Program-made: the position numbers and the translations under genes
Shown here: one piece after another, positions 1-64,000 of the stretch
How positions within the stretch are numbered: the first letter of the stretch is position 1
Layout of the letters: every line of letters begins with the position of its first letter
From: Macrostomum hystrix
Lineage: Eukaryota; Animalia; Platyhelminthes
Direction: 5' to 3'
Assembly: GCA_950097015.1 (NCBI GenBank)
Contig: CATNEN010000031.1
Coordinates: 1,364,001-1,428,000 of the forward strand
DNA: 64,000 nt
Notes under the pieces: generated by a model
What the model saw: only the letters and a program-made list of their open reading frames with translations
Told to the model about the DNA's origin: nothing
Database searches by the model: none

Positions 1-3000
1 GGGCTCGCCTGCGGCGGCGCCGATGCCGGATTGTTGGTCGTCTTGCGACGACACATTTGGCGTTTCCAACGCTTCATGGCGCTGTCGACCGTCACCGAGG
101 TTGTCGGCATTGCCGCCGCCGGCTCCTGGTCGAGCGAGACCACCACTGAATTGCAGACGGCCAGGACTAGGAAGAAGTCCAGCAGGCGGCGCTGTCGCGG
201 CGATGTCGCCCGTTGCAGGCTCGGTCCGTCTGGCGCCGTCAGGACCCTGGCCAGCTCAGTCATCGGCGAGCGAGTCAGCGTCGTTGGAGCCGGCTGCGGT
301 GGCGGTGGCGCAGATGACAGCGGCGTATGAATGGTGTCGCTTGGAGACGGTAGCTCGGGCTGCAAGATTGATTTAGACAAGGCCAGGGCACTTAACTAGC
401 TCATTCAACTAGCTGAGATTGCTCAGCTCATTCAACTAGCTGAGATTGCTCAGCTCATTCAAGTAGCTGAGATTGCTCAGCTCATTCAAGTAGCTGAGAT
501 TGCTCAGCTCATTCAAGTAGCTGAGATTGCTCAGCTCATTCAAGTAGCTGAGATTGCTCAGCTCATTCAACTAGCTGAGATTGCTCAGCTCATTCAAGTA
601 GCTGAGATTGCTCAGCTCATTCAACTAGCTGAGATTGCTCAGCTCATTCAAGTAGCTGAGATTGCTCAGCTCATTCAAGTAGCTGAGATTGCTCAGCTCA
701 TTCAAGTAGCTGAGATTGCTCAGCTCATTCAACTAGCTGAGATTGCTCAGCTCATTCAAGTAGCTGAGATTGCTCAGCTCATTCAAGTAGCTGAGATTGC
801 TCAGCTCATTCAAGTAGCTGAGATTGCTCAGCTCATTCAAGTAGCTGAGATTGCTCAGCTCATTCAAGTAGCTGAGATTGCTCAGCTCATTCAACTAGCT
901 GAGATTGCTCAGCTGATTCAACTAGCTGAGATTGCTCAGCTCATTCAAGTAGCTGAGATTGCTCAGCTCATTCAAGTAGCTGAGATTGCTCAGCTCATTC
1001 AACTAGCTGAGATTGCTCAGCTCATTCAACTAGCTGAGATTGCTCAGCTCATTCAACTAGCTGAGATTGCTCAGCTCATTCAACTAGCTGAGACTGCTCA
1101 GCTCATTCAAGTAGCTGAGATTGCTCAGCTCATTCAAGTAGCTGAGATTGCTCAGCTGACTCAACTGGTTGAGATTGCACAGCTGAGATTGCCCAGCTCA
1201 TTTAACCAGCTCAAAATTGACTCACTTTCAAGTCGGCATCATACTTCTGAAGAGCCAAAATCGGCTGTCTGCACTCGATGCTTGCCTGACTGTCAGCTGC
1301 AAAGTTTGAATAGAAGTTAGCAGTTGAGTTTGTTTAAAGAGTAACAGTTGAATAATGTAACTCGAACAACGATAAGCAATGGTTTTGGATCTAAAATAGA
1401 CTAGTCATAATTAAATTTGGCAATTGGGTAATAAATAATAAAATTTGAAGAGTAAATGCGACCGCTGGCAAATATTAAGCACAGAAAGTACGAGGTTCTA
1501 TATAGTACTAATAGTAAGGAGTTAAAACATACCCCGTTTACTACACAATTTTGGGGAGAAAATATAGGATAAAATTCGTTTGATATTTGATTTCTGACTC
1601 TAGCCTACCAATAATACGTATGAATAATATAGCATTACAACATTGCAACACAGTGGAAAAAGGTCTACTGTTAGTTTTTTCTTAACTTGAAGACGTCGCT
1701 AAACTAGTGAATTGTTTAATTGCTAGTTTTTTAAGTAAGATTATTATTAATGATTAGTGTACCACAGTAAAGAGGAATTATAATAGATAAACAACCGAAC
1801 AACATCTATAGCTTATAGGATTTTATACACAGGAGCAGTTAAAAATATCAATAATGATATTGTTTAAAAATATGGCTAACACCTACTTCGAGCAAGGCGA
1901 TTAAATCTATTAATAGATTTGGCATTTGTCGATGCCACAGCCGGTGATAGCTGTTGATACAGCAATTCCGCCTTTATTTGCATTGCAGAGCTTGCTAAAA
2001 ATGTTTAAGTATAGTAACATACCGTTTTCTATTTCGGCAAACGGCTAAAAAGACTGCTGTGAATGTACATGAAATCTAACATCTAACCAATAAAAATGCC
2101 CACACTGCATAAATATATTTATAAGCAATTGAAACACCTAAATAAGTCACTAAATACAAGTGAATAATACAATCCCAATTTGATATTTGATATTAATCCA
2201 GAGTATGAACTGGAAAACAAGCTGAAGAAATGTTACACGATACTCATACGACTCAACATAATGCTACCGGGACCGCACCCGCTACGTAATGAACACAAGG
2301 TAGGTGAGAGATGGACAGTAGGTGAGAGATGGACAGTAGGTGAGAGATGGACAGTAGGTGAGAGATGGACAGTAGGTGAGAGATGGACAGTAGGTGAGAG
2401 ATAGACAGTAGGTGAGAGATGGACAGTAGGTGAGAGATGGACAGTAGGTGAGAGATGGACAGTAGATGAGAGATAGACAGTAGGTGAGAGATGGACAGTA
2501 GGTGAGAGATGGACAGTAGATGAGAGATGGACAGTAGATGAGAGATGGACAGTAGGTGAAAGATGGACAGTAGGTGAGAGATGGACAGTAGGTGAGAGAT
2601 GGACAGTAGGTGAGAGATGGACAGTAGGTGAGAGATGGACAGTAGGTGAGAGATGGACAGTAGATGAGAGATGGACAGTAGGTGAGAGATGGACAGTAGG
2701 TGAGAGATGGACAGTAGATGAGAGATAGACAGTAGGTGAGAGATGGACAGTAGGTGAGAGATGGACAGTAGATGAGAGATGGACAGTAGATGAGAGATGG
2801 ACACTAGATGAGAGATGGACAGTAGATGAGAGATGGACAGTAGATGAGAGATGGACAGTAGATGAGAGATGCACAGTAGATGAGAGATGGACAGTAGATG
2901 AGAGATGCACAGTAGGTGAGAGATGGACAGTAGGTGAGAGATGGACAGTAGATGAGAGATGGACAGTAGATGAGAGATGGACAGTAGGTGAGAGATGGAC

Positions 3001-6000
3001 AGTAGATGAGAGATGGACAGTAGGTGAGAGATGGACAGTAGATGAGAGATGGACTGTGAGACTGTGAGATCGTGAGGTAAGTCAAAAAACGCTATTACAG
3101 AAGTGCTTGCACTTTAATTAGTACATATAACGAGAAAAGCGCTCATTTCAGCCTCGGATTGAGTCGTTTAAGTTAATACCCGGGGTGCAGTGAAGCACGT
3201 GGCATTTTTTTGCTAATTGCGTGGGCTGACCAGGGCACAAACACTCACACACACACACACACACACACACACAAGCCCAGGCTAATTCACGGCAGTGCAA
3301 ATTGATCACTGTTTGGTCAGAGTTTAAAGTGTCTTCCGACTAAAGAATAGACAAACATATAAATGAATGCAAAAAGGGCTAGACTAGGTTTTTCTCGTGC
3401 TAACTATTTCCCATATGAAGCCCAATTCATGATAATAAAAATTCGATTTTAATTTTAGAGTACAAGCACAAGTAATGCTAAGTTTCACTTTTCATAGACG
3501 GAAAAGTACAACGTTGGAAAACGGCCACGGCCTAAATAATATTTCCCTTATTAACTCGTATAATTGATTACAATTAGGCCAGATTGGGACCGTATGGGGC
3601 TGTTCAGTCCATGGACTGTGGTGGGCGACATACCCACCCACAATTACCCGTGCTGATGCTGGTTACCAATTTAAGGGCTGGGTGAACTGAAGCAATGCAG
3701 AGTTAAGCGTCTTGCTAAAGGACAACACTGTTCCAGTAAGAGACAAAAATCGAACCATTCACCTTCAGTTGTTCAAATTCTCTTAAAAGATAAAAAACAA
3801 TATAATAAGCAAAAAATATCTCTACAAACATTGAAGGGCGATAACGGAAAATTTATTGTACAAGTTGCGAACTATGGACATTGTATCAAGTACTGAAGTA
3901 TTAAAATGGCCCTGAATTATAAGTGGCAACGATCATAAAGAGTGTGGTTTTAATCCTAAAGTATCGGAATGGAATCAGGCCCTGAAGTATCGGAATGGAA
4001 TCAGGCCCTGAAGTATCGGAACGTTATCAGGCCCTGAAGTACCGGAATGGTATCAGGCCCTGAAGTATCGGAATGGTATCAGGCCCTGAAGTATCGGAAT
4101 GGTATCAGGCCCTGAAGTATCGGAATGGTATCAGGCCCTGAAGTATCGGAATAGTACCAGGCCCTGAAGTGTCGGAATGGTATCAGGCCCTGAAGTACAC
4201 AGGAGTGAAAGGCGAGCCCTGAAGGACATTGCCAAGCCGTTCAGAAGCGATTGGTGGTACATTTTCTAGATTCGATTGCTAAGCTAGACCAAAGAACTTA
4301 AAGTTGCCCCGAATCCCAGTCGTCACTAACCTGCAGTCTGCTGCTGAGCAGTTTCGCAGTACTCATAGTCGTGTCCGAGCACAGTGCACCGCCTGAACTC
4401 CATCTTGTTCTCAGTCAGGGTGCCAGTCTTATCCGTGAATACGTACTCAATCTGGCCAAGATCCTCCGTAATGTTCAGGGCGCGACACTCGGCCGGCATG
4501 TCTCGCTCCCGGTCGTACATGTCCAAGTCGCTATTGATGTAGACTGTCTGGCCGAGCTTCACGAATTCCACGGTGACGTAGAGAGCCAGTGGAATCATCG
4601 CCTGAATAATTATCTATATTATTAATAAGGCTGCGTACGGCTGTTCAGTCCATGGACTGGTGGGACATCACAACCGGCCCCCCTTACCCCACATAATGCT
4701 GTTCTGTGTTTATTTAAAGGACACTAATTGTTACAGTGGAGTCGGGAATCGAACCCCCGACCTTTAAGTCGCCAGTACGACGTACTAACCACTAGGCTAC
4801 AAGCACCTCGAATAATATGTGATATTTTTGTGACATACGAATATAATTAAAACCTATTTTTGTCCATCAAATTCGATCTAGCTCACCTGCAAAATGATAA
4901 TGTAAGTCCAGAAGTTGATGAAAGCTTGCACTTCTGGCGTTGAACGCGTGTCGTTGCCTAGAGATAAGAATATGACGCTCTCCGGCTTAACAAATCCGTG
5001 CAGCCATATGCCGCTGCCTGTGAAATCAGATAGCAAATATTTATGTAGCATAACTTAAATAACTTTTTAGGTGAGGCTAGTTGTATTAAAAAACACCTGC
5101 ATTGACGATAATTACTCAGTCAAAATACCTGGATCGAAGGTAATTAACCGATCAAAGCACCTGGATTGAAGATAATTAATTAATCAAAGCACCTGGATTG
5201 AAGATAATTAATCAATCAAAGCACCTGGATTGAAGATAATTAATCAATCAAAACACCTGGATTGAAGATAATTAATCAATCAAAGCACCTGGATCGAAGG
5301 TAATTAACCAATCAAAGCACCTGGATTGAAGATAATTAATTATTCAAAGCAACTGGATTGAAGATAATTAATCAATCAAAGCACCTGGATTGAAGATAAT
5401 TAATCAATCAAAGCACCTGGATCGAAGGTAATTAACCAATCAAAGCACCTGGATTGAAGATAATTAATTCATCAAAGCACCTGGATTGAAGATAATTAAT
5501 CAATCAAAGCACCTGGATTGAAGATAATTAATCAATCAAAGCACCTGGATTGAAGATAATTAACCAATCAAAGCACCTGGATTGAAGATAATTAATCAAT
5601 CAAAGCACCTGGATTGAAAGTACGTAATTAACCAATCAAAGCACCTAAATTGAAGATAATTAATCAATCAAAGCACCTGGATTGAAAGTAATTAACCAAT
5701 CAAAGCACCTGGATTGAAAGTAATTAACCAATCAAAGCACCTGGATCGAAAGTAATTAACCGATCAAAGCACCTGGATTGAAGATAATTAATCAATCAAA
5801 GCACCTGGATCGAAGGTTATTAACCAATCAAAGCACCTGGATTGAAGATAATTAATTCATCAAAGCACCTGGATTGAAGATAATTAATCAATCAAAGCAC
5901 CTGGATCGAAAGTAATTAACCGATCAAAGCACCTGGATCGAAGATAATTAACCAATCAAAGCACCTGGATTGAAGATAATTAATCAATCAAAGCACCTGG

Positions 6001-9000
6001 ATCGAAGGTAATTAACCGATCAAAGCACCTGGATCGAAGATAATTAACCAATCAAAGCACCTGGATTGAAGATAATTAATCAGTCAAAGCACCTGGATTG
6101 AAAGTACGTAATTAACCAATCAAAGCACCTAAATTGAAGATAATTAATCAATCAAAGCACCTGGATTGAAAGTAATTAAACAATCAAAGCACCTGGATTG
6201 AAAGTAATTAACCAATCAAAGCACCTGGATCGAAAGTAATTAACCGATCAAAGCACCTGGATTGAAAGTAATTAACCAATCAAAGCACCTGGATTGAAAG
6301 TAATTTATCAATCAAAGCACCTGGATTGAAGATAATTAACCAATCAAAGCACCTGGATTGAAAGTAATTTATCAATCAAAGCACCTGGATTGAAAGTAAT
6401 TAATCAATTAAAGCACCTGGATTGAAAGTAATTAATCAATCAAAGCACCTGGATTGAAAGTAATTAATCAATCAAAGCACCTGGATTGAAAGTAATTAAT
6501 CAATCAAAGCACCTGGATTGAAAGTACGTAATTAACCAATTAAAGCACCTGGATTGAAAGTAATTAACCGATTAAAGCACCTGGATTGAAGATAATTAAT
6601 CAATCAAAGCACCTGGATCGAAGGTTATTAACCAATCAAAGCACCTGGATTGAAGATAATTAATTCATCAAAGCACCTGGATTGAAGATAATTAATCAAT
6701 CAAAGCACCTGGATCGAAAGTAATTAACCGATCAAAGCACCTGGATTGAAAGTAATTTATCAATCAAAGCACCTGGATTGAAAGTAATTAACCAATCAAA
6801 GCACCTGGATTGAAAGTAATTTATCAATCAAAGCACCTGGATTGAAGATAATTAACCAATCAAAGCACCTGGATTGAAAGTAATTAATCAATCAAAGCAC
6901 CTGGATTGAAAGTAATTAATCAATCAAAGCACCTGGATTGAAAGTACGTAATTAACCAATCAAAGCACCTGGATTGAAAGTAATTAACCAATCAAAGCAC
7001 CTGGATTGAAAGTAATTAACCAATCAAAGCACCTGGATTGAAAGTAATTAACCAATCAAAGCACCTGGATTGAAAGTAATTTATCAATCAAAGCACCTGG
7101 ATTGAAGATAATTAACCAATCAAAGCACCTGGATTGAAAGTAATTAATCAATCAAAGCACCTGGATTGAAAGTAATTAATCAATTAAAGCACCTGGATTG
7201 AAAGTAATTAATCAATCAAAGCACCTGGATTGAAGATAATTAATTAATCAAAGCACCTGGATTGAAGATAATTAATCAGGCATAATTAGTGAACATGGAG
7301 TTCAGAAAAAGAAATCAATCAAAACAAATTGACTAGTTATATAATAATAAAAATCTGAATGTATGCGTGTTGAATAATTAACCAATCAAAACACTGGGAT
7401 TTAAAAAAATGAAACTGTAAAACTGTTTAAAATTGTTATTACGAGCGAATAAATAAACTTTTAATTAACCAATTATTATAAATCTAAACAATGTCTCTAA
7501 TTAAGAAAATATTTGGACGCACTCACCAATGGCACCAAACAGGCATAGCACGAACAGAATGATGACACACCAGATGACGTCCTTGTTAATCTGGCGCTCC
7601 AGTTTGCTACGTTTAAATCTTGGCCCTCGATTATTCATCATGGCTTTAGTCTCGCGACCTTGAATTTCATGAAGTTGAGTCAGTTAAATGGTTGAATTAA
7701 ATTAAGAAAAGAAGAAATTCAAGTATCGGAGGAAGATAACATGCAGAAATGAAGAATCCCGATCCGCATTCATATTGATCGTCTTGCATGGGACAGCGTG
7801 TAAAAAAGCACAAAACAATACTAACTCAAAGGCAGGCTTGACAGCATTACGATGATGGGATAAATGGCAAAGTGATAAGGGGATAGATGGGTAGAGTGAT
7901 GAGAGGATAGCACAATGAGTTCAGCACAATGCACTAACCAGCATAGATGATCATGCCCTCGACGGACTCTGTATTGCGTATGGTGCAACCCCGAAGTATT
8001 AGATTCTCCTTATGAATGGCCACGACATTGTCGCCCGAGCCGCGAATGCGCCTGAAAGTGGCAGTTTCTTGAAATGACAACTCGGCCATAGACAGTGGGA
8101 TTTCGTGATCATTTGTTCAGGTCTGCAATAATTCGGCCATAGACAGATGGATTTTGTGATCATTTGTTCAGGTCTGTAATAATTCGGCCATAGCCAGTAG
8201 GATTTCGTGATCATTTGTTCAGGTCTGCAATAATTCGGCCATAGACAGAGGGATTTCGTGATCATTTGTTCAGGTCTGCAATAACTCGGCCATAGACAGA
8301 GGGATTTTGTGATCATTTTTTCAGGTCTGCAATAACTCGGCCATAGACAGAGGGATTTTGTGATCATTTTTTCAGGTCTGCAATAATTCGGCCATAGACA
8401 GAGGGATTTTGTGATCATTTGTTCAGGTCTGCAATAACTCGGCCATAGACAGAGGGATTTTGTGATCATTTGTTCAGGTCTGCAATAACTCGGCCATAGA
8501 CAGAGGGATTTTGTGATCATTTGTTCAGGTCTATAATAACTCGGCCATAGACAGAGGGATTTTGTGATCATTTGTTCAGGTCTGCTATAACTCGGCCATA
8601 GACAGAGGGATTTTGTGATCATTTTTTCAGGTCTGCAATAATTCGGCCATAGACAGAGGGATTTTGTGATCATTTGTTCAGGTCTGTAATAATTCGGCCA
8701 TAGACAGAGGGATTTTGTGATCATTTGTTCAGGTCTGCAATAACTCGGCCATAGACAGTGGGATTTCGTGACCATTTGTTCAGGTCTGCAATAATTCGGC
8801 CATAGACAGATGGATTTTGTGATCATTTGTTCAGGTCTGTAATAATTCGGCCATAGCCAGTAGGATTTCGTGATCATTTGTTCAGGTCTGCAATAACTCG
8901 GCCATAGACAGAGGGATTTTGTGATCATTTTTTCAGGTCTGCAATAACTCGGCCATAGACAGAGGGATTTTGTGATCATTTTTTCAGGTCTGCAATAATT

Positions 9001-12000
9001 CGGCCATAGACAGAGGGATTTTGTGATCATTTGTTCAGGTCTGCAATAACTCGGCCATAGACAGAGGGATTTTGTGATCATTTGTTCAGGTCTGCAATAA
9101 CTCGGCCATAGACAGAGGGATTTTGTGATCATTTGTTCAGGTCTGCAATAACTCGGCCATAGACAGAGGGATTTTGTGATCATTTGTTCAGGTCTGCTAT
9201 AACTCGGCCATAGACAGAGGGATTTTGTGATCATTTTTTCAGGTCTGCAATAATTCGGCCATAGACAGTAGGATTTCGTGATCATTTGTTCAGGTCTGCA
9301 ATAACTCGGCCACAGACAGTGGGATTTTGTGATCATTTGTTCAGGTCTGCAATAACTCGGCCATAGACAGTAGGATTTCGTGATCATTTGTTCAGGTCTG
9401 CAATAATTCGGCCATAGACAGTAGGATTTTGTGATCATTTGTTCATGTCTATAATAACTCGGCCATAGACAGAGGGATTTTGCGATCATTTGTTCAGGTC
9501 TGCAATAACTCGGCCATAGACAGGGATTTTGCGATCATTTGTTCAGGTCTGCAATAACTCGGCCATAGACAGAGGGATTTTGTGATCATTTGTTCAGGTC
9601 TGCAATAACTCGGCCATAGACAGAGGGATTTTGTGATCATTTGTTCAGGTCTGCAATAATTCGGCCATAGACAGTTGGATTTTGTGATCATTTGTTCAGG
9701 TCTGCAATAACTCGGCCATAGACAGAGGGATTTTGTGATCATTTGTTCAGGTCTGCAATAATTCGGCCATAGACAGAGGGATTTTGTGATCATTTGTTCA
9801 GGTCTATAATAACTCGGCCATAGACAGAGGGATTTTGTGATCATTTGTTCAGGTCTGCTATAACTCGGCCATAGACAGAGGGATTTTGTGATCATTTTTT
9901 CAGGTCTGCAATAATTCGGCCATAGACAGAGGGATTTTGTGATCATTTGTTCAGGTCTGTAATAATTCGGCCATAGACAGAGGGATTTTGTGATCATTTG
10001 TTCAGGTCTGCAATAACTCGGCCATAGACAGTGGGATTTCGTGACCATTTGTTCAGGTCTGCAATAATTCGGCCATAGACAGATGGATTTTGTGATCATT
10101 TGTTCAGGTCTGTAATAATTCGGCCATAGCCAGTAGGATTTCGTGATCATTTGTTCAGGTCTGCAATAACTCGGCCATAGACAGAGGGATTTTGTGATCA
10201 TTTTTTCAGGTCTGCAATAACTCGGCCATAGACAGAGGGATTTTGTGATCATTTTTTCAGGTCTGCAATAATTCGGCCATAGACAGAGGGATTTTGTGAT
10301 CATTTGTTCAGGTCTGCAATAACTCGGCCATAGACAGAGGGATTTTGTGATCATTTGTTCAGGTCTGCAATAACTCGGCCATAGACAGAGGGATTTTGTG
10401 ATCATTTGTTCAGGTCTGCAATAACTCGGCCATAGACAGAGGGATTTTGTGATCATTTGTTCAGGTCTGCTATAACTCGGCCATAGACAGAGGGATTTTG
10501 TGATCATTTGTTCAGGTCTGCAATAATTCGGCCATAGACAGAGGGATTTTGTGATCATTTGTTCAGGTCTGTAATAATTCGGCCATAGACAGAGGGATTT
10601 TGTTATCATTTGTTCAGGTCTGCAATAACACGGCCATAGACAGAGGGATTTTGTGATCATTTGTTCAGGTCTGCAATAACTCGGCCATAGACAGTGGGAT
10701 TTTGTGATCATTTGTTCAGGTCTGCAATAACTCGGCCATAGACAGTAGGATTTCGTGATCATTTGTTCAGGTCTGCAATAACTCGGCCACAGACAGTGGG
10801 ATTTTGTGATCATTTGTTCAGGTCTGCAATAACTCGGCCATAGACAGTAGGATTTCGTGATCATTTGTTCAGGTCTGCAATAATTCGGCCATAGACAGTA
10901 GGATTTTGTGATCATTTGTTCATGTCTATAATAACTCGGCCATAGACAGAGGGATTTTGCGATCATTTGTTCAGGTCTGCAATAATTCGGCCATAGACAG
11001 GGATTTTGCGATCATTTGTTCAGGTCTGCAATAACTCGGCCATAGACAGGGATTTTGCGATCATTTGTTCAGGTCTGCAATAACTCGGCCATAGACAGAG
11101 GGATTTTGTGATCATTTGTTCAGGTCTGCAATAATTCGGCCATAGACAGTTGGATTTTGTGATCATTTGTTCAGGTCTGCAATAACTCGGCCATAGACAG
11201 AGGGATTTTGTGATCATTTGTTCAGGTCTGCAATAACTCGGCCATAGACAGAGGGATTTTGTGATCATTTGTTCAGGTCTGCAATAATTCGGCCATAGAC
11301 AGTAGGATTTTGTGATCATTTGTTCAGGTCTACAATAACTCGGCCATAGACAGTGGGATTTTGTGATCATTTGTTCAGGTCTACAATAACTCGGCCATAG
11401 ACAGAGGGATTTTGTGATCATTTGTTCAGGCTTGCGATAACTTATTAAGCAAAGTCTATTTGATTAAGCAGATAAACAGTTGCCCCGCGACAATGCGAAT
11501 AGATAAGCTTACACTGTTCCATCGAATTTATAGATCTCGGTATTGGGTACTTCCACTTCGACGTCGTGAACAAAAGTATTCGGATCGAAGGCCTGTACAA
11601 GTGTTAATTGAATTTTAATAAACAATTATTAAGTGTACATTATGCCAATTGAAAGCCACTTCTAACTTTAATTCAGATATTTTATAACTTGATTTATACT
11701 TTAATCACTTTTGAACAAATAAGTTAGGAGTGATCTATCGCAACCTTTAAAACATTATAACACGGAGTATAAATTATCAATTTGATCTGAATAGGCTAAA
11801 AATACTTATCCGCAATAAAAATACGCTACAAGCTTAGAAGTTTTTACTAAAAGTACAAATGTTGACATTTGATTATAGCTCGTACTATTGACCTATCATT
11901 AGATTGATCATGACCTTCCTATCAACCGTTAGATTGATCATAACCTTCCTATCAACCGTTAGATTGATCATGACCTTCCTATCAACCGTTAGATTGATCA

Positions 12001-13483
12001 TGACCTTCCTATCAACTATTAGATTGATCATGACCTTCCTATCAACCATTAGATTGATCATGACCTTCCTATCAACCATTAGATTGATCATGACCTTCCT
12101 ATCAACCATTAGATTGATCATGACCTTCCTATCAACTATTAGATTGATAATGACCTTTCTATCAACCATTAGATTGATCATGACCTTCCTAACAATCATT
12201 AGATTAATCATGACCTTCCTAACAATCATTAGATTAATCATGACCTTCCTATCAACCATTTATAGATTGATCATGAGCATGCTATCAACCATGATATTGA
12301 TCATGACCTTCCAATTTAATCAGGAAATAAATAAAGTCTAAGATTAAAATATTACTCTAGAAATTATATTGCCATCTTATAAAAAAGTGTTTAGTACTAA
12401 TGAATGTGATTTGCTTTGTTATAAAGGTAAATAATGGCGAGACCATGTTGGAAATGCATTTGGCACTTCAATGAGATATTTTGGCATCCTAATGAGTACA
12501 TCTAACGAAAATTTTAAGCATAAAATACTTAATCATACCTGTCAGCCAGTTTTACTTGCTATTCTAGCAACAAAAACCTGCAATAAAAAAATAATCAAAT
12601 GCGATAAAAAACGTAAAAGCAAATGAAGGAAACTGTTAAATGGGTGGAACGAAACAGCTTTATGAGCTTTCGGCCTTTTAAACCAACTGCGAAATAATTT
12701 TCTTTCTACTCAATTTTAAAGTGCAAACTTTAGATTTGCGCGCGAATGGCACCATAACATCACGTGACAGCTTTGAATCAAAAGCGACATACATATTTAC
12801 GTGTACATGTAGCCAATAGGAACAATCATGCGATTCCCTTGTCACACGAATCGCCAACCATAGCATTGCGGCTCACCCACCTTGAGATCCAATCCGCGCA
12901 TAACGTGCCTCTGTTTTAGATTAGTCTCGCCGTCAATATTGCAGGTTTCAATGTAGCAAAGGCCGGCCGGATCGGCGCTGTGAAGCAGCAAAATATCGGC
13001 AGGTATGACATCATTGGCGCGCAGTTTAACAATGTCACCTGGCCACAGGTGGCGCCATTCATCTGACACGTAGCCGCCAGCGGAGCGCCTGTAGACCTGG
13101 CAACGACTGTGATTGATTCGCTGATCGGATCGATAGCGCCTGTAGTTTTCAAACGCATCTTTAACAGCCGTTACAGCCAGTACAAATACAACCGGGATGG
13201 GCGACAGCTCCTTGGCGAATGCAGACACGTCTGGCATGAAATTGAGCACCACAATGAATACAAAGTAGATGTTGGCAAATCTGTGAAACTGTTCCCACAG
13301 GTTTAACGGCAGGAATGTCCATAGACTATATTTGGTTGTTTTGATGCGATTATTTGCGAATATTTTATTCGGATTGTCACTGTCTGGGCAGTCTTCGAAT
13401 TTAAAATTTGGCTCAATCATTCGCGTTGCGGGGGCCTGCTTGGCACTGGGCCGGCGAGGCCAGCAGCGCAGGGCATTGCCCAT
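1..13483 (-). CDS. ATP10: P4-type phospholipid-transporting ATPase (flippase), ATP10-like; 5' eight exons, gene continues beyond position 1
   Basis: Phase-consistent GT-AG exons: 13483-12881, 11592-11513, 8051-7939, 7658-7527, 5017-4887, 4601-4331, 1296-1226, 359-<1. Motifs seen: [31 protein letters not shown] (ATP10-type TM1), [63 protein letters not shown] (TM4), phosphorylation motif [24 protein letters not shown]. Confidence 0.93.
395..1200. repeat. 27-bp minisatellite (gctcagctcattcaa[c/g]tagctgagatt), ~30 copies, intronic
   Basis: Direct periodicity; lies between ATP10-like exons 359 and 1226. Confidence 0.97.
2298..3060. repeat. 18-bp minisatellite (gtag[g/a]tgagagatggaca), ~42 copies
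   Basis: Direct periodicity; explains the repetitive ORFs at 2180-3085. Confidence 0.97.
3244..3272. repeat. (CA)n microsatellite, ~14 units
   Basis: acactcacacacac... run seen directly. Confidence 0.9.
3590..3730 (-). mobile_element. SINE family A, 3' partial copy
   Basis: Contains the cagtccatggactg palindrome (3605-3618) and the gctgggtgaactgaagcaatgcagag body shared with the 23540-23712 copy. Confidence 0.7.
3961..4197. repeat. 26-bp minisatellite (aggccctgaagtatcggaatggtatc), ~9 copies
   Basis: Direct periodicity. Confidence 0.95.
4630..4810 (-). mobile_element. tRNA-derived SINE family A copy
   Basis: On the minus strand: A-box-like tagcctagtgg, B-box ggttcgattccc, body ccgactccactg..aattagtgtcctt, 3' cagtccatggactgaacagccgtacgcag. 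Confidence 0.8.
5125..7278. repeat. 32-bp minisatellite (aaagcacctggattgaagataattaatcaatc), ~67 copies
   Basis: Direct periodicity with variant units; intronic. Confidence 0.97.
8075..11430. repeat. 51-bp minisatellite (gtgatcatttgttcaggtctgcaataactcggccatagacagagggatttt), ~66 copies with higher-order duplications
   Basis: Direct periodicity; rare variants recur at spacings of 663 (13 units), 1273 and 1477 bp. Confidence 0.98.
11890..12310. repeat. 30-bp minisatellite (tagattgatcatgaccttcctatcaaccat), ~14 copies
   Basis: Direct periodicity. Confidence 0.95.
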
Positions 13484-14938
13484 GGCCAAATCACTAGCAG
13501 CAACAGCTTAGAAGCAAGCCAGCAGATCTGCCTTCTGTTTGTATGCACAAAAGAGTGGAAAACAGACTTTCTTGTTGATTGTGAAGCACTGGAAGCTCAA
13601 TTTAGTTGTTAAGGTTGTGCTGACTCTGAAAATATTGTACAAGGCAAATAATAATTTGGTTTTTACAGAAGAAAATCAAGTATTTTTGTCTATATACTAT
13701 ATTTTTTGTTCATATTCATAAATTAGCCACTAGCTAATATTTCATACAAAGCTAGCAAATATAAGCTAGCATATTTCAGCCCATTAAAAAGTGCAATTTA
13801 ACAAAAAGCAAATTGAAAAAACAACAATCATATTTAAATGAACAAGGTGAGACAAAAGTGAGCTTATAGTTTTTTTAAACCCCAGCTCTTCTGCCAAGCT
13901 GTAGAGTATATATATTTATACTTCCTAGCATTAGTTACAACAGCTCATACTAACATAAAAAAATTCATTCTCTTAACTTGAATTACAGAAGTTTAAAAAG
14001 GCAGACAAAATGGTGCTTCTAAACACTTTCATTTTATCTAGTTAGAAACTTATTTACTTTTTGTTGCTTCTATATCTGAAAGTAAATTAGAAAGCAATTA
14101 GTATAAATATACTATTTATATACGCTACAAAAATATACATAATATATAATTCAAAATCATTCACTATTTCTGAAATTATAGTTAAACAGATAATCCTATA
14201 ATCCAATTAAACTGCTTTCTTAATGCAACTTATCTATAGCTAGTACTTAGCTAGTATATACAAGCTATATGCTGGTAGGACTAGGACTAGGCCTACTGCC
14301 ATTTTAGGTAAGTAAAATATATTTATTCTTTGCAAGCCTGCCTCGGATATTTCTGTAATGCATATCCACCTTAGCCCTTCTAATCTTATGCGCACTTTTG
14401 TATTTAGATTGTATGATTTGAGAATTCTGTTCGTATGACATATATAAAGCAATATACCTTTTACGAATTTTCGTCACGCACTTATTACTTGTAAGCATAT
14501 ACTCATATACATATACTTATGGATGTATCTGTTTTAATAACTAATATTCCAATATATAAAACCAATAAACAATTCGCGTTGAGTTCGCCCGCTGATTAGG
14601 CACTTTTAATAGCTCGTCTAGACTGGAACGTCCAATCGTTCGACCAATCGTTAAATAAAAAGGGCGACAAGTTCCCGACAACACAAAATCACTTATTGCA
14701 CATTTCTAAGACAGGGAGGGGTGCCTTTTTAATTTTCGAGGTAATCACTTTTTTTGCTAAATTGCTAATGGCTGTAAATATCTGTTATATTTATTTTAGT
14801 TGCTAACAAATTGTGTTTTTGTTCTCTTATAGATTCGTGTTGCGTAGGGTTTGTTAATGCTAATAACCAAATCAGTTAACAAATTTAAATCTCAAACAAT
14901 TTTGGCATCATAAATTTATTTGCATTTTTTGTGGGAGA

Positions 14939-15608
14939 GCTTATTCCCACGGTCCCGTGCCGATAATTTCAGTTTTATCCACACGGATCCACGTTGATAA
15001 TTTTCTGCTTATCCACATGGCAGCTTGTATGAACAGGTCTAAAACTTTTTATATAAATATGCCGTGCCATTAATTTCAATTTCATCCACACGGTTCTGTT
15101 CTTTGAAACGAGGCCCTTTCGGGTTTGAACGTTTTGTTGAACCCTCAAGCCAATAGATTGACAAAGTTGCCAGTGTGTTACGATAGGCCTAGTGTTCTAC
15201 ATTTCGACCTACACATTCATTAACGGACAATAATGTCATCCTTTTTAATTATTGTAATAACAACTTACTAAATCTTTTGTCATCGTTATGTGTTGTCATT
15301 CAAATTGTATTGACTTAAAAATTAAGAAGTCTATCAAAGAAAATCATACAAGTCAACCAGCAGAATTCTAGTCAACACCAAACTTGTCACACATATTATA
15401 CATCATTGTTATTCTTTTACACTATGCATTGATAGTGTACACTATACACTATACTCTGAAGCAAAGCCTTATATGCTCAGAGAAGAATAGGTAGGGACTT
15501 GAAAGTAGACCTATTCATACAAGCTGCCATGTGGATAAGCTGAAAATTATCAGCACGGATCTGTGTGGATACAATTGAAATTATCAGCATGGGACCGTGG
15601 GAATAAGC
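14939..15608. mobile_element. Non-autonomous DNA transposon or MITE-like element with ~100-bp terminal inverted repeats
   Basis: 14939-15040 (gcttattcccacggtccc...gcagcttgtatgaacaggtct) is the reverse complement of 15507-15608 with only scattered mismatches. The interior is AT-rich and non-coding. No clear TSD. Confidence 0.75.
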
Positions 15609-16902
15609 ATTTCCTTTTTTTGTTTGACATTATGTTTGACATTTGACATTTGAATAAATGTACTGTATTTAAAGTTGTTTAAATCGTCGAAACATTTTTT
15701 CGTCTTACAATTATTCATTTTGCACAAAAAGTAAAAACTTGTTGGCACTCTTGATGGCTCTATAATTTTACCACCAAGCTACAGCCTTAGGACCTTTCGA
15801 CATCGGAAATAAATGTTCTAACCTTGTTTTATAATAGGCCTTTTTTATAGCTTTTGAGTATAGCAGATAAGGCATGGATCCTGAAATTTTCGTAATTTTT
15901 GTCAAATGGTCATAGTCAGCAACAGCAAGTAGCAAGGGAAAGTTCATCAAAATTTTGTAATGGAACATTCATCAAATTGAAAATTATCCAGTAGAACATT
16001 AGGCCCAGTCAAATTTAAAATTATCATGTAGAATGCTTGTCAAATCAAATTCAAACAATTAGTTGGTTATTTATTAGATGCTTATGATTATTTGTGCAAT
16101 TTGTGACTGTTGCGCAGAGAGAGTAGAGTATAATATAAGCAAGCAGGTAAAGTCACAGAGTGGAGGAGAAGAAAAATAGAATAGAAGAGAAGGAGAAGAA
16201 AATCATTATTTTTTACTGAAGAGACTAGAAGAGAAGGAGAAGAAAATCAGAGAGTAGAAAAGAAGGAGAAGAAAAAACAAGGTATTTTATAGTATTAAGA
16301 ACAAGACTATTGAGCAAACTCTAGTTTTTGCTCAAACTACAGTTTTTTGTGTGAAATTTATCATTGCTGCTAAGAAGACTTAGGATCAATAGTAGGAGGC
16401 AACTTAGTACATAAAGTTGCTGAACATCTATAGGAAAAGGCTGCACCAGAGATACTCATTCAGATAAGTCTTAAATAGAACATTTTCATTTGTGCCACAT
16501 GTCCTCATATCCATGTAAACACAAGCTGGCAAGAAGGCTAGGCCTATTGCACCTATTTCTTACTGCATTATATTCTAGATTCACACTTTTAGTACTCTTA
16601 ACCAGTTCTTATCAGTCTTTATCACTATTTATCTGTATTTATCCATCTTTATCTATTTCTATAAGTCTTATTACTCTTATCACTCTTCCATTATTCCATT
16701 ATCCATTTTTAATTACTATTAAAAACGATAGCTTATTTTTTCCATCTGTCCGAAATTGTGTGCCTCTTTGTTATTATAAAATATGAAAGTATACTAAAAG
16801 TAAAAAAGACTAATACATTTTTGTGCAACAACAACTTGTTGTCTACAACGACCACTGGTAGTGAAAGTGTCAAACGATTCATTTGAACAATTTTCCAGTT
16901 GA

Positions 16903-19900
16903 ATGTCTAAGCAGCCAAAAGCAGCCACTGTTCCTGAAGTCAGCAGCAGCAGTAGCGGCCAAGATGAAAGTGATGAAGAACATTTCTTGTCTTTCTACTC
17001 CAATCTGGACCGCATTGGCGGTCTCCGGCTGATGCGCGTGCTGTCGCAGCAGGCTGAAGCTGCTGTAGCTGCCGCTGATCCACTGCCGCAGTCTGGCGAA
17101 TATGAAGTAGACGATGAAGACAGTAGCTCCCATGCTGAGGCTGCGATAAGCGATAGTATCGAAGAGGTAGACGAAGATCGTTTCGTTGATATTAACGCGA
17201 CTATTTCTGACGACGAAGACATTTGGTATCTGTTCGAAGACGATGGTCGGCCTAGGAAGCTGAGCCGGCGTCAGAAGAAGCACCGTCGATTGGCAGCCGC
17301 ACGTGCCGGCTCATTGGATGCCGCCGTATTGGGTCATGTTGCCTACAGCGATGTTGGCGCTGCTCCGCCCACGCAAAGGGCTACAGAGCAACTGCTGCAC
17401 ACTAGGCAGACCCGGGCAGGACTGTGGTCGCCGCTGTCACTAATGGACTTGTGCCTGCATCAGCTGTGTCGGCCCAGCAAGCCGCGTCGATCTGCTAACT
17501 CGCAGTCATCAACAGCTTTGATGCTGCAGCCGCATCGGCAGCTACCGCGGCCGCTACTGCGTCGACTACAACGGGAACGATTGTTTCGCAATTTACGGGA
17601 ATTATCTCGCCAGTGGTGGCGTGAACGTGCCGCAGATCTTAATCGTCTGTTTTTATCAAATAGCTCCGAGTTGACCGAGGCTCGGCGTTCAAGCCGGCGT
17701 TCAAATCTGGAAGATATATTCTTTGTGCGTTCTATATACTGCTCTGGGCACTTTAACTGCAACCATCAGAAGGCTGTGGACTATACTAGCGCTTATGATC
17801 CTTCGGCACATCGCTCGCCAGCTTTGATTCGCACTTGGAGGAGTCGCGGCGACACGTGCCGCTTCGCGCCAGTTTTATGCTCCACCGAGTTAATGCAAAC
17901 CAGGCAGTCATATATGACTTTTATGGCCTTTTCATCCTGGCCAAGTGTCGTCCTGTGTTGTCTGGCAGCGTTAGAGTTCGACTGGCGGAAGCGATGCATC
18001 CGATCCAGTGGGATTTGTCACGAGCTGGCGAATCGCTACGCTCAGCACGTATTGCCCTACTGTCTATGGTCTAGAGGCCTTGTTGACGAAGCGTGTGCAG
18101 CATTTTTAGCCACTTCCAATCAGCTGCTTGAGGGGGCCGATCGCGCCTCTATGCTCAATGAGGTTGCTAGAATGTACTCTATGGTGGGTGACGCATTATC
18201 GTGCATTGTAAACATATTTAATCACAGATTTATCATAATTATTCGCTTCCTGTCGTCCCTAGCTGGATATGCCGAATGATGCTGTGTCATTTCACCTGAT
18301 GGCTCTGCGCGAGTGCCTTAAAGCTTGTAAACTGGCCGACCAAGGAGCCGACGATCGACACTCTCGCCTAGGCGCCCACTTTCAACAGCTGGCTATGTGC
18401 GCCGCAGTCTTCGACGAAGGCTGCTTTGAAGAGGCCGGCACTCAGTGTGGCCAAGCTGCCCGAGATCGCTGGCGTCAGGTCTTTACTGAAATATTCGTCT
18501 TGGAGCCGGAGGGCTCGTCGTCAGCGGAGGCGCAGGCGGCTGGCGAGCTCGCCCCGTTCATTAACGCTGCTGCTGTTCAAGCGGCTATTCAGCTTGGCAG
18601 CTTGTCCGATGGCCAGGTGGATGCTGAGAGTCACGCGTCAGCTATTGAAGCTGCTGCTATTGCTGCTGCACCGAGTCTGCCAGCCAATGGCGATGGGTCG
18701 ACAAGTCAGCAACAGCAGCAGCATCAGGTGCCGGCTCAGCACGTTGCACCTCTCGAGTGCGGTTTACGCGCGATAATTTCTATGGTGTTTGTTCACTGCG
18801 GTGACAGTGTGAGTGACATTTTATCCACTTGTCTTTTTTTCTTGTACACACTTTGAATCGTTAATCAGCTGACTAGTAGACAGTTCAAATGGTTCATCAG
18901 CTGACTAGTAGACAGTTCAAATGGTTCATCAGCTGACTAGTAGACAGTTAAGATGGTTCATCAGCTGACTAGTAGACAGTTCAAATGGTTCATCAGCTGA
19001 CTAGTAGACAGTTCAAATGGTTCATCAGCTGACTAGTAGACAGTTAAGATGGTTCATCAGCTGACTAGTAGACAGTTCAAATGGTTCATCAGCTGGCATT
19101 CGTTTAACAAAATCCCATGGACAGGCCGAGTGGTGTCGCGAGACCCTAGTCCAGCTTGACAGGCTTCACCAGTTCACCAATCTAACCAGCATCTATCAGT
19201 CTCTATTGCGAGCAGTCCTTGGCGAACGTCGAGCCGCCATCGACTATGCGCGCGACGCCTTGGCAACTCTACGCTCAGTGGCGCCACACCAGCAAAACAA
19301 TAACGGCCTGGCATTGGACAATGACGAGCCAGTTGCTGAGGTTAGCCGGTTAGCTGTCCAGCTTTGGCAGCCGCTGCTTGATCAGATCAGCTTTCACGGC
19401 CGTCTGCCCACTCCGATGCGAATGATCTGGCGACGTAGCCTGACCGCGCCGCTGCTGCCTACACCGCTGAGAGAGCCGGACGAGGCTCAGCGCTTCGCCT
19501 GGCTAGTCGGCGACGATTGCAGCGAGTCGCTAAATCTGCGATTAGACTCTGACGGCTATCTGACTGGCGATATGCAGCTGCTCATGCCCAGGGTATGCCG
19601 TATTCGCTTGGATCCACTTACTGGCCGGCTGCTGTTGAAAGGCGGCGGCTGCGAGACAACAAGCTGGTTTCAGCCACCGGCTGCGGCTGAATGCAGCAAG
19701 GTTACTTGTCTTTTTGTTTGCTTAGTGCTTTTTTAGGAATTGTTTTGCCTATCCAGCCCGGCAGTAACGGCCCGTAAAGCTCTTGATTCATCTCTGCCAT
19801 GTCTATTAGATTCTATAGTCCGCTCATTGTCAACAAAATTCTACGCCTTGTCAGAAAACGCTGTTTTTCTACTGTCTACTCTCCTTCCAGTTATTGAATC

Positions 19901-22900
19901 AGAAATCTGTCCACCCAGTTATTGAATCAGAAATCTGTCCACCCAGTTATTGAATCAGAAATCTGTCCACCCAGTTATTGAATCAGAAATCTGTCCACCC
20001 AGTTATTGAATCAGAAAACTGTCCACCAAGTTATTGAATCAGAAATCTGTCCACCCAGTTATTGAATCAGAAATCTGTCCACCCAGTTATTGAATCAGAA
20101 ATCTGTCCACCAAGTTATTGAATCAGAAATCTGTCCACCCAGTTATTGAATCAGAAAACTGTCCACCAAGTTATTGAATCAGAAATCTGTCCACCCAGTT
20201 ATTGAATCAGAAAACTGTCCACCAAGTTATTGAATCAGAAATCTGTCCACCCAGTTATTGAATCAGAAATCTGTCCACCCAGTTATTGAATCAGAAATCT
20301 GTCCACCCAGTTATTGAATCAGAAATCTGTCCACCCAGTTATTGAATCAGAAAACTGTCCACCCAGTTATTGAATCAGAAATCTGTCCACCCAGTTATTG
20401 AATCAGAAAACTGTCCACCAAGTTATTGAATCAGAAATCTGTCCACCCAGTTATTGAATCAGAAATCTGTCCACCCAGTTATTGAATCAGAAATCTGTCC
20501 ACCCAGTTATTGAATCAGAAAACTGTCCACCCAGTTATTGAATCAGAAAACTGTCCACCCAGTTATTGAATCAGAAATCTGTCCACCCAGTTATTGAATC
20601 AGAAATCTGTCCACCCAGTTATTGAATCAGAAATCTGTCCACCCAGTTATTGAATCAGAAAACTGTCCACCAAGTTATTGAATCAGAAATCTGTCCACCC
20701 AGTTATTGAATCAGAAAAACTGTCCACCAAGTTATTGAATCAGAAATCTGTCCACCCAGTTATTGAATCAGAAATCTGTCCACCCAGTTATTGAATCAGA
20801 AATCTGTCCACCCAGTTATTGAATCAGAAAACTGTCCACCAAGTTATTGAATCAGAAATCTGTCCACCCAGTTATTGAATCAGAAAACTGTCCACCCAAG
20901 TTATTGAATCAGAAATCTGTCCACCCAGTTATTGAATCAGAAATCTGTCCACCCAGTTATTGAATCAGAAATCTGTCCACCCAGTTATTGAATCAGAAAA
21001 CTGTCCACCAAGTTATTGAATCAGAAATCTGCCACCCAGTTATTGAATCAGAAAACTGTCCACCAAGTTATTGAATCAGAAATCTGTCCACCCAGTTATT
21101 GAATCAGAAATCTGTCCACCCAGTTATTGAATCAGAAATCTGTCCACCCAGTTATTGAATCAGAAATCTGTCCACCCAGTTATTGAATCAGAAAACTGTC
21201 CACCCAGTTATTGAATCAGAAATCTGTCCACCCAGTTATTGAATCAGAAAACTGTCCACCAAGTTATTGAATCAGAAATCTGTCCACCCAGTTATTGAAT
21301 CAGAAATCTGTCCACCCAGTTATTGAATCAGAAATCTGTCCACCCAGTTATTGAATCAGAAAACTGTCCACCCAGTTATTGAATCAGAAAACTGTCCACC
21401 CAGTTATTGAATCAGAAATCTGTCCACCCAGTTATTGAATCAGAAATCTGTCCACCCAGTTATTGAATCAGAAATCTGTCCACCCAGTTATTGAATCAGA
21501 AAACTGTCCACCAAGTTATTGAATCAGAAATCTGTCCACCCAGTTATTGAATCAGAAAACTGTCCACCAAGTTATTGAATCAGAAATCTGTCCACCCAGT
21601 TATTGAATCAGAAATCTGTCCACCCAGTTATTGAATCAGAAACTGTCCACCCAGTTATTGAATCAGAAAACTGTCCACCAAGTTATTGAATCAGAAATCT
21701 GTCCACCCAGTTATTGAATCAGAAATCTGTCCACCCAGTTATTGAATCAGAAATCTGTCCACCAAGTTATTGAATCAGAAATCTGTCCACCCAGTTATTG
21801 AATCAGAAATCTGTCCACCCAGTTATTGAATCAGAAATCTGTCCACCCAGTTATTGAATCAGAAATCTGTCCACCCAGTTATTGAATCAGAAAACTGTCC
21901 ACCAAGTTATTGAATCAGAAAACTGTCCACCCAGTTATTGAATCAGAAATCTGTCCACCCAGTTATTGAATCAGAAATCTGTCCACCCAGTTATTGAATC
22001 AGAAATCTGTCCACCAAGTTATTGAATCAGAAAACTGTCCACCAAGTTATTGAATCAGAAAACTGTCCACCCAGTTATTGAATCAGAAATCTGTCCACCC
22101 AGTTATTGAATCAGAAAACTGTCCACCAAGTTATTGAATCAGAAAACTGTCCACCCAGTTATTGAATCAGAAATCTGTCCACCCAGTTATTGAATCAGAA
22201 AACTGTCCACCAAGTTATTGAATCAGAAATCTGTCCACCAAGTTATTGAATCAGAAATCTGTCCACCCAGTTATTGAATCAGAAATCTGTCCACCCAGTT
22301 ATTGAATCAGAAATCTGTCCACCAAGTTATTGAATCAGAAAACTGTCCACCAAGTTATTGAATCAGAAAACTGTCCACCAAGTTATTGAATCAGAAAACT
22401 GTCCACCCAGTTATTGAATCAGAAATCTGTCCACCCAGTTATTGAATCAGAAAACTGTCCACCAAGTTATTGAATCAGAAAACTGTCCACCCAGTTATTG
22501 AATCAGAAAACTGTCCACCAAGTTATTGAATCAGAAAACTGTCCACCCAGTTATTGAATCAGAAAACTGTCCACCCAGTTATTGAATCAGAAAACTGTCC
22601 ACCAAGTTATTGAATCAGAAATCTGTCCACCCAGTTATTGAATCAGAAATCTGTCCACCCAGTTATTGAATCAGAAAACTGTCCACCAAGTTATTGAATC
22701 AGAAATCTGTGCACCCAGTTATTGAACTAGCTCACAACTGATCATTCCGACATTCCCAGGTCAGACAGCTGGAGACAGATGAGCCTAGGCAGCTGATTCT
22801 GCAGACGCCAAGCGGTCGTGAATTCACCTATTTGTATTCGGCGCCCAGTCGGCTAAAGCACGCCTGCCGATTGGACGCCATCTATTCTATTGGTGAATCA

Positions 22901-25900
22901 GGCGAGATCTGGCGCGAGTCGCCAGTGAAACAAATCAGGCGCCACATGCTTGAAGAGAGTTTAACGAAGCTAAGAAAGCGTCATCCAGGTGTCTTTGCAC
23001 ATTCGAGTCAATTGGCTGAGACATTTTCGGATAATCCGCATCTTTGGGAAGCTGCCGAGAAGTCTTTGATAACACTTTATCAGCGCAATGCCTTGCTACC
23101 TGTACGGGAATTGTTGTCTAAAGTCGGCGAATATCACGTAGCATTGAAGCGATACAAGGATCATGGTGGTAAGGGTACAATAGAAGCTTAATCCACATTC
23201 GTTTTTTAACTGGCTTTTATGAGAATCTCTAGCAATACAGACGACTCGCTGAATACTTAACTGTGCTTCATGCTAGAAGACTGCTTAGTGACTGCAGTAA
23301 TTAGAGCTTTGTACTTAAACAAGACGTCAGGAGTTCAAGTCTCAACCCAGGGGAAGCTATATGTGTCCTTGAGCAAGATACCCGACCTCCCCAGTCCATG
23401 GACAGTGCAGCTGTACACAGTCTTTGCGAGGGCCACATATTGCTGCTTGTGTGCTAATGACTCTACATCTAACTTAACAGGGCTTGGTATAATTTTTTTC
23501 TATTTTCTATTATCAAATGTGTCTAGATCAGTCTATAGACGGGCTATATGGGGTTTGAATCCCGACTCCACTGGAACAATTAGTGTCCTTTAGCAAGTAA
23601 CTCTGCATTGCTTCAGTTCACCCAGCTGTTAAATGGGTACCAGCATTAGCTGGGGTAATTGAAGGTGGGTGTGGCGTCCCCCCAGTCCATGGACTGAACA
23701 GCCGTACGCAGTCTTCAGATGCGCCGCGCAATAGCTGCGGCTGTGCTGTCGGCTGCACATCTGGCCCAATTGGGACAGGTGTATAGATTAGTGTATATAG
23801 AATATTACAACCCTAATCGCCAATCGTCTTCACATTCGTCAGCATCTAAAGGCCGTCGCTCTGTCGGCGGTCAGCGTCGGCCGCGCCTGGACGCCTTCGT
23901 GTTCACTGGCCAGTGCGAGGTCACCGTCCTACTAGACGTCAGCTATGTGAAAAGCGGCCTTATGCTGCACTATCACCACCGGTGCCTAAGCCATCAGTCT
24001 AATTTCGAAGGCTGGCCTGATTCGCTCATAGCCAACTGTCACGTGTACATCAGATGCGCCAATGAGGATGGCACTGTTAATGAGCCGCGGCTATTTTTAG
24101 TTACCACCCCGGGCAAACACTTGGCAATGCTGACCCCAGCCAATCCGACACTAGCCAGTGCATCTTGGCCCGGCTCGCTTGAAAACTTTTTCGGCGGCAA
24201 TATTCGTCACAGTTCGTCAATAGCATTCCTTCCCAGGGCCGGTAGAAGAACATTCTTGAAAGCAGATTTAGTTCTCAGGCATCACCAGACTGAGCAGTGC
24301 TTTGTAGCCGCCTGCAGTTCAGCTGGCATTCGACTCTTCTGCAGTCCCTACCTGGCCGAGGATGCCCTAATTAAGCGTCACATATTCGATTCGACTAGGC
24401 GAGGCGTGCAAGAGACCTGGGACATTGGCAGCTATGCTTTATTTGGCTACGCCATCATTGGAGACGCGCTATACTCTGTGCAAGGCCAGGATCTGCTGCG
24501 TGCGCCAGACATGACCAGACTAGTGCGATGCACCTGGTCCATGGACAGCTGCGATGCGGAAGACAATGTAGTTGAGACTGAAAATAAATTAAACGATCAA
24601 ACTGAGCTTCCTAGCGATCCAGTCAGCGACAATTTGGCCTACTCGCGTATCATTCTGGGCATCCAATGGCTGACTGACTGCGGCCGCCTGTTGGCCGTGT
24701 TCCTGCCCGACCGTCTGGCACTGCTCAATCCGGACACATTCGAAGCTGTGCCAGTGGCCGAGGAGAGTCGAAAATTTGTTGAACTGTGCGGCTGCAATGC
24801 CGTTGGAGACGACCTCTACGGATTTCAAGTGCCTTCGGTGTGTTAAGCTGTACTTTTTCGTAAATTATTAGCGTGGTATACTAGCTAGCTTAAATCACGA
24901 ACTAAACTACTAAAATCCCTATTCCCTAGTTCCTGTGCACTTACAAATACCTAGTCCCAATAAATGTTTTCTTCAATCTCGATTCTTAACCCATTTCCTA
25001 ATGGGTTAAGAGTCCTAACTTCCAATGTAGGGGGTGGGGGTCGGTGGCAGAGCGGTTGGCGCGTTTGCCTCGTGCGCCAAGGTCCCTAAGTTCGATTCCG
25101 CGGCGAGGCCACATTAATTTGGGGCGCAGCCGAAGAGAGAAGGCTTGGAAGCTTTTCGTGCAATTTATGCCTTAAGGGCCAACCTCCAAGGCACAGGGAA
25201 AGTGTACACTACCTGACGCTGAGAAAGTCAGGGCAGATGTACACACCTGTGTGAGTCAGCGAAGTCAGCACATCATGTGTGCTCAGGAGTCAGCGAAATT
25301 GGCAGAATTGCCTTTTCTCTGGCTGCGGGTTTAGTGCCATTGCCCGCAGCCCTCGTGCAATTATTACTTTTATTATTATTAACTCCCAATGTAGATTCCC
25401 TAAATCCCTATATCCGAAATGTTTTCATAATTCAACTCTAATCCTTACTTTCTCCTACTATTTGCATTCTTGGCTTTCTCATCGTCACGCAGATACTGCT
25501 GAACCAGTACTCATACTCATGACTATTATTGCCTTCTCATTTAGCATCTTTTTTGTACTTCCACATCTTCAAAATCTATAAATCACGCTCCCCTACCCAT
25601 GCCAACTTGCAGGTGCCAAATCTGCACAGTCTGAACTGGGAGGTTGGTCAGACCTTGCTAGCGCAGAGCGAGATTCGTTGCTATCGCACTCTTGATGAGC
25701 AGCCGCTAGCCAATGGCAATGGTTATCGCACAGTTCTATCCGTGCAGGGTAATGTCTACGTGTTGGAGACCTCCGGCACGTTGGCCATAGACGATGGCGC
25801 ACCAGTGCGGGTTGTGTGCGCGGTTGTCGTGCCCGGCATGGCCCGTGAAGCCAGATGCCTGCCTAATATTGGATTGCTAGTCTGTTCGGCGCCGCTAGCC

Positions 25901-26173
25901 CAGGTATTCAGCAATTTAGATGCCGAATCTGACTCATTCAACAATGAGCAGTCTCTAGGCCTGGAGATTTTGCACCTGTTCAACTGGTCCGGCCAACTCA
26001 TTAGCTTCCTGCCTGGCCTAGGCGGCGGGCCGCACAGTTTCTATTGCGAGCCGGACCTGCTGCCAGATCGTATCTACTTCAGGGACGGCTACGGGGCGGT
26101 CTGCTGCGCCCGGATGATGATGACGGAGGCTGGACGGGTGGCCGGTCGGGCCGAAGCCCTTGAACGCAGTTAG
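16903..26173 (+). CDS. Large (~1,470 aa) uncharacterised protein: acidic N-terminus, BC-box-like motif, SWIM-like Cys/His cluster, helical region, C-terminal beta-propeller-like region
   Basis: Phase-consistent exons 16903-18183, 18263-18808, 19125-19700, 22760-23168, 23801-~24828/24837, 25613-26173. Motifs: PLSLMDLCLHQL and YCSGHFNCNH. The exon 5 acceptor and donor are the least certain boundaries. Confidence 0.72.
18864..19095. repeat. 32-bp minisatellite (atcagctgactagtagacagttcaaatggttc), ~7 copies
   Basis: Direct periodicity; fills most of a ~316-nt intron. Confidence 0.93.
19886..22727. repeat. 28-bp minisatellite (ccacccagttattgaatcagaaatctgt), ~100 copies
   Basis: Direct periodicity; intronic. 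Confidence 0.98.
23290..23420 (+). mobile_element. SINE family A-related degenerate copy
   Basis: B-box-like ggagttcaagtctc, gtgtccttgagcaag central motif, and a degenerate cagtccatggacag tail. Confidence 0.55.
23540..23712 (+). mobile_element. tRNA-derived SINE family A copy
   Basis: B-box-like ggtttgaatccc, body ending cacccagctgttaaatgggtacc, tail cagtccatggactgaacagccgtacgcag. Confidence 0.8.
25028..25350 (+). mobile_element. tRNA-derived SINE family B copy
   Basis: A-box tggcagagcgg and B-box agttcgattcc. The body (cagatgtacacacc, gtgtgctcaggag, ctggctgcg, gccattgcc) is shared with 47843-47995 and the head with 26331-26385. Confidence 0.75.
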
Positions 26174-26330
26174 CATAATTACTGACACTTGGTTGAGAGC
26201 GAATTTGCGTTTATCATGCTGGGAAATCCGCGGAATTCACGCGGGCAGTCTCGGCATCTGGAGTTCAGAATTCTAGAAACGATGAAAAATAACCCTATTT
26301 GCAATCAAGCAGTGGCCACTGGCACATACA

Positions 26331-26385
26331 CATTCGCCGCGGAATCGAGCTCAGGGACCTTGGCTCGAGAGGCGAACCCCCCAAC
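26331..26385 (-). mobile_element. SINE family B head fragment
   Basis: Reverse complement gccaaggtccctgagctcgattccgcggcga matches the head near 25075-25108. Confidence 0.65.
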
Positions 26386-26559
26386 ACTGATAAGAAAGGA
26401 ACGACTGAAAACGACGCCGAATCTATCACAATCCGCAATACAAATTGTTTGAGTCATTTGAGAGTCTCAAGGGCGTAATAGAGTCTCATATGAGATTCAT
26501 TAAAAATATAATCTTTAAGTGAATAAATAGCTTTCGCGCGGCGCATCTGAAGGCTGTGG

Positions 26560-26700
26560 CTGTCAATGGCTGTTCAGTCCATGGACTGGGGGGACGCCAC
26601 CACACCCACCCTTAATTACCCCAGCTAATGCTGGTACCCATTTAACAGCTGGGTGAACTGGGAATCGAACCCCCAACCTTCAAGTGGTGTTTCCGACGCT
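26560..26700 (-). mobile_element. SINE family A copy with internal deletion
   Basis: Palindrome at 26575-26588; the body is joined directly to the B-box complement gggaatcgaaccc. Confidence 0.75.
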
Positions 26701-27249
26701 CTAAAATGAAGCTTTGCTTAATATGAGACTATGAAAGCTTATAGTGCTGCGAAATCCTACATGTAAATACTTTTATCTGCTTCAAAATCTACAAATTTCT
26801 ACAAATGAAATATTTGCTATCTATATAAACCAATTTCTTAACTTTTAGTTGCTGATTACATTTATGATTTTTTACATTCTACACATTGTTTATCCATTTT
26901 CTTTCCTGTATGCAGTCAGCACAACCGTGGCTCCATTTTTGCATAGTAGATTTTGACTCGCTTTAATTGATTTTGCCTAACAAATATTTACTTAACATAT
27001 TTTCTTACTGATTCTCCGTATATATTTCAAAAGATGCTGGTTTTTGTGTGCTCTACAACTGCGGTTTTCGAAAACCTACTTTACAAAATCATGTTAGATG
27101 GCTGTAATTTCATTTTAATTATCACAATATATTGTTTGCCATCTTCAAATGGCTTTTATGCACAAATTGTGAACTTCGCCTTGATTATTTGAATGTTATA
27201 AACAATTTTATGCTATTTAAGCTAGTGCAAAGGTAAAATCTGGTATCAC

Positions 27250-28085
27250 TCCATTATCCGCACATCGCTCCATCATCTGCCATCACTCCATCATCTGCTA
27301 TCATTCCATCATCTGCTATCACTCCATCATCTGCTATCACTCCATCATCTGCTATCATTCCATCATCTGCTATCATTCCATCATCTGCCATCACTCCATC
27401 ATCTGCCATCACTCCATCATCTGCCATCACTCCATCATCTGCCATCACTCCATCATCTGCTATCATTCCATCATCTGCTATCACTCCATCACCTGCTATC
27501 ACTCCATCATCTGCTATCACTCCATTATCTGCTATCATTCCATCATCTGCTATCACTCCATCATCTGCCATCACTCCATCATCTGCCATCACTCCATCAT
27601 CTGCCATCACTCCATCATCTGCACATCGCTCCATCATCTGCACATCGCTCCATCATCTGCACATCACTCCATCATCTGCCATCACTCCATCATCTGCCAT
27701 CACTCCATCATCTGCCATCACTCCATCATCTGCACATCGCTCCATCATCCGCACATCGCTCCATCATCTGCACATCACTCTATTATCTGCCATCACTCCA
27801 TCATCTGCACATCGCTCCATCATCTGCACATCGCTCCATCATCTGCACATCGCTCTATCATCTGCCATCATTCCATCATCTGCACATCGCTCCATCATCT
27901 GCACATCGCTCCACCATCTGCATATCGCTCCACCATCTGCATATCGCTACATCATCTGCACATCGCTCCATCATCTGCACATCGCTACATCATCTGCACA
28001 TCGCTACATCATCTGCACATCGCTCCATCATCTGCATATCGCTCCATCATCTGCACATCGCTCCATCATCTGCACATCACACCAT
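27250..28085. repeat. 18-bp minisatellite (ccatcatctgccatcact and variants), ~46 copies
   Basis: Direct periodicity; intergenic. Confidence 0.95.
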
Positions 28086-28275
28086 TCAATCGTCTGCCAT
28101 TATTGATAAGCATAATCTCTTATTATTTTTCTTTCACTGTTCTGTCGCTATTTATATATTAGCTAATTCGTGTGTAGGCCAAACGCTAAACCTACTTGAA
28201 CCCACCCGATTTCAGTATAGAGGCACTCCAAGGCCATTGACCAAATTAAGCTAAAACTAAAACAACACTAGCGGC

Positions 28276-28911
28276 ATGCGACTGCTAAATGAGAAAACTT
28301 TGCAGAAGCTTTGCAAAAAGCGTCGCTGCAGTCGCGAAGGCTACCTGCGTATGCGTCGAGTGCCAGCCAATAGTGCGAGCGGGGGCGGTGGCAGCGAGAA
28401 GCGTCACTACTTTCGACTGTGCGGCAATTTTCTCTACTATTTGGATAAGCCGCAGGATGACTCGCCAGTTGGCCTGCTAATCCTGGCCGGCCACATGGTT
28501 GAGCCATCTGATAATCGAGAGCACGCGTCTACATTCTGCCTATCCTATCAGGACTCGGCATTTGTCTATCATTTGACAGCTTCCTCCGCTGAGGAGGCCG
28601 CACTGTGGATGCACGCCATTATTGGCGCTGCTCACGAGTGCGCATTGTCTATGGCCGACACCCTGCGAGAGCAGCTTCGCTCCATCACTCTGGTCGACGA
28701 AGGCTCTACGCGCAATCCAGAAGGTGCCAGCTTAAGCTCATTGTCCAAGGTTCTGTTGGCTAACGGTAATAACCAGGTGCAACAGCTGAGTAGCGACCCT
28801 ATTGGCTGCGGCGGCGAGTCCAGTTTTATTGGTTCGTCTAAGGAATTTTCAGCTTTGTTGGATCAACGCCTGGATGCCGTCTACCAGCTGATGCTGGCGC
28901 ACACTGCCTAG
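28276..28911 (+). CDS. PHETA: PH-domain protein, Sesquipedalian/PHETA (FAM109)-like, single coding exon, 211 aa
   Basis: MRLLNEK start resembles MKLNE; PH domain EGYLRMR..RHYFRLCGNFLYYLDKPQDDSPVGLLIL..HLTASSAEEAALWMHAIIGA followed by a coiled coil (MADTLREQL). This is the recalled Ses1/Ses2 layout. Confidence 0.82.
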   Translation: MRLLNEKTLQKLCKKRRCSREGYLRMRRVPANSASGGGGSEKRHYFRLCGNFLYYLDKPQDDSPVGLLILAGHMVEPSDNREHASTFCLSYQDSAFVYHLTASSAEEAALWMHAIIGAAHECALSMADTLREQLRSITLVDEGSTRNPEGASLSSLSKVLLANGNNQVQQLSSDPIGCGGESSFIGSSKEFSALLDQRLDAVYQLMLAHTA

Positions 28912-28969
28912 TGTGGGGGATCCCACTTGTCACTATTCAGGTCGTTTCTTCGTGTCCTACTTGTCTATC

Positions 28970-29735
28970 CCATTGTCTAACATCATTCTATTCCTTTGTC
29001 TAACATCATTCTATTCCTTTGTCTAACATCATTCTATTCCCTTGTCTATCATCATTCTATTCCCTTGTCTATTATCATTCTATTCCCTTGTCTATCTTCA
29101 TTCTATTCCTTTGTCTATCATCATTCTATTGCCTTGTCTATCATCATTCTATCCCTTTGTCTATCATCATTCTATCCCTTTTTCTATCATTATTCTATTC
29201 CATTGTCTATCATCATTCTATTCCTTTATCTATCATCATTCTATTCCTCTGTCTATCATCATTCTATTCCTTTGTCTATCATCATTCTATCCCTTTGTCT
29301 ATCATCATTCTATTCCTTTGTCTATCATCATTCTATTCCTTGTCTATCATCATTATATTTCCTTTTCTATCATCATTCTATTCCTTTGTCTATCATCATT
29401 CTATTCCTTTGTCTATCATCATTCTATTCCTTGTCTATCATCATTATATTTCCTTTTCTATCATCATTCTATTCCTTTGTCTATCATCATTCTATTCCTT
29501 TGTCTATCATCATTCTATCCCCTTGTCTATCATCATTATATTTCCTTTTCTATCATCATTCTATTCCTTTGTCTATCATCATTCTATCCCCTTGTCTATC
29601 ATCATTCTATTCCTTTGTCTATCATCATTCTATTCCTTTGTCTATCATCATTCTATTCCTTGTCTATCATCATTATATTTCCTTTTCTATCATCATTCTA
29701 TCCCCTTGTCTATCATCATTCTATCCCCTTGTCTA
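28970..29735. repeat. 23-bp minisatellite (tctatcatcattctattcctttg), ~33 copies
   Basis: Direct periodicity; source of three overlapping spurious ORFs. Confidence 0.95.
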
Positions 29736-30519
29736 TTTTCAATCCGCGATAGATCCCAGATTATCATCCCCTTATCTACCAGCCTTCATCAACTTAACTC
29801 GATAAAAAATGGTTTAGATGCGTCCATGGTGACAATATAAATATCATTGTAAACTGTTTTACCCATTGCTTTTCTGGCCTTTCTATATTCTACATGGATT
29901 CTATATGGATAGGGACAGTAAAGAATAATTTAGTATATCTAGAAACAACTCAAAACTCATATCCATGCAAAAATGCGATTCATTATGTAAGTAATTGGAT
30001 TAAAAATATTATTAAATATTGTCAGGTGTGCCAAAATTGATTAATCTGTGATGTATTAGATATGCATATTGAGTGTTCAGAGTTCAAGAATCACATAGGT
30101 AAACTGTGCCTAATATAATTATTATAGATTATTATCTTACATAAACAGCTGTCTTAGCAACTGTTTAAAAGCGGCTGATCTTAACTGTTCTTGTTAAACT
30201 TAACATACGAGCTTATCATTGCAGCATTACCCTTGTGTTCTTGCGCAGTAATAATGACAGTTTCGTTTTGCTCCTGAAATGTTAAAAGTTGTACATCTTG
30301 CGAGCTGTTATTTTATTTTTTAATTTTAATTAGCTGGAACTTTAGCTGTTTTTTTAATTTGCTGTAAGTAAATTACAATGGACGAATGCCTTCGATGCCT
30401 TCGACAGGACAAAGGCCTTAGATTTTTTATAGATTTTTCCGATCTTTATTTATTTGCAGAGACAATAATTAATCAAATTTTCTAACAAATTTCTCTCCCA
30501 AATATGGGAACTTTTCTCG

Positions 30520-30850
30520 ATCCCAGTTATGAGCACTCTCTGATTCCAGTTATGAGCAATCTGATTCCAGTTATGAGCAATCTGATTCCAGTTTTGAGCA
30601 CTCTTTGTGATCCCAGTTATGAGCACTCTCTGATTCCAGTTATGAGCACTTTGATTCTAGTTTTGAGCACTCTCTATGATCCCAGTTATGAGCACTCTCT
30701 GATTCCACTTATGAGTACTCTGATTCCTGTTTTGAGCACTCTCTGTGATCCCAGTTATGAGCACTCTCTGATTCCAGTTATGAGCACTCTGATTCCAGTT
30801 ATGAGCACTCTCGATCACAATTATGAGCACTCTGTGATCCCAGTTATGAG
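30520..30850. repeat. 21-23-bp minisatellite (ccagttatgagcactctgatt), ~15 copies
   Basis: Direct periodicity; ends ~50 nt before the acceptor at 30901-30902. Confidence 0.9.
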
Positions 30851-30902
30851 TTGTGCCTGCTATATTCAAGCATGCAAATCGATTCGGTAATTTTTTTTCT
30901 AG

Positions 30903-33900
30903 GCTGCCCAGGCGCAACAACCAAATAAAGATGGCAGCAGTATTGCCAGCGACGCCAACTGCGGCGGTAACGGCAGCGGCGTCGGCGGAGGAGGCTGCGG
31001 AGAATTCGCCGCTGAGTTGGCCGCCGTTCGAAGCTGGCGCTCCGGCGCCGGCTACCAATCCGACGATGACGAATTGGAGTCGCGCACGCCGGACGAAGCC
31101 GAGAGCGCCGCCGATTGGCTGGAGCAGACAGGCTCGCCTCTCCTAGCCGATATTGCGCGCCGATTGCTTCAGCAACAGTCGTCATCTTCGTCGTCGCCAG
31201 TTTCAATTGGCTCATCAGCGTCGACGATCGGCGAGGGCGACAGCGCCGGCGCCGCAGTCTCGGATTCAACGCTGGACGCACAGTATCAGCGAATGAGCAG
31301 GAAGCAGCTGAATGCCGTTATGAAGCGTATCGCCACTTTGAAGGCAAAACGCGGCCTGACATCTCGGCAGGATGTTCGACAGTTGTTCAGCGACGCTGGC
31401 ATTGTCGGCGGCGGAGCTGGAGCCGGTGGAGGAGGCGGCGGCGAAGCGGACACAGGCTCCGAGGATACGGGTGACTCTGAAGACGACCTGCTGCAGATGA
31501 CGGGCGGGCGAACGAATGCTGCTTCAGGGCAGTCTCAGGCGGAGGTACCAACTGGCACTGTCCTTCAAGATTCTCTGTTTGTCATACTCTGAAATAATCC
31601 GTTTTTTACCCCTCCGAACTTAAGTCCCGTCATTCCAAAGTCCTCAGATTCTCGTACCAAAGTCCCAAGTATCCCCAATACTCCGATTCTAGTCCTCTAC
31701 CGTCCAAAATCCCTTTTCCTTATTATTGTACATTATCCCAAATCCCCAGATAGTTGTGCCATTATCGTAAATCCTCAGATAGTTGTACTATTATCCCTAA
31801 TCCCCCGATAGTTATGCCATTATCCCAAATCCCCAGATAGTTATGCCATCATACCGAATCCTCAGATAGTTGTACCATTATCCCAAATTCTCAGCTTCCA
31901 TTTCCCATCATTCCAACAACTACTAGATTTAAACTCCCGTCATACTCCAGTTTCATTTGGCTCTGATCCTAAATATTTTGCCTCTAAACGGCTACCCATT
32001 TTCGAAGAATCATATTTAGAACATTCGCGACCGTTTGAATTTCTCAGACCCCAGCGGCTATCAGCAGCGGTGTTGGCGGCTCCACTCCGGTGTCCACCTC
32101 GGGCCTGGAGCACTACCCCACATTCGTCCTGCCCAACAATCGCCTTGGCAACGCCAGCATTTTCGATTTCAGCGAGCCAGATCGGCAACAGATTCGGTCG
32201 CTGGCCCACCTGGAACTCGCAGCCCTGTTCGACAAGTACGAATGCGATCCGGCATTCAGGAAGCCGCCATCGTCTCGCAGCGGCGCCCGCCAGGCGTCCT
32301 CGTCTAGACGCTCCGCCACCGGCTGCTTCGGCGTGCCCCTGGACCAGCTGGTAGCCAAGGAGGCCGGCGGAGGCAGCGGTGGCGATGGAGTTCCGCAGCT
32401 GGTCCGCTGGCTGGTCAGCCAGCTGGAGCTCCCCGAAGCCCTGCGCACCGAGGGCCTGTTCCGCGTGCCCGGCTCTCTGCAGCGCATCCGGCAGGCCAGG
32501 GAGCGCGCCGAAACCGGCGGAGTCAAGGCTCTGGCCGCCGCGGCGTCGGCGACGTCGGCTGCGCCTGCCGACTGGCACGATCTGGCCGGATTGTTAAAGG
32601 CCTTCCTGCGCGAACTTCCAGAGCCGTTGACTTCCACAGCTTATGCTGATTTCTATTTGAAACTGCGCTGCATTGAACACGACATGGATCGGCTGTTGGG
32701 ATTAAACCTGTTGGTTCTACTGCTGCCTACCTGCAACTGCAGCACCCTGCGCGTGCTTGTGGATCTGTTTGCTAGGGTGCGGCCCTTGTTACGAGTATAT
32801 ATCAAATCCCATTATGATGAGTTTTATTCTCAGAATCCCATTATGATGAGTTTTATTCTCAGAATCCCATTATGGTCTATTTGATTCTCAGAATCTCATT
32901 ATGATGAGTTTGATTCTCAGAATCCCATTATGATGAGTTTGATTCTCAGAATCCAATTATGATGAGTTTGATTCTCAGAATCCCATTATGATGAGTTTGA
33001 TTCTCAGAATCCCATTATGATGAGTTTGATTCTCAGAATCCAATTATGATGAGTTTGATTCTCAGAATCCCATTATGATGAGTTTGATTCTCAGAATCCC
33101 ATTATGATAAGTTTGATTCTCAGAATCTCATTTGATCAATTTCATTCTCAGAATTGCATTGATCCCATTGTTACTTTTTGTTTAGTTCGATTCTCAAAAT
33201 CCCTTTCCATGACCTCAAAGGTGGTGGAGCAGCACAAGCACAATCGCATGAACCTGAAGGCCGTGGCCACAGTGATGGCGCCGAATCTTTTCGCCGTGCA
33301 ATCGTCCAAGAAGGCGCAACGCGAGGGCGCCAACCTGCTGGCGGAGACTGGAAATCTCATTGGCCTAGTTGAGATGCTAATCAAATATCGCACCATTGTG
33401 TGGAGTGTGCCAGAGTTTCTTATTAACCAGCTAAGAAAGCCGCCGCTGCAGTCGCGCGGCAATCACCTGCTGGGCATTCAACTGGGCGGCATCGGTGGAG
33501 GCGGACTCGGCGGCGGTGGCAGCGGGGCCAGCAGCGCGAAGAAAGCGGCTAAACTGTTGCGCAAGCAGGCTGCTGCTGCGGCAGCCAAAACTCCGGGGCC
33601 AATGGCTGGCATTGTTGATAGTCCGGTGTTTAATAGCTCGTCTGCTTTGTCCTCCTCAGCCTTGCAAAGTCAACAACAGGTAAAAATTTACATGTCCATA
33701 GTGAGCAGTTAAAAATCGCTGGTCATAAAACCCCGGATTGGTTAGTTTAAAATAACCCATCGGCTTAGAATATAAAACGAATCCCCAGACTTGAAAAAAT
33801 TAACGGAATCCATTAGCTTAGGGAAGTTCAGGGAATCCATTGGCTTGGGAAAGTTCAGGGAATCCCCAGGCTTGTTGGGTGTTCGCAGAATGCCATGCTT

Positions 33901-34319
33901 GGGAAGACTAAAGAAATTTAGGCGTGAGATCCCGGAGGTTATGCCCCGCCCCGACTTGGTAAGTTAAGGGAGTCCTTGAGTTACCCTTTCGTAAATCTTA
34001 ATTTTCGAATCTTGCTAATAAACGATGTACTTTTACCATGCAATAAATGAAAGTTGCACATAGCTAAAAGTCCATTCTCCCCAACGCCCAATCGCAGGTG
34101 AACATCAGCGTGCACCAGACCAGTCTGGGTCGCAGCCAGCAGGTAACAATCTGGCCCGCAACGACCGCTGCTGAGGTGCTGCACAAGCTGGGCTGCGATC
34201 CGGCCACTGCTTCCCTGTACGAGGTTGGCGGGAACATCAATGAACGCCGGTTACCTGGCAACACTCAAGTGTACTACCTGCTCAGAGTAAATCCAACTTG
34301 CACCTGGGCTGTTAAATAG
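30903..34319 (+). CDS. ARHGAP18: Rho GTPase-activating protein, ARHGAP18/28/40 (Conundrum)-like; start codon unresolved
   Basis: Phase-0 exons 30903-31544, 32048-32776, 33221-33679, 34098-34319. Motifs: DEAESAADWLEQTG, KQLNAVMKRIATL..DVRQLF, QQIRSLAHLELAALFD, FGVPLDQL, arginine finger EGLFRVPG, DLAGLLKAFLRELPEPL, NRMNLKAVATVMAPNLF, C-terminal LYEVGGNINERRL..NPTCTWAVK. Confidence 0.9.
31735..31890. repeat. Degenerate ~29-bp tandem repeat (ccaaatccccagatagttatgccattatc), ~5 copies
   Basis: Recurring cagatagtt..ccattat motif in a RhoGAP intron. Confidence 0.7.
32805..33130. repeat. 29-bp minisatellite (attatgatgagtttgattctcagaatccc), ~11 copies
   Basis: Direct periodicity; intronic. Confidence 0.95.
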
Positions 34320-34519
34320 TTCGTTTGTTTATCAGGATATAGCTTTTTTACGAAAGATACTGGTCCTCAAAAGCCCCTGAAAATCGTCCCAAAAATAATC
34401 GTCACAACTCTCGAAATATTAACAAATTGCTCTAAAGCATTTAGAATCGTACCAAAAAATTAGGAATCGTCCCAAAACCTTAGGAATCGTACAGAAAGAT
34501 TACGAATAGTCCGTAGTAT

Positions 34520-37010
34520 TAAAAATCGTCCCTAAGTATTAAGAATCGACCCTAAGTATTAAAAATCGTCCCTAAGTATTAAGAATCGACCCTAAGTATT
34601 AAGAATCGTCCCTAACTATTAAGAATCATCCCTAAGTATTAAGAATCATCCCTAAGTATTAAGAATCGTCCCTAAGTATTAAGAATCGTCCCTAAGTATT
34701 AAGAATCGTCCCTAACTATTAAGAATCATCCCTAAGTATTAAGAATCATCCCTAAGTATTAAGAATCGTCCCTAAGTATTAAGAATCATCCCTAAGTATT
34801 AAGAATCATCCCTAAGTATTAAGAATCGTCCCTAAGTATTAAGAATCATCCCTAAGTATTAAGAATCGTCCCTAAGTATTAAGAATCGACCCTAAGTATT
34901 AAGAATCGTCCCTAACTATTAAGAATCATCCCTAAGTATTAAGAATCATCCCTAAGTATTAAGAATCGTCCCTAAGTATTAAGAATCGTCCCTAAGTATT
35001 AAGAATCGTCCCTAAGTATTAAGAATCATCCCTAACTATTAAGAATCGTCCCTAAGTATTAAGAATCGACCCTAAGTATTAAGAATCGTCCCTAACTATT
35101 AAGAATCATCCCTAAGTATTAAGAATCATCCCTAAGTATTAAGAATCGTCCCTAAGTATTAAGAATCGTCCCTAAGTATTAAGAATCATCCCTAAGTATT
35201 AAGAATCGTCCCTAACTATTAAGAATCATCCCTAAGTATTAAGAATCATCCCTAAGTATTAAGAATCGTCCCTAAGTATTAAGAATCATCCCTAACTATT
35301 AAGAATCGTCCCTAAGTATTAAGAATCGACCCTAAGTATTAAGAATCGTCCCTAACTATTAAGAATCATCCCTAAGTATTAAGAATCATCCCTAAATATT
35401 AAGAATCGTCCCTAAGTATTAAGAATCGTCCCTAAGTATTAAGAATCGTCCCTAAGTATTAAGAATCATCCCTAACTATTAAGAATCGTCCCTAAGTATT
35501 AAGAATCGACCCTAAGTATTAAGAATCGTCCCTAACTATTAAGAATCATCCCTAAGTATTAAGAATCATCCCTAAGTATTAAGAATCGTCCCTAAGTATT
35601 AAGAATCGTCCCTAAGTATTAAGAATCATCCCTAAGTATTAAGAATCGTCCCTAACTATTAAGAATCATCCCTAAGTATTAAGAATCATCCCTAAGTATT
35701 AAGAATCGTCCCTAAGTATTAAGAATCATCCCTAAGTATTAAGAATCATCCCTAAGTATTAAGAATCGTCCCTAAGTATTAAGAATCATCCCTAAGTATT
35801 AAGAATCGTCCCTAACTATTAAGAATCATCCCTAAGTATTAAGAATCATCCCTAAGTATTAAGAATCGTCCCTAAGTATTAAGAATCATCCCTAAGTATT
35901 AAGAATCATCCCTAAGTATTAAGAATCGTCCCTAAGTATTAAGAATCGTCCCTAAGTATTAAGAATCGTCCCTAACTATTAAGAATCGTCCCTAAGTATT
36001 AAGAATCGTCCCTAACTATTAAGAATCGTCCCTAAGTATTAAGAATCGTCCCTAAGTATTAAGAATCATCCCTAAGTATTAAGAATCATCCCTAAGTATT
36101 AAGAATCGTCCCTAAGTATTAAGAATCATCCCTAAGTATTAAGAATCGTCCCTAAGTATTAAGAATCGTCCCTAAGTATTAAGAATCATCCCTAAGTATT
36201 AAGAATCATCCCTAAGTATTAAGAATCGTCCCTAAGTATTAAGAATCGTCCCTAACTATTAAGAATCATCCCTAAGTATTAAGAATCATCCCTAAGTATT
36301 AAGAATCATCCCTAAGTATTAAGAATCATCCCTAACTATTAAGAATCATCCCTAAGTATTAAGAATCATCCCTAAGTATTAAGAATCGTCCCTAAGTATT
36401 AAGAATCGTCCCTAACTATTAAGAATCATCCCTAAGTATTAAGAATCGTCCCTAAGTATTAAGAATCATCCCTAAGTATTAAGAATCATCCCTAAGTATT
36501 AAGAATCATCCCTAAGTATTAAGAATCGTCCCTAACTATTAAGAATCATCCCTAAGTATTAAGAATCATCCCTAAGTATTAAGAATCGTCCCTAAGTATT
36601 AAGAATCGTCCCTAAGTATTAAGAATCATCCCTAAGTATTAAGAATCATCCCTAAGTATTAAGAATCGTCCCTAAGTATTAAGAATCGTCCCTAACTATT
36701 AAGAATCATCCCTAAGTATTAAGAATCATCCCTAAGTATTAAGAATCATCCCTAAGTATTAAGAATCATCCCTAAGTATTAAGAATCATCCCTAAGTATT
36801 AAGAATCATCCCTAAGTATTAAGAATCGTCCCTAAGTATTAAGAATCGTCCCTAAGTATTAAGAATCATCCCTAAGTATTAAGAATCATCCCTAAGTATT
36901 AAGAATCGTCCCTAAGTATTAAGAATCGTCCCTAACTATTAAGAATCATCCCTAAGTATTAAGAATCATCCCTAAGTATTAAGAATCATCCCTAAGTATT
37001 AAGAATCGTT
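34520..37010. repeat. 20-bp minisatellite (cctaagtattaagaatc[g/a]tc), ~124 copies
   Basis: Direct periodicity; starts ~200 nt after the RhoGAP stop. Confidence 0.98.
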
Positions 37011-38339
37011 CCAAATATTTAGAATAGTAACAAAACATTAATAACAGTTTTAAAACACTTATAATCGTCACGAAAAAAATAAATATTGTCTTTCGACATT
37101 AGGAATCGTCGACATTTCGACATTCGACATTAAAAATCAAAGCACTGAATCAGAACCATTGATAGAAAAATGTTAATTTGAGAGTAATTTGAGAATTTCC
37201 GTCTAAGCTACTCTGCAGTAGTAAATGTGGCAATTTAATCCTGTTTACTCTAGTTTTTTTGTCATTAGAACTACTTGTAACTATTTTTGTATTATACCTA
37301 TGGTAGATTTATGCTAGGCTTCCGAGTGCGTAAATAGTCTTGGCACGAGTGCGCGCAGCGGATCAAGTTCGCAATTCTACTTAGTAATATATCCGGTGTT
37401 TATGGCCGCTAGCTCTATATTATTAGAAGGCAATTATTAATTTTTCGATGGCTACTTGTTTTGACTACTTTTGTTTTGTAAGAAAATAACTTTTATAAGC
37501 ATTACCAGCTCACCAGGGTTGACTCATATACTGTTTCTTATTGTTTTATTTTAACTTTAATTTAACTATTGAAAATCTACCTTAACTCGCTGTCCAAAAT
37601 GGTTTTGTCGACATATCAGCGCGAAGGCATTTAGTTTGTTATTTTGATTGCTATAACTATTTTCTATATCGTTGTTTATTGTGCTCACATTTACAATTTC
37701 ACAGACAAACCAACCGTACCAGCTAGTTTGTAAATAGAAATATACTTCCTTGAGGAAAATTGCCAAGTTATTTTTATTGTTCTTTTTGTTACGCTTCCCA
37801 CTGACGACTGCTCACAATCACCTATTTTATTACTGCTATTTATCACTCTGGTGCATATACTCGTAGAGCTGTGTGTATACCATGTCTCATGACTTAGTCA
37901 TAGGTTCAGTGTGTGATCATTAAGAAACAAATACTTAGCAGATCTATGAATTGACCATAGTTAATGTCCATTGGTTTAATCTTTTTCTATTGCACTTATG
38001 CTGTATACTATAGTAAAATAATAAACAAAACTAGCAACTCAACATCATGATAATTTGCCGCATTAAAATTTATTTCCTCTGTCGACAGAAAGCATTCACC
38101 ATGAATTGTAAATTATTGAATATCTTGTCAACGCATACACACATTTTTAAACCATGAATATATAAATATACACTACTGAGTACTTTTAGTTATGCATAAT
38201 ACTATTTCAAAGTAATTTGGCTTCAGTCTCAACTTCTTTCTGTGTATTTTTTAACTTAGTGTAGGCCCATTTCCAAGCTAACTTTTCTAACCCACTTTTT
38301 ATGACATTTTTAAGTCCGAAGCTGCATGAAAAAAGTTCA

Positions 38340-39735
38340 TAAACTGAAGCTTCATGAAACCGACAGTTCGGAAACTGAAGCTTCATGAAACCGACAGTTC
38401 AGAAACTGAAGCTTCATGAAACCGACAGTTCAGAAACTGAAGCTTCATGAAACCGACAGTTCAGAAACTGAAGCTTCATGAAACCGACAGTTCAGAAACT
38501 GAAGCTTCATGAAACCGACAGTTCAGAAACTGAAGCTTCATGAAACCGACAGTTCAGAAACTGAAGCTTCATGAAACCGACAGTTCAGAAACTGAAGCTT
38601 CATGAAACCGACAGTTCAGAAACTGAAGCTTCATGAAACCGACAGTTCGGAAACTGAAGCTTCATGAAACCGACAGTTCAGAAACTGAAGCTTCATGAAA
38701 CCGACAGTTCAGAAACTGAAGCTTCATGAAACCGACAGTTCGGAAACTGAAGCTTCATGAAACCGACAGTTCGGAAACTGAAGCTTCATAAAACCGACAG
38801 TTCGGAAACTGAAGCTTCATGAAACCGACAGTTCGGAAACTGAAGCTTCATGAAACCGACAGTTCAGAAACTGAAGCTTCATGAAACCGACAGTTCGGAA
38901 ACTGAAGCTTCATGAAACCGACAGTTCAGAAACTGAAGCTTCATAAAACCGACAGTTCGGAAACTGAAGCTTCATGAAACCGACAGTTCGGAAACTGAAG
39001 CTTCATGAAACCGACAGTTCGGAAACTGAAGCTTCATAAAACCGACAGTTCGGAAACTGAAGCTTCATGAAACCGACAGTTCGGAAACTGAAGCTTCATG
39101 AAACCGACAGTTCAGAAACTGAAGCTTCATGAAACCGACAGTTCAGAAACTGAAGCTTCATAAAACCGACAGTTCAGAAACTGAAGCTTCATGAAACCGA
39201 CAGTTCAGAAACTGAAGCTTCATGAAACCGACAGTTCAGAAACTGAAGCTTCATGAAACCGACAGTTCGGAAACTGAAGCTTCATGAAACCGACAGTTCA
39301 GAAACTGAAGCTTCATAAAACCGACAGTTCAGAAACTGAAGCTTCATAAAACCGACAGTTCGGAAACTGAAGCTTCATGAAACCGACAGTTCGGAAACTG
39401 AAGCTTCATGAAACCGACAGTTCGGAAACTGAAGCTTCATGAAACCGACAGTTCAGAAAGTGAAGCTTCATAAAACCGACAGTTCGGAAACTGAAGCTTC
39501 ATGAAACCGACAGTTCAGAAACTGAAGCTTCATAAAACCGACAGTTCGGAAACTGAAGCTTCATGAAACCGACAGTTCAGAAACTGAAGCTTCATAAAAC
39601 CGACAGTTCGGAAACTGAAGCTTCATGAAACCGACAGTTCAGAAACTGAAGCTTCATAAAACCGACAGTTCGGAAACTGAAGCTTCATAAAACCGACAGT
39701 TCGGAAACTGAAGCTTCATGAAATGGAAAGTTTAG
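38340..39735. repeat. 31-bp minisatellite (aaactgaagcttcatgaaaccgacagttc[a/g]g), ~45 copies
   Basis: Direct periodicity. Confidence 0.97.
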
Positions 39736-40298
39736 AAACTGAAGTTTTACTTCACTCCAATTTCATAATGCATTAAAGCGTTTTTGGCGAACTGGGTTGT
39801 ATATTTACTGAGATTAATCAGACATTTATTAAGGCTGTATTTACATTAAGGTTTAGGCGAAAGAAATGATTAAGAAATTACAGTCTGGTAAACAGGTTTT
39901 TACAAGTGTCGGGTAGCATCAAACGTATACCATTGTTAGCTGTCCTTATGGGCATTACACGAACACTGTCAGGTCATTTATAGGTTGATCATTCCTGAAA
40001 TGTACTCCATCTAACAACATAATTTACACTCACGAAATAACGAGAATAAGAATGTCTGAATGAAGCTCATTTGAGTCTTGTGTGTACTTTAGTGTGTCTA
40101 GAGCCCGACATTGACATAAGTGAATTATTTACATTGCTTTGAGCTATAGGCTGCAAGTAATTTGGTCATGTTAATTCAGAAACAAAAAACCCGACAAAAA
40201 ATACATTGAGAAGAGGACTTAGGATGTTTGGAACTTAAGCAGAGTTCTTTTCAGAGCACGTGATGCGCCGAGTAGTGAAAAATGCCCATCTCTGCCTC

Positions 40299-41516
40299 TC
40301 AGCTGATTATGGGCGGCTGTCCAGCTCCGCAGAAGCGCTGTTGCCGCAGCCAGGCGCGGGTCTGGTGTTCGCGAGACTTGGCCAACGAGCCGGGACACGC
40401 CAGTGCCGGCAGGGGCTCGTCAGTCTGGGTGTTGAACAGCGGCCCGCCGTTGGCCACCGTCGCTTCAATCTCGTCCACCAGATAGTCGATAGCATCTTTC
40501 TGCTGCTTCTTGTCTGTCTTGCCATTTTGCTCAGTAGCGGCTTGGCAGTGGCTAGTCAGCTTGGCGCACACCTGTGCCAGCGTTTGCAGCTGTGCACGCC
40601 GCCTTGACCGCTCCTCTTCGCCTATGGTGGAGACGGAGAACTGCCTGTTGAGCTGTTTGCGTACGGCCGCCTGCGACTTGCTTCGCTGCCGCTTGAGACT
40701 GGCGCCGTCCGACGGAGCCAGACCGCCGAACGATGGTGCCGTTGGCAGCTGGCTGTCCGATGCCTTGCGCTGCTGCTGAATATGATGGGACACAGCCACC
40801 GTTGGCAGCTCCAGGAGAAGCTGCGGATGCAGAAGCGTCGGCTGCAGCGTTGTTGGCTGTACAGCCAGTTCAATCAGCACTGTCTGCGCAGCTGTGTTAT
40901 CCTCATCCTCCGCCCCCTCTGCTTCGGCCGCTGCCTCCGCTGCCTCCACTGCGCGGCGACGCTCGGCCGATGCCCAGCTTAGCAGACGCGGCTCAGGAAA
41001 CGGTGTGTACTTGTAGGCCAGCGGCCACGGGTAGCCGCCGGTAGTTCGTGCGGAGCGCGCGGTCAGGCAACCTTCCTGAGTCAGCAGTTGGGCTGTACGG
41101 TCGTGCCTGAATCGCACCGGCTGCTCCGACTGGCGCAGTCGCAGTTCGTTCATTAGCCGCGCTCGCATTCGACCGGCCTGGCGCTCTTCGCTGTCCGGGC
41201 CGCGTGGCGACGGAGTCGTCTCTGTCTCCATGACAACCGTTGTGTAAGGCGACAGGCCACACTTGGAGCGGAAGGAAGCGGCCGGTGGGACTCCATGAGC
41301 AACATTAGTTGCAATCGATGACGACTCATCGGCGGATGCGTCAAAGCGTCGCCGGCCGTAGCTCGCCAGCTCGCTGCTGGCTCGCTCCAGCTGGGCCAGA
41401 CGCCTGACACCCTCCGCCCTACGTCGCCGCTCAGTCGCCATTCGCTGATTGCTTTCCGCTGCTGTTGCCGTGCGCGATCGTGCCGCCGGAGTGGTGACGG
41501 CTGTGCCAGTAGGCAT
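40299..41516 (-). CDS. Uncharacterised Ala/Arg/Gln-rich protein, ~405 aa from the first true ATG
   Basis: Long GC-rich open frame in AT-rich surroundings. The track start at 41663 is GTG; the first in-frame ATG is at 41516. An acceptor ctaacacag lies near 41578. No family recognised. Confidence 0.6.
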   Translation of the reverse strand: MPTGTAVTTPAARSRTATAAESNQRMATERRRRAEGVRRLAQLERASSELASYGRRRFDASADESSSIATNVAHGVPPAASFRSKCGLSPYTTVVMETETTPSPRGPDSEERQAGRMRARLMNELRLRQSEQPVRFRHDRTAQLLTQEGCLTARSARTTGGYPWPLAYKYTPFPEPRLLSWASAERRRAVEAAEAAAEAEGAEDEDNTAAQTVLIELAVQPTTLQPTLLHPQLLLELPTVAVSHHIQQQRKASDSQLPTAPSFGGLAPSDGASLKRQRSKSQAAVRKQLNRQFSVSTIGEEERSRRRAQLQTLAQVCAKLTSHCQAATEQNGKTDKKQQKDAIDYLVDEIEATVANGGPLFNTQTDEPLPALACPGSLAKSREHQTRAWLRQQRFCGAGQPPIIS

Positions 41517-41789
41517 CGTTGCCGCTGTCGCAGTGGATGCTGTTGCCGTCTCTTCGGCTGAACGCGAGCGGCTGCTCTGTGTTAGAAATGCGCGCTGGCT
41601 GCTCGCTGGGAATGATTTTAGAGGACGCTTACTTTCTAGGGGAGCTTCCTTAGTAGACGTCACGAGCTCTAACTCTCACAATCTCCCAGCTACTTGTAAA
41701 TTAATTAATGAGAGAGTTTCTCTTGCTTGGATGAATATCCCTAAGAACAATCTCGTTAAATATTTTATAGTAAGTAGTTTTAGGGGTTT

Positions 41790-41860
41790 GATTGTTTGAA
41801 TATCAGGGGTTCGATTCCTGACTTCACTGGAACTATTCGTCCTTCAGCAAGACAATTTAA
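41790..41860 (+). mobile_element. SINE family A 5' fragment
   Basis: ggggttcgattcctgacttcactggaacta..gtccttcagcaag resembles the head and body of the 4630 and 23540 copies. Confidence 0.55.
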
Positions 41861-43825
41861 AACTCTTCATACCTGTCATTTGCCGGCTTTTGCTGATTCG
41901 CTCTGTTGTGGGATAAATTAGTGTACTATTTGATCAGAAATATTACCCAAAATGGCCTTCCTTGTTAGTACACGCAGCCTCACAGACAGTCTTTGGGTGC
42001 CCTGTTCTCCGAGCACCGCGCGGGCGACTGTCTTTATAAACATAAAGCCCGGCATTACATTTGTACAATGCCAATGATAGACGTATGGGGCGTCATTCTA
42101 GGCCAATTGTGCCGCTTCTTGGCTGCTCTCCACCCGCCTCTCTTAACTTACCATGTCCAGTCTCTTGGTTCACTTTTATACAACAGGCCGGTCAGGTCGT
42201 TTCTTCTTTTTTTGTTTAAATTGCTGCTGTTGTTTCGCTTTCTTTCTGCTAGTTTTTTTCAATGAAACACCGCGCTAGCGCGCCTCTTGTGTCTGTCTCC
42301 CTTTTCGTTTATTTATCAGATTCTTTGCAAAGAGGCACGCATGGATTGTATTCAGCTAGCGAGTGGCAACAAAATGGTTAAGAGAAAATGAGAGCTAGAC
42401 AATGCCTCTGCGGCACCCCCGAGACATGGTCGGGATAGAAAAGTTCCTTTTCTTGTCTTGCAAGCTCTATTTTTTCGTCTGGCCCAAGCATTATGCGCAG
42501 ACTTACACTATACGCTCCTCCTGTTTTCGGGTACTTTAATAATAAATGAGCAGTCTCAACTGGACTCGCGAAGAAAGTACGCGAGCACTAGCGCAGCCTG
42601 TTGTTGCAGGCTCGCGTTCACACACACCCCCGTCCTATTTGGCGGTCCCTGCAGTTCGCCTTAAGTAGGCCTGAAGAGCAACACTTCACTCGCCAGTCTT
42701 TTTCCAATCCAGATTTGCTTTTCCTCTCTGTTCTTCTGTCACTGTGTGGGTGTTCGTTAATGTCCATCAACTCTACTTGGCCTGCTGTTTTGGTGGATAA
42801 AAATTATCATGACGTGTGGAGTCTAAGTTATGAAGAGCACATTTAGATTTAGTACTCAAGTGCCTCACTAAAATGTCTTAAGTGAATTTGATGCAATCTA
42901 ATTAGACAGGTAGCTCGGTAGATTCAAATAGAATAATGGCAGTTGGTATAAAACGTTTGCTTTTGGAATACATTTTATCATGGCTTTTCTTAAATATCAA
43001 TGACATATTGGGCATAGTAAAAGTATGTAAAACTTAGTCATTTCCATTATAAGTTTAAGAAAGACTTTAGCACGGAGAAATACTATAATTTTTACGTCCT
43101 GAAAGTAGGAGCACCCTACCCCACTTTGGGAAATCACACACAATTTATGATGTGAAACACTTCGGACTGTAGGGCCTATTGAATTCACTACGATGATAGG
43201 ATCTGCACTATTCTATTGAATTCCCCCTGGGGAAAGACCATGAAGGTATTTCAAATAGCCACTGCCTACTTCACGATAGCTCCCAAAGGAATTACCGATT
43301 TTCATCGTTATCCACCATATGGTTCAACATTTTCTATAGTGATTTCAACATTACGATGAACTAATTTTCAAAGCCGTCCGAGTCAGCATCGTCGAAATAT
43401 TCAGCGACTCTTATCGGAGACCAGTAAGTAACAGTGCTCTCTATCAACTTCTATGGCGAATCTATGTTGATTTAAACAAATAATAATTAACAATTTAGTC
43501 AATCCAAAATAGTCAACAATTATAGCCGACGTGATTACATGATGAAATTTTGTGAGCAGAAAAATTATGCCTACCTTAATAGTGTTTGCCACCATTCACT
43601 TGGACGAGAATCGTTAAATATCTCGAAGATGCCGATGCTTTGTGATTCTGGAAGTTGTTTAATGCGGCTATTTGAAATACCCCGTGTCTTTCAACATTAA
43701 TAATAATTATAATATATCTTTAGTTAGACCTAAGCAAATAAATTGAGGTAATTATGCTGTTCTTATTAGCTTGGATGCCTCCTTTATCGATTGGTCTCTC
43801 CAATGTCTCTCCAGCCAACGCAGCT

Positions 43826-46382
43826 ATGCAGTGGGGTGGCTCTGAATCTACTGCACAGCAGCAGCAGCAGGCAGCCATGCTGGATCCAGCCTGCTGGCAG
43901 CACCTGCCAGTCTGTGTTGGTGCCATTTTGAAGGCGCCCACTACAACACCCAGTGACTCAGGTGAGAATAAGCTTTGAGCAACCCCCCACGATATATGAG
44001 TACTATATTCATTTTGGATTTCTTATCCAAAACTAAACACATGTCAGCGATACTAAGCCACCTCCTGCCCTCTAATTATCACTTAATTATAATTATCCTG
44101 CCCTCTAAATTCAAGCCGATTGTTTACCACCGCCACTTCGGCCACTAATTTTTGTTGCAGACAGCTCCACCAGCTATCGAGTTGGAAAGAAGCTGGTCAG
44201 AAAGTTTGACGTCATCGGACTCTGCCGCTCTGCCTCGGAATTTGATGGCTATTTCAAGTGCCTAAGTGAGACACAAGAGGGCAGGGGTACATTAGTACAT
44301 TAGTTGTCGCTTAGCTAACTAACGGGCTGGCTAGCTGTGGAGGTGTGCCTTAGCTTCTAACCCATTGAGATTGCTACATTGTTATCTGTGGTAGCTCCAC
44401 TTAGAACACTCCCTCTACTACTAATTAGTAGTCAGAGAAAGATATACGTATTCAGTTGTCAGAGAAAGATGCTCTTCTTTTTTATTTGATTGATATAAAT
44501 CATCAACCGCCCACACCTCACCCACCACCTCAGAATTCATCGCTGGCGGCTCTTAGCCCTAACCCACCACCCCAAAACTCCTAGTTGGCGGCTCTTACCC
44601 ACTAACCCACCACCCCAAAACTCCTAGTTGGCGGTTCTTACCCACTAACCAACCACCCCAAAACTCCTAGTTGGCGGTTCTTACCCACTAACCAACCACC
44701 CGAAAACTCCTAGTTGGCGGCTCTTACCCACTTACCCACCACCCGAAAACTCCTAGTTTGCGACTCTTACCCACTTACCCACCACCCGAAAACTCCTAGT
44801 TGGCGACTCTTACCAACTAACCCACCACCCGAAAACTCCTAGTTTGCGACTCTTACCCACTAACCCACCACCCGAAAACTCCTAGTTGGCGGCTCTTACT
44901 CCCTAACCCACCACCACAAAACTCCTAGTTGGCGGCTCTTAATCCCTAACCCACCACCCCAAAACTCCTAGTTGGCGGCTCTTAATCCCTAACCCACCAC
45001 CGCCATAACCAGTTGACGACGGCACCGGTTCAATAGGCTGCACCCTGTGGAAGCCGCATCCGCCGCCGCCGACGCTGCACAGTTTCCGAGCGGCCAGACA
45101 GTTGGACGGCTTCGCTGTAGCCACCACCGGAAGTGTCGCTCATACCATCAATGACGACGAAAGCAGGGACGCCACCACAGTTGGAGCAGGTATGGCTGAA
45201 GCTGCCGGGTACGCAACATTGGGCGCCGAGGATGGACTGGCGGAGCTCCTGTTGACCGAGGCGGAGGCTGCACTGTCGACCGACTCATCGAAGCCCAAAC
45301 CCGGCGTCAGCCTGCATGTGCGCGGCCTGGTTCGCGAATTCCGCGGCAATCGTGAGCTCAGCTGCGGCTACTACAGGGTCTGCCAGCCCAGCGAAGAGCT
45401 CCTCAGACTAGAAAGGGTGGCCCGGCTGGCTGATCCTGCCTGCCCGTTTGGCTACGGCATGCGGCTCCGGCTGCCCGATGGTCTCTGCAGGCGGCTCTGC
45501 ATGGCGGAGGCAGCCCGGGACCAAGTGAGCCAATGTCACTGTCAGACTGTCTCACGAATTAGCAGTGGACTCTCTCTCACCTACATTGGACTCTGTGTGT
45601 CTCTCTAATCTCCATTGCACTCTCTGTCTCTCCATCGGACTCTCTGTCTCTCCATCGGACTCACTGTCTCTCCATCGGACTCTCTGTCTCTCCATCGGAC
45701 TCTCTGTCTCTCCATTGGTCTCTCTGTCTCTCCATTGGTCTCTCTGTCTCTCCATTGGTCTCTCTGTCTCTCCATCGGACTCTCTGTCTCTCCATCGGAC
45801 TCTCTGTCTCTCCATTGGACTCTCTGTCTCTCCATTGGTCTCTCTGTCTCTCCATCGGACTCTATGTCTCTCCATCGGACTCTCTGTCTCTCTAATCTCT
45901 CTGGCACTAAATCTCGTTGACACTGGATTATCAACCAGGATACTCAAGCGCAGCAGCGCCTGTTGCATCACCTGCGCTCGCACCGATTGCACCGGTTCTC
46001 CCCGGCCGACCTTCTGTTGCTAAGCGGCTCTGATTGGCTGCCGGCAACCGAGGCCCATCTGAAGACGTCCCTGCTCGATCCCCTTGTTGCTGCGGGACAC
46101 CTGCGCGCCTGGCTCTGCGAAGACACCGGCCGGCGGCAGTACCAGCTGTGCGAGGCCGACCATTCTCTCAGCCTGGACATTGTCCACACTCTGCGCCAGC
46201 TGCGCGACTCCAGCTCGACCGGCGGCGGCGTAAGCGAACTGGCCCTGCTGGGCCGGCTGCGAAGAAATAGCCGCGGCCGCTACCCGGGCCTGACCGAGGC
46301 CGGCCTGCGCCGACTCCTGGACCGCCTGGCTGAGGACAGCCGCATCGTCTGCGTGGCGCCGAGAACCTACGCCAGCGTCTGA
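43826..46382 (+). CDS. STN1: CST complex subunit STN1 (OBFC1): OB fold plus C-terminal winged-helix-like region
   Basis: Phase-consistent exons 43826-43961, 44161-44265, 45013-45524, 45939-46382. OB-fold motifs: LDPACW, VRKFDVIG, IDDGTGSIGCTLWK (recalled STN1 VDDSTGVINCICWK), LHVRGLVREFRGNREL..EELLRLERVARL. Confidence 0.85.
44540..45005. repeat. 43-bp C-rich minisatellite (cttacccactaacccaccaccccaaaactcctagttggcggct), ~11 copies
   Basis: Direct periodicity; in STN1 intron 2, running up to the acceptor at 45011-45012. Confidence 0.93.
45580..45895. repeat. 20-bp minisatellite (ctctctgtctctccatcgga), ~15 copies
   Basis: Direct periodicity; STN1 intron 3. Confidence 0.93.
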
Positions 46383-46471
46383 CCGGCCGATCGCCATCAT
46401 TGTTGGCAATGACCATTTCTTGTTGACAATGACCATTCATTGTTGGTCGGTCAGAGATTTACGGTCAGAGA

Positions 46472-46513
46472 CCGTAAAATCGGTCTCTTACTGCGAAGAC
46501 TCAATTTATTGCA
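46472..46513 (+). other. Spliced-leader-like sequence (genomic SL relic, not an intact SL RNA gene)
   Basis: ccgtaaaatcggtctcttactgcgaagactcaatttattgca matches 40 of 42 positions of the M. lignano SL as I recall it (CCGTAAAGACGGTCTCTTACTGCGAAGACTCAATTTATTGCATG). The terminal TG and the downstream GT donor are missing. Confidence 0.75.
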
Positions 46514-47004
46514 GAGATTACAAATATCTTCAAATGAACTTTGTACAGGCATTCCGGGCCCTAGGGCCGTCCGGAATATGCGTATCGAGAAATTTTACCG
46601 TTGCCCCTCCTTCCAGGAGAGGAACGTCATCACCATGCACAGCCGACCTTTGCTTTCTACCATAGACTGCGGACACTTGGACCGTCTACTCCGCGATTTT
46701 GAAGTACTTAACAACGACCATATCATTTTTATTACGTGCTCAAATCAGTTGCTCAATTCTAGCCAGCAATGCATCGGTAAAAATGCTTAAGTTGTGCAAA
46801 TGTACTTAACGTAAGAGCAGATACAAGCTACATAAAACTGCCATGCTTTTTAAATACATTTGTAGCTTCTCAAAAACTGCAGCTTTTTGCGCTGTATAAA
46901 ATTATGTCACATTTTTCTGCATTATTTAAACAGTTCAAAATTTCAAGTCTATCTTTGCGTGATGATCAGTGAGTCATTCAGTGTTAGTCACTTACTTTTT
47001 CCTC

Positions 47005-47538
47005 ACTGACTGACAGATCCCCTGACTGACTGATCCCCTTACTGACTGATCCCCTGACTGACTGATCCCCTTACTGACTGATCCCCTTACTGACTGATCC
47101 CCTGACTGACTGATCCCCTGACTGACTGATCCCCTGACTGACTGATCCCCTTACTGACTGATCCCCTTACTGACTGATCCCCTGACTGACTGATCCCCTG
47201 AATGACTGATCCCCTGACTGACTGATCCCCTGACTGACTGATCCCCTGACTGACTGATCCCCTGACTGACTGATCCCCTGACTGACTGATCCCCTGACTG
47301 ACAGATCCCCTGACTGACTGATCCCCTGACTGACAGATCCCCTGACTGACTGATCCCCTTACTGACTGATCCCCTGACTGACTGATCCCCTGACTGACTG
47401 ATCCCCTGACTGACAGATCCCCTGACTGACTGATCCCCTGACTGACAGATCCCCTGACTGACTGATCCCCTGACTGACTGATCCCCTTACTGACTGATCC
47501 CCTGACTGACTGATCCCTGACTGACTGATCCCCTGACT
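47005..47538. repeat. 16-bp minisatellite (actgatcccctgactg), ~33 copies
   Basis: Direct periodicity; ends ~40 nt from the bHLH stop codon. Confidence 0.95.
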
Positions 47539-47578
47539 GGGGGCAGCAGACAACCTCAAGGCGTTAAAGAGGGGCCAG

Positions 47579-48317
47579 CTATCCGCAGCTGTCGCCAGTT
47601 GCGCGCCACAGGAAACTCGGCGGAGAGTCTTTGTTCTGGGCCAGCAGAAGCAGCTGACGGTAGCTGGAGCTGCTCGCCGGGCTGAAGCCATTGTCCAGCT
47701 CAGCCAGGACCGATTGCAGCAGGCGGATGTACTCGATGGCGATTCGCAGAGTCTTCATCTTGGACAGCCGCTTGGTCTTGTTCTCGTAGGGGATCTGTCT
47801 GCGATAATGTCGTGCATGTGCTAGTTGTTTAGTTCGCGAGTTCAAGGCACAGTGAGTGTAAACTGCCAGATGTACACACCCTGTGTGAGCGTGTGCGTGT
47901 GTGCTCAGGAGAATGGGTCAGAACTGTCGGCAGAATGGGCAGATTTGCGTCCTCGCTGGCTGCGTGTCTTGTCACAAAACGATGCGCCATTGCCAAACAT
48001 TTCTGCTACAAATATCATTAACTAATATTACGAGTACTAACCCTGCACTATTATTTTACAATTAAAATCAATTCTCACTTTCGTAGTCTGCTAAACGCCA
48101 GATTGACAGCCTTAACGCGCTGCCTCTCCCTGGCGTTCCTTTTGGCCATCACGGTTCTAGATTTGCATTTAGCCTGATGCTGCTGCTGCTCAGGGACCAC
48201 CTGGCCGCATGTAGGATTCTGCGGATGCTGCGTCTTGCATAGCTGGACTCCACCCCGACTTGTGCTGGGAAATTCTTTTTGCCGACCGCGGGTGTTTGTG
48301 CAACCGCTCGGTTCCAT
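47579..48317 (-). CDS. ASCL: Achaete-scute-family bHLH transcription factor, two coding exons, ~152 aa
   Basis: Exons 48317-48079 and 47798-47579 join in phase 2 to give AKRNARERQRVKAVNLAFSRLRK/QIPYENKTKRLSKMKTLRIAIEYIRLLQSVL, which fits the recalled ASCL consensus RNxRERxRVKxVN..LR..KKLSKxETLRxAIxYI. Confidence 0.87.
47843..47995 (+). mobile_element. SINE family B body fragment inside the bHLH intron
   Basis: Shares caaggcacag, cagatgtacacac, gtgtgctcaggag, ggcagaat, ctggctgcg and gccattgcc with 25028-25350. Confidence 0.7.
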
Positions 48318-48564
48318 TCTGTCTTTGTCGCAGAAAATCCCAAAAAAACTTAAACTGTCTTGCTAGCTCTTTGCCCACCCTTTTAATATTGCATTCGTGA
48401 CTCTTTTAAGAGGCTGCAATTGGCTGACTAGTAATAGGCCCTAGAAGCTATCAATTTTTATAGTTTTGTGTTGGCTTATTTGCTCATAATTCAAGAATGC
48501 TTCATACATGTAGCTGTGTGTTCACTTTTAGATTCTGAAGAAATGATTTTTTAGAAGATTTTCT

Positions 48565-50710
48565 GAAGCACCGATTTCTGAGTCGGCTCTCTGAAGCAAT
48601 GATTTCTGAGTCGGCTCTTTGGAGCAACGATTTCTGAGTCCACTCTACGAAAGAATAGTTTTTGAGTCGGCTCTCTGAAGCAATGATTTCTGAGTCGGCT
48701 CTTTGGAGCAACGATTTCTGAGTCCACTCTACGAAAGAATAGTTTTTGAGTCGGCTCTCTGAAGCAATGATTTCTGAGTCGGCTCTTTGGAGCAACGATT
48801 TCTGAGTCCACTCTACGAAAGAATAGTTTTTGAGTCGGCTCTCTGAAGCAATGATTTCTGAGTCGGCTACCTGAAGCAATGATTTCTGAGTCGGCTACCT
48901 GAAGCAATGGTTTCTGAGTCGGCTCTCTAATGGAATGGTTTCTGAGTCGGCTCTTTGGAGCAATGATTTCTGAGTCCACTCTCTGAAAGAATGGTTTTTG
49001 AGTCGGTTCTTTGAAGCAATGATTTCTGAGTCGGCTCTCTGAAGCAATGATTTCTGAGTCGGCTCTCTGAAGCAATGATTTCTGAGTCGGCTCTCTGAAA
49101 GAATGGTTTCTGAGTCGGCTCTCTGAAAGAATGGTTTCTGAGTCGGCTCCCTGAAGCAATGATTTCCGAGTCGGCTCTCTAATGGAATGGTTTCTGAGTC
49201 GGCTCCCTGAAGCAATGATTTCCGAGTCGGCTCTCTAATGGAATGGTTTCTGAGTCGGCTCTTTGAAGCAATGATTTCTGAGTCGGCTCTCTGAAGCAAT
49301 GATTTCTGAGTCGGCTCTCTGAAGCAATGATTTCTGAGTCGGCTCTCTGAAAGAATGGTTTCTGAGTCGGCTCCCTGAAGCAATGATTTCCGAGTCGGCT
49401 CCCTGAAGCAATGATTTCCGAGTCGGCTCTCTAATGGAATGGTTTCTGAGTCGGCTCCCTGAAGCAATGATTTCCGAGTCGGCTCTCTAATGGAATGGTT
49501 TCTGAGTCGGCTCCCTGAAGCAATGATTTCCGAGTCGGCTCTCTAATGGAATGGTTTCTGAGTCGGCTCTTTAGAGCAATGATTTCTGAGTCGGCTCTCT
49601 GAAGCAATGATTTCTGAGTCGGCTCCCTGAAGCAATGGTTTCTGAGTCGGCTCTCTAATGGAATGGTTTCTGAGTCGGCTCTTTGGAGCAATTATATCTG
49701 AGTCCACTCTCTGAAAGAATGGTTTTTGAGTCGGTTCTTTGAAGCAATGATTTCTGAGTTGGCTCTCTCAAGCAATGATTTCTGAGTCGGCTCTCTAATG
49801 GAATGGTTTCTGAGTCGGCTCTTTGGAGCAATGATTTCTGAGTCCACTCTCTGAAAGAATGGTTTTTGAGTCGGTTCTTTGAAGCAATGATTTCTGAGTC
49901 GTCTCCCTGAAGCAATGGTTTCTGAGTCGGTTCTTTGGAGCAATTATATCTGAGTCCACTCTCTGAAAGAATGGTTTTTGAGTCGGTTCTTTGAAGCAAT
50001 GATTTCTGAGTCGGCTCTTCGGAGCAATGATTTCTGAGTTGGCTCTCTCAAGCAATGATTTCTGAGTCGGCTCCCTGAAGCAATGGTTTCTGAGTCCGCT
50101 CTCTAATAGAATGGTTTCTGAGTCGGTTCTTTGGAGCAACGATTTCTGAGTCGGCTCTCTGAAGCACTGATTTCTGAGTCGGCTCTTTGGAGCAATGATT
50201 TCTGAGTCCACTCTCTGAAAGAATGGTTTTTGAGTCGGTTCTTTGAAGCAATGATTTCTGAGTCGGCTCTTTGGAGCAATGATTTCTGAGTCGGCTCTCT
50301 GAAGCAATGATTTCTGAGTCGGCTCCCTGAAGCAATGGTTTCTGAGTCGGCTCTCTAATGGAATGGTTTCTGAGTCGGCTCTTTGGAGCAATGATTTCTG
50401 AGTCCACTCTCTGAAAGAATGGTTTTTGAGTCGGTTCTTTGAAGCAATGATTTCTGAGTCGGCTCTCTCAAGCAATGATTTCTGAGTCGGCTCTCTAATG
50501 GAATGGTTTCTGAGTCGGCTCTTTGGAGCAATGATTTCTGAGTCCACTCTCTGAAAGAATGGTTTTTGAGTCGGTTCTTTGAAGCAATGGTTTCTGAGTC
50601 GGCTCTTTGGAGCAATGATTTCTGAGTCCACTCTCTGAAAGAATGGTTTCTGAGTCGGCTCTTTGGAGCAACGATTTCTGAGTCGGCTCTCCGAAAGAAT
50701 AGTTTCAGAG
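48565..50710. repeat. 28-bp multi-variant minisatellite (gaagcaatgatttctgagtcggctctct), ~76 units with 84-bp higher-order blocks
   Basis: 28-bp periodicity around a constant tttctgagtc core; source of many repetitive minus-strand ORFs. Confidence 0.95.
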
Positions 50711-51657
50711 ACATGTCTGCATCTGCATATTATCTGATCTAGAATGAGCTCCTATAAAGATTTTTAAACTCTTTATTGCAAGCTGCGCGGCCCCTATAAG
50801 ATGAAGAACACCTGCAATCGACGGTAGACAAATGAAAAGCTATAGCAGAGTGCCCAGGCGTTAGCAGGCCAGGTAAAACAGTAATTAGAGAGCAACCTCA
50901 ATTAGCATAGTCAACTTCACATTTTCCTTCGGAACTTTCTTCCGGATCCACTGCTAAACCTAGCACAGGCCTGTAATCAAGACTATTCCCATGTAGACGC
51001 TTTATCACTGCAGATAAGATATTTCGAAAGGTAAATTACACACCTTGAACTCTCGGTGTCAAGTGGAAATTAGACTGCACTGACAGCTTGACAATGGCAT
51101 TATGTGCGCTCAGGCAACAGGCTTAATAATAGACCATGCTACCGACAGTTCTATGGTAAATCAGACTAACACTAGAGTTCTCAGCGATCCCATGACATGT
51201 TGCTGGACACTATAATTAGGATCAGAATCCCTGAATCCGGATAGGGGTCGAGATTTTTCGTAAGAATAAAAAAATTCGGATAATTATCTCGTTTTTACAA
51301 TCAGGATCCCATATTTAGAATCTAGATCCCATCAGGATCCCGTATTTAAAATCAGGATTTTATCATTAGTATTAAGATCCCATATTTACCACATGTTAGG
51401 AAGTAGTGTCAGAACCCAGATTTTCTGAATCCTAAAAAAGAATTTGCAGCACGTCCTGCAGCAAAAAGCGCCTGTGCAAGGCAGATTCCTATCTGGCAAT
51501 CATTAAAAGTAAAAAATGAAATGGTAAAATTTCGTTGCAAACAGGTTTTCCATCTGCAGACTGAGTTGTGACTGAGAAGTTCAAACTGCTACTCAACCAT
51601 GTATTATCGAACAATTATCTGATCCTAAAAAGCGTAGAAAATGCTTGAAACATCAAT

Positions 51658-54600
51658 TCATTCGTCGAAGTCCATCTTGGCATCTCGCTGCTGCAGGGCG
51701 CCCAGAGCCTGCCGAACGGCCGGCGTGATCTCCGGGTGCTGATGCTGCCGACAGAGGCGCAGCAGCCGCTGACGCTCGTCTCCGCCCAGATAGTCGCCGT
51801 AGCGCTCAACCAGCGCCAGGAGAGCCTGGTGCCACAGCACCGGCAGCCGGCCGTCCTCGTTCAGATGACACTCCGACTCGGTCTCCATAGCAACGAAATG
51901 AGCCAGAGCCTGGCTAAGCACAGGATCAGGTAGGTTGTATTTCTTTTCTAGCAGCACTCGGATTAGGATGGCGCGGCCGCCGCTGTACGGCAGCTGCAGC
52001 AGCATGTGCAGCGCCGGTGCCGCGTACTTCACCGGGATGCTGACCCGGCGGAGGAGGCCGCCAATGATGGTGGCCTCAGGCAGGGAGATGGCCTCCCTAG
52101 CCCAGGGCAGCAGCAGGCCGCAGAAGAACTCACGCTGCCTAAATAGGGCCTTGCGCAGCGCCGAGTACAGGTGAAAATTCAGCCGGCGATATTCGGCGAT
52201 ATCGTCGCGACAGCGAGGCAGCAGGTAGCCCTGCGTGTGAAGAATTGTGGGAGCCTCTGATACTGATTCTGGTGATGGGATTCTGATCGTAATTATGGGA
52301 TTCTTATCCTAATTATGGAATTCTGATTCCAGTTATGGGATTCTGATCCTAATTATAGGATTATGGGAAGATTGTTATTGGTTAAAAAATGCAAATTTTA
52401 ACACTTTAATAATTGTAATAAATTTCAAAAAATTATACATTATATTGGGATAGAGACAGAATTCAAACAATTGCAAAAACTCGAAGCAAACCACCTTTTG
52501 GAAACTAGCAAAATAATTGCAAATGCATCCAATTCTCACCTGGAAGAACTGCAGCGCCTGAGTTTTACCCTTGGCTGCAAAGTATTTAGTAACGGCGCAC
52601 ATTGCGGCCGCGGTCCACGCGTTCGGCTCCAACAGTTCAACCAGCTCCTGCCACTGGGCAAAGTGTGGCAGCTGTTTCACGGGCTTGGGCAGTTTCCCGC
52701 TTCGATACTGGCTTAGCACGGCTCGGCAGGATTCGAAATGCTCGCGCACCGAGTCCGGCAGGCAGCTGCTGACTCGGCTGACGCCGGCCTCGCTGCCGCC
52801 GCCGATGCCGGTGGCTAGTTCATCGTCGATCTCTGTCCGCTTCTCGGCGATCAAGGAGCGCAGCTGGTCAGCGTCCAGCTGGCCTAGGGGGCCGCCTTCG
52901 TCCGTGTACAGGTGGCTGGTCAGATCCTCGTCCCGCGGATCAACAGCTTCCTCATCGTTGTCATCATCGTCGTCGTCGTCGTGGCTGTCGGATTCGTCTT
53001 CGTCGTCGCTAGCATTTGAACGAGCCACAATAGCCTTGGAAGATCTAACAGCGTCTTGACCACCGCCTTGTCCCTTGGTGATCCTCTTTGACAAGGGTGG
53101 CGTGCCGCTGAATTTTAAGTGTTTTTTTACACAATTTCATAAGTTATTTTTATAATTGTAGCGAGATGCACACGGAATTGCGAATTGTAAAAACAATCCT
53201 AGCCAGATACGAAACAAACACCATAATAGCCTGAATTGTACACTAGAACGCTAAATTGTTTTATACTTTAGCTCAGATATTGCACCAAGCAGATGTTACC
53301 CATAACAGAGACGTCCGGAGTTCGAGTCATAGCCCAGGATAATTCTTAGAAAACAACTTAACCACTTGTTTGAATTTACACATATTAGGCCCTAAGCTCC
53401 AGTAGAAATGTTTGTGTGGGTGTAGCAGCCTCCTTCAGTCCATGGACTGAACAGCTGTACAAAAGCTGTACAGGCTCTAGTTGAACACTATCTACACTCA
53501 GACCTTTTGGCAAAAAAACAATAGAAGACATTAGATTAATTTCTAATATGAATGGAAAGACTTACCTATTGGCCTCTGCTAGTTGTTCTTGTGCAACCTT
53601 CAGAATCTTCTGACTCAGCTTGCTGTCGACATACTAAAAAATTGAAATACAATTAAACATAATTGTCACTACAAAGCTAAAAACATTGTTCTTGAGCAAT
53701 GCTTTCTGAATTGATACATTTACTTTATAACCATGGCATGACTAATTCTGTAATATAGAAATATTCTTTCAAATAAATAAATTAGCAAGCTATGTTTTTC
53801 AAAGAGATCATTTTGTAAGTCAAGATATAATCAAATAGTCTAGCTTTCAAAAGATCCAAGAATTTCAAATAGCATAGCTTGTTATAATTAATTTAGCTAA
53901 AAAGCTAATAAATAACTACAGGCCATATTCCAAGAGGGGGGCACAATTCTAATAATTCTGGCATACCTAAGATTTTAATAATGTACACTGGCATACATTT
54001 TTTTGATTTTAGTGGCATATTGTGGTATAGGCCTATAAATTTTTATATAGGCCCTAGTCTGAAGATTTTATTCCAGACTAACTAAAACTGCAGACTAAAG
54101 TCCTACCTCTGCAAGTCCAAGGTTGGGGCACAGTTGGTTGGCCTGGGGACAGTGTACACTTTGAATTGGCTAGCATACATTTTTAATTCTTAGAAACTAT
54201 TTACCCATGATAGGGACATAGGCTTAAAAATAATGTTTTATTTAGGCTAAATGACATAGGCCTATAGATAGCTTGGTCCTCATTAGGTCTAAGTAATTAT
54301 AATGCTTTAACTTTTAGTTAGGTCCCCTACACTGCTACACAAATTATATATCGTTTTTTAAGAATAACTAGGGGCCTAGGCCCTACTACTAGCTCTAGGC
54401 CTAGCATAAGTTTCAAAGTAAGTCTAGGGCTTCAGTCTCGTTGAAAAGCTACTTATACACATAAATGTTAATTTAATAGGCCTATTTTCTTAAAAAAAAC
54501 TAGCTATGCCTATTTCTATTTATAACTGATTAGCTAGGCCTACCAAGGCAATACCTACAGGCTACAGTACAGCCAATGACCAAGCTAGCTTGTAGACCTA

Positions 54601-54826
54601 GCTGACTAAATAAGCCAGTAGGGCCTAACTAGTGTCTTATGTGTTCTTAAGTGTCAGTAACTGGTAGGCCTAACACAATCTGGTAACTCACCTTCACACT
54701 TCCAGACTTCTCATCGTCATTCAGTTTTCGCTTGCGTCCAGCTTTTGTTGACGGTTGATTCTGCTGTGCAATGTCATCAGCAAGATTCGGTCTACTCGCG
54801 AGCTTCGTTTGAGCTTTCTTTTTCAT
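51658..54826 (-). CDS. BYSL: Bystin (Enp1), 40S ribosome biogenesis factor
   Basis: Phase-consistent exons 54826-54692, 53633-53566, 53107-52540, 52230-51658. Motifs: LADDIA, YVDSKLSQKIL, YRSGKLPKPVKQLP, EPNAWTAAAM, LLPRCRDDIAEYRRLNFHLYSALRKALF, LREAIIIG, LLEKKYNLP, LPVLWHQALL, HPEITPAVR. Confidence 0.95.
52270..52365. repeat. Short 21-bp tandem repeat (ttatgggattctgatcctaat-like), ~4-5 copies
   Basis: Direct periodicity in a bystin intron. Confidence 0.7.
53290..53465 (+). mobile_element. Degenerate SINE family A copy
   Basis: B-box-like ggagttcgagtc and the tail ttcagtccatggactgaacagctgtac. Confidence 0.6.
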
Positions 54827-56569
54827 TATCTCTTAAGCCCTAGGCCTATCTCTTCGCTAATTCAGTTAACAGCAGGTTTCAAACTATACTATTTTCGTTC
54901 CTATACACTACAAAGCTTTCGCGAAGGACTCCCGTACCGTGGCTTACAAGCAAGTTAAAAACAGTATTTGATTGGCGTGGATCATGAGTGGCGTAAATAT
55001 GTTTCTTCTATATTTCTAGGAAAACATTAGCAATGACCGGAAAATGGTAAGTGACAGGCCTGAAACCACTTACAGCAATAAAAATTTAGAATACTTTTCT
55101 ATATTATAATGCATTAATATATTTTTTAAACTCATTAGTATGTAAAGATTTGGTCTTCTAATCTCCATGACAGAAACAATCCACCTGAAAAGCAATTTGA
55201 ATGTAAAATGTAAGGTATGGACTCTCAAAATTTGGCCACATGATGGCTTATATTTTTCCCTTTCTTTTAAGATTCATGTAACTTGCAATAAAATAGTATC
55301 CTAACGAGAAAATAGTTGCTTTTTATGATGCGCTTTCATTTTCAGGGAATTTTTTGTCGCGTACTTAAACAGGACAAATTTAGGCTAATGTCCCATAGCG
55401 ATAACGAGTGAGAACGAGAGCCCCATACAACCCGAAGCTGACGAATGTGCTGATGATTTTCTGCTGCGTGACTTTCGCTTCATCTCTATTCCTTGCCAGC
55501 TTAATACGTCATATAGACAATAAACAAGCAAACAGATCGAGAAACAGCACTTCGCATTTTTACGGATTTACGAGCTAGATAGACGCAGTTAATTTAAGGA
55601 CTGTTTAAAAAGCTCGATCAATAGTTTTTACAATTTATATAGCAACTTTAGCAACAGAATGTAGCCCAATAATCTATTCGCGACTATAGTAGCATCACAT
55701 AGTCGACTGAATCTGTACATGTATAACATTGTACTGCATGATTACGTAATGCCATCGATATTTAGGTTTTATGATTCACCATGGTAATAATCAAATCAAG
55801 TGTAGCCGGCTACATATCATACGATAAATAACGAGATTTTGCGCTTAATGTATAATTTTGAATGCAAATTGAGCGATTGACGTGGTTATGCAATATACAG
55901 GCAAAATGATATATGCATCCAATTATAGGGGCCTTTATAATTCATCTGAACAAGCCTTTTTTATAAATGGGTACTACTACAGCACAGCATACAGCACAGC
56001 ATACAGCACAGCATACAGCAAACAGCACAGCACGTAAAGCATAATATATGGGCATAAAAAAGTTTAATTTTAAACCTCCATGTTGAGCCTGAAAAAACTG
56101 CCTTAGTCAGTTCTGTTTCTCAGAAGAACTTGAAGAATAAAAATCATATAGCCCTTAGTGACCTGATCCCTGCTAGAACTTGTCCAATAAAGGCCATGAA
56201 GCTAAAAACAAACAGAACTTTCGAGAACGCGTCGGTACACCTTAGCACCAAAATTTCTAGATGAAAATAGCAAAGCAAATATAAGAAATCTTTATCAAAA
56301 GCTAGCTTGCGTATAAAAATAGGGCCTGAATGAGTTGGGATTTAATCTTTAGGAAATCTCCCAGCTTTATGTTGCAACAGAGATCCCTAGCTGCTGCTCA
56401 GGCGTGAGCACACAAATCCAGCCCGATCGAGCAGGAGATTCGATTCGCTGGGGACTTGTGAGTCGGCCGACTTGATACTCTCAAATATTAGCCATGTTTG
56501 CATATAGACCGGTTGGTTGTACGGACAGTCGTTCTCAGATTTGGTTAGATTTCCACATCTTTGCAGTTA

Positions 56570-56641
56570 GAATTGGCTGATATTGAATTCTGAGGATGTG
56601 ATTGGAGGATCAGTGATTGGTTGCATGTTTGCTGTATAAAA
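56570..56641 (+). promoter_or_regulatory. Candidate core promoter: three ATTGG (reverse CCAAT) boxes and a TATAAAA
   Basis: attgg at about 56572, 56601 and 56616; tataaaa at 56635-56641; first ATG at 56715. Confidence 0.4.
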
Positions 56642-56714
56642 CCATTGTACCGTAATCGTTTCACAATAGCTGCGGTGAACAAACATTACGGCAAATAGCA
56701 AAAGTCTAATAGAC

Positions 56715-57101
56715 ATGCACCCAGCCTCATTGTCAGCAGACCCGATTCATTTTCATCATCATCACAATGAGCTTTTGAAACTAGCTCAGCCTCAGAAATG
56801 TATTTTACAATCAATTGTTCAGCAGCAGCAGCAGCAGCAGCAGCACAAGCAACAAAATCAGCACCTCAGCTGGTTGCCTGCCAATTGTAGAACTTTGCAG
56901 CTTCACGACTTATCGCCATCATTTAGAGATACTAATAGTTGCTGCTGCTGCTGCAGTGCTCACCCAGCCTGGAACTGGCAGAGCCCAACTCAACACCAGC
57001 ATCCGAGTGCAGCCTGCACATGCTTCAGAAACTGCTCGTGGATGGCTAGGAAGCATGTACTGCCCTTCGCCACCACAGCCACCAGGTTGGGGAAATGTTA
57101 A
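56715..57101 (+). CDS. His/Gln-rich ORF (128 aa); may be a first exon or uORF of the downstream membrane-protein ORF
   Basis: True ATG ~75 nt after the TATA box; CAG runs; no recognisable domain. Confidence 0.3.
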   Translation: MHPASLSADPIHFHHHHNELLKLAQPQKCILQSIVQQQQQQQQHKQQNQHLSWLPANCRTLQLHDLSPSFRDTNSCCCCCSAHPAWNWQSPTQHQHPSAACTCFRNCSWMARKHVLPFATTATRLGKC

Positions 57102-57150
57102 ATATCTTGTCTATAGTCTTTGTTTTCTATAAGAGGGAAAAAATAAACAC

Positions 57151-57532
57151 ATGGATGCAATGTCAATCGGCACAATTCAATATAGGCCGACCGCAGCAAC
57201 CGCTGACACGGGCAGTCGTGCTAGACGGCACAATCCGCAGCAGCAGCAGCAGCAGCCGAGACAGTGCAGCCTCTATTGTCATGGTGGCAGTCGTAGGCGC
57301 TACACCAAGTGCCTGACGCTCGCCCTGCTGGGCATCATGCTCATAGTCGCCGGCGGCAGTTGCCTCTACCGAGCTGAGCTGCTACGAAACTCAGGCCGGC
57401 CGACCTTCGCCCGCTACCACCTGGCCGGAGTCTGGGCTTTGTTGATAGGCGCCGGACTGGCCGCCTGCGGCACCGTCTGGTGCGGCCTGGTCTGGTGCCG
57501 CGCCAATCGACGATGCTGTTACGATTTCGAGA

Positions 57533-57565
<33 letters not shown>

Positions 57566-57639
57566 GGTCACTACTACAGAGTCAGAGAGCATTAGTAGAA
57601 GGAAATATAATCCAGGATTCGCACTGCTCAGTCTGCTAA
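57151..57639 (+). CDS. Small putative two-TM membrane protein (162 aa) with Cys-rich juxtamembrane segment and polyQ
   Basis: Hydrophobic stretches CLTLALLGIMLIVAGGSCLY and LAGVWALLIGAGLAACGTVWCGLVWC; GC-rich, exon-like composition. Confidence 0.55.
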
Positions 57640-59139
57640 GTGTGGACACTGCAGGCGCATCAGTTGGTGACAATGGACCCGCAGTCAGCCAGAGACAACT
57701 CTCGCAGACTCCTGAGCACACCCGCACACTGATAGCATTCTGATTGTGGGGCAGCGCACTTTCTCACTGTGCTTTGGGGTTGGCCACAAGCCTTATCTCA
57801 GCGGCTTCGCCCAAGACAAATGTGGCCCCGCCGCGGCATAGGCATAATTTGTCTATTACTATTAGTAGAGCAATTTGAAAGAATAAATAATTTCGCAAAT
57901 AAAAGCCTTTACAAAAATGAGTTCGGGTTGAGTAAAAAATAGCACGAATAAAGTCCGTTTTATCGCAATTGATTTTTATTCTTTCAGTTTGATCTATTCC
58001 ATCACGATTGATTAGTCTGAACAATGCCGGCTAAAATTTTATGCACCATATAAAATAAATAAAACAAACTAGTAACTATTGTAAACCTGCTAACTAGAAA
58101 TTTGTTGAATGAAACTAACAGACGTTCCTTCTAACTAACAAAGCTAAATAATAAAACAATACTTTCGTCAAACTAGTAAAACAGCACTAAAGTACACACA
58201 AAGTTGCTTAATAGTGCAGATCAGTAAGCTTTGCACACAGATCTCAAAACAAATTAAAACTCTAGATCTCAATGTAAGCAATTCGGCAAAAGTTAAAAAA
58301 ATTTAGACCAGCATATGAATGTTAAAAAATAATATATATATTGCAGAATTAAGATTTTCAATTTAGATTTTTGTTGCGGTTCTCAATGAACTATAATCTC
58401 GCATAAGCCTCCGTTTCTGAAGGCTTGTTTACTGACCAATAAAAACAATAAAGCCATATATAATAAATATATAAATTCAGAGATAATGGGATTTTCGTAT
58501 CTAGAATGGGATTAAAGCAGTAAATAGTAAATAGTTTATGCATAGATTCTAAAAACTGGCTCAACATGTGGCAATTAAAAATGAGTGAGTGCACTTTATT
58601 TATGAAAGCTTCTCGCGTCAACTAAAAATACTCGACTAGCTCAAGCAAAGTTATGAACAAAACAAATCTAATGAGAATATTTTTAATAAGAGTCTCCGGC
58701 TCGTTAAAGCACAAAGCCAACAGCACATTTTAAATAGCCCCAAATGAATGAAAACTAGTATAATATTCTATACATGCTACTCATGAAGTGGCCAACGAGT
58801 AGCTGATGAGAATATCATTGGATTCAAAATATACAGATTTAAGAAAATTTGGGGAGACAGAAACGCACGCAAAACAAAAAACTTAAAGCATCTATGCAGG
58901 AGCAATTTTTTTAACTTTCAAGTAAAGTATAAAATATTCCGCATGCACAAATTAATTTAACGTAAGGACTTCAATAAGCAGGAATATAAAGCAAATGAAA
59001 AGCAAGCAGAATTAGTACAGAAAGCGCTTCCTCAGCAGAAATGTGATTCCAAATATAATACATAACTGAGCAAACGAAAAAACGAATAAGTCATTTTGTT
59101 CGAGTTTAGGGGAAATAGTGGAGTATTTTTCGTGCTATT

Positions 59140-59355
59140 TTTAGCATTCAAGGTCATTCGGCACGGGACATTTACGTGGCTAGGTAGTTATTTTCGATAG
59201 CTCGCTATTTTTAGCTGCCAAGGTCATTTGTCACGTGGCTAGGTAGTGATTTTTGATAGTTCACTTTTTAAGCATCCAAGGTCATTCGTCACGGGATGTT
59301 TACGTGGCTAGGTAGTGATATTTGATACGTAGCCATTTTTAGCTCCCAAGGTCAA
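59140..59355. repeat. Degenerate ~70-bp tandem repeat, ~3 copies
   Basis: Recurring aaggtcatt..cacgtggctaggtagt..tttttag motif. Confidence 0.65.
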
Positions 59356-59582
59356 CACGATGCAGAGCAGTGAAACTCCACTTTTTGGTAGTTTCCTTAT
59401 CAGAGGAAGTGACTGACAGCTAAAGCATCAACCAACTCGGAGAAGCAAGGCACGGCATATCCTACTTGCTAAGCGAGACGAAAACTAAGAACGTAAGCAT
59501 ATGGACCTAGAAGAGTCTTAGTAAAGCTATTACTAGATTGGAGGCAAAAACCGGTTGAATAAAAATGATAGAAAAGGCTCAG

Positions 59583-62500
59583 TTAGGGCTCCAAATCAGC
59601 GGGACTCAATGACGTCACCCGATGAATGACGCCGCCGACAGCGCCGCAGCTGGATGATTCGTCAATCGATCCGGCGGCTGCTCCGGTGGCTCCAGCCGCC
59701 ATGCTAGAAGCTGCCTGCTGGCCGAAGATATTCAATCCGGCAATTGTTACAGGCGCTGGTGGCGCTTGCGACGATGACAATGGCGGACTAGACGACTCGG
59801 CTGAGCTGTCCGAGCTGGGCATCGGTCCGCCAGCGACCAAGCTGACGCCCTGCAGCAGGTTGCGCAGCGTGGCGCTAAGGCCGGCGCCCAGCGTTGGCAG
59901 GAACCAGCCATCCCTAGTGGGCGTCGCTTCGTCGTCATCCTCGTCGGCTTCGTCGGCAGTTGTCGACGAGGCGCGTGTCGCGGACGCGGCTGTGGTCTCT
60001 TCTTTGGAGGTCGGAAAGCTAGTGCTGCTGCTGTTGCTGGCCTGGCGAGAGCGCTGCCGCCTGAACTGCTGCTGCTGCTGTTGCTGCTGGTGCAGCCGGT
60101 GCATGGAGGCGCTGGGCGCAACCTCGTCAGAAGCGGCCGACGCTCGAACGCCGCGCTCGCGCAGCACATCGGCCAGACCGAAGCTTAAAGAGAATGTCGA
60201 CGTGCCGTCGTCCTGTGGCCGACGCTTCGACGGTGTGCGCGCGATTTGCAGGGCGAAGGGCGGCTGCTTGCCTTGCGGCGCTCTGCGGGAGGGAAGTTTA
60301 GTTAGTAAGCTTCGGCATGTTGATAATGTATGTACCCGTACAGGTACGTACACATTTACACAGCACCAGTTAGTGCACAAGCTCGCTGCGCTTTTTAGGT
60401 CTGAGCTTGTAGCCCCATCGGTAAGAGCCTCGGGTTTCTGAGAGGTTGGGAGTTCGATTCTCAGCCCGAAGCAGGAAAATCATTTGTGTCCTGAGCAGCA
60501 GACTTAAGTTTCTAGTGCTTCCGTTTCACCCAGCTGTAAAATGAGCACTAGCATCAGCTGGGGTAGAAAGTTGGGTAGGTGAGAAGGTGTCCCCAGTCCA
60601 TGGACTGAACGGTTGTACACAGCTATGGCTATGCCACTGGATGCACGTATGAGCCGTAGGACTAGGTAACATAAAAAAATTGGCTATATTTCAAATTGTA
60701 TTTTACTTAGGGTACTTAGGGTACGAACTCAGGACCTCGGAGTGAGAGTTGGTCACAAAATTATCTGTTTCATCTGGAGTAGGAGAAGTTACGAATAAAA
60801 TAACTGTACTATTAAACGAAAAACGAAGTTTAAGCTCACTTAGACACATCGGGAACTACAGAGGTGACGGCTGAGCCAAGGGCCAGAGTGGATGAGGTAC
60901 CGGCGGCAGCGGATGAGGCCAAAATGGCAGGCGATGGAGTAACAAAGTCGTAGCTGTCAGTCGGGTGCATTACCTTGGCGGTGGTGTAGGTGTACGTCAG
61001 ACCGGAGAACTCGGCGTCCTTGAATTTGATGCGACAGAAGTCGTCTGAAAAGGACGTTAAAGAAAAGAAATCTGGCTTCAACAACGAGAAGTGACAAGTA
61101 ATGAAGCATTTCGAAAGTTATTGTATCATGGGTCCCCAAACCTAGATTGACATAATTGATCCCCAAACCTAGATTGACATCCTTGATCCCTAAACCTAGA
61201 TTGACATCCTTGATCCCCAAACCTAGGGATTGACATCCTTCATACCCAAACCTAGATTGACATCCTTGATCCCTAAACCTAGATTGACATCCTTGATCCC
61301 TAAACCTAGATTGACATCCTTGATCCCCAAACCTAGATTGACATCCTTGATCCCTAAACCTAGGGATTGACATCCTTCATACCCAAACCTAGATTGACAT
61401 CCTTGATCCCTAAACCTAGATTGACATCCTTGATCCCTAAACCTAGACTGACATCCTTGATCCCTAAACCTAGATTGACATCCTTGATCCCTAAACCTAG
61501 ACTGACATCCTTGATCCCTAAACCTAGGGATTGACATCCTTCATACCCAAACCTAGATTGACATCCTTGATCCCCAAAACTAGATTGACATCCTTGATCC
61601 CCAAACCTAGATTGACATCCTTGATCCCCAAACCTAGATTGACATACTTGATCCCTAAACCTAGACTGAGTCATGGATTCCCTCACCGTCTTCCTCTATA
61701 TCGCTGAGGCTCAACTGGCCCTTATCACCGTCTCCATCGCCGCCGTGAGCATCGTCGCCAACCAGATCGCAGAGTAGTGGGTCGCCTTCCAGTCCGCCGC
61801 GAATCTGCACTCCGGGCAGGTCGCCAACAACGACAGCGTGTAGGCCGGGCGTGGCCAATCTGCGCCACTGGGCCAGGGTCAGCGAGCCTTCGAGAGGCTT
61901 AACCAACTGGAGCTTCTCAGGAGCGATGCCCATGCCAATGCGACTAGCCGCCTGCGGCAGTTGCAGGTGCTGACGCTGCTGCTGCTGCTGCTGTTGCTGT
62001 TGATAGAATGAATGCGACTGGAGTTGTTGCTGTTGCTGCTGATGCAACGGCGGCTGTTGAAGCTGCAGCTGCGGTAGCACAGCCACCTCGTCGACCTCCG
62101 GCTCGGCCGCAGCAGCGTCCCAGGAGTTGCGAGGCGGGCTAGAACCGACCGAGCTCAGCTCCGGATTGGATGCCGATAGCGGACTGGTGGAGCCTAACGA
62201 CTGCTCAGAGGCGTACCTGTCAGCCGAATTGGGGCCATGATTTTTGTAGGGGTCAGAGAATTGACCAGTTAGGGGTCAGAGAATTGACCAGTTAGGGTCA
62301 GAGAATTGACCAGTTAGGGGTCAGAGAATCGACCAGTTAGGGTCAGAGAATTGACCAGTTAGGGTCAGAGAATTGACCAGTTAGGGTCAGAGAATTGACC
62401 AGTTAGGGTCAGAGAATTGACCAGTTAGGGTCAGAGAATCGACCAGTTAGGGTCAGAGAATTGACCAGTTAGGGTCAGAGAATTGACCAGTTAGGGTCAG

Positions 62501-63502
62501 AGAATTGACCAGTTAGGGTCAGAGAATCGACCACTTAGGGTCAGAGAATCGACTAGTTAGGGGTCAGAGAATTGACCAGTTAGGGTCAGAGAATTTACCA
62601 GTTAGGGGTCAGAGAATTGACCAGTTAGGGGTCAGAGAATTGACCAGTTAGGGTCAGAGAATTTACCAGTTAGGGTCAGAGAATCGACCACTTAGGGTCA
62701 GAGAATCGACCAGTTAGGGGTCAGAGAATTGACCAGTTAGGGTCAGAGAATTTACCAGTTAGGGGTCAGAGAATTGACCAGTTAGGGTCAGAGAATTTAC
62801 CAGTTAGGGGTCAGAGAATTGACCAGTTAGGGGTCAGAGAATTGACCAGTTAGGGGTCAGAGAATTGACCAGTTAGGGGTCAGAGAATTGACCAGTTAGG
62901 GGTCAGAGAATTGACCAGTTAGGGGTCAGAGAATTGACCAGTTAGGGGTCAGAGAATTGACCATTTAGGGGTCAGAGAATTGACCTGTTAGGGGTCAGAG
63001 AATCAATCAATCAATATTGAACGTCAAGCTTAAAATAGAAGACAAAACACGATACAGGGAAGATCGTTGCAACCGTAAACTATCTACAAATAATAATCAG
63101 TTGACTTCGAAAAAGAAGAAGAAAGAGCTTCATCACAGAAGTAACTCAGCCACTCAAAAATACTGTCACATTACACCAGAATAAAAAAACTGTTGAGCTT
63201 AAATGATGTGTGTTGGGATTGTTTTTGTTTGTATTACCCTTTGACTGCAAGCACCCTGGGTGGTAGCAGACAAGTTCTTCTGATTTGAAAATAAAAGTTA
63301 GTAGTAAATTTCATTGAATAAAAACAAGGCTTTGTGAATCCAATCGAATTGTCAATTATGCTATCATTTGAACTACACTCACCTGTAACGCTGGGTCACA
63401 GCTTTGCGGCGTCGCTCCTGTTCCTTCTTGAGTTTGCTCATCACCAGATTCATGTCGGCGAAGCTTGCGTTCACCTCACTGAGGTTGCCGGCGCTAATTG
63501 AC
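59583..63502 (-). CDS. TRAK: Trafficking kinesin-binding protein (TRAK/Milton), 3' four exons; 5' part lies beyond the window end
   Basis: Phase-consistent exons 63502-63383, 62216-61687, 61044-60840, 60282-59583. Milton-domain motifs: PEKLQLVKPLEGSLTLAQWRRLATP..PGV, TYTYTTAKVMHPTD, STFSLSFGLADVLRERGV. Confidence 0.9.
60415..60625 (+). mobile_element. tRNA-derived SINE family A copy (near full length) in a TRAK intron
   Basis: B-box ggagttcgattc, gtgtcctgagcag, cacccagctgtaaaatgag, and tail palindrome at 60594-60607. Confidence 0.75.
61125..61668. repeat. 27-bp minisatellite (aaacctagattgacatccttgatccc[c/t]), ~20 copies
   Basis: Direct periodicity; intronic. Confidence 0.95.
62245..63000. 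repeat. 22-23-bp minisatellite (g[g]ggtcagagaattgaccagtta), ~33 copies
   Basis: Direct periodicity; intronic. Confidence 0.95.
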
Positions 63503-63519
63503 CTGGGGAGGAGAGTGGG

Positions 63520-64000
63520 GATTTAGCATTAGCGGAATTGAGATTAGATGAGTTCGGATTAGGCAAGTCGGAATTTAGGGATTGGGATTTTGATTCAGGA
63601 TCAAGATTGGTTAGTTCGAATTAGGGATTAGGGATTAGGTGAGACTGGATTAGAGAGTCGGGAATGAGGAGTAGGAGAGCTGGGATTTAGGAGTAGGAGA
63701 GTTGGTATTCAGGATTAGGAGAGTTGGTATTCAAGATTAGGAGAGTTAGGATTCGGGATTAGGAGAGTTGGTATTCAAGATTAGGGGAGTTGGGATTCAG
63801 GATTAGGGGAGGTGGTATTCAGGATTAGGGGAGTTGGGATTCGGGTTTCGGAGAGTTGGGATTCAGGATTAGGGGAGTTGGGATTCAGGATTAGGGGAGG
63901 TGGTATTCAGGATTAGGGGAGTTGGGATTCGGGTTTCGGAGAGTTGGGATTCAGGATTAGGGGAGTTGGGATTCGGGATTAGGGGAGTCAGGATTAGGAG
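63520..64000. repeat. G-rich ~22-bp degenerate minisatellite (ggattaggggagttgggattca), continues past the window end
   Basis: Periodicity becomes more regular toward 64000; intronic in TRAK. Confidence 0.85.

Follow-up and report, generated by a model that had tools for sequence, protein, structure and literature searches.

The window, which is the whole 64,000-nt stretch of Macrostomum hystrix DNA that was analyzed, contains a partial copy of the spliced leader (SL) shortly after the stop codon of a gene referred to below as the upstream gene. After the TGA at 46380-46382 come a 20-nt tandem repeat (46397-46446), CGGTCAGAGA twice, 42 nt of leader, and GAGATTACAAATA. The leader copy, referred to as the relic in subsequent discussion, starts 88-90 nt downstream of the TGA. 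The features of the region are as follows.

45963-46382, forward strand: last open frame of the upstream gene (an ORF that is present in RNA contigs), ending with the TGA.
46397-46446, forward strand: about 2.5 copies of the 20-nt tandem repeat in the 3' UTR, directly upstream of the relic (repeat analysis).
46448-46471, forward strand: CGGTCAGAGA in two exact copies with a 14-nt period (46448-46457 and 46462-46471), a local tandem duplication that spans the fold-back loop.
46448-46466, forward strand: left arm, an inverted and internally gapped copy of the first 24 nt of the relic, in which CGGT, AGAGA, and TTTACGGTC pair with ACTG, TCTCT, and GACCGTAAA; 9 nt are 100% complementary.
46470-46513, forward strand: SL relic, with 46472-46513 corresponding to SL nt 2-43 at 40 of 42 positions; the GA that precedes them makes AGAGACCG (46467-46474) palindromic with CGGTCTCT (46481-46488).
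46482-46513, forward strand: SL core, 32 nt identical to the tandem SL RNA genes (sequence comparison).
46505-46514, forward strand: acceptor-like TTTATTGCAG, with its AG at 46513-46514; no use was detected in RNA contigs.
46514-46526, forward strand: GAGATTACAAATA, the 13 nt after the relic, 12 of which are held in common with one other SL relic locus, C7:6703430, on the minus strand.
46484-46811 (46535-46902 in a third data set), no strand assigned: stretch of RNA contig that is colinear with the genome across the 3' junction of the relic, probably the rest of the 3' UTR of the upstream gene.

The first-pass annotation of this DNA had placed the relic about 90 nt after the stop codon of STN1. 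The distance was accurate. The name is at best hinted at, in that the best matches among PDB sequences to the preceding ORF (45102-45608) were OB-fold proteins, including STN1, with an E value of about 1. Neither Pfam nor two large homology searches gave useful information on the family of the upstream gene. An exhaustive search with the last exon returned an astacin-repeat protein, which was rejected as unrelated and not an orthologue. These searches therefore yielded no orthologous 3' UTR with which the insertion might be dated. An intron of the upstream gene contains a long tandem repeat of ~60 nt (45560-45960). Beyond the relic region, a 540-nt (CTGACTGACTGATCCC)n-like microsatellite (47000-47540) lies between it and a two-exon bHLH-type gene with RERQRV...LSKMKTLRIAIEYI motifs, which is on the minus strand (47579-47845 and 48075-48317) and converges on the relic region. 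A long tandem repeat of ~100 nt at 48500-50630 gives minus-strand open frames.

As the reference SL, we took the exon that precedes a GT donor in the tandemly repeated SL RNA genes of contigs C15, C17, and C42. The genome searched comprised 220 Mb in 42 contigs, with the window copy on C31. The relic differs from this reference only at 46479-46480, where it has AT instead of GA. No match with 3 or fewer mismatches was found in 100 shuffles of the window. Thus, the claim that 42 nt match the Macrostomum SL holds against the SL that the genome itself encodes. SL words reached a depth of ~25,000 in the RNA-type sequencing runs, and in one run the template-switch oligonucleotide abuts the first bases of the leader, which fixes the 5' end of the RNA. 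At its 3' end the relic reads ...TTATTGCA followed by GAGATT, and the terminal TG of the leader is absent. Direct reading of the sequence at this end gave neither an ATG nor a GT donor, and TTTATTGCAG creates the AG at 46513-46514, all as the first-pass annotation had described. It can be argued from the perfect 32-nt core that the event was recent.

The relic is present in genomic DNA. Contigs from a DNA run, which may derive from the same sample as the assembly, span 45950-46510 and 46488-47005 with 0-1 differences and at single-copy depth, and both junctions of the relic are present in these genomic reads. No empty site was found among the contigs. These results do not support an assembly artifact.

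True SL RNA genes have features that the relic lacks. A genome search with the 32-nt core gave 73 matches with 2 or fewer mismatches and 0 in the reversed control. About 25 of the 73 are in the tandem arrays on C15, C17, and C42, which have an 11.6-kb period. The exon in the array units is 45 nt long and has ATG as its last three bases; gtaag and a U-rich Sm-like site come after it, so that the exon boundary reads GCATG/gtaag as opposed to GCA/gagatt in the window. In one unit (L005) a U1 snRNA gene (Rfam, 152 bits) precedes the SL gene by ~300 nt, with both on one strand; the one further array unit scanned, L011, gave no U1. The array on C17 switches orientation between 68 kb and 80 kb. Three array units, L011 (C17:37702), L023 (C42:43168), and L040 (C42:73831), differ in sequence, beginning 11 nt before the start of the SL gene, and the spacing to the next SL copy increases from 11.6 to ~18.9 kb at C17:37702 and C42:43168. 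This arrangement points to a putative insertion at a fixed point before the SL gene in these three units.

Sequence around the relic was examined for these features. No GT donor, no U-rich site within 100 nt, and no Rfam match above noise were found at the relic, and its flanks do not resemble those of true SL genes, including the intron part. The window copy is solitary on C31, outside the tandem arrays. It is nevertheless conceivable that the relic arose at the DNA level, as a copy of an SL RNA gene that has since decayed, because solitary copies do exist outside the arrays. The copy at C1:16047914 (L001) is one of these; it is 5' truncated, having lost the first ~6 nt of the leader and the promoter side, and has kept the donor and part of the intron. 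We consider a pseudogene of this kind very improbable for the window. The similarity ends 2 nt before the end of the exon, both the promoter side and the intron side are unlike those of real SL genes, neither an Rfam match nor an Sm-like site was found, and 32 of 32 identical core positions amid unrelated surroundings are not expected from gradual decay.

The 5' end of the relic folds back on itself. TTTACGGTC (46458-46466) pairs with GACCGTAAA (46470-46478) around the loop AGA to form 9 perfect bp, or 11 bp if a 1-nt bulge is allowed. The fold of this hairpin as DNA has an energy of -8.0 kcal/mol (z, -5.7), and 0 of 200 shuffles were as good. The first-pass annotation had described a hairpin of ~11 bp leading into the SL, which is correct for the bulged form and understates the inverted copy. 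With gaps, 46448-46466 pairs with 46470-46493 over 9+5+4 = 18 bp (z, -4.1 for the fold of 46445-46495), and the inverted copy extends over the first 24 nt of the leader. The AT-for-GA substitutions of the relic are mirrored in the left arm, which would allow more than one order of events. A competing hairpin between AGAGACCG and CGGTCTCT has a z score of -4.9. These short DNA hairpins are significant; the RNA fold of the whole region is unremarkable (z, -1.9).

A possible source for the fold-back is found in the leader itself, which contains CCGT-AAAG-ACGG. A first-strand cDNA that ends at this sequence might loop back and use itself as the template for TCTCT, and the result would be an AGAGA extension before CCGT on the sense strand, as seen in the window. 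Such structures are uncommon among relics. A stem of at least 9 bp at the 5' end of the leader was present in 3 of 90 sampled distinct relic loci, and AGAGA followed by the leader occurs genome-wide at exactly three loci, the window, C3:7909538, and C11:3964689.

Three runs were judged to be RNA because they contained about one-third of the words of the region, lacked 46814-47005, and in one case included library adaptors. RNA contigs of 1133-1353 nt begin in spliced exons of the upstream gene, pass the stop codon and the hairpin, and end at 46507-46510. Further RNA contigs cover 46484-46811 in two runs and 46535-46902 in the third. The break between the two sets lies where the 31-mers become identical to those of the true leader, and therefore it is attributed to an assembly effect; the words that flank the break are both unique to the window locus. 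Unitigs break at shared SL words, and we infer that single RNA molecules are continuous across the relic. The relic is thus probably transcribed in cis as part of the 3' UTR of the upstream gene. RNA depth on the downstream side of the relic exceeded that on the upstream side by a factor of 1.2-2.2, which could reflect either 3' bias or a separate transcript, the RNA contigs carrying neither strand nor transcript ends.

One option raised in the first-pass annotation was that the relic has been reused as a new trans-splice acceptor. TTTATTGCAG at 46505-46514 does combine an AG with a preceding pyrimidine-rich tract, as an acceptor would. If a fresh leader were joined at the AG at 46513-46514, the product would read GCATGAGATT, in which the genomic sequence gains one T. 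Across 46513/46514 the RNA contigs match the genome and lack this diagnostic T, within the limit that such contigs drop rare forms. No branching was seen at the point where a fresh SL would merge, the contig being unbranched over 46484-46811 in two of the three RNA data sets. These results leave the option unsupported without disproving it. There is no evidence that the relic acts as a splice site or has a function; rare forms could escape the contigs.

A more elaborate form of this option is hard-wiring in place. A natively trans-spliced downstream cistron would begin after 46514, its own cDNA would have recombined back and installed the leader, and the loss of one T, from GCATG/AG to GCAG/AG, would have rebuilt a reusable acceptor. 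We regard both the installation and the one-base loss as distinctly unlikely. Such a history would account for downstream sequence that is unique and parentless, and the genomic GCAGAGATT is one T off the expected trans-spliced product. The somewhat higher RNA depth downstream of the relic would also fit, and relics are known to be recycled in dinoflagellates (PMC6050394, PMC5585692). Upstream, the near-copy CAGAGATTTAC (46452-46462) looks like a former acceptor joined to the beginning of an exon, but it is no better than chance. Furthermore, the junction RNA contigs have the genomic form and are unbranched in two data sets, as described above, and the downstream ORFs are short and without homologues.

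The flanks of the relic did not lead to a source. In a genome BLAST of 46383-47010, matches elsewhere were limited to the leader part, and a sensitive BLAST of the flanks against 120 relic loci found nothing. A six-frame protein search with the region 46515-47010 found no paralogue or parent in the genome, and the frame after the relic had no homologue in a large protein collection and no Pfam family. There is no A tract up to 47000, and the best candidate for a target-site duplication, a flanking repeat of CAGAGATT(T)AC, was no better than random pairings of flanks. Neither a reverse transcriptase (RT) or endonuclease ORF nor a repeated element was found downstream in the window. Scans for tRNA and Rfam families at the site were negative; a mir-128 match was discarded as noise (19 bits versus a gathering score of 49 bits). 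An ATG is present 21 nt after the relic and is followed by short ORFs of 43 and 70 aa.

These searches bear directly on the possibility, also listed in the first-pass annotation, that an SL-capped mRNA was retroposed behind the upstream gene, as a retrogene or processed pseudogene, and now occupies everything from the relic to ~46811-46902. The relic does begin at the 5' end of the leader, with a fold-back, the stretch is transcribed and includes the ATG and the two ORFs, and other relics precede intronless ORFs, as at C7:6703430. However, the undiverged core means that the insertion would be young, and yet no parent or paralogue was found at the DNA or protein level in the 220-Mb, 42-contig assembly. 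Nor was there a homologue, a Pfam family, poly(A), or a flanking repeat beyond chance. A retroposed mRNA was therefore not demonstrated, and we consider it unlikely.

The locus at C7:6703430 is the only one that has the same 3' junction as the window. Its leader is also cut after GCA and is followed by GAGAGTACAAATA, identical to the window at 12 of 13 positions, and a pattern search for copies of the junction found the window and this locus only. No homology between the two was found beyond the ~13-22 nt at the junction. The leader at C7 lies 47 nt before a single-copy intronless ORF of 219 aa. Pfam gave no family for the ORFs at C7 or for the paralogue, and the sole paralogue of the 219-aa ORF, at C1:10858016, carries a CCHC knuckle ahead of the homologous stretch.

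A recurrent break of this kind might be expected if the relic were the 5' junction of a non-LTR element of the NeSL, CRE, or SLACS type that targets SL genes and was carried to an ectopic site, the remaining option of the first-pass annotation. The break after ...TTATTGCA into GAGAKTACAAATA does recur at a second locus, and some SL array units carry insertions. However, the recurrence of the GCA/GAGA break with shared downstream sequence is limited to that one other locus, the common stretch is only ~13-22 nt, no RT or endonuclease ORF or repeat lies downstream in the window, and the ORF at C7 has no Pfam family. The missing element body largely refutes this explanation, which we consider extremely unlikely.

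The shared junction suggests that both relics, in the window and on C7, were copied from the beginning of one kind of leader RNA, which may derive from a retroelement; the window holds only its first 55-65 nt. Because the same leader and 13-nt junction precede an intronless ORF on C7, it was probably a retroelement-type or retrogene transcript whose leader served as the source RNA. The ending ...TTACA resembles the LTR ends of relic-bearing families, and the flanks in the window are single copy. A link between the window relic and LTR elements is suggested by the junction at C7 together with LTR families in which the relic is 13-50 nt from the LTR end.

Relics of the SL are common in this genome. 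A search with a 23-nt SL core, allowing 3 or fewer mismatches, gave 305 sites compared with 0 in the reversed control. About 25 of these are real genes, which leaves ~280 sites outside SL RNA genes. Many relics are in LTRs, in repeat families with conservation on either side of the leader, or at the 5' ends of LINEs. Some families occur as direct pairs 7.2-8.4 kb apart, with the leader 13-50 nt before an ...ACA end that is followed by a PBS-like TGGCGCCC. At C7:9274920 (L004, minus strand) the leader is complete through the ATG, with one mismatch near its 5' end (gccAtaaagac), and an ORF with an Exo_endo_phos domain (E value, 4e-11) begins 33 nt after it. This locus is thus the 5' end of a LINE-type element with the host SL at its head.

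Two families of relics are abundant. A family of ~20 copies (L029, L031, L038, L042-L045, L049, L052, L056-L059, L066-L069, L071-L073) has the mutated leader ACGGCGAAGGCTC, with ATA for ATG and conserved flanks, in LTR-like direct pairs 7.2-8.4 kb apart. In a second family (L097-L102, L107-L111, L118-L121, and others) 13 nt separate the leader from an LTR-like end, ...TTACA or ...AGACA, and the PBS-like TGGCGCCC comes next in several copies.

Among the 90 sampled relics, the leader ended in ATG in 23 dispersed copies, in ATA in 35 (mostly in LTR families), and in other sequences in about 25; an AGA ending was restricted to the window and one other locus. Most dispersed relics have lost the terminal ATG, a pattern that would be compatible with selection against upstream start codons in leader-bearing elements. 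Relics as a class are common and linked to reverse transcription, and as a member of this class the window copy is not special.

The other two loci with AGAGA before the leader, L076 (C3:7909538) and L077 (C11:3964689), have a setting in common with one further relic, L094 (C38:31412367). In each, the 5' end of the relic faces the 5' end of an antisense SINE at a distance of 11-30 nt. This SINE is tRNA-like, very abundant, and young, with >3000 first-look candidates at 97-99% identity; ARAGORN was negative. At L076 the junction also contains a tandem duplication of 14 nt. Together with the junction at C7, these arrangements hint that an antisense SL cDNA, free and briefly extended by snap-back, may have been used repeatedly. 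A common source sequence, instead of independent snap-backs, could also account for the 12-of-13 junction at C7 and for the 5-nt extension that is identical at three loci.

A broader proposal would join these loci to the hard-wiring described above. The relic would be a metazoan counterpart of dinoflagellate leader recycling, in which the cDNA of a trans-spliced cistron hard-wired its leader and a one-base loss rebuilt the AG, making re-capping possible. Alongside, self-primed antisense SL cDNA with the 5-nt snap-back extension would be a recurrent intermediate, also fused head to head with SINE copies. This combined scenario is speculative, and we think it quite improbable.

The explanation that we favor is that the relic is a nonfunctional scar of reverse transcription, a snapped-back SL cDNA that was captured in the chromosome and is now passive in a 3' UTR. 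We regard this as the probable, though by no means secure, account of the locus. An RNA led by the SL would have been reverse transcribed. The 3' end of the cDNA, the complement of the leader start with its small palindrome CCGT/ACGG, may then have snapped back and primed its own extension, producing the palindromic AGAGA and the inverted copy. The short 5'-terminal product, comprising the leader and at most ~13-22 nt more, would have been patched into the chromosome ~88 nt past the stop codon, and local slippage could have generated the duplication with the 14-nt period. Since then, the relic would have been carried passively in the 3' UTR of the upstream gene.

From the fold-back and the shared junction we infer the snap-back mechanism and the nature of the source RNA. 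Counting against a snap-back scar, there is no target-site duplication beyond chance and no poly(A) to indicate the route of integration. A 5'-terminal fragment is also not the usual product of LINE-type target-primed reverse transcription, and the mirrored 5' substitutions and the possible common source of the shared junction and extension count against this reading as well. The core idea of the first-pass annotation, a relic of SL reverse transcription with a 5' fold-back that is neither an SL RNA gene nor an assembly artifact, stands.

The relic has practical consequences for transcript annotation. Leader-removal pipelines will trim a perfect 32-nt leader copy in a 3' UTR and score it as a trans-splice site, which at this locus would suggest a false operon or downstream gene.

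Comparison with known systems places the relic among products of reverse transcription. Compared with an SL RNA gene, it has 40 of 42 leader nucleotides in common but lacks the donor, the Sm-like site, the array, and the linked U1 gene. In parasitic flatworm genomes, 597 loci with partial leaders have been reported in association with LTRs and LINEs (PMC12582326, Mol Biol Evol 2025). As in M. hystrix, these are scattered leader exons without SL RNA gene features, and they were read as reverse-transcribed trans-spliced RNA. The LTR-like families and the LINE 5' end with the Exo_endo_phos ORF in this genome belong to the same classes as those of the parasites. In contrast, the window copy is attached to no recognizable mobile element, its flanks are unique, it sits in the transcribed 3' region of a gene, and it has its own 5' fold-back. 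It thus adds a gene-embedded case with no recognizable transposon attached, a marker, to the evidence that trans-spliced RNAs of flatworms re-enter the genome by reverse transcription.

The relic DinoSL retrogenes of dinoflagellates are similar in that a DNA-encoded leader remnant marks an RNA intermediate and can supply an AG for renewed trans-splicing (PMC6050394, PMC5585692). Unlike those retrogenes, the window gave no detectable retrogene body, parent gene, stacked relics, or renewed trans-splicing.

The closest parallel to the fold-back is in retroviruses. Self-priming of strong-stop cDNA at a terminal hairpin is established for retroviral reverse transcription (PMC6088434). In minus-strand strong-stop DNA, which folds back at the cTAR hairpin, a short 5'-terminal cDNA likewise copies itself from its 3' end on a palindrome, which leaves an inverted repeat on the side of the RNA 5' end. 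Such DNA is known from reverse transcription in vitro and in virions and is not known as a chromosomal insert, which is what the window would hold. The fold-back therefore hints at how flatworm leader RNAs may re-enter the genome, through self-priming at the small palindrome of the leader itself.
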